This document shows, one piece after another, positions 1 to 29,493 of a stretch of 29,493 bases of DNA. Numbering within the stretch: the first letter of the stretch is position 1; each line of letters begins with the position of its first letter. Source of the stretch: a virus (lineage: Duplodnaviria > Caudoviricetes); IMG/VR virus record IMGVR_UViG_3300030376_001264, positions 1-29,493 of that record; one strand, given 5' to 3'. Made by a program: the position numbers and the translations under genes. The notes below the pieces were generated by a model. It did not search any database. It had not been told where the DNA came from and saw only the letters and a list, made by a program, of their open reading frames with translations.

Positions 1-100
1 ACTTATTAAGGAAGTTAAAGGCTGCAAAATCTATAAAACCTACTATCTCTAAACCTCATCACATTAATCTTTTAATCATTCGTGATACCTTTACTGATAA
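1..100. repeat. Terminal direct repeat, left copy (assembly circularisation overlap)
   Basis: Bases 1-100 match 29394-29493 except position 99 (A) versus 29492 (G). Confidence 0.97.
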
Positions 101-464
101 ATCAACTATCGGTGAGCTATTTGTTAATGGAGAGAGGTTTTGTGACACTTTAGAGTTACCATATAGAGATAATCAAAGAAGTATATCTTGCATTCCTTTA
201 GGACAGTATAAGGTAAGATTAAGATATGCAAGAGAAAGTGCTACAAGAAACTATTTGCACTTATTAGTTCAGGATGTAAAAGACCGCTCATACGTACTCT
301 TTCACAGAGGCAATACAGCTAAAGACACTAGAGGATGCATCCTAGTAGGACAAGGTACTCAACAAAATATTGTTTATAATTCAACTTTAGCAATGGATTT
401 ACTTATGAAAGAAATTATAAATTTGGGAGGCACAAATATTAATTTAATAATCAAAAATAAATAA
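3..464 (+). CDS. DUF5675-family L,D-peptidase-like protein, putative endolysin (5' end lies across the junction, in-frame ATG at 29372)
   Basis: The frame is open from base 3: ...LIIRDTFTDKSTIGELFVNGERFCDTLELPYRDNQRSISCIPLGQY...LFHRGNTAKDTRGCILVG. The HxGN..DTxGCILVG His/Cys motif is YkuD-like. The ORF track shows only the last 69 aa. Confidence 0.8.
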   Translation, partial: LLRKLKAAKSIKPTISKPHHINLLIIRDTFTDKSTIGELFVNGERFCDTLELPYRDNQRSISCIPLGQYKVRLRYARESATRNYLHLLVQDVKDRSYVLFHRGNTAKDTRGCILVGQGTQQNIVYNSTLAMDLLMKEIINLGGTNINLIIKNK

Positions 465-466
465 TT

Positions 467-649
467 ATGAAAACGTGGTTAATCACAACAATTTTAAAGT
501 CAAAGAAATTTTGGTACGCAGTAGGTTCTATTGTAGTTCCTGGTATTGTTACATTTTTAGGAGTTTCTCCTGAAACTGCACAAGAAATCTTTTACGCTGC
601 TTTAACTCTTGTACTTGGACAAGGAATTGCAGATGCGGCTAAAAGATAA
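467..649 (+). CDS. Holin-like small membrane protein
   Basis: 60 aa with two hydrophobic segments (SKKFWYAVGSIVVPGIVTFLG; IFYAALTLVLGQGIAD), directly after the putative endolysin. Confidence 0.65.
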   Translation: MKTWLITTILKSKKFWYAVGSIVVPGIVTFLGVSPETAQEIFYAALTLVLGQGIADAAKR

Positions 650-1382
650 TAGATACAGATTAAAACCGCACGAGATTCAAGTTATAGAAAATCTACGTAG
701 CAATAAGGTAAATAGGTTGGTGGTGGGAGATATTCATCTTCCATACACCCACCGAAACTATCTACAACATTGTATTGATATTTATCACAAATACAATTGT
801 AACGCTGTATCAATGACGGGGGATATAATTGATTCTCATTTTGCTAGTTTTCATCACACATCAACGGAAACAGATGGGAAGTATGAGTTGACAATGGCAA
901 TCGAACAAATAAAAGACTGGTATCAAGCCTTTAACAATGATACAGTTCCTAATGGTATTACAGTAACTCTAGGAAATCACGATTTGATTATATCAAGAAA
1001 AGCAGAAGATTCAGGAATAGATAAAAGATGGGTAAGAAATCTTAATGAAGTTCTTGGTTGTCCTGACTGGGTATTTGAAGAGCAATTTGTTCACGACAAT
1101 GTATTATACACACACGGAACAGGCTGCTCAGGAAAAGGGATAATGAAAAGAGTACAAAACTGGGGAACTTCTATGATACAGGGTCATATACACACCCAAA
1201 GTTTTGTTGACTTTACAGCATCTTTAAATGAACTGAAATTTGGAATGCAAGTACCAACAGGTATAGACTACAAGTCTTTTGCGTATGGCTATGCTAAGTT
1301 TCATACTGCAAAACCTATACTTGGATGTGCTGTTGTATTAGACTCAGGAAAACTACCTATAATAGAGCCAATGCCACTATAA
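633..1382 (+). CDS. Calcineurin-like metallophosphoesterase
   Basis: Motifs GDIHLP, GDIID, GNHD, THG and GHIH in order. ATG at 633 is preferred to the TTG at 609. Confidence 0.9.
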   Translation: MRLKDNRYRLKPHEIQVIENLRSNKVNRLVVGDIHLPYTHRNYLQHCIDIYHKYNCNAVSMTGDIIDSHFASFHHTSTETDGKYELTMAIEQIKDWYQAFNNDTVPNGITVTLGNHDLIISRKAEDSGIDKRWVRNLNEVLGCPDWVFEEQFVHDNVLYTHGTGCSGKGIMKRVQNWGTSMIQGHIHTQSFVDFTASLNELKFGMQVPTGIDYKSFAYGYAKFHTAKPILGCAVVLDSGKLPIIEPMPL

Positions 1383-1459
1383 TGGATAAAGACATAAACT
1401 GGCAGGTTTACACTATTTATTTTCTACTTATCTTATTTATTTTACTATTAAGTTTATAA
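1382..1459 (+). CDS. 25-aa single-TM micropeptide (MDKDINWQVYTIYFLLILFILLLSL)
   Basis: TAATG overlap with the upstream stop, and a hydrophobic stretch. Not in the ORF track. Confidence 0.55.
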   Translation: MDKDINWQVYTIYFLLILFILLLSL

Positions 1460-1496
1460 AAATCTTATCTAGTAAAACCTTTCTTAACACTTAAAT

Positions 1497-1531
1497 TGTT
1501 AATAACTTTGTAAGTAATTCTGTTTATAACT
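1497..1531. promoter_or_regulatory. Two DnaA-box-like direct repeats, TGTTAATAACT (1497) and TGTTTATAACT (1521)
   Basis: Near-identical 11-mers 24 bp apart in the large intergenic gap before the early genes; they resemble TGTGGATAA. Confidence 0.45.
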
Positions 1532-1543
1532 AATATTTCTTTG

Positions 1544-1551
1544 TACTTTTG
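1544..1551 (+). promoter_or_regulatory. Bacteroidota housekeeping-sigma -7 element (TACTTTTG), early promoter
   Basis: Exact TAnnTTTG, 27 nt upstream of the first early ATG (1579). A second match, TAACTTTG, lies at 1503-1510. Confidence 0.65.
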
Positions 1552-1578
1552 TACTATTAATAATTAAAAAAAAGAAAA

Positions 1579-1809
1579 ATGAAACTAACTAACAAGCAAA
1601 CAGGTATTACATTTACTTTAACACCAAAGGAAGCAGCAGACTTTTTTTATATGAAAGATAATAAAGGTCAATTTATTAACTGGAGAGAAGAGTATATTAT
1701 ACATAATTATGACAATGAAATAAGTCAGTTTAAATTTTATTTAATAATTACATCACTTCTTGCATTAGGATACGCTTCTTTTTATTTATTCTTACAATTT
1801 AACTACTAA
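1579..1809 (+). CDS. Hypothetical early protein with a C-terminal TM helix
   Basis: 76-aa ORF with an A-rich leader and hydrophobic C-terminus. Confidence 0.75.
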   Translation: MKLTNKQTGITFTLTPKEAADFFYMKDNKGQFINWREEYIIHNYDNEISQFKFYLIITSLLALGYASFYLFLQFNY

Positions 1810-1811
1810 TT

Positions 1812-2096
1812 ATGGAACTAATATGCGAATCTTTTTACTTCTATAATAATGGAGTATATAAAACAATTGAAAACAATTCACCTGATGGATGGTTTACAGA
1901 CCTTAAAAGAGTAGAACCAAGTATTAAGATATTTGGCACTAGGGAACAAATAGACAAGGCATTAGATGAATACATTAAACTAACAGGACTTAATTTGGAC
2001 GAGGTTTATGATTATGAAAATGAAGAAATGTTAAAAGTATATAAAGAAAAGTATAATAAAATGAATAATAACAAAGCATTAATAACAACAATATGA
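1812..2096 (+). CDS. Hypothetical early protein
   Basis: 94-aa ORF tightly packed in the operon. Confidence 0.75.
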   Translation: MELICESFYFYNNGVYKTIENNSPDGWFTDLKRVEPSIKIFGTREQIDKALDEYIKLTGLNLDEVYDYENEEMLKVYKEKYNKMNNNKALITTI

Positions 2097-2365
2097 TGAC
2101 AAATACTTTAAAAATTACAGATACTATTGATGAACTAATAGAAAAAGAAGAAAGGAGACAAGAAGTAGATGACCTAATACATAAAGCAATGAACAACATA
2201 AACTCCTTTCAATGTTGTGAGGGAGAGTTATATTTAAGAGGTTCAGATGAATATGGCAAAGACTTTCAAGTCTGCTTTAATGCTTATGATTTTCTTGATT
2301 GGATAGACACAGAACAAATAGAATATATAAAAGAACAATTAATAAAACACATAAAAACGAAATGA
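2093..2365 (+). CDS. Hypothetical early protein
   Basis: 90-aa ORF with ATGA overlaps at both ends. Confidence 0.75.
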   Translation: MMTNTLKITDTIDELIEKEERRQEVDDLIHKAMNNINSFQCCEGELYLRGSDEYGKDFQVCFNAYDFLDWIDTEQIEYIKEQLIKHIKTK

Positions 2366-2829
2366 AAAAAAACTTAAAAGAATTATGCAGAGAGCTTCCA
2401 TATAAGTGGAGGGTTCAGTCAACTAAATTTGGAACAACTACTTGTGTTGCTTATATTGATGCTAGAGATTGTATGGATTTGTTAGATGATGTTGTAGGTG
2501 TTGGAAATTGGAAAAAGTCATATTATTCGGCTGATGGACTTTTGTTTTGTAGAGTAGAAATATTTAATGGCAAGGAATGGGTTTGGCAAGATGATACAGG
2601 TTCAGAAAGTAATGTAGAAAAAGATAAGGGTCATGCTTCAGATGCTTTTAAGAGAGCTTGTGTTGGTTTTGGTATTGGTAGATTTTTGTATAGATTGCCT
2701 ATTCAAAGATTAAAAACTAAGAAACATACTAATGGAAAAGAATATCCATATGCACCAGAAAAAGATAAAATAATTTTTGATGGAGATACTTTGACAAAGT
2801 ACATAAACTGGAAACTTAAAAATAAATAA
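2362..2829 (+). CDS. sak: Rad52/Rad22-like (Sak) single-strand annealing protein
   Basis: AYIDAR and SDAFKRACVGFGIGRFLY motifs. Start at ATG 2362 (ATGA overlap) rather than 2299. Confidence 0.88.
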   Translation: MKKNLKELCRELPYKWRVQSTKFGTTTCVAYIDARDCMDLLDDVVGVGNWKKSYYSADGLLFCRVEIFNGKEWVWQDDTGSESNVEKDKGHASDAFKRACVGFGIGRFLYRLPIQRLKTKKHTNGKEYPYAPEKDKIIFDGDTLTKYINWKLKNK

Positions 2830-2832
2830 TAT

Positions 2833-2920
2833 AGGTTGTGAAAGGGTTAGGTATTAAACATTTAATAATTAGCTGTTATACTTTGTGAATTTACCAACTC
2901 CTTTTCACTTCCTTTTTTTT
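2833..2920 (+). terminator. Long imperfect hairpin with a large loop followed by T8 (terminator or structured RNA)
   Basis: GTGAAAGGG (2838-2846) pairs with CCTTTTCAC (2900-2908), extended by AGG/CCT outside and GGTA/TACC inside; T-run at 2913-2920. Confidence 0.6.
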
Positions 2921-2939
2921 AATAACTAAATAAAATAAT

Positions 2940-3116
2940 ATGGAAACAAACATGCCTAGAAACAGTATTAACACACCTTTAGAAAAAAATGAAAGAGTAG
3001 AATTTTTTATGAAAGAAAATGAAAGGGTTAGAGAGTATAGTTTAAGACTAAAACTTGAGCTTATTAAAACAAAGGATAAGCTAAATAAAATTAAAAAAAT
3101 AATTAACAAACAATAA
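2940..3116 (+). CDS. Hypothetical 58-aa coiled-coil protein (METNMPRNSINTPLEKNERVEFF...)
   Basis: Translated by hand; A-rich leader; fills the gap; below the ORF-track cutoff. Confidence 0.7.
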   Translation: METNMPRNSINTPLEKNERVEFFMKENERVREYSLRLKLELIKTKDKLNKIKKIINKQ

Positions 3117-3121
3117 TAAAC

Positions 3122-3310
3122 ATGAAAAAGTACAAAGTTAAAAATTTAAAAAAAGTAAATTATGGTGGTGAATTTACTTTAGTAGAAAAATGGTTTAAAA
3201 ATGGAATAGAAAAATGCAAGGTTGTAAATGAGTCAGGCTGGGAGTATGTCTGTGAATTAAAGAATCTGGAAGAAATTAAAACAAAGTCTAATAAAAACAA
3301 AAAGAAATAA
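3122..3310 (+). CDS. Hypothetical protein
   Basis: 62-aa ORF within the operon. Confidence 0.7.
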   Translation: MKKYKVKNLKKVNYGGEFTLVEKWFKNGIEKCKVVNESGWEYVCELKNLEEIKTKSNKNKKK

Positions 3311-3312
3311 AA

Positions 3313-3636
3313 ATGGAAATTAAAGGAAAAATCAGTAAAATTTTACCGCTTGAAACAGGTATATCAAAAGCAGGTAAAGAATGGAAAAAGCAAGAAGTTA
3401 TCTTAAAACAGTTTGATAAATTTGAGACTGACGTGTGTATTACAGCTTTTGGTGATGACTCATTAAAAAAGCTAAATGGGTTTAATGTTGGCGATACAGT
3501 AAGTGCAGCAGTAAACATTAAGAGTAATGAATTTAATGGTAAGTATTATACTAGCGTAAATGCTTGGCAATGGAACAATAAAAATTCAGAAAGCAATGAA
3601 GGCTTTGTTACTACTGATGATAATGATCCATTTTAA
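3313..3636 (+). CDS. DUF3127-family OB-fold, SSB-like protein
   Basis: MEIKGKI..ILP..G.SKAGKEWKKQE...S.EFNGKYYT.V.AW pattern and an acidic DDNDPF tail typical of SSBs. Confidence 0.85.
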   Translation: MEIKGKISKILPLETGISKAGKEWKKQEVILKQFDKFETDVCITAFGDDSLKKLNGFNVGDTVSAAVNIKSNEFNGKYYTSVNAWQWNNKNSESNEGFVTTDDNDPF

Positions 3637-3637
3637 G

Positions 3638-4147
3638 ATGACAGAAAAGTTAAATTTTAAAGCTATATGCAACCTCACTACAGAAGTAATGGGGTTGCCT
3701 AAAGGCTCTTTGTCAGATAAAAGTAGAAAAAGACAATTGCAGTCATCTAGGTCAATTGCTGCATATATTGGCTTGACAGAAGAAAAAATTAGTAGATATG
3801 TTATAGCAGAAGTTTTAGATAGGGATAGATCTTTAACATATCATTATGTAAAATCACATAAAAAAAATTTTAAAAAATGTAAAATTTATAGAAATGCTTT
3901 TACTAAAGTGTATAAAAAGTATTTAGATGTAGATGGTGAAAAAGAAATATTTATATCTGGTAGACATATGAAAAATTATTTATTACAAAACAAGGTTAAT
4001 GAATCAAGAAAATCAGATGTCAAATTAGAGGTTAAAAGTGGTAATGCTAAGTGTATTATACATACTACGTATTTTGATTTTTCTAATCAAATTGAAAATA
4101 TTAAATTAGCACTCGAAAATTATCATTTTGCAATTAAAATAATATAA
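3638..4147 (+). CDS. Protein with an N-terminal DnaA domain-IV-like HTH
   Basis: SRKRQLQSSRSIAAYIG...IAEVLDRDRSLTYHY resembles the DnaA C-terminal signature (R...ARQIAMYL...IG..F.RDHTTV.H). Start at ATG 3638. Confidence 0.6.
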   Translation: MTEKLNFKAICNLTTEVMGLPKGSLSDKSRKRQLQSSRSIAAYIGLTEEKISRYVIAEVLDRDRSLTYHYVKSHKKNFKKCKIYRNAFTKVYKKYLDVDGEKEIFISGRHMKNYLLQNKVNESRKSDVKLEVKSGNAKCIIHTTYFDFSNQIENIKLALENYHFAIKII

Positions 4148-4788
4148 TGAACAAACCAAACTACTATGCCATCATACCAGCTGAAGTAAGATATGCAGAC
4201 ATAACACCAAACGCTAAATTACTTTATGCAGAAATAACTGCTTTATTGCAAATGAATGGTGTTTGCTTTGCTTCTAACAAATACTTTAGTGATTTATATA
4301 ATAAGAATAAGGTAACAATATCAAGATGGATAAGTGAATTAAATAAAAAAGGATTTATAAAAATTACTTTTACATACAAAGAAGGTAGTAACGAAATTGC
4401 TAATAGGTATATACAAATTTGTAAAGAAGGCATTAACAAAGATGATCAAGAGGTATTAGCAAAAATGCTAAAGAGTAACAATACAAGTATTAATAATAAT
4501 ATTACATATAGTAATAAAAAGGCTCTCTTTAAAAAACCAACTATTGATGATATTAAAAATTATTGTAACTTACGAAAGAATAATATAGATGCAGAAGCCT
4601 TTTATGATTTTTATGAAAGTAAAGATTGGAAAATTGGCAAAAACAAAATGAAAGATTGGAAGGCTTGTGTTCGTACTTGGGAACGTAGAGAAACAAAAAA
4701 ACCCACAATGAGCAAAATACATCAACACTTGCAGAAAAATATGAATGTAAAAGAAAAAATAAAAAAAAGATTTAATGATATTAATTAA
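4147..4788 (+). CDS. Phage replication initiator (N-terminal winged HTH, conserved C-terminal domain)
   Basis: YYAIIPAEVRY..ITPNAKLLYAEITAL...FASNKYFSDLY..NKVTISRWISEL, a low-complexity linker, and FYDFYESKDWKIGKNKMKDWKACVRTWE. Confidence 0.8.
   Translation: MNKPNYYAIIPAEVRYADITPNAKLLYAEITALLQMNGVCFASNKYFSDLYNKNKVTISRWISELNKKGFIKITFTYKEGSNEIANRYIQICKEGINKDDQEVLAKMLKSNNTSINNNITYSNKKALFKKPTIDDIKNYCNLRKNNIDAEAFYDFYESKDWKIGKNKMKDWKACVRTWERRETKKPTMSKIHQHLQKNMNVKEKIKKRFNDIN
4383..4530. repeat. Putative replication origin: four iterons plus an AT-rich tract inside the initiator gene
   Basis: Repeats start at 4383, 4405, 4428 and 4451 (consensus AGGTATTAACAAAnnTGCTAA, spacing 22/23/23) and are followed by an AT-rich stretch. 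Confidence 0.7.
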
Positions 4789-5143
4789 AACAATGTCAAA
4801 AGAAGACTTATTATTGTCTTGTGTTGATTTATTAACTAGAACATATGTTGAAATAGGTCAACATAATACAGAGGAAGAGTCAATTGAAAATATGGCAGAA
4901 AATTTAGCATATGATTTATATAGAATGTATAAAAACTTTTATTTTGAAGATGCTATAAATGCTTTTAGGCTAGGTGTAAGAAGTCCAATTAAAGGTGATT
5001 TTATACATTTAACTGTTCCTGTTTATATAAAATGGTTAAAACAACATAAAGAATTAATATGGTATGCAAGATCTTTAGTTGATCAAGGAGAAGACCCAAA
5101 ACAAGTTTTACATTACAGACCAGAACCAAAATTACTAAAATGA
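4775..5143 (+). CDS. Hypothetical protein, possibly a helicase loader by position
   Basis: 122-aa ORF overlapping the end of the initiator (lambda O-P-like position). Function is inferred from position only. Confidence 0.65.
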   Translation: MILIKTMSKEDLLLSCVDLLTRTYVEIGQHNTEEESIENMAENLAYDLYRMYKNFYFEDAINAFRLGVRSPIKGDFIHLTVPVYIKWLKQHKELIWYARSLVDQGEDPKQVLHYRPEPKLLK

Positions 5144-5202
5144 TAGGCTGGGTATTAATCGCAGCAATAGTGCTGCATATAAACTATAAATTGAAAGAAT
5201 GA
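5140..5202 (+). CDS. 20-aa hydrophobic micropeptide (MIGWVLIAAIVLHINYKLKE)
   Basis: ATGA overlaps with both neighbouring genes. Confidence 0.55.
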   Translation: MIGWVLIAAIVLHINYKLKE

Positions 5203-5417
5203 AAACACTAACACAAAAACAAAGAATCATTAGACATTTAAATGACAAAGGAGCAATCACATCAAGAGAGGCAATGAATGAATATGGAATCATGAGATTA
5301 TCATCAAGAGTATGTGAATTAAGAGATGAAGGTTATAATATTAGAAGTGAATTTGTAAGCAGTAGAAATAGATATAATGAACCTGTATCATTTAGTAAAT
5401 ACTCTATAATAGATTAA
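5199..5417 (+). CDS. Winged helix-turn-helix protein (HTH_39-like)
   Basis: TQKQRIIRHL...ITSREA...YGIMRLSSRVCELRDEGYNI pattern. Confidence 0.8.
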   Translation: MKTLTQKQRIIRHLNDKGAITSREAMNEYGIMRLSSRVCELRDEGYNIRSEFVSSRNRYNEPVSFSKYSIID

Positions 5418-5418
5418 A

Positions 5419-5832
5419 ATGGCAACAAAGTCCATTAGTAAACTAAAAAAAGAACTTGACAAATACTTTAGCTTATTTATTAGATTAAGAGATGCAACAG
5501 ATGAAGGTGCGGTACAATGTATAACTTGCGGATGCATTAAGCATTATAAATTAGGGATGCAAAATGGACACTTTCAGTCGAGAGGATTTTTATCTACTAG
5601 ATTCGATGAAATAAATTGTCAACCACAATGTGTCGGATGTAATATGTTTAAACAGGGCGAACAATACAAGTTTGCTTTAGCCTTAGATGCTAAATATGGT
5701 GAGGGGACTGCACAGGAGTTACAATTTAAAGCAAAACAAATTCATAAGATTTCTAGGGTAGATTATGAAGATAAAATAAGTTATTACAAACAGGCTGTTA
5801 AAAACTTAAAAAAAGAAAAAGGGTTAGAATAA
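5419..5832 (+). CDS. ninG: NinG/Rap-family HNH-like recombination endonuclease
   Basis: LDKYFSLFIRLRD, CITCG, GHFQSR, RFDEINCQPQCVGCN motifs. Confidence 0.88.
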   Translation: MATKSISKLKKELDKYFSLFIRLRDATDEGAVQCITCGCIKHYKLGMQNGHFQSRGFLSTRFDEINCQPQCVGCNMFKQGEQYKFALALDAKYGEGTAQELQFKAKQIHKISRVDYEDKISYYKQAVKNLKKEKGLE

Positions 5833-5842
5833 ACTTTTATTT

Positions 5843-5850
5843 TAATTTAG
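5843..5850 (+). promoter_or_regulatory. Host-type -7 promoter variant (TAATTTAG) for the operon containing the sigma factor
   Basis: One mismatch to TAnnTTTG, 4 nt before ATG 5855, within a 22-nt intergenic gap. Confidence 0.45.
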
Positions 5851-5854
5851 CCGT

Positions 5855-6211
5855 ATGCACACACCAATTTATTCAAGCGAAGAACATAGGTTGATAGTTG
5901 AGTCATACATTACAATGTGCAAACAGTTTACAGAAGAGGTCGCATCCCAAGCAAGGTACAAGAATTATTTAGAGGTTATTGATTTAATAGTAGAATATTC
6001 AAACGGATATGGTGAAGGGGTAAGAGAAAACAATTTTTACGACTGGATAGTAATCTTACCAATTAACATCTCAGTTGCAACAAGTGGCTTTTATGCAGGA
6101 ATAGAAACAAAAACAAACTCAGCAGTTATACGAGCATACAAGGTGGTCTTAGAACAATTACTGACCGAGACCGTAACAAGACTTGATGAGATAGAACCTG
6201 ACAATGACTGA
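5855..6211 (+). CDS. Hypothetical protein
   Basis: 118-aa ORF overlapping the start of the sigma-like gene. Confidence 0.75.
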   Translation: MHTPIYSSEEHRLIVESYITMCKQFTEEVASQARYKNYLEVIDLIVEYSNGYGEGVRENNFYDWIVILPINISVATSGFYAGIETKTNSAVIRAYKVVLEQLLTETVTRLDEIEPDND

Positions 6212-6791
6212 TATTTATATTGAAATATCAAAGCTAACAGATAAGTTCAGGACTATGGCTTATCGCTTTACAAATGATGAAAACAAAGTAAATGAGGCAG
6301 TTCAAGAGCTTATGCTTTATTTTTTACAGCAAATGAATCCTGATACACTAAGAAGTGTATATGAAAAAGATGGTGTTGAAGGATTGACAAGGTATGGTGC
6401 TGTCGCATTAAGAAGGTCTTTAACAAGTAAGCGTAGCAATTTTTATTATAAGTATGGAAAATATTATACCCACATAGATGAATTTACAAGCACGATTACT
6501 TATGATGTGATTGAAACTGGAGAGGTTATCCCAAACAAGCATCTTTATAATTTACCTAATGAAGATGAAGACGTAAATCACAATAATACTTTATACAAAT
6601 TAGAATTAATCGACGTAGAGCTTGATAAATTAGAATCTTGGTACGATCGTGAATTATTTAAGCTCTATTATTATGATGGCAATACTCTCGATTCACTTGC
6701 TGATAAGACTGGTATAAGCAGAAATAGTATATTTACAACAATAGACAAAGTAAGAACAATTTTAAAAAAAGAATTAAATGAAGATGTATAA
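6204..6791 (+). CDS. ECF/sigma-70-like RNA polymerase sigma factor
   Basis: Region-2-like AYRFT...EAVQELMLYFL and region-4 HTH LDKLESWYDRELFKLYYYDGNTLDSLADKTGISRNSIFTTIDKVRTILK; about 195 aa. Confidence 0.75.
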   Translation: MTDIYIEISKLTDKFRTMAYRFTNDENKVNEAVQELMLYFLQQMNPDTLRSVYEKDGVEGLTRYGAVALRRSLTSKRSNFYYKYGKYYTHIDEFTSTITYDVIETGEVIPNKHLYNLPNEDEDVNHNNTLYKLELIDVELDKLESWYDRELFKLYYYDGNTLDSLADKTGISRNSIFTTIDKVRTILKKELNEDV

Positions 6792-6879
6792 CCCAAAAAC
6801 ACACGACAGTTTTGTAATGCAATTTGGAATTAAACACCCAGATTGGAGACAACCATATTGGACAGTAAAGAGTGAATAA
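6778..6879 (+). CDS. 33-aa hypothetical peptide (MKMYNPKTHDSFVMQFGIKHPDWRQPYWTVKSE)
   Basis: Bridges the sigma gene and the next GTG start with short overlaps. Confidence 0.55.
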   Translation: MKMYNPKTHDSFVMQFGIKHPDWRQPYWTVKSE

Positions 6880-7276
6880 ATTTTTTGTTCCTAATAATGT
6901 TTATGAAGATAGAATATCAATCTGTAGGGATTGCATATTTTATTTTAAACCAACAGGCACATGTAAGGATTGCGGCTGCTTTATGAAAATCAAGGCACGC
7001 TTAGCACCTATGGAATGCAGTCAAAAGAAATGGCAAAAAACAACTAAGATAGAAACACCTGATGATTTACCACAAGAAATAATAGATGAAATATTAGAGA
7101 TGTGGAAAGACTTAAAAACAGGAAGAGCAAAAAATGTAGATGCAAAAAAGCGAATGATAGAAACCTACAACACAATACATGGCACTAATTATTCTAACAC
7201 TACTAATTGTGGTTCATGTATAAGCACTTGCTTTGATGGAATTAAAAAACTATATAAAAAATATAAAAATGACTAA
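6872..7276 (+). CDS. Cys-rich metal-binding protein (DUF6171-like N-terminus)
   Basis: RISICRDC...CKDCGCFMKIKARL...CSQKKW plus a C-terminal TNCGSC. Confidence 0.7.
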   Translation: MNKFFVPNNVYEDRISICRDCIFYFKPTGTCKDCGCFMKIKARLAPMECSQKKWQKTTKIETPDDLPQEIIDEILEMWKDLKTGRAKNVDAKKRMIETYNTIHGTNYSNTTNCGSCISTCFDGIKKLYKKYKND

Positions 7277-7526
7277 AGATTATAAAAAAACCCCGCAACC
7301 TCATTACTATACAGGAAACTTATATGGCTATTCAGCTAAAGATATAGTTGATGACTTTGATTTAAGTGCGTGGAAAGCTCAAGCAGTACAGTATATATTA
7401 CGAGCAGGAAACAAGGAGGGCAATCCTCCAGAGCAAGATATACAGAAAGCGATAAACGTATTGTATTTTGAATTAGAAAAAATACACGAAGAAAGTAAAA
7501 CATTAACTGGAGGGATAGCACAATGA
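7269..7526 (+). CDS. DUF3310-family protein
   Basis: PQPHYY...AVQYILRAGNKEG...QDIQKA motif; ATG at 7269. Confidence 0.8.
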   Translation: MTKDYKKTPQPHYYTGNLYGYSAKDIVDDFDLSAWKAQAVQYILRAGNKEGNPPEQDIQKAINVLYFELEKIHEESKTLTGGIAQ

Positions 7527-7780
7527 CATTATATAAATGTAAGTGCGGTAATGAAGAGAATATAGGTAAGACAACCTTAGCCCTAAGAGATGGTAGATGG
7601 CGTAGTATACATGCTTTATGTGATTGTGGTTTGTGGATGGAAGCAGAACCTGAAGAGGGAATGCCTAGCTTAATTAGAACAGAGGCATCATTAAGTAAAA
7701 ACAAAAAGCGTGATAAACTCTGGGATAGTGCAAAAGAAAAGTTAGTAGGAAAAAGAGGTGTTAATGAGCCTTATAAATAA
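7523..7780 (+). CDS. Hypothetical zinc-ribbon protein
   Basis: YKCKCG and CDCG cysteine pairs. Confidence 0.7.
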   Translation: MTLYKCKCGNEENIGKTTLALRDGRWRSIHALCDCGLWMEAEPEEGMPSLIRTEASLSKNKKRDKLWDSAKEKLVGKRGVNEPYK

Positions 7781-7802
7781 AAACAATTAATTTCTATTTT
7801 AT
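7774..7802 (+). promoter_or_regulatory. Putative phage late promoter, copy 1
   Basis: TAAAT (7774)...TCTATTTTAT (7793); the same motif recurs at four other late-gene starts. Confidence 0.6.
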
Positions 7803-7805
7803 ACT

Positions 7806-8543
7806 ATGAAACAACAAGTTAAGCTGTACAAAATCAAGGGCAACCCTAATAACCCTAGAATAATAAAGAATGATAAGTTTAAAAAGCTAGTCAAGTCTAT
7901 TAAAGAGTTTCCACAGATGCTAGAAAAAAGACCAATAGTAGTTGATGAAGACATGATGGTTCTTGGTGGCAATATGAGGTTAAAGGCAAGTAAAGATGCA
8001 GGGTTAAAAGAAGTATGGATTGACATAGCAGAGGGGTGGACAAAAGAACAGAAAGATGAGTTTGTAGTAAAAGACAATGTAAACTTTGGTGATTGGGAAT
8101 GGGATATATTAGCTAATGAGTGGGATAGTGTTCAACTTTCTGAATGGGGTTTAGATGTGTGGGAAAACCATGATGATACAATTGTTGAAGATGACAATAT
8201 ATATACAAGAAAAATAGAAGCACCAACTTATGAGCCTAAAAATGAAAAGCCTAAGCCAAATGAGCTATATGAAACTAAAAAGGCTGAAGAGTTAATTGAA
8301 AAAATAAAATCATTAAAGCTAAATAAAACAGAAGAGGCATTTTTAATATATGCAGCATATAGGCATACAGTATTTGATTATAGCAAGATAGCAGACTTTT
8401 ATGCTCATTCAAATAAGGAAGTTCAAGAGCTTATGGAAGACTCAGCTTTAGTTATAATAGATTTTGATAAGGCTATTGAAAAAGGATATGTAAAACTTAC
8501 AAAGGATATTGCAGCAGCTTATGAAAAGAATGGCATATTATGA
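7806..8543 (+). CDS. ParB/Sulfiredoxin N-terminal domain protein
   Basis: NPNNPRII...FKKLVKSIKEFPQMLEKRPIVVDEDMMVLGGNMRLKA; separate C-terminal domain (RHTVFDYSKIADFYAH...LVIIDF). Confidence 0.88.
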   Translation: MKQQVKLYKIKGNPNNPRIIKNDKFKKLVKSIKEFPQMLEKRPIVVDEDMMVLGGNMRLKASKDAGLKEVWIDIAEGWTKEQKDEFVVKDNVNFGDWEWDILANEWDSVQLSEWGLDVWENHDDTIVEDDNIYTRKIEAPTYEPKNEKPKPNELYETKKAEELIEKIKSLKLNKTEEAFLIYAAYRHTVFDYSKIADFYAHSNKEVQELMEDSALVIIDFDKAIEKGYVKLTKDIAAAYEKNGIL

Positions 8544-9406
8544 TAAAAGAAGATTTTACAGTTTTTATTTTAACGCATGGAAGACCAAACAATGTTAAAA
8601 CATACAAGACTCTTAAAAGATTTGGTTACACTGGTAAAATACATATTGTCATAGATAATGAAGATAATTGTGCTAATGATTATTATAAAAATTTTGACAA
8701 TGTTGTTATGTTTGACAAAAAAGAAATTGCTAAAACATTTGATGAAGCTGACAATTTTAATGACAGAAGGTCAATTGTTTATGCAAGAAATGCCTGTTTT
8801 GATATTGCTAAAAAATTAGGGATTAAATACTTTGTTCAATTTGATGATGATTATACTGATTTTAGTTATAGGTTTAATGGACAGCTTTCTTACAATAAAG
8901 GAAGGGGTTATATTAATAATGTAGACGACATATTTAAAGCAATATTAAAATATTATAAATCAATACCTGCAAAGTCAATAGCAATATCACAAAACGGAGA
9001 TTGGATAGGAGGTGAAAATAGCAATTGGGCTAAAGAGCTTAGACTTAAAAGAAAATGTATGAACAGTTTTTTTTGCAGCACAGAAAGACCATTTCAATTT
9101 ACAGGTAGAATAAATGAAGATGTAAACACCTATACAAGTGGTGCAAGTAAAGGGCATTTGTTTTTAACTATTCCAAACGTATCTTTAAAACAAACAGACA
9201 CGCAGTCAAATAATGGTGGAATGTCAGATATTTATGCTGCACAAGGAACATATATAAAATCTTTTTACTCAGTTATGTTTAGTCCTTCAGCTGTAAAGGT
9301 TGCAATGTTAAACACTGAGAGGTCAAGACTACATCATAGAGTAAGTTGGAATAATGCAACACCAATGATACTAAATGAAAAACACAAGAAAAATGGAACA
9401 AAATAG
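8540..9406 (+). CDS. GT-A fold glycosyltransferase, TAGT/GREB1-like (putative DNA-modifying)
   Basis: FILTHGRP, ARNACFDIA, QFDDDY (DxD), INEDVNTY, GGMSD, RLHHRVSW; located between ParB and terS. Confidence 0.72.
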   Translation: MIKEDFTVFILTHGRPNNVKTYKTLKRFGYTGKIHIVIDNEDNCANDYYKNFDNVVMFDKKEIAKTFDEADNFNDRRSIVYARNACFDIAKKLGIKYFVQFDDDYTDFSYRFNGQLSYNKGRGYINNVDDIFKAILKYYKSIPAKSIAISQNGDWIGGENSNWAKELRLKRKCMNSFFCSTERPFQFTGRINEDVNTYTSGASKGHLFLTIPNVSLKQTDTQSNNGGMSDIYAAQGTYIKSFYSVMFSPSAVKVAMLNTERSRLHHRVSWNNATPMILNEKHKKNGTK

Positions 9407-9731
9407 AACAAAGATCAACAAAGAGAGATTGCTAAAAGCATTAGAGTCAAGTCTAGGAGTAATTACTACAGCCCTAAAAGCAACAGACCTGTCAAGGACT
9501 AACTTTTACAAATGGCTTAAAGAAGATGAAGAGTTTGCAGCTAAAGTAGAACAGATTGAAAACATACAGAAAGATTTTATAAAGTCTAAGTATTATGAAT
9601 GTGTAAAAGACAAAGTACCTTCTGTTGTTATACACGCTGCTAAAACTCAATTAGGTTGGAATGAAACAAACAAAGTAGACCTGACATCAAAAGATGATAA
9701 GATAAAAATCAATATAAATCTTGGAGATTAA
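9393..9731 (+). CDS. terS: Terminase small subunit (HTH)
   Basis: LLKALESSLGVITTALKATDLSRTNFYKWLKEDEEF HTH; immediately upstream of terL. Confidence 0.75.
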   Translation: MEQNRTKINKERLLKALESSLGVITTALKATDLSRTNFYKWLKEDEEFAAKVEQIENIQKDFIKSKYYECVKDKVPSVVIHAAKTQLGWNETNKVDLTSKDDKIKININLGD

Positions 9732-11031
9732 TCCTGAATTTACTAAGACTCAAAAAGAGTGTTTAAAATACTTGCTTGACAATAAGACAACAGAAGTATT
9801 GTTTGGTGGTGCAGCAGGTGGTGGTAAGTCTTGGGTTGGTGTAAGCTATTTGATCTTAATGTGTATTGAATACCCAAGAACTAGATACTTAATGGGAAGG
9901 TCAAAGCTAGATGCTTTAAAAAAGACAACACTAAATACTTTCTTTGAAGTTTGTACAGCTTGGAATCTAAAAGCTATTAAGGATTACACCTTTAATGGCT
10001 CAAGCAATGTCATAACTTTTTTTAATGGCTCAGAGATAATACTAAAAGACTTATTCTTATATCCATCAGATAGAAACTTTGACAGCTTAGGTTCTTTAGA
10101 AATAACAGGTGCTTTTATTGATGAAGCAAATCAAATAACAGAAAAGGCAAAGAATGTTGTTGCATCAAGATTAAGATATAAGTTAGATGAAAACAACTTA
10201 ATCCCTAAAATGTTAATGACTTGCAACCCTGCTAAGAACTGGGTTTATACTGAGTACTACAGACCTGCTAAAGATGGCACTATAAAACCTTATAGAAAGT
10301 TTATACAAAGTTTAGTTGGTGATAATGCATATATATCAAAGCATTATGAGAAACAATTATTTGAACTAGATGAGTTAAGCAAACAAAGACTTTTATTTGG
10401 TAATTGGGAGTATGATGCAACCAATGACAGCTTAATACAATATGATGCAATATTAAATATGTTTAATCAACAAGGTGTTGAAGGAGATAAATACATAAGT
10501 TGTGATGTAGCGCGATTTGGTGCTGATAGAACAGTTATAATGGTTTGGGAAGGGTTACACCTTAGAAAGATACAAACGTTGCTTAAATCGTCTGTAAATG
10601 AGGTTGTGGAGGCTGTTAAGGTATTACAACAAGAGTATCAAGTTAATTTAAGAAATATAATAGTTGATGAGGATGGTGTGGGTGGTGGTGTTAAAGACTA
10701 TTTAAGATGTCAAGGTTTTGTCAATAATGCAAGGGCTTTAAAAAATGAGAACTATCAAAACTTAAAAACTCAATGTTATTATAAATTAGCTGACTTAATT
10801 AATAAAGCACAAATAGGTATAAGCTGTTCAGATGTTAATGTAAAGAATCAGATGATTGAAGAGTGTGAGCAAGTTAGAACTAAGGATGCTGATAAGGACA
10901 ACAAGCTACAGATAATACCAAAAGACAATGTGAAGGCTATACTAGGCAGGTCACCAGATTATTCAGATGCATTAGCAATGAGAATGTATTATGAGATTGA
11001 TGGTAATTTTGGAAAGTATTATGTGCAATAA
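9721..11031 (+). CDS. terL: Terminase large subunit
   Basis: Walker A GGAAGGGKS, Walker B FIDEA, coupling motif TCNP, nuclease motifs CDVARFGAD and SPDYSDA; TTG start. Confidence 0.95.
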   Translation: MEINPEFTKTQKECLKYLLDNKTTEVLFGGAAGGGKSWVGVSYLILMCIEYPRTRYLMGRSKLDALKKTTLNTFFEVCTAWNLKAIKDYTFNGSSNVITFFNGSEIILKDLFLYPSDRNFDSLGSLEITGAFIDEANQITEKAKNVVASRLRYKLDENNLIPKMLMTCNPAKNWVYTEYYRPAKDGTIKPYRKFIQSLVGDNAYISKHYEKQLFELDELSKQRLLFGNWEYDATNDSLIQYDAILNMFNQQGVEGDKYISCDVARFGADRTVIMVWEGLHLRKIQTLLKSSVNEVVEAVKVLQQEYQVNLRNIIVDEDGVGGGVKDYLRCQGFVNNARALKNENYQNLKTQCYYKLADLINKAQIGISCSDVNVKNQMIEECEQVRTKDADKDNKLQIIPKDNVKAILGRSPDYSDALAMRMYYEIDGNFGKYYVQ

Positions 11032-11122
11032 AAAAGGGTAGCAGGATGAAAGAAGATAAATTGAATAGAACTAAAAAAATAGAATGACCTGCTACCCTTC
11101 AAAAGTAAAATGAATACAAACT
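11030..11122 (-). ncRNA. Putative ~90-nt antisense-strand small RNA with a 12-bp stem and U-tail
   Basis: Perfect inverted repeat AAGGGTAGCAGG (11034-11045)/CCTGCTACCCTT (11088-11099), 42-nt loop, U6 tail on the minus strand, and an upstream minus-strand promoter. Confidence 0.55.
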
Positions 11123-11127
11123 AGGCG

Positions 11128-11135
11128 CAAATATA
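11128..11135 (-). promoter_or_regulatory. Bacteroidota -7 promoter element TATATTTG on the minus strand
   Basis: The + strand reads CAAATATA; TTG triplets lie 18 and 21 nt further upstream on the minus strand as a -33 candidate. Confidence 0.65.
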
Positions 11136-11141
11136 CACTAT

Positions 11142-11171
11142 TAAACTAAATAACAACAATTTCTATATATA
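11142..11171 (+). promoter_or_regulatory. Putative phage late promoter, copy 2
   Basis: TAAAC (11142)...TCTATATATA (11162); ATG at 11178. Confidence 0.6.
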
Positions 11172-11177
11172 TAATAT

Positions 11178-11780
11178 ATGAAGGTTAACATAAAGAAGAA
11201 AGGCAAGAAGAAAGAGTATAAATTAATCAGTAGTTGGACAGACGTCACATTAGAAAAGTGGCTAAAACTGGTTAGTTTAAAGACAGGATCAAAAACAAAA
11301 GAAGCGAGAGAAACAATATCAACCCTTTCTGATATTCCAAAAAATGTCATTGATCAATTGGAATTAAAAGATGTGGCATATATAATGGGGAAGATTGCTG
11401 ACCTACAAAAGAATGAGGATAGTTCTTTAAAAAGAGTGATTGAAATAGAAGGGAAACGATATGGTTTTCACCCTGACTTAGATAGTATTACGTTAGGTGA
11501 GTATGCAGATATTGAGAACTTTATAAAGAATGACATTCAAAAGAATTTACCTGAGTTGATGTCGGTTCTTTATAGACCGATTGTAGAAGAAACAAGTAGT
11601 GGGGTTTATACTATAGAAGCCTATGATGGCAATATAAGTATAAGGGCAGAGCAAATGAAAAAGATGGCAATAGAGCAAGTGCAAAGTGCACTGGTTTTTT
11701 TTTATCATTTCGCACAGGTATTATTAATGATTTTGCAATCGTTTTTGATTCGCAAGCAGACGGGAATGATAAAGCAATAG
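11178..11780 (+). CDS. Putative tail assembly chaperone (short form)
   Basis: First gene of the tail cluster; contains a T9 slippery run at 11695-11703 with an open -1 frame behind it. Confidence 0.65.
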   Translation: MKVNIKKKGKKKEYKLISSWTDVTLEKWLKLVSLKTGSKTKEARETISTLSDIPKNVIDQLELKDVAYIMGKIADLQKNEDSSLKRVIEIEGKRYGFHPDLDSITLGEYADIENFIKNDIQKNLPELMSVLYRPIVEETSSGVYTIEAYDGNISIRAEQMKKMAIEQVQSALVFFYHFAQVLLMILQSFLIRKQTGMIKQ

Positions 11781-11959
11781 CATCAGATTCATTCGCTGAA
11801 AAGTGGTCATGGTTTGGTGTAATGTATAGGTTGACAAATGCAGATATTTCAAAACTAGATGCAATTACGAAGCTCAATCTTTTAGAAGCACTAACATGGT
11901 TAAGTTATGAAACAGATTTGGAGTCACAAAATAAAGTAAAGTATGCCAATAAACAATAA
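11702..11959 (+). CDS. -1 frameshift extension of the tail chaperone (long form about 260 aa, 11178-11959)
   Basis: The -1 frame is open from the slip site: LSFRTGIINDFAIVFD...FAEKWSWFGVMYRLTNADISKLDAITKLNLLEALTWLSYETD...; it fills the gap to the next gene. Confidence 0.75.
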   Translation, partial: LSFRTGIINDFAIVFDSQADGNDKAIASDSFAEKWSWFGVMYRLTNADISKLDAITKLNLLEALTWLSYETDLESQNKVKYANKQ

Positions 11960-12488
11960 AAGCTATAATAATGTAATAAACACCTTATGTCGTTTAGGTC
12001 AGTATCATGATCAACTATCAACTGTTTCTGTTGGTGATATATTTGACATTGACATGAATCAGACTAAAATGCCATTATTACACATAAACCCAACTAATGT
12101 TACAACAGGTGATTCTGAATTAGTATATAACTTTCAATTGTTTATTTGCGATTTAGTAAGTGAGAAAGATAATTGGCAGGTACAACAAAACAAGGAACTA
12201 ACTAAGCTGGTAGACACTAAGAACAATGAGCAGCAAGTTTGGAATCAAACATTAGACATTTGTACTGATTTCATTGGTATGCTTAGACATAGCTCAAGAC
12301 AATCATTAGAGGGGGTTAATGACATTAATGAACCTCTTTATTTTACACAGGATCAATTTACTATCGAGCCATTTCAAGAAAGATTTGATAATTTGCTATG
12401 TGGATGGACATTTACAATAGGTGTTAAGGTAATGAATGACTTTAGTACATGCAACATACCAGTTGACACTAATGGAGCAGGATACTAA
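11943..12488 (+). CDS. Putative tail terminator / tail completion protein
   Basis: 181 aa; PLLHINP, YNFQLFICDLV, IEPFQERFDNLLCGW; assigned mainly by context. Confidence 0.55.
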   Translation: MPINNKSYNNVINTLCRLGQYHDQLSTVSVGDIFDIDMNQTKMPLLHINPTNVTTGDSELVYNFQLFICDLVSEKDNWQVQQNKELTKLVDTKNNEQQVWNQTLDICTDFIGMLRHSSRQSLEGVNDINEPLYFTQDQFTIEPFQERFDNLLCGWTFTIGVKVMNDFSTCNIPVDTNGAGY

Positions 12489-12577
12489 TGATAGAATACT
12501 TAAAACGATTAAATACGATAAAGATTGGTAAGGTAGAAATAAAGATAATACCACCAACAATAAAAATAAGATTATGA
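12488..12577 (+). CDS. 29-aa basic peptide (MIEYLKRLNTIKIGKVEIKIIPPTIKIRL)
   Basis: TAATG and ATGA overlaps on both sides. Confidence 0.6.
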   Translation: MIEYLKRLNTIKIGKVEIKIIPPTIKIRL

Positions 12578-12948
12578 GTTACGACGACTTACTAGAAAAA
12601 TTAGAAGCAATAAGCATAAGGCTAGAAACTTACAATGATTACCCACAAAGTGCAACAAATAATGCTAAGAAAGTTATTAGGTGGAAAAAAGAACATGGTG
12701 ATGAGGTTAAAGGGATGACAAGAACTGGGTGGACAAGAGCAGCACAATTAGCAAGAAAAGCTAACATTTCAAGAGACACGATTGCACGTATGGCTTCTTT
12801 TAAAAGACATGAAAAAAATGCAGAAATAAATCCTAAGTTTAAATCAACGCCTTGGAAAGATAATGGTTATGTTGCATGGCTAGGATGGGGCGGAACAAGT
12901 GGAATCAATTGGGCAATTAATAAATTAAAACAAATAGATAAAAAATAA
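12574..12948 (+). CDS. Conserved phage protein of unknown function (YNDYP...GYVAWLGWGG domain)
   Basis: 124 aa; YNDYPQ, GWTRAAQLA, TIARMASFKRH, GYVAWLGWGG. Confidence 0.75.
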   Translation: MSYDDLLEKLEAISIRLETYNDYPQSATNNAKKVIRWKKEHGDEVKGMTRTGWTRAAQLARKANISRDTIARMASFKRHEKNAEINPKFKSTPWKDNGYVAWLGWGGTSGINWAINKLKQIDKK

Positions 12949-12953
12949 AAATT

Positions 12954-13415
12954 ATGGCAAATTTAGTAGCAACGATTTCTGAGAGTGTAACCATAAATGG
13001 TGCATTACGAGGATCAACAAACACATTAACAGTTACAGACATAACAGATACATTTGAAAGAACTGTTACCTGTCCACATTCAAACATTACTACGCTAGTG
13101 TCTTTTAACAGTAGTGTTGCAGGAACTGTAGGGTTTATGAATTTAGACTTAGAAAACACTAAGTACATTAGAGTAACAAATACAAGTGCAACAGCAGTTT
13201 GCGATTTAGCTGTTGTTTTAGAAAATGGTGTTTATACTGTTGTACTAACAGCAGGGGCATCTCATATATTATGTCAGGCAGATACAGCAGCTATTGCAGA
13301 TGATGATTCTACAACTCCTGCATTCCCTACATTAGAAGATGTTACAAGTCTACAAGTAAAACCAAGAGGTGCAACTGACAATGCAAATGTTGAAATATTT
13401 GTAGGCGTTCTATAA
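12954..13415 (+). CDS. Putative virion structural protein
   Basis: Thr/Val/Ala-rich, beta-like composition, within the tail cluster. Confidence 0.6.
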   Translation: MANLVATISESVTINGALRGSTNTLTVTDITDTFERTVTCPHSNITTLVSFNSSVAGTVGFMNLDLENTKYIRVTNTSATAVCDLAVVLENGVYTVVLTAGASHILCQADTAAIADDDSTTPAFPTLEDVTSLQVKPRGATDNANVEIFVGVL

Positions 13416-13982
13416 ATGAAAACAACCAACATAAAAAGGTACTTAGACAGCTTTGCTGGTCAGGTTGTAAATGACGCTAAATTAGACCTAAGCAATTCAA
13501 AAGATGCGATGGGAAAAAGCAGGGGTGATACTGCTTTAGGTCAATCAATAAGATCTACAGTTGAGATTACAGATAGTGGCTTTAGTGTAAAGTTTTATAT
13601 GTTAGACTATGGTACTTTTTTAGACAAAGGTGTTTCAGGGAACAAAACTAAAAGAAGTTTTACAAACTATAAACAAATAAATGAATCAAGTCCTTATAGT
13701 TATACAACAAAAGGTCCGCCAATTGATATAATATCTAAATGGATAAAAAAGAAAGGCATTGAACCTAAAGGTTTAGGTAGGGGAAGATCAAAGAACACAG
13801 GACAATATGTTTCTGGTTTTGCTTATTTAATAAGTAAAAAAATAAAAAGGGAAGGAATCAAAAGTATTAGTTTTTTTCAAAAGCCATTAGGTGCTGCATA
13901 CACTACATTAAAAGATGATTTATTAAAAAACATTGCTTTAGATATACAAACTTACATAACCACATTCACAAAACATAAATAA
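13416..13982 (+). CDS. Putative neck / tail completion protein (HK97 gp10-like)
   Basis: Basic protein with LGQSI, YGTFLDKGVSG, PPIDIISKWIKKKG and IKREGIK..FFQKP. Confidence 0.6.
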   Translation: MKTTNIKRYLDSFAGQVVNDAKLDLSNSKDAMGKSRGDTALGQSIRSTVEITDSGFSVKFYMLDYGTFLDKGVSGNKTKRSFTNYKQINESSPYSYTTKGPPIDIISKWIKKKGIEPKGLGRGRSKNTGQYVSGFAYLISKKIKREGIKSISFFQKPLGAAYTTLKDDLLKNIALDIQTYITTFTKHK

Positions 13983-13983
13983 A

Positions 13984-15429
13984 ATGGCAGTAGTAAATTC
14001 AATAATAGAACAAAAACCTTTATATGAAACTCTTGCGGTAGGCTCTGAGATTATATTTGTTGTTTCCAATCAGGATGCTATATTAAATGAGACTAGAGTG
14101 AAATATGTTGCAAAAGTACATATAAGTAATGACACACCTCCTGTACTTTCTAATAATACTCATTTGATAGGTACATTTAAAATATCACCTAATAATAAGG
14201 GGGTTGGAATGATTGATCTAAGCAATATTGTTGAAAAATATGTATCATCTGATAATTCAGCAGTAAATGGAAGCACATTTAAAAATACAGAAACAACAGA
14301 TGATTTGACTCACCCATTACATATGATTGACAAATATTCTAAGAACAAAAACGTCATAAGATATTTGGCTATTAAATTTAGTGTTGAATATTTAAATATT
14401 GCAACTAATGCTGTAGAAGAGGTTGCAGGGACATTTGTAAATAGTGATGAGTATAGGATATTTAATGGATATTTAAAAAGAACAGACCCTTTAGACAGGG
14501 GTGGTGTTTTTGGTAACTTTACAGCACCTACAACGTGGTTTGGCTATGACCTTAAAAAGTTTTACCCTGAGACATCAACTCCAGGATTATTTTTAACCAA
14601 CGCACCTACAACTCAATATGCCAATGGTGGTGATTATGGTACAGTTGCATTTTTTACAAGAGATGATTCTATGTCAAAATCTGTTAGGAAAATATTAATT
14701 AGAACCTTTGATGCTTCAGGTTCTCCATTAAGCACTGATACCATTAACAGAACAGCAGGAGCAGGTAGTTATGGCTATAACCAATGGAATGCAGATGCAG
14801 AAAGACAGATTGGTTATTTTGGTTGTTTTCCTGGAAATCTTAGAAACTGGGGAAGTAATTTTAAAACAGCTTATAATGATGGAAACGTAAGTTACTATAC
14901 AATAACAACTCAAAATGTTAGTAGCGCTGAAACAATGGAGGTTTATACAATACACATAAATTGTCCTAATCAGAAAGGATATGAAAGTATAAGACTTTGT
15001 TGGTTAAACCAATGGGGTGCTTGGGATTATTATACATTTACTCAAAAGTCAGTTAGAAAGACATCAACAAAAGGGACTACATATAATCAACTTCCAGGCT
15101 CTTGGAATGCAGCTACTTACAATCCTTATGGTTATAAAGGTGGTAAAAAATCATTTAGGGTAAATGCAACAGAGACTATAACTATAAATACTGATTTTAT
15201 AAGTGAAAATGACAATGTTATGTTTGAAGAGCTTACAAATAGTCCAGAGGTTTATGTTTTACAGCCTTATCAATCAACAGCAACAGGCTATGAGGCATTG
15301 AATGAGTATGTAACACCAGTAAGATTAAAATCAACCAACTTTACTAAAAAGACAATTGCAAATGATAAGCTATTACAGTATACATTTGAAATAGAGAAAA
15401 GCCAAACACTAAGAACACAAGCAATATAA
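13984..15429 (+). CDS. Putative distal tail / baseplate structural protein
   Basis: 481 aa; C-terminal WLNQWGAWDYYTF...ELTNSPEVY...LLQYTFEIE; precedes the large tail protein. Confidence 0.6.
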   Translation: MAVVNSIIEQKPLYETLAVGSEIIFVVSNQDAILNETRVKYVAKVHISNDTPPVLSNNTHLIGTFKISPNNKGVGMIDLSNIVEKYVSSDNSAVNGSTFKNTETTDDLTHPLHMIDKYSKNKNVIRYLAIKFSVEYLNIATNAVEEVAGTFVNSDEYRIFNGYLKRTDPLDRGGVFGNFTAPTTWFGYDLKKFYPETSTPGLFLTNAPTTQYANGGDYGTVAFFTRDDSMSKSVRKILIRTFDASGSPLSTDTINRTAGAGSYGYNQWNADAERQIGYFGCFPGNLRNWGSNFKTAYNDGNVSYYTITTQNVSSAETMEVYTIHINCPNQKGYESIRLCWLNQWGAWDYYTFTQKSVRKTSTKGTTYNQLPGSWNAATYNPYGYKGGKKSFRVNATETITINTDFISENDNVMFEELTNSPEVYVLQPYQSTATGYEALNEYVTPVRLKSTNFTKKTIANDKLLQYTFEIEKSQTLRTQAI

Positions 15430-18400
15430 TGAGTGTACAATTAGAAATATTTCCGCAAAATTATTTAGGATACGTAACAGCATTTACACCTCCTCCATTA
15501 GAACTTATAACTGATGGTCAGGTTTTTGGTGCTAATTTACCACCTGCTGACGATCCAATCCTTCCTTATAGGTTAGTTACTGACTATGCTACAGCTGGTG
15601 CGCCAACTATACCTTTTGGGTTTTGGAGTAGAACAACATTGCTAAATGAAATGAGTCAAGATTTATTCGACGGTTTATTTCCGTGGCATCCAGGTCAATG
15701 GGTTTGTTTTAGAATGGATAGAAATGGAACAACAGGACTAGGTCCGCAAAGAGATCCTGTAAATGACAATGATTTAGCAATGGATGCTCAAAATTCTGAT
15801 CCACTACTCCCTTATAGTTTACCCACAAGATTTGGGCTAGGTTATAAGTTTGGCTACAGCTTAACTCCTGGTCAAAATTACACTTTAAAAATTAAAATAG
15901 CTGAGGTTACATCAGGTAATGACCCTGTTGGTCTTTTGTCAGCAATGCACGTACCACACAACCCCAACTCACCATCTATTGGTCTTCCTTACCCTTCTGG
16001 GTATCCTGTTGTGGGTAATTCAGCACAAGTTGCCATACCATCAGGAACTAGCTATGTATATTTAAACCAAGTTTCAAATGGTGATGTTCTTGAAGGAACA
16101 TTTACAGCAACTGGAAATACTGACTGTATTTGGATTCAAGTAGACCAATTCTATCAAAAATATTTAGAAATAGAATATATATCTTGTATTAAAACAGGAA
16201 CAGAAGAAACAGAATTTTTGGTTGGTGATGGGGTTGTAATTGCAGACCTTTATGAAGAAGAAGATATACCCTTGACTTTAAGTGTTGATGACTTTAAAAA
16301 TGTAGCTGAAAAGGTTCAGTCTTATTCTAAAGCATTTAAACTACCATCTACAAAGAAGAACAGTCAAATCTTTGACAACATATTTGAAATCACAAGAACA
16401 GCAAATGGAAATTTAGCCTTTAATCCTTATGTAAAAACTCAATGCAGATTAAAGGAAGATGGCTTTGTTTTATTTGAGGGCTATTTAAGAATGATTGATA
16501 TTGTAGACAAAGAAGGGGAGATCAGTTATAATGTAAATTTATATTCAGAAGCAGTTGCATTAGCAGATGTATTAAGTGAAAAGACATTTAATGATATTGA
16601 CTTTAATGAATTGGAACATGCTTATGCTTGGTCAGATATAAAAGACAGTTGGACTGCAACTGGTATTACCTATACTAATACATTTAACTTTGCAAATGGT
16701 GGTTTTAGAGATGCAACAACAGTTAAATATCCATTTGTCGATTGGACTCATCAATTCACTCCTTTAGATTTGCCAAGTGATCCTTATGATGGATTTCCTA
16801 TGCTAGAAAATTTACAAACAGCATTTAGACCTTTTATAAATATTAAATATTTAATAGATAGAATATTTTACGACACTCCTTTTGAATATACAAGTGACTT
16901 TTTTAATACTCCTGATTTTAAAAAGTTATATATGGACTTTAATTGGGGGAATGATGATGCACCTATAACAGCAACATCATCAGGAGAGGCTACATATAAT
17001 GTTAATTACGGACTTTATGAAGGTCCTACTGGTGGTGACCCAACTAATTATGCAACAACATCTTGGTCTAATTTTAAGTTTTATGATGAAAATTTTCCTC
17101 CAGAAATGGGGTGGGATTCTACAGCCTGTAAGTTTACAATTCCTGCTGGTTTTACCAATATAAATGTAACTTATGAAGCTGATATTCATTATGCAGTAAA
17201 AAGACATACTACAATAGAATTCAGATGGGTGAAAAATGAAGGAACAACAACAGAAGAAATATTTAACCAATCTGGAGTATATCAACCGCAAGGAGGGGCA
17301 GTTGCTTATGTAATGATGCAAAAGTTAAATGGTGCTAACACTCTGCTTTCAGCGCAATTAGATGTTCAAGCTGTTAAAATATGGGAGTCAGGATATTATA
17401 CTTCAGCTCCAACTGCTACTGTTGTGCCTGGTCCTTCAGGTTCTACTTCACCTATTCCTGCTACTTTTAACACAGCTTTAACAGGGAATGATTTAACTAC
17501 ACTTACAGTAGATAATGATGGAGAGGGCTACACCAATATAGGACCTGTAAATTATACAATGGAATTTAATGGAATAGACCCTAATTATAACTATTCTAGT
17601 ATAATAACCAATGTACCAGTGGTGCCAGGTGATACAATGTCTTTTCAATGGAAAGCAGGAGCTAATAGTCGTATTAGACAAAGAGACCTTGGTTGGTTTA
17701 GACAATGGCCTGGACAAAGAAAGATTATAAATGGGCGTAATAGCAAAATAATAGGGACTCAATCTTATATTGGTACAATAGACAATAATAAGCTAAAAGC
17801 ACTTAGGGGTGAAACAGAGCAATGGGGGTTTTTAAAAGGCATCATAAATATGTTCAATTTAATTACTGTTCCTAATAAAGACAATCCTAACAATATCACA
17901 ATAGAACCTTATAATGATATATTTATAGATAATGAGGATATTGTAGAACACGATTGGACTGATAAAGTAGATGTATCTCAAATTAAGCTAACACCTTTGA
18001 CCGACTTAAATCAAAAGACTTTGTTCAAATATATAGAAGATGAAGATGATTATGCTTTTATGAATTACAAAAAAGCAGCTTCAGGTTTCTTATATGGAAG
18101 TCGATTGTTTGATGCCTCTGGGTTTACTATATTAGGAGGGGATACTGAAGAAATTGAAGCAGACCCATTTGCAGCAACTGTTTGTAAGCCTATGATGGAA
18201 CAATATTCTAGTCTTATTGTTCCTGCTGTTTATGCTTTAGATGATGAGGGTGCTTCTGAGGGGTTTGAAAACGCACCAAGAATAATGTATGACAATGGAA
18301 CTAAATCAACGCTTCCAATCAAATACAAAGTACCTGCTCAAAATAATCAAGCACTACAATGGTATGAATACTTTTTACAATTTAGTCATGTAACTGATAT

Positions 18401-18689
18401 ACAAACAGTAAGTAATACTAGGGACTTTAATTTTGGTCCTTGTCAATTAATAGGCTTAGGAGCATCGCCAACAAATAACTTATTTTCTACTTATTGGCAG
18501 CCTTATTTTGGGGAGCTTTATAATGCAGATACAAGAACAATGAGCCTTAAAGTTAATTTATCAGCAGCAGACATTAACACCCTAAACATGTTTGACAAAA
18601 TATTTATCAAAAACAGAACTTTTAGAATTAATAAAATTGACTATAAGCCTGGTGATTTATCAACTGTTGAATTTATATTAATACCTTAA
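15429..18689 (+). CDS. Large tail tip / hub protein with inserted beta-rich domains
   Basis: 1086 aa; DLYEEEDIPLT...SYSKAFKLP, YPFVDW, C-terminal FRINKIDY...VEFIL. Confidence 0.7.
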   Translation: MSVQLEIFPQNYLGYVTAFTPPPLELITDGQVFGANLPPADDPILPYRLVTDYATAGAPTIPFGFWSRTTLLNEMSQDLFDGLFPWHPGQWVCFRMDRNGTTGLGPQRDPVNDNDLAMDAQNSDPLLPYSLPTRFGLGYKFGYSLTPGQNYTLKIKIAEVTSGNDPVGLLSAMHVPHNPNSPSIGLPYPSGYPVVGNSAQVAIPSGTSYVYLNQVSNGDVLEGTFTATGNTDCIWIQVDQFYQKYLEIEYISCIKTGTEETEFLVGDGVVIADLYEEEDIPLTLSVDDFKNVAEKVQSYSKAFKLPSTKKNSQIFDNIFEITRTANGNLAFNPYVKTQCRLKEDGFVLFEGYLRMIDIVDKEGEISYNVNLYSEAVALADVLSEKTFNDIDFNELEHAYAWSDIKDSWTATGITYTNTFNFANGGFRDATTVKYPFVDWTHQFTPLDLPSDPYDGFPMLENLQTAFRPFINIKYLIDRIFYDTPFEYTSDFFNTPDFKKLYMDFNWGNDDAPITATSSGEATYNVNYGLYEGPTGGDPTNYATTSWSNFKFYDENFPPEMGWDSTACKFTIPAGFTNINVTYEADIHYAVKRHTTIEFRWVKNEGTTTEEIFNQSGVYQPQGGAVAYVMMQKLNGANTLLSAQLDVQAVKIWESGYYTSAPTATVVPGPSGSTSPIPATFNTALTGNDLTTLTVDNDGEGYTNIGPVNYTMEFNGIDPNYNYSSIITNVPVVPGDTMSFQWKAGANSRIRQRDLGWFRQWPGQRKIINGRNSKIIGTQSYIGTIDNNKLKALRGETEQWGFLKGIINMFNLITVPNKDNPNNITIEPYNDIFIDNEDIVEHDWTDKVDVSQIKLTPLTDLNQKTLFKYIEDEDDYAFMNYKKAASGFLYGSRLFDASGFTILGGDTEEIEADPFAATVCKPMMEQYSSLIVPAVYALDDEGASEGFENAPRIMYDNGTKSTLPIKYKVPAQNNQALQWYEYFLQFSHVTDIQTVSNTRDFNFGPCQLIGLGASPTNNLFSTYWQPYFGELYNADTRTMSLKVNLSAADINTLNMFDKIFIKNRTFRINKIDYKPGDLSTVEFILIP

Positions 18690-18699
18690 AAATTAAAAT

Positions 18700-19527
18700 A
18701 TGTCATTAACTTTTATTCCAGGATACAATGTAAAGCCAGCAACAATAGACTCATTTGGTGTTGTTTCTTTTACTGATGGAACTAATATACTCACCCCTAA
18801 TCAAGAGCAATGTCAGGCGTATGGTTATCAATATGACATAGCAACAGGAACTTGTTCGGCTTTTGCTTTTAACCCTAAAATCAGAAGCTCATCAGAAAAT
18901 TCCACAAATATAATAAAAGGGGCTCAAAACTCAACAGAAGTAGGCACTTCCAATACTTATATTATGGGAGACAATAATACTGTTAAGGGAAGATCAAGAA
19001 ACAATATTATTGTAGGTAGTAACAATCAAATTGAGAATGGTATAAATAATACATCAGTTTTAGGTTCTTATGGAGTTGTGCAAAGACCAGGAGAGGTGGT
19101 TATGGGCGGTGGAGGTTCTTTGGGTAAAAGCCAAAGCTCAATAATACATTTATCAGGAGTTACTGATAATGAAGCTCCAACTAATATATTTGTAAATGGC
19201 TTAAATGGTGTAACGACTATTGCTAGAGATTCTAGTACATCATCAACATCTTTTGCTGGTTTTGAAGCTAATGTAATGGGGGTAAGAACAGGAGGTGCAG
19301 CAGCAGGGAACATATATGACAGAATATTATTAAGAGCAACTGGGATTGCTTATTTAAAGGCAGACAACCAATCAGTCACAACATTAGGTAGTTTTGGAAC
19401 AGTAACTGGGTGGACAGCAGCAGTTGCATTCAGTGGTACAAATGACATGCATATTGAAGTTACAGGTAGTAGGTTTATGGAAATAGAATGGAGTTGTACC
19501 CTTAACCTTTATGAAATGAAAGTATAA
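18700..19527 (+). CDS. Putative tail fibre / tail tip protein
   Basis: Gly/Asn/Ser/Thr-rich with short beta-helix-like repeats (IMGDNNTV, IVGSNNQI). Confidence 0.55.
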   Translation: MSLTFIPGYNVKPATIDSFGVVSFTDGTNILTPNQEQCQAYGYQYDIATGTCSAFAFNPKIRSSSENSTNIIKGAQNSTEVGTSNTYIMGDNNTVKGRSRNNIIVGSNNQIENGINNTSVLGSYGVVQRPGEVVMGGGGSLGKSQSSIIHLSGVTDNEAPTNIFVNGLNGVTTIARDSSTSSTSFAGFEANVMGVRTGGAAAGNIYDRILLRATGIAYLKADNQSVTTLGSFGTVTGWTAAVAFSGTNDMHIEVTGSRFMEIEWSCTLNLYEMKV

Positions 19528-19538
19528 AATAAAAAGAT

Positions 19539-21575
19539 ATGGCAAAAGAAGTAATAGAAGTAGAAATTAAAGGTAACACTAAGAGTGCTACAAAAGATGT
19601 AAAAGAGTATGTTATGACTCTTGATGAGGTTAATGAAGATTTAAAACTACAAAAACAAATACTTCACGAATTAAAAGGGCAAGAGCTGGAATTAAAAAAG
19701 GCTAGGGCTGGAATGAATGATTATGAAAGAAGCCTTACTGGTATTGATAAAAAATTAGAAGAAATTAGCCTTGAAACAAAGCAACAGACTCACCATGTCA
19801 AAGGTTTAACAGATCAACAAAAAGAATTAACCAAAGCCGAAAAAGAAAACAATACAGAAACGAAAGAAAGTATTGCAAATCTTCAATTTATGGGTGTTTC
19901 TCTTAGTGGTATAAAGAAAGGCTTTAGTCAAATAATACCTACTGCAAAGGCTATGTTCGGCACTATTAAGGCAGGTATAATGTCAACAGGTATTGGAGCT
20001 TTAATTATAGCTGTAACATCATTAATGGCTGCTTTTAAAAGGTCGGAAAAAGGTCAAGAAAAGTTTCAACTAATTATGGCAGGAATTGGTGCTGTTGTAG
20101 ATCAAGTAATGGATTTATTTGCAGAATTAGGTAGTGGAATAATAGACACCTTTATGAATCCTGTTGATAGTCTTAAAAACTTTGCAAAAACAATAGAGGA
20201 TTTTGTGATGAGCAAAATACAATTGGTAATAGAAGGAACTGGTTTAATGGGTTCAGCTTTGTCAAAATTATTCTCTGGTGATTTTTCAGGTGCATTGTCA
20301 GATGCAGGTGAGGGTTTTGTAAAATTAAATAGAGGGCTTAATCCTGCTGTTGTCACAACAGAGTTGTTGATTGATGGAACTCAAAAACTTGTAAAAGCAA
20401 CAGGTGATTTAATAAAAGAAACTTCTAAAGAAGTAGAGGCAATTAACAGAGTAACCAAAAAAAGACAACACGCACATCATATTGACAGAAAATTAAAAGT
20501 AGAAAGGGCTAAGGCAGACAGAGAAATAAATGATATTAGGTTACAAGCTGAAGATAGGGAAAACAAAAGTGCAACTGAAAGAATAGCACTACTTAGGAGA
20601 GCGCAGGAAATAGAGGAAGGTATTACAAACAAAGAAATAAAATCTAAAAAAATATTGATAGAAGCCCAAAAACTAGAAATGGCTCAGGGTAAAAATAATA
20701 TTGAGGATAAAGACAAATTAGCACAATTACAGGCTGAATTAATTCAATTAGACACTAAAAAACTAAGAAGTCAAAGGTTATTACAAACACAAATAACTAC
20801 AGCGGTAAATGAAGAAAAAGCACAAAAAGAAGAACTAAAGAAACAAGGTGAAGCTGATGATTTAGCTCTTGAAGAAAAAAGAAAAAGAGAGGGAGAGATT
20901 CTACTAGCCTTACAACAAGAAAATACATTAGCTTTAATAGAAGACTTGAAGACGAGAGCAATGGAAGAGCTAAGAATACAAGAAGAAAAAGAACTAGCTA
21001 GTGCAGAGTTGATGGAAAATTCAGAGCTTGTTAAAGCTGAAATAAAAAAGAAGTTTGACAGAAAAAGAGTAGAAGCTGATAAAAAGTTTTCTAAGCAACA
21101 AGTTAAATGGTCAGATATGACAGCAGAACAACAAGTGGGAATTGCATCTTCTGCGGCAGGTGATATGGCTACCATATTAGGTGAAGAAACAGCAGCAGGG
21201 AAAGCCTTTGCTATTGCACAAACAACTATGGACACTTATGCATCAGCAACAGCAGCTTATAAGTCTTTGGCAGGTATAGGTCCAGCAGGACCTGCACTTG
21301 GAGCAGTAGCAGCAGGAGCCGCAATTGCAGCAGGTTTGGCTAATGTAGCATCTATTGTGTCAACCCCAGTTCCAGGTGGAGGTGGAGGTGGTGGAGGAGG
21401 AAGTAGAGGAGGTGGAGGAGCAGGTGCAGCACCCCCGGCACCACAAATGATGTCAGGTGCTTTTGATCTAAGTGGTGTTACAGAACCAGAACCAGTTAAA
21501 GCCTTCGTTGTGACGGATGAAATGACATCATCTCAGAACCAGCTTGCGAATATAAGACGAAGAGCAACAATTTAA
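19539..21575 (+). CDS. Tape measure protein
   Basis: 678 aa; coiled coils, STGIGALIIAV hydrophobic segment, Ala/Gly-rich C-terminus ending VKAFVVTDEMTSSQ. Confidence 0.8.
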   Translation: MAKEVIEVEIKGNTKSATKDVKEYVMTLDEVNEDLKLQKQILHELKGQELELKKARAGMNDYERSLTGIDKKLEEISLETKQQTHHVKGLTDQQKELTKAEKENNTETKESIANLQFMGVSLSGIKKGFSQIIPTAKAMFGTIKAGIMSTGIGALIIAVTSLMAAFKRSEKGQEKFQLIMAGIGAVVDQVMDLFAELGSGIIDTFMNPVDSLKNFAKTIEDFVMSKIQLVIEGTGLMGSALSKLFSGDFSGALSDAGEGFVKLNRGLNPAVVTTELLIDGTQKLVKATGDLIKETSKEVEAINRVTKKRQHAHHIDRKLKVERAKADREINDIRLQAEDRENKSATERIALLRRAQEIEEGITNKEIKSKKILIEAQKLEMAQGKNNIEDKDKLAQLQAELIQLDTKKLRSQRLLQTQITTAVNEEKAQKEELKKQGEADDLALEEKRKREGEILLALQQENTLALIEDLKTRAMEELRIQEEKELASAELMENSELVKAEIKKKFDRKRVEADKKFSKQQVKWSDMTAEQQVGIASSAAGDMATILGEETAAGKAFAIAQTTMDTYASATAAYKSLAGIGPAGPALGAVAAGAAIAAGLANVASIVSTPVPGGGGGGGGGSRGGGGAGAAPPAPQMMSGAFDLSGVTEPEPVKAFVVTDEMTSSQNQLANIRRRATI

Positions 21576-21579
21576 AAAT

Positions 21580-21608
21580 CAAACGAATATTAATTAAATC
21601 TATTATAT
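21580..21608 (+). promoter_or_regulatory. Putative phage late promoter, copy 3
   Basis: CAAAC (21580)...TCTATTATAT (21599); ATG at 21612. Confidence 0.65.
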
Positions 21609-21611
21609 TAT

Positions 21612-22328
21612 ATGCCTTGCGAAGAATGTGAAAATGGAAAAGTAAAATGGGGAAAGACAGGAGACTGTCAATATGACTCCATAGCAGAATGTGAAGCTGC
21701 TAACAAAGACTATTACGAAAAGACTACTTCTATTGTTGAACTAGTTATTGATGAGTCAAGTGAAGAACTAGCAATTGATGCTATTAGCTTGGTTGCATCA
21801 CCAGCCATCGAACAGGACTTTGTTTATTTTGGAAAAGAAAAAAACAACCTAACATTTGCGAAAGTTGATGAAGAAAAAAGAATGCTTGTATCTCCGGCTT
21901 TGATACCAAATAAGCAAATATTTAGATACAACCCAAATACAGACTCTGAGTATTACGTCTATTTTAGCCCTGAGACCGTAAGAAAATCTTCCGAGCTATA
22001 TTTAAAACATAACAATCATCACAAAGCAACGTATGAACATCAAGATAGAGTATCTGGTGTTTTAACTACTGAAAGCTGGATTATAGAAGACCCTAAAATG
22101 GATAAGTCAAGACTTTTCGGTTATGACCTTCCAAAAGGAACGTGGATGGTTTCTATGAAAATAAATAACGACGAGCTTTGGAGTAAGGTAAAAGATGGCT
22201 CTTTACGCGGTTTGAGCATCGAAGGATATTTCACCGACCGTATGGAAAAGATGTCAGAAAAAACACCAACTGATCAAGAGATACTATCAGCATTAAATGA
22301 AATAATAAACGAAAATCAAACAAAGTAA
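21612..22328 (+). CDS. Prohead serine protease, XkdF-like
   Basis: EEKRMLVSPALIP, YVYFSPETV, TYEH, ESWI, PKGTWMVSMKI, GLSIEG. Confidence 0.88.
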   Translation: MPCEECENGKVKWGKTGDCQYDSIAECEAANKDYYEKTTSIVELVIDESSEELAIDAISLVASPAIEQDFVYFGKEKNNLTFAKVDEEKRMLVSPALIPNKQIFRYNPNTDSEYYVYFSPETVRKSSELYLKHNNHHKATYEHQDRVSGVLTTESWIIEDPKMDKSRLFGYDLPKGTWMVSMKINNDELWSKVKDGSLRGLSIEGYFTDRMEKMSEKTPTDQEILSALNEIINENQTK

Positions 22329-22346
22329 CTAACTATTCTATTATAT
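22317..22346 (+). promoter_or_regulatory. Putative phage late promoter, copy 4
   Basis: CAAAC (22317)...TCTATTATAT (22337); ATG at 22360. Confidence 0.65.
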
Positions 22347-22359
22347 TAAAAAAGAACCT

Positions 22360-23079
22360 ATGGACATTAAAGAACAAATACTAGTAGCACTCGGTTTAAA
22401 TAAAGCTGAGGAAGAAATTAAATTAGCATGGCAATCAAAAGGAGAGGACGGTACAATTTATGTCTCTACTGCCGAGGAGTTAGAATCTGGGGTGGACATC
22501 TCAGTGCTAACAGAAGACGGTACAACGATACTTTTGCCAGTCGGAACGTACAAAACGGAAGATGGTGTTTCTTTTCGTGTGGAAGAGGAAGGCGTGGTTT
22601 CAGAAGTGCTTGAGTCAGAATCAGAACAGGAAGTTGAAGCAGAAGAAGAAAAAGAAGAAATGTCAGATGAAACTGAATTGGCTGATGAAGACAAAGATGA
22701 CTATGAAGAGGAAGCAGACGTAGCTGATTGGAAAGGGATGGAGAAACGTATCAAGAACCTTGAAGACGCTATTGCTGACCTTAAAAAAGACAAGGTAGGT
22801 GGTGATGACGAAGTAGAAGAAATGTCAGAAGAAACTGCAGAGCCTTCTACAAATCCTAAGTCAATTAAAACTACAGAAGTAGTTGAATTTTCAGCAGAAG
22901 ATGAAATTAAAAAATTAAAAGAAGAAAACGAAAAACTGAAAACTGAATTAGCAGCTAGTCCTGCTGATGCACCAATTAACACAAACAAATTTAGCTCAGA
23001 GAATAATAAAGTTCACAAAACTGACCTAAGTAAAATGAGTAAAAGAGAAAAAATACTTTACACATTATCAAATAAATAA
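22360..23079 (+). CDS. Capsid scaffolding protein
   Basis: Very acidic, coiled-coil protein between the protease and MCP. Confidence 0.7.
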   Translation: MDIKEQILVALGLNKAEEEIKLAWQSKGEDGTIYVSTAEELESGVDISVLTEDGTTILLPVGTYKTEDGVSFRVEEEGVVSEVLESESEQEVEAEEEKEEMSDETELADEDKDDYEEEADVADWKGMEKRIKNLEDAIADLKKDKVGGDDEVEEMSEETAEPSTNPKSIKTTEVVEFSAEDEIKKLKEENEKLKTELAASPADAPINTNKFSSENNKVHKTDLSKMSKREKILYTLSNK

Positions 23080-23108
23080 ATAAATAACAATTAAAAAAAA
23101 GAACAATT

Positions 23109-24032
23109 ATGGCTTTACCAACAGTAACACAACCAAATTTTGAGGGGAAAAGTGCCGGATTTTACATCAGCGCTGCCCTACAAACAGTAAACTCATTAGA
23201 CTACTTTACAATGATGGAAAACGTGAAGTACAAATCTAATATTACTAGAATTGAGGGAACAAATATGGTTCAAAACGCAACATGCGACTTTACAGAAGCA
23301 GGTGCAACAACTTTAGCGTTGACAGAAAAAACTATCGAACCAAAATTATTACAAGTAAATTTTGACATTTGCAAGAAACAACTTTTAGATTCATGGGAGG
23401 CGTTAACAATGAGAGCAGGTGCAGGAGGAAATCCATCAGCTACTTTTGAAGACTACATTATATCTTACATTGGTGAGATTATCGCTTCAAATACTGAAAA
23501 ATGTATATGGACTGGAAATACTGCAAACGCAGGAGAGTTCACAGGAATGGTAACAGGTGCAGTAGGTTTATTATTACCTGGAGTTGATGCAACAGTAGTA
23601 CAAACAGCGGCTACAGCATCACCATTTACAGCAGGAAATATCTTAGCTAACTTACAAGCAGGTGTTGATTCAGTTTCAGATGCTTTATATGGAAAGGATG
23701 ACTTGTACATTTATATGTCACCAACTTCTTACCAAATGTATATTGCAGCAGTATCTACATTAGGATATGTAAATGCTTACCAAATGAATGGTGACTACAA
23801 ACCATTATACCAAGGTTTCAACATAGCAGTATGTAACGGAATGGGTAATGATGAGCTTGTAATAGCACAAAAATCAAATATGTTCTTTGGTACCGATCTT
23901 CTAAGTGACGCTACGAGAATAAATATGCTCGATATGAGTCAGCTCGATGGGAGCGATAATATGCGTGTTGTAGCTCGTTATTCATCAGCAGTTCAAACTG
24001 GTGTTGGTGCAGATATTGTAAGAGTATCATAA
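23109..24032 (+). CDS. Major capsid protein
   Basis: 307 aa after protease and scaffold; NVKYK, CDFT, LQVNFDICK, FFGTDLLSD; strong A-rich leader and a downstream hairpin. Confidence 0.82.
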   Translation: MALPTVTQPNFEGKSAGFYISAALQTVNSLDYFTMMENVKYKSNITRIEGTNMVQNATCDFTEAGATTLALTEKTIEPKLLQVNFDICKKQLLDSWEALTMRAGAGGNPSATFEDYIISYIGEIIASNTEKCIWTGNTANAGEFTGMVTGAVGLLLPGVDATVVQTAATASPFTAGNILANLQAGVDSVSDALYGKDDLYIYMSPTSYQMYIAAVSTLGYVNAYQMNGDYKPLYQGFNIAVCNGMGNDELVIAQKSNMFFGTDLLSDATRINMLDMSQLDGSDNMRVVARYSSAVQTGVGADIVRVS

Positions 24033-24050
24033 ATAAACTAAATTAATAGA

Positions 24051-24079
24051 AGCAGGGGTGTTAAAACCCTTGCTCCTTT
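24051..24079 (+). terminator. Hairpin after MCP (weak terminator or attenuator)
   Basis: AGCAGGGGT-GTTAAA-ACCCTTGCT followed only by CCTTT. Confidence 0.65.
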
Positions 24080-24101
24080 AACCTTTAAAACATAAAAAAA
24101 C

Positions 24102-24686
24102 ATGGCATGCGGAACCTTAACGAAGGGTAGAGGACTTGACTGTAATCGAATATCTGGGGGCGTAAAGAAAATATTCTTTTCTGTATATGATGAAAATGTT
24201 TCATATACTTATGACGCAACTCACAAATTAGAAATTGATGCAATTGATTTTAACTCTACTAATATATATGAATATGTTATGCCATTAGGCGTAGCATCTG
24301 TAACTGATACCATTGTTGGTAGTCGTGAGAACGGAACTATTCACTATACACCAACAGTAAACATTATACTAAACAAGCTTACAAAAGAAGATCAAAACGA
24401 AATTAAACTTTTAGCAGCAACTAAAGTTAGAATTTTTGCTCAATTAAACCAACAATTACCTGTTACTGGACACGATGCGTTTATTGCGTTAGGAATGGCT
24501 AATGGATTGGAACTCAACGCGGGAACTATGGATAGCGGCGCTGCCTTCGGGGATCGTAACGGATATACCTTGACCTTCGATGGCATGGAGCCTTTACCTT
24601 TTGCTTTCTTAGAAGATTATACAACAGCACCATGGGATCAAGCTGGTTTTGTTAATGAACCAACACCGTTCATTATTAAATCTTAA
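24102..24686 (+). CDS. Major tail (tube) protein
   Basis: MAC.LTKGRGLDC...GGVKKIFF, SRENGT, GAAFGDRNGYTLTFDGME; follows MCP. Confidence 0.72.
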   Translation: MACGTLTKGRGLDCNRISGGVKKIFFSVYDENVSYTYDATHKLEIDAIDFNSTNIYEYVMPLGVASVTDTIVGSRENGTIHYTPTVNIILNKLTKEDQNEIKLLAATKVRIFAQLNQQLPVTGHDAFIALGMANGLELNAGTMDSGAAFGDRNGYTLTFDGMEPLPFAFLEDYTTAPWDQAGFVNEPTPFIIKS

Positions 24687-24714
24687 TCTTAGTAGTTTTT
24701 ATATATTTCCTAGA

Positions 24715-24746
24715 AGAGAGTGGCTTGAATGTCACTCTTTTCTTTT
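24715..24746 (+). terminator. Rho-independent terminator
   Basis: AGAGAGTGGC-TTGAAT-GTCACTCTTT followed by TCTTTT. Confidence 0.8.
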
Positions 24747-24752
24747 ATAAGG

Positions 24753-24781
24753 CAAATAAAATCAGGCTTTTTCTATTATAT
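24753..24781 (+). promoter_or_regulatory. Putative phage late promoter, copy 5
   Basis: CAAAT (24753)...TCTATTATAT (24772), right after a terminator; ATG at 24787. Confidence 0.68.
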
Positions 24782-24786
24782 AGTAT

Positions 24787-25452
24787 ATGATACAAGGATT
24801 TACACAAACTGACATTACAACCTACTTACAAACTGAGGACAATAGAATAAATACTGCTGTTGCGTCTTCTAATATAAAGCACTTGTTTAAGTTCACTAAT
24901 GATATAGATGGAAGTGTGCAGTATGCTTATGCAAGGACTGAAACAATATATGATAGATACACATACTTTTTGTTTAATTACAATGCAAGTCCTGACATGT
25001 TTGCAGGTCAAATAAAACTTAACCCTGCAGGGTATTGGAAATATGAAGTTTATGAGGTTAGTTGGGTTGCAGCACCTTCTTTAGTATCAGGAAGAGCACC
25101 AGAAACAGAATTGGCAGTTCTTACACCAGCTGCTGACACTAGAGGAGTAGTGCAAGGGCTTGTGACTAAAGGCAAAATGTATATAGATGAAAAGTCAGGA
25201 ACAGAAGAGGTGTCATATATACAAAGTGCAAAGAGTGTTCAGACATTAACTATAAAATATGGTGGAGCAGGTTACACATCAGCACCAACCTTAACAATAG
25301 TGGGAGACAATATAACACAAGCAACTGCAACTGCAACAGTATCAGGGGGAGCAGTTAATTCAGTAACAATAACAAATGCTGGGAATGGCTACACTAAAAA
25401 CCCTACGGTAACAGTATCAGGTGGGGGTGCTACTTTACGGACAATAAAATAA
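24787..25452 (+). CDS. Putative virion (head closure-like) protein with a C-terminal GxGYTxxPTVT repeat module
   Basis: PAGYWKYEVYEV core; repeats GAGYTSAPTLTI and GNGYTKNPTVTV. Confidence 0.65.
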   Translation: MIQGFTQTDITTYLQTEDNRINTAVASSNIKHLFKFTNDIDGSVQYAYARTETIYDRYTYFLFNYNASPDMFAGQIKLNPAGYWKYEVYEVSWVAAPSLVSGRAPETELAVLTPAADTRGVVQGLVTKGKMYIDEKSGTEEVSYIQSAKSVQTLTIKYGGAGYTSAPTLTIVGDNITQATATATVSGGAVNSVTITNAGNGYTKNPTVTVSGGGATLRTIK

Positions 25453-25458
25453 AAAAAA

Positions 25459-25722
25459 ATGGCAATAGAAAACGTACAACAATTATTAACTGAGCAACTA
25501 GGTAAAAATCCAGGAACAGAAATTTTATCAGGATCAGTTGCAGTTACTAGTAAAGACTTTTACTGCGTAAACTTTCCTATTGAAACAGAAGTTACTGTTT
25601 TAAAAGTAGGAGGTGCAGTACAAGCTGGTCTGCAAACAACCTTTAGCGCTGGAACATCGTTATTTCTTAACGTGACAGATATAACTATAACTAGCGGAGT
25701 AGCTATTTGTTATAAAGAATAA
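25459..25722 (+). CDS. Small putative virion protein
   Basis: 87 aa, beta-rich, ending ITITSGVAICY. Confidence 0.65.
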   Translation: MAIENVQQLLTEQLGKNPGTEILSGSVAVTSKDFYCVNFPIETEVTVLKVGGAVQAGLQTTFSAGTSLFLNVTDITITSGVAICYKE

Positions 25723-25723
25723 T

Positions 25724-26413
25724 ATGTTAGCATTAAAATTAGCTTTAAGTTTATCATCAATTAAAGGGGGAAGTGCTGCTGCATGGTCACCTACTGACGA
25801 ATCAAGTCTTGAGGCTTGGTATCAAAGAGGTGTTGGTATTGAATTAAATGGTTCAGATGTTAGTCAATGGGGCGATAGTTCTACAAATGACAACCATGCA
25901 ATACAAACTGATTCGGTGCAACAACCAGCTTATTCAAATGGGGTTTTAACTTTTGTAAATGCAGACAACAATAATTTAGACTTAACAACACGAATATCAT
26001 TTACTGGTGCGTTCACCATAGGGTTTAGGGCTTTTCCATCAATTGACAATATTTGTATTATTGGTGATACTGGTGGTGGCGCTTCATTTGATGAGTTTTT
26101 AAAATATACTTTATTAACCAGATTGTCTATAAAAATAGATGGTTCAGTAAAGCATTTAAACTTAGATAGTGGTACATTTGGCGATGATTATATTGTAATT
26201 ACAAGAGATAGTTCAGATGTTGTTAAGTTGCACAAAAATGGCGTTTTACAAGTAGACACAGCAACAGCATCAGGAACAGCAGACATAAATGTAATAGGTA
26301 ATAGAGATGGCTCAAGGAATGCTTTTACAGGGACTATGGAAGAGTTTCAATTTTACAGTGATACAAATGCTACATTAACAGCTAATGTAAACGCTAGGTT
26401 AGCCAGTATATAA
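25724..26413 (+). CDS. LamG/concanavalin-A-like domain protein (head or tail fibre)
   Basis: WSP...LEAWY, DVSQWGDSS..NHAIQ...PAY, LHKNG, IG...FTGTMEEFQFY. Confidence 0.7.
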   Translation: MLALKLALSLSSIKGGSAAAWSPTDESSLEAWYQRGVGIELNGSDVSQWGDSSTNDNHAIQTDSVQQPAYSNGVLTFVNADNNNLDLTTRISFTGAFTIGFRAFPSIDNICIIGDTGGGASFDEFLKYTLLTRLSIKIDGSVKHLNLDSGTFGDDYIVITRDSSDVVKLHKNGVLQVDTATASGTADINVIGNRDGSRNAFTGTMEEFQFYSDTNATLTANVNARLASI

Positions 26414-26424
26414 AATAAAAAAAC

Positions 26425-28419
26425 ATGAAAGACAATATCATAAATATTAATTTAGAAACAAGTACAGCGCCAGTTGTTAAAGAAACTAGAGGTAGGGATT
26501 GGATTTCTTATGGTGATGCTAATGGGGAATGGGCGAACCTATATCCGCAGTTTCTAGTTGATTTATACTATTCAAGTTCAATATCAGCAGCGATTATCAA
26601 TTCTACTTCTGAGATGATAGCAGGTGAGGCTCTTATTATAGAAGATGAGGAAGACAGAGACTTAGAAGCTACTGTTAAACTTCAAAACTTTATGAATAGA
26701 GCTAATAGCAATGAAAGTCTTCATGAAATAATAAAGAAACTAGCTTTTGATTTTAAGCTGCAAGGAGGGTTCGCCCTTAACATTGTTTGGAGTAAGGATC
26801 GTACTCAAATCGCTGAGCTCTACCATTTAGATGTAACGAAGCTAAGATGTGCTAAACCTGATGAAATGGGAAGGACTACAGGTTATTATATCTCAGCTGA
26901 CTGGTCTAACACTAGACAAAACAAGCCTTATTACGTTCCTGCATTTAATCCTAATGACAGAACATCAGCAAATCAAATAATGTATTCAGGTCTTTATAGT
27001 CCTGATATGAACTCGTATTACACCCCTGACTACGTCTCTTGCAATAATTGGGCGCTTATCGATGCTCGTGTCTCAGAATATCATCTCAACGCTATATCTA
27101 GTGGATTCTCTGGTAGCTTTATGATTTCCTTCGCGAATGGTATTCCGACACAGGAAGAAAGAATGCAAATTGAAAGAAGTCTTACTGAAAAATTCGTCGG
27201 ACAGAGCAACGCAGGCAAATTTGTGCTAACGTTCAGCGACGATAAAACAAGAACTCCAGAAGTTACACCAATAAGTACAAGTGATCTCGATAAGCAATAT
27301 TTAGCACTCCAAGAACTACTTACTTCGAACATACTTTCTGGGCATCGTGTAACGTCTAAAACTCTCATGGGTATTGATTCAGCCAATGGATTCTCATCAA
27401 ATACAGACGAAATCGTAAATGCTGCAAATTTCTATCTTAACACGGTAATAAAACCATTTCAGGATCACATAGTAAAACAGCTAAGAAAAATATTCCAAAT
27501 TAACAATATGGATATGCCTGTTAATTTTGTTCAGCTTAAACCTATAACAGTACAATTTGATTCTAAGACTATAAGGGAAGTTATGACTCAAGATGAGATA
27601 CGTGAAGAGCTTGGGTTAGAGCCCTTAGGAGATGAGGAAGCAGTTGATGAATCATTAGAATTAAGTAAAGTTGGAATGATTGATGGAAAGCCTGTTTTTA
27701 GCACCATAGGAGAGGCTGAGGCACATGCAAAGACTTTAGGGTGTGTTGGGTATCACGAGCATGAATATGAAGGCAGAAGGGCTTATATGGCTTGCGAAGG
27801 GCATTCAGAGGCAACTGGTCTTTCTAAATGGATAGAAAAGTTTGGTGAAGATATGCCAAGTGATTGGGAGTTAGTAGATGAAGAAATTGTTGATGGAGAG
27901 CATACAGACTTTGACTTTGAAGATGAACTTAACAAATTAGCAGAAGAAAAGATTGAGTTAGCAGAGGCTGTAACTGCAACACCAAATAAAAGAAGCTCAC
28001 AAGATGGGGCTAATAGGTCAAGGAGTTTTTATTATAAAGTGAGATATGTGTATGCTACTGATAATTTCTTAGTTAACAAGTCAGGAACTAGCAGAGACTT
28101 TTGCAAAGATATGGTCGATGCAAACAAGCTATACACTAAAGAAGATTTGGTAAATGCAGATAGTCAAATACTTAACAAGGGTTTTGGTCATGATGGTGAG
28201 GCGTACAATATTTTTCTTTACAAGGGCGGACCACAGTGCCGACATTTTTTCCTCAGGAAGATTTTCAAAACATCATTAAGAAATGCAAAGCAACCAATTG
28301 AAGATAGTCAACTTATAGGCTATACAAAAGCAAGATCAGAAGGATTTACAGCTGAAAGAAATGATAAGCTAGTAGCAATAGCACCACAACGAATGGAAAA
28401 TAACGGATATTATAATTAA
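26425..28419 (+). CDS. Portal protein with a long C-terminal extension
   Basis: WISYG..NLYPQFLVDLYYSS, GGFALNIVWS, GQSNAGKF, ILSGHRVTS..LMGI, VIKPFQ, MTQDEIREELGLEPL; then about 260 extra aa. Confidence 0.88.
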   Translation: MKDNIININLETSTAPVVKETRGRDWISYGDANGEWANLYPQFLVDLYYSSSISAAIINSTSEMIAGEALIIEDEEDRDLEATVKLQNFMNRANSNESLHEIIKKLAFDFKLQGGFALNIVWSKDRTQIAELYHLDVTKLRCAKPDEMGRTTGYYISADWSNTRQNKPYYVPAFNPNDRTSANQIMYSGLYSPDMNSYYTPDYVSCNNWALIDARVSEYHLNAISSGFSGSFMISFANGIPTQEERMQIERSLTEKFVGQSNAGKFVLTFSDDKTRTPEVTPISTSDLDKQYLALQELLTSNILSGHRVTSKTLMGIDSANGFSSNTDEIVNAANFYLNTVIKPFQDHIVKQLRKIFQINNMDMPVNFVQLKPITVQFDSKTIREVMTQDEIREELGLEPLGDEEAVDESLELSKVGMIDGKPVFSTIGEAEAHAKTLGCVGYHEHEYEGRRAYMACEGHSEATGLSKWIEKFGEDMPSDWELVDEEIVDGEHTDFDFEDELNKLAEEKIELAEAVTATPNKRSSQDGANRSRSFYYKVRYVYATDNFLVNKSGTSRDFCKDMVDANKLYTKEDLVNADSQILNKGFGHDGEAYNIFLYKGGPQCRHFFLRKIFKTSLRNAKQPIEDSQLIGYTKARSEGFTAERNDKLVAIAPQRMENNGYYN

Positions 28420-28421
28420 CT

Positions 28422-28994
28422 ATGTCATACGTACTCTTTATCTCTCAACAGAAGCTCGCAGAATCAACTGCAATAAACCTTAATGTCGATACGGAATTAT
28501 TATTACCGTATGTAAGGCAGGCACAAAAACTATATGTTGAACCTAAATTAGGAACGGATTTAACACAAAAATTAAAAGATTTAATTACAGCAGGAACAAT
28601 TGGTGATGTTGCTAATGCAGCTTACAAGACTTTATTAGAAGACTATATTGGCGATATGCTGCCTAATTGGGCGTTTTATCATGCTGTACCGTTCTTGCGT
28701 TTTAAAATCGAAAACGGAAATATTTACTCTAAAACATCAGAGACGGGAAATTCACTCTCTACTGAAGAGGCACAGCACCTAAGGGAAGAGATAAGAAACA
28801 CATCTGAATACTACACAGAACGTATGATTGATTATGTAACAAACAATTTATCTGATTTTCCAGAATACTCGACAAATAGTGGGGCAGACGTTTCGCCAGA
28901 CCGAAATGCATTTTATAACAACATGAATCTAGAAAGACCTAATAGACAGGGAACTGAATTAACATTAAGAAACTTTTTAACTGCTGGAGATTAA
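28422..28994 (+). CDS. Putative head-tail adaptor (DUF6712-like)
   Basis: VLFIS...NVDTELLLPYVRQAQ...LGTDL...FPEY; follows the portal. Confidence 0.65.
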   Translation: MSYVLFISQQKLAESTAINLNVDTELLLPYVRQAQKLYVEPKLGTDLTQKLKDLITAGTIGDVANAAYKTLLEDYIGDMLPNWAFYHAVPFLRFKIENGNIYSKTSETGNSLSTEEAQHLREEIRNTSEYYTERMIDYVTNNLSDFPEYSTNSGADVSPDRNAFYNNMNLERPNRQGTELTLRNFLTAGD

Positions 28995-29116
28995 TGAAAA
29001 AACACTATAAACCAAAATCAATAAACATAACAAAGCTGAAATCCTACTTGGATAAAAAGCCTAATACAAATAACAATGACAGACCTAAGAGACACACTAC
29101 AAGTAGGACTAGCTAA
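28994..29116 (+). CDS. 40-aa basic peptide (MKKHYKPKSINITKLKSYLDKK...)
   Basis: TAATG overlap with the adaptor stop codon. Confidence 0.55.
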   Translation: MKKHYKPKSINITKLKSYLDKKPNTNNNDRPKRHTTSRTS

Positions 29117-29228
29117 CGGATCAGCAATTGGCTTCAGTATTACTGACTGCAATGAGTATCTTACTCTTATTTCGCTTGTACTAGCGATAAGTTTCACTAT
29201 TTATAAATTCATAAAATTTAAGAAATGA
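29076..29228 (+). CDS. 50-aa holin-like membrane peptide (MTDLRDTLQVGLANGSAIGFSITDCNEYLTLISLVLAISFTIYKFIKFKK)
   Basis: Hydrophobic helix with a basic tail, upstream of the putative endolysin. Confidence 0.65.
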   Translation: MTDLRDTLQVGLANGSAIGFSITDCNEYLTLISLVLAISFTIYKFIKFKK

Positions 29229-29320
29229 AAAAACTAATATGCAATCTTATATATAAATTGACAGGGCAAACATATTGTCTAAAGTGGTGTGGTGATTGTA
29301 GTTTCAAAGGGTGTAAATGA
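29225..29320 (+). CDS. 31-aa Cys-rich peptide (MKKLICNLIYKLTGQTYCLKWCGDCSFKGCK)
   Basis: ATGA overlaps on both sides; five Cys. Confidence 0.6.
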   Translation: MKKLICNLIYKLTGQTYCLKWCGDCSFKGCK

Positions 29321-29445
29321 AACGAACTAAGCTAAATAGCACGAACCCAAAGTATAACAAAAACAAAAAGAATGTGGTTAAAATGCGTCAAGAACTTATT
29401 AAGGAAGTTAAAGGCTGCAAAATCTATAAAACCTACTATCTCTAA
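29317..29445 (+). CDS. 42-aa basic peptide (MKRTKLNSTNPKYNKNKKNVVKMRQELIKEVKGCKIYKTYYL)
   Basis: ATGA overlap with the upstream peptide; overlaps the DUF5675 5' region in another frame. Confidence 0.55.
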   Translation: MKRTKLNSTNPKYNKNKKNVVKMRQELIKEVKGCKIYKTYYL

Positions 29446-29493
29446 ACCTCATCACATTAATCTTTTAATCATTCGTGATACCTTTACTGATGA
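29372..29493 (+). CDS. 5' part of the DUF5675 putative endolysin (continues at window start; 161 aa if this ATG is used)
   Basis: ATG TGG TTA AAA TGC GTC AAG AAC TTA TTA AGG... is in frame with 3..464 through the terminal repeat. Confidence 0.6.
   Translation, partial: MWLKCVKNLLRKLKAAKSIKPTISKPHHINLLIIRDTFTD
29394..29493. repeat. Terminal direct repeat, right copy
   Basis: 99 of 100 bases identical to 1-100. Confidence 0.97.

Follow-up and report, generated by a model that had tools for sequence, protein, structure and literature searches.

A putative minus-strand small RNA cassette beside terL may restrain early translation in a marine Bacteroidota-type phage

We have analysed a 29,493-nucleotide stretch of DNA (the window), which represents a complete circular phage genome (29.4 kb, with a 98-nt end repeat). 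Between the end of terL and a late promoter it carries a minus-strand unit which, judged by its sequence, is a member of a family of optional promoter-leader-terminator cassettes in ~29-kb marine Bacteroidota-type phages. Across this family, the predicted 5' leader tracks the 5' untranslated region (5'UTR) of the phage's own first early gene. We consider it fairly probable that the unit specifies a small RNA of ~90 nt which would act as a brake on the phage's own early translation. The comparison with relatives supports part of the original prediction: the unit is a candidate small RNA gene with a promoter of the host type, a terminator on the minus strand and a 5' segment directed against start codons.

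The unit and its genome setting

All the open reading frames treated as genes in the window lie on the plus strand, and the features relevant here are collected in Table 1. The minus-strand -7 box, the perfect 12-bp stem and the 42-nt loop are all present where the original prediction had placed them, and the overlap of the small-RNA promoter with the late-promoter motif is borne out as well. The U6 tail also exists, but it is not independent of the stem. It begins with two U's that also form the final two pairs of the 12-bp stem, and stem and tail had thus been partly counted twice.

Table 1 Features of the candidate small RNA unit and of the genes and promoters related to it in the window
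Feature	Position	Strand	Basis or remark
-7 promoter box TATATTTG, Bacteroidota sigma-A type	11128-11135	minus	sequence; predicted start near 11123-11121
U-rich 5' leader (putative seed), predicted single-stranded, complementary to gene 1579 start region	11100-11123	minus	unpaired in fold
Terminator stem, 5' arm	11088-11099	minus	fold and sequence
Pyrimidine-rich loop, 42 nt, optional	11046-11087	minus	without identified target
Terminator stem, 3' arm	11034-11045	minus	fold and sequence; perfect 12 bp with 11088-11099
U6 tail, overlapping terL stop and last two stem pairs	11030-11035	minus	sequence
terL, terminase large subunit, convergent on the unit	9721-11031	plus	PHROG 2, E 8e-33; 54% to Flavobacterium phage 11b
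Late promoter motif (TAAACTAAA ... TTTCTATATATA), back-to-back with small-RNA promoter	11142-11171	plus	putative role
Sigma-factor-like gene, candidate reader of late promoter	6204-6791	plus	phrog_1740, E 1e-6
Early -7 box	1544-1551	plus	opens early operon
First early gene, 76 aa	1579-1809	plus	predicted target with its 5'UTR (region 1544-1593)

The minus strand of the unit folds with -21.1 kcal/mol (z = -5.9), and 0 of 200 shuffled sequences folded as well; a hairpin is also possible on the plus strand, at -19.3 kcal/mol. The -7 box, which occupies positions -12 to -5 as described in PMC9723704, is by itself common, with 26 TANNTTTG sites on the minus strand of the window, and therefore the case for the unit rests on its relatives. 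When the window was scanned for the combination of box, hairpin and U-run, this unit and one weaker match within the capsid gene were the only results. A generic terminator scan found none, because it allowed only loops of 3-8 nt.

The identity of terL with that of Flavobacterium phage 11b points to a Bacteroidota host. Searching GTDB genomes with terL gave no host genome but two loci, in an archaeal MAG and an Arcobacteraceae MAG, which were taken as mis-binned; a plasmid search gave no marine host. The second box of the late motif also precedes genes 7806, 21612, 22360 and 24787. The motif may be read by the product of the sigma-factor-like gene, which is matched in all 37 related records. 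The early operon continues after gene 1579 with Rad52-like, DUF3127, replication and sigma-like genes. The first early protein itself has no Pfam or PHROG family, and matches only unnamed clusters (score 0.84), which is a lead at most. Elsewhere in the window, a ParB-like gene followed by a glucosyltransferase-like gene (7806-9406; the latter phrog_842, E 5e-72) suggests a DNA-modification module, and a T-run starts at 11695, near the end of gene 11178-11780.

A family of optional cassettes at the terL/late-promoter junction

We have examined what follows the terL stop in 82 loci: the 80 best of the 336 terL relatives and, in addition, two loci repeated from contigs of this set. In 46 of them terL runs directly into the late-promoter motif, while 29 contain a short insert (23 distinct), six a longer insert, and one is cut off. 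As more than half of the loci are without the unit, the cassette must be dispensable. All 23 distinct short inserts, which had been chosen by terL only, contain by eye a hairpin flanked by an A-run towards terL, and the -7 box pointing into them, again by eye, is perfect in 19 and has one mismatch in four.

A second scan used the promoter and the late motif only and was blind to ATG. It covered at least 119 of an estimated 180 loci, 118 of the 119 being at the terL end, and yielded 91 distinct units of 44-106 nt (median 61) which fall into 44 clusters. At least four U's within the 8 nt after the stem are seen in 78 of the 91 units. At the stricter level of at least five of eight, U-runs follow the stem on the minus strand in 69/91 units and on the plus strand in 15/91, counts in which three tandem units are mis-parsed. 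These numbers bear on another reading, in which the region is a terminator for terL only, or a convergent promoter that interferes in cis with terL or the late promoter. It would fit the hairpin on the plus strand and the overlap of the promoters. However, the U tails dominate on the minus strand, 46 of 82 loci do without a hairpin, the RNA end coincides with the terL stop, and the co-variation of the leader described below is left unexplained. Thus the fallback that the original prediction had allowed, only a bidirectional terminator, is disfavoured, and we regard this whole reading as highly improbable.

The leaders of the 91 units are 51% U, and CAU occurs in 54 of them, compared with 26.3+-3.4 in dinucleotide shuffles; among the cluster representatives the corresponding numbers are 25/44 and 12.8+-2.3. 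In leaders without CAU, UUAGUU is common (36/91 vs. 11.5 expected). The comparison with relatives that had been proposed at the outset holds for the promoter, for the pairing stem and for CAU, the last being enriched in the 5' leaders, but the first ATG of the loop is not conserved. Stems vary freely between units yet still pair. In four close variants, two of the 12 stem pairs are changed on both sides, a small sample for which 51 of 500 shuffles reach the same. One 22-nt leader is found only inside the cassette in 22 of 22 contigs, with several unrelated stems, its invariance being by construction of the search. In addition, four runs of one study contain contigs with near-identical, short-loop and empty forms side by side. 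In six empty phages a scan for the unit at other places in the genome found none, but it also missed many true cassettes.

Several other arrangements have been observed at this junction and elsewhere in the related phages. Minus-strand ORFs of 77 and 74 aa occupy the slot in L034:2585-2950 and in L081 and L086:4303-4657, without Pfam match; they lie behind an apparent copy of the early-promoter region, which suggests that the junction accommodates accessory genes for early expression. Longer inserts of 449 and 335 nt (L019:4303-4751, L020:2229-2677, L055:2189-2523) have a minus-strand -7 box without any ATG ORF of at least 36 aa, and are possibly longer non-coding RNAs. In L097, L126, L176 and L201 a second shared element of ~45 nt lies between the unit's terminator and terL. 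Rfam gave no match in L019, L055, L097 or L126. A second minus-strand promoter-hairpin unit stands back-to-back with the start of a terS-like gene in L337 (G017) and L368 (G032), while in L317 (G007) and L356 (G026) the early promoter is followed by a long non-coding leader, apparently with structure, before the first early gene begins; this is possibly an attenuator or an RNA insert. Finally, the window-type unit is found behind two unrelated C-terminal types of terL (L002 vs. L005, L130, L145), which indicates that terL and the cassette are exchanged independently.

The leader tracks the 5'UTR of the first early gene

The leader of the window unit agrees with the start region of gene 1579 (1570-1591) at 20 of 23 positions, and the duplex has an energy of -14.2 kcal/mol. 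The original prediction could not match its ATG-containing strings to the phage's own gene starts, and this was mistaken for the 5' string. As a single-genome match it has p=0.32, and it is not significant alone since the pooled best-target tests are negative: with CAU-fixed shuffles, 0 of 21 phages were better at p<=0.05. The best start in this set lay upstream of the cassette in 19/21, and was often that of the first early gene. An earlier pooled test, which compared the best duplex over all upstream starts between cognate and other phages, gave a quantile of 0.42 (p=0.10, n=18).

The signal appears when leaders and first genes are compared across phages. The set comprises 31 near-complete cassette-bearing records and the window, and six empty records were also read. 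The first early gene was defined by a mechanical rule, written after the records had been viewed: going on from the phosphoesterase gene, the first TANNTTTG box with an ATG at a distance of 14-44 nt past it marks the gene. The rule gave a gene in 24 of the 32 cassette phages, including the window; two are without the region and six failed the rule. Against the first-gene start, the cognate leader shows an excess of 3.48 kcal/mol and a longest match longer by 2.0 nt (p=5e-5, n=24). Reducing each unit cluster to a single phage (n=17) gives p=2e-4 in 10 of 10 draws. The excess is 3.71 when the six rule failures are added back (n=30), and 3.67 (p=5e-5) for 16 contigs that were unseen when the idea arose, although one of these, G009, is closely similar to a contig that had been seen. 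Across 29 control gene families the same test gave at most 0.85 kcal/mol, three of them with nominal p<0.05 on one of the two measures, and the control segments gave -0.11 (sense copy), -0.07 (hairpin part) and 0.77 (reversed leader). Among disjoint nearest-relative pairs, 9 of 12 are better by energy (p=0.07), and by longest match nine are better, two tied and one worse.

The first gene is in the top three of the phage's own starts in 15 of 24 cases with the cognate leader, compared with 15% with other leaders. The window pair ranks second of 24 both ways, while in G012, G014 and G017 the first gene ranks only 20th-24th by energy. Exact shared words reach 13 nt in G004, G005, G013 and G019, and 12 nt in G023, G029 and G032. 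The co-variation signal is 2.26 for the 5'UTR and 0.0 for the coding part. As the first genes belong to 12 protein families among 30 phages, it is the tag that is tracked, not the protein. In G004, G005, G019 and G020 the leading early genes have a common tag, and the seed matches each of them. The start of the annealing-protein gene co-varies too (excess 3.05, p=1e-4, n=26), this gene having been picked after viewing G002. The matches concentrate at -17 to +5, and cover the positions at which Bacteroidota initiation is described to need A's (-3, -6, and -11 to -15) in place of a Shine-Dalgarno sequence (PMC7366714, PMC11697453).

The shared motif might instead act as DNA, namely as a protein-binding site behind both sigma-A promoters, or be a recombination copy, without any role in RNA pairing. 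The leader and the early UTR are indeed direct repeats on the plus strand, a Rad52-like annealing protein is among the phage's gene products, mismatches show no preference for G-U pairs (6 vs. 10 of 65), and the signal is confined to the UTR. On the other hand, a terminator would be superfluous for an operator, whereas the units do end in a hairpin and a minus-strand U tail, and the motif is reversed in orientation relative to the two promoters; as tracts of conversion, bulged matches of 8-14 nt would also be short. We therefore hold a DNA-level explanation to be very unlikely, and prefer pairing of the putative RNA with the early leader.

The long loop and the question of host targets

The original prediction saw in the unit several guide segments that block host mRNAs, such as those of defence genes; outer-membrane transporters, as with FopS, would be another possibility. 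FopS and GibS are described to act in this manner (PMC11697453, PMC7366714). The leaders do resemble generic Bacteroidota start regions, and 16 of 18 beat shuffles with pooled phage starts. The long loop of the window is 89% conserved, along with the rest of the unit, in four close variants, yet without a target among the phage's own genes: its longest match to own starts is 10 nt, compared with a mean of 10.5 in other phages, and no excess was found in 19 extracted loop or inner-hairpin segments. For this reason, and since the long loop is absent from most family members (a hairpin span of at least 35 nt is seen in 20 of 91 units), the claim of several guide segments is not supported. Host targets would also leave unexplained why the leader follows the UTR of the first gene of the phage itself. 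A metagenome scan for exact 19-nt matches, although weak and uncontrolled, gave 51 of them, i.e., seven cassettes and 44 others; at 12 of these the match might be a start in an unrelated ORF, and no target family recurred. Overall, we consider it quite unlikely that host mRNAs are the targets of the unit, although it may act on them as a side activity.

The loop may nevertheless hold a second seed. Its first ATG is absent in three aligned relatives and kept in the metagenome variant L406. We have also considered the loop as a plus-strand ORF of 13 codons, which exists only in the window variant and in L423, identical in the stretch shown, and rejected it as it is not conserved among relatives. 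An ACGACAA-like word is common to several long loops.

Proposed mechanism and significance

According to the reading we prefer, a brake on the phage's own early translation, host RNA polymerase would transcribe the ~90-nt RNA from the minus strand, and the unpaired 5' end of this RNA would pair in the cell with the mRNA of the first early gene, over its 5'UTR and start codon. Such pairing would block ribosome loading on this gene and so damp early translation. Polarity on the early operon may follow, as sRNA-blocked translation is described to be able to trigger Rho polarity (PMC12360218). The small-RNA and early promoters would both fire at entry, with the RNA accumulating and then shutting down the first gene or genes; later, late transcription from the overlapping promoter might occlude the small-RNA promoter and switch the RNA off. 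One seed could cover several leading early genes with a common leader tag, often the single-strand-annealing gene too.

Pairing of the same kind could have another payoff, namely that the RNA acts mainly on related phages that arrive later or keeps the genome quiet in a carrier state. It would then be an immunity factor made of RNA only, with variants of the seed setting the exclusion groups. The diversity of seeds (44 clusters in 91 units), the patchy presence, and the empty and variant forms in the assemblies of one study would fit an arms race among kin, and the window leader pairs with the first gene of G003 (-14.7) equally well as with its own. C4 is described to play such a role (PMC5320573). 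However, no integrase or repressor is named among the 28 proteins scanned in the window, a resident lytic genome would silence itself simultaneously, and the seed diversity could follow drift of the early leaders. That exclusion of kin is the main function is thus unlikely in our opinion.

A broader proposal, which we put forward quite tentatively and would not expect to hold in full, is that of a swappable, RNA-only repressor cassette widespread in small marine Bacteroidota phages. In this proposal, an RNA of 45-105 nt with a hypervariable seed matched to the early-leader tag would provide both early shut-off and sequence-coded kin exclusion, and its silencing by the overlapping late promoter would make an early-late or lysis-carrier switch without a protein repressor. 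For the study of early-gene shut-off and kin exclusion in these phages, the cassette would offer a minimal device with dozens of natural seed-target pairs that change together. It would also extend anti-start regulation of the FopS/GibS type to phage genomes, and the terL/late-promoter junction would be a slot for early-expressed accessory units.

Comparison with known RNAs

No Rfam family matches the window at the gathering score. The FopS model (RF04319) gives no match at E<=10 in 10900-11300, while the same model does match B. thetaiotaomicron. We have found no description of such a cassette in print, within a searched literature that excluded most subscription papers.

In some respects the unit resembles C4 of P1/P7, which is described as a phage RNA whose short unpaired stretches pair with the ribosome-loading region of an mRNA of its own phage, with a target-specific sequence that differs between related phages (PMC5320573, PMC8201110). 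Unlike the unit, C4 folds into three stem-loops, is released by RNase P, acts through two loops, and serves antirepressor control in a temperate phage-plasmid (PMC5320573, PMC8201110). The unit has a single hairpin without the three-stem-loop fold and without a match to the Rfam C4 model. It shares with C4 the complementarity to an mRNA leader of its own phage, which co-varies between phages. It differs in being optional, and in having one 5' arm plus a terminator, its own promoter, and a variable first early gene as the predicted target. This layout suggests a primary transcript rather than an RNase P product.

The target of P22 Sar is overlapped with full complementarity. Sar and lambda OOP are, like the unit, small phage RNAs (68-77 nt) that repress one gene of their own phage, Sar by blocking translation initiation; OOP, in contrast to the unit, is fully complementary to its target and overlaps it (PMC12197685). 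The unit ends at the terL stop, 9.5 kb away from its predicted target, and its pairing is imperfect.

The layout itself is closest to that of FopS and GibS of Bacteroides thetaiotaomicron, which are described to have a single-stranded 5' seed and an intrinsic terminator (with a sigma-A promoter for FopS), and to repress by pairing of the 5' end over translation-initiation regions without Shine-Dalgarno sequences (PMC11697453, PMC7366714). By sequence and folding, the unit has the same sigma-A promoter, single-stranded 5' stretch and Rho-independent terminator. FopS in addition carries a conserved R1 seed, represses susC-type mRNAs of the host and binds RbpB. FopS and GibS differ in that they are encoded by the host, have a conserved seed, and target transporters or enzymes of the host (PMC11697453, PMC7366714), whereas the unit is encoded by the phage and its seed is hypervariable, following the early leader of the same phage. 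Overall, the unit likely works like P1 C4 or P22 Sar, with a layout of the FopS/GibS type, while belonging to neither family.
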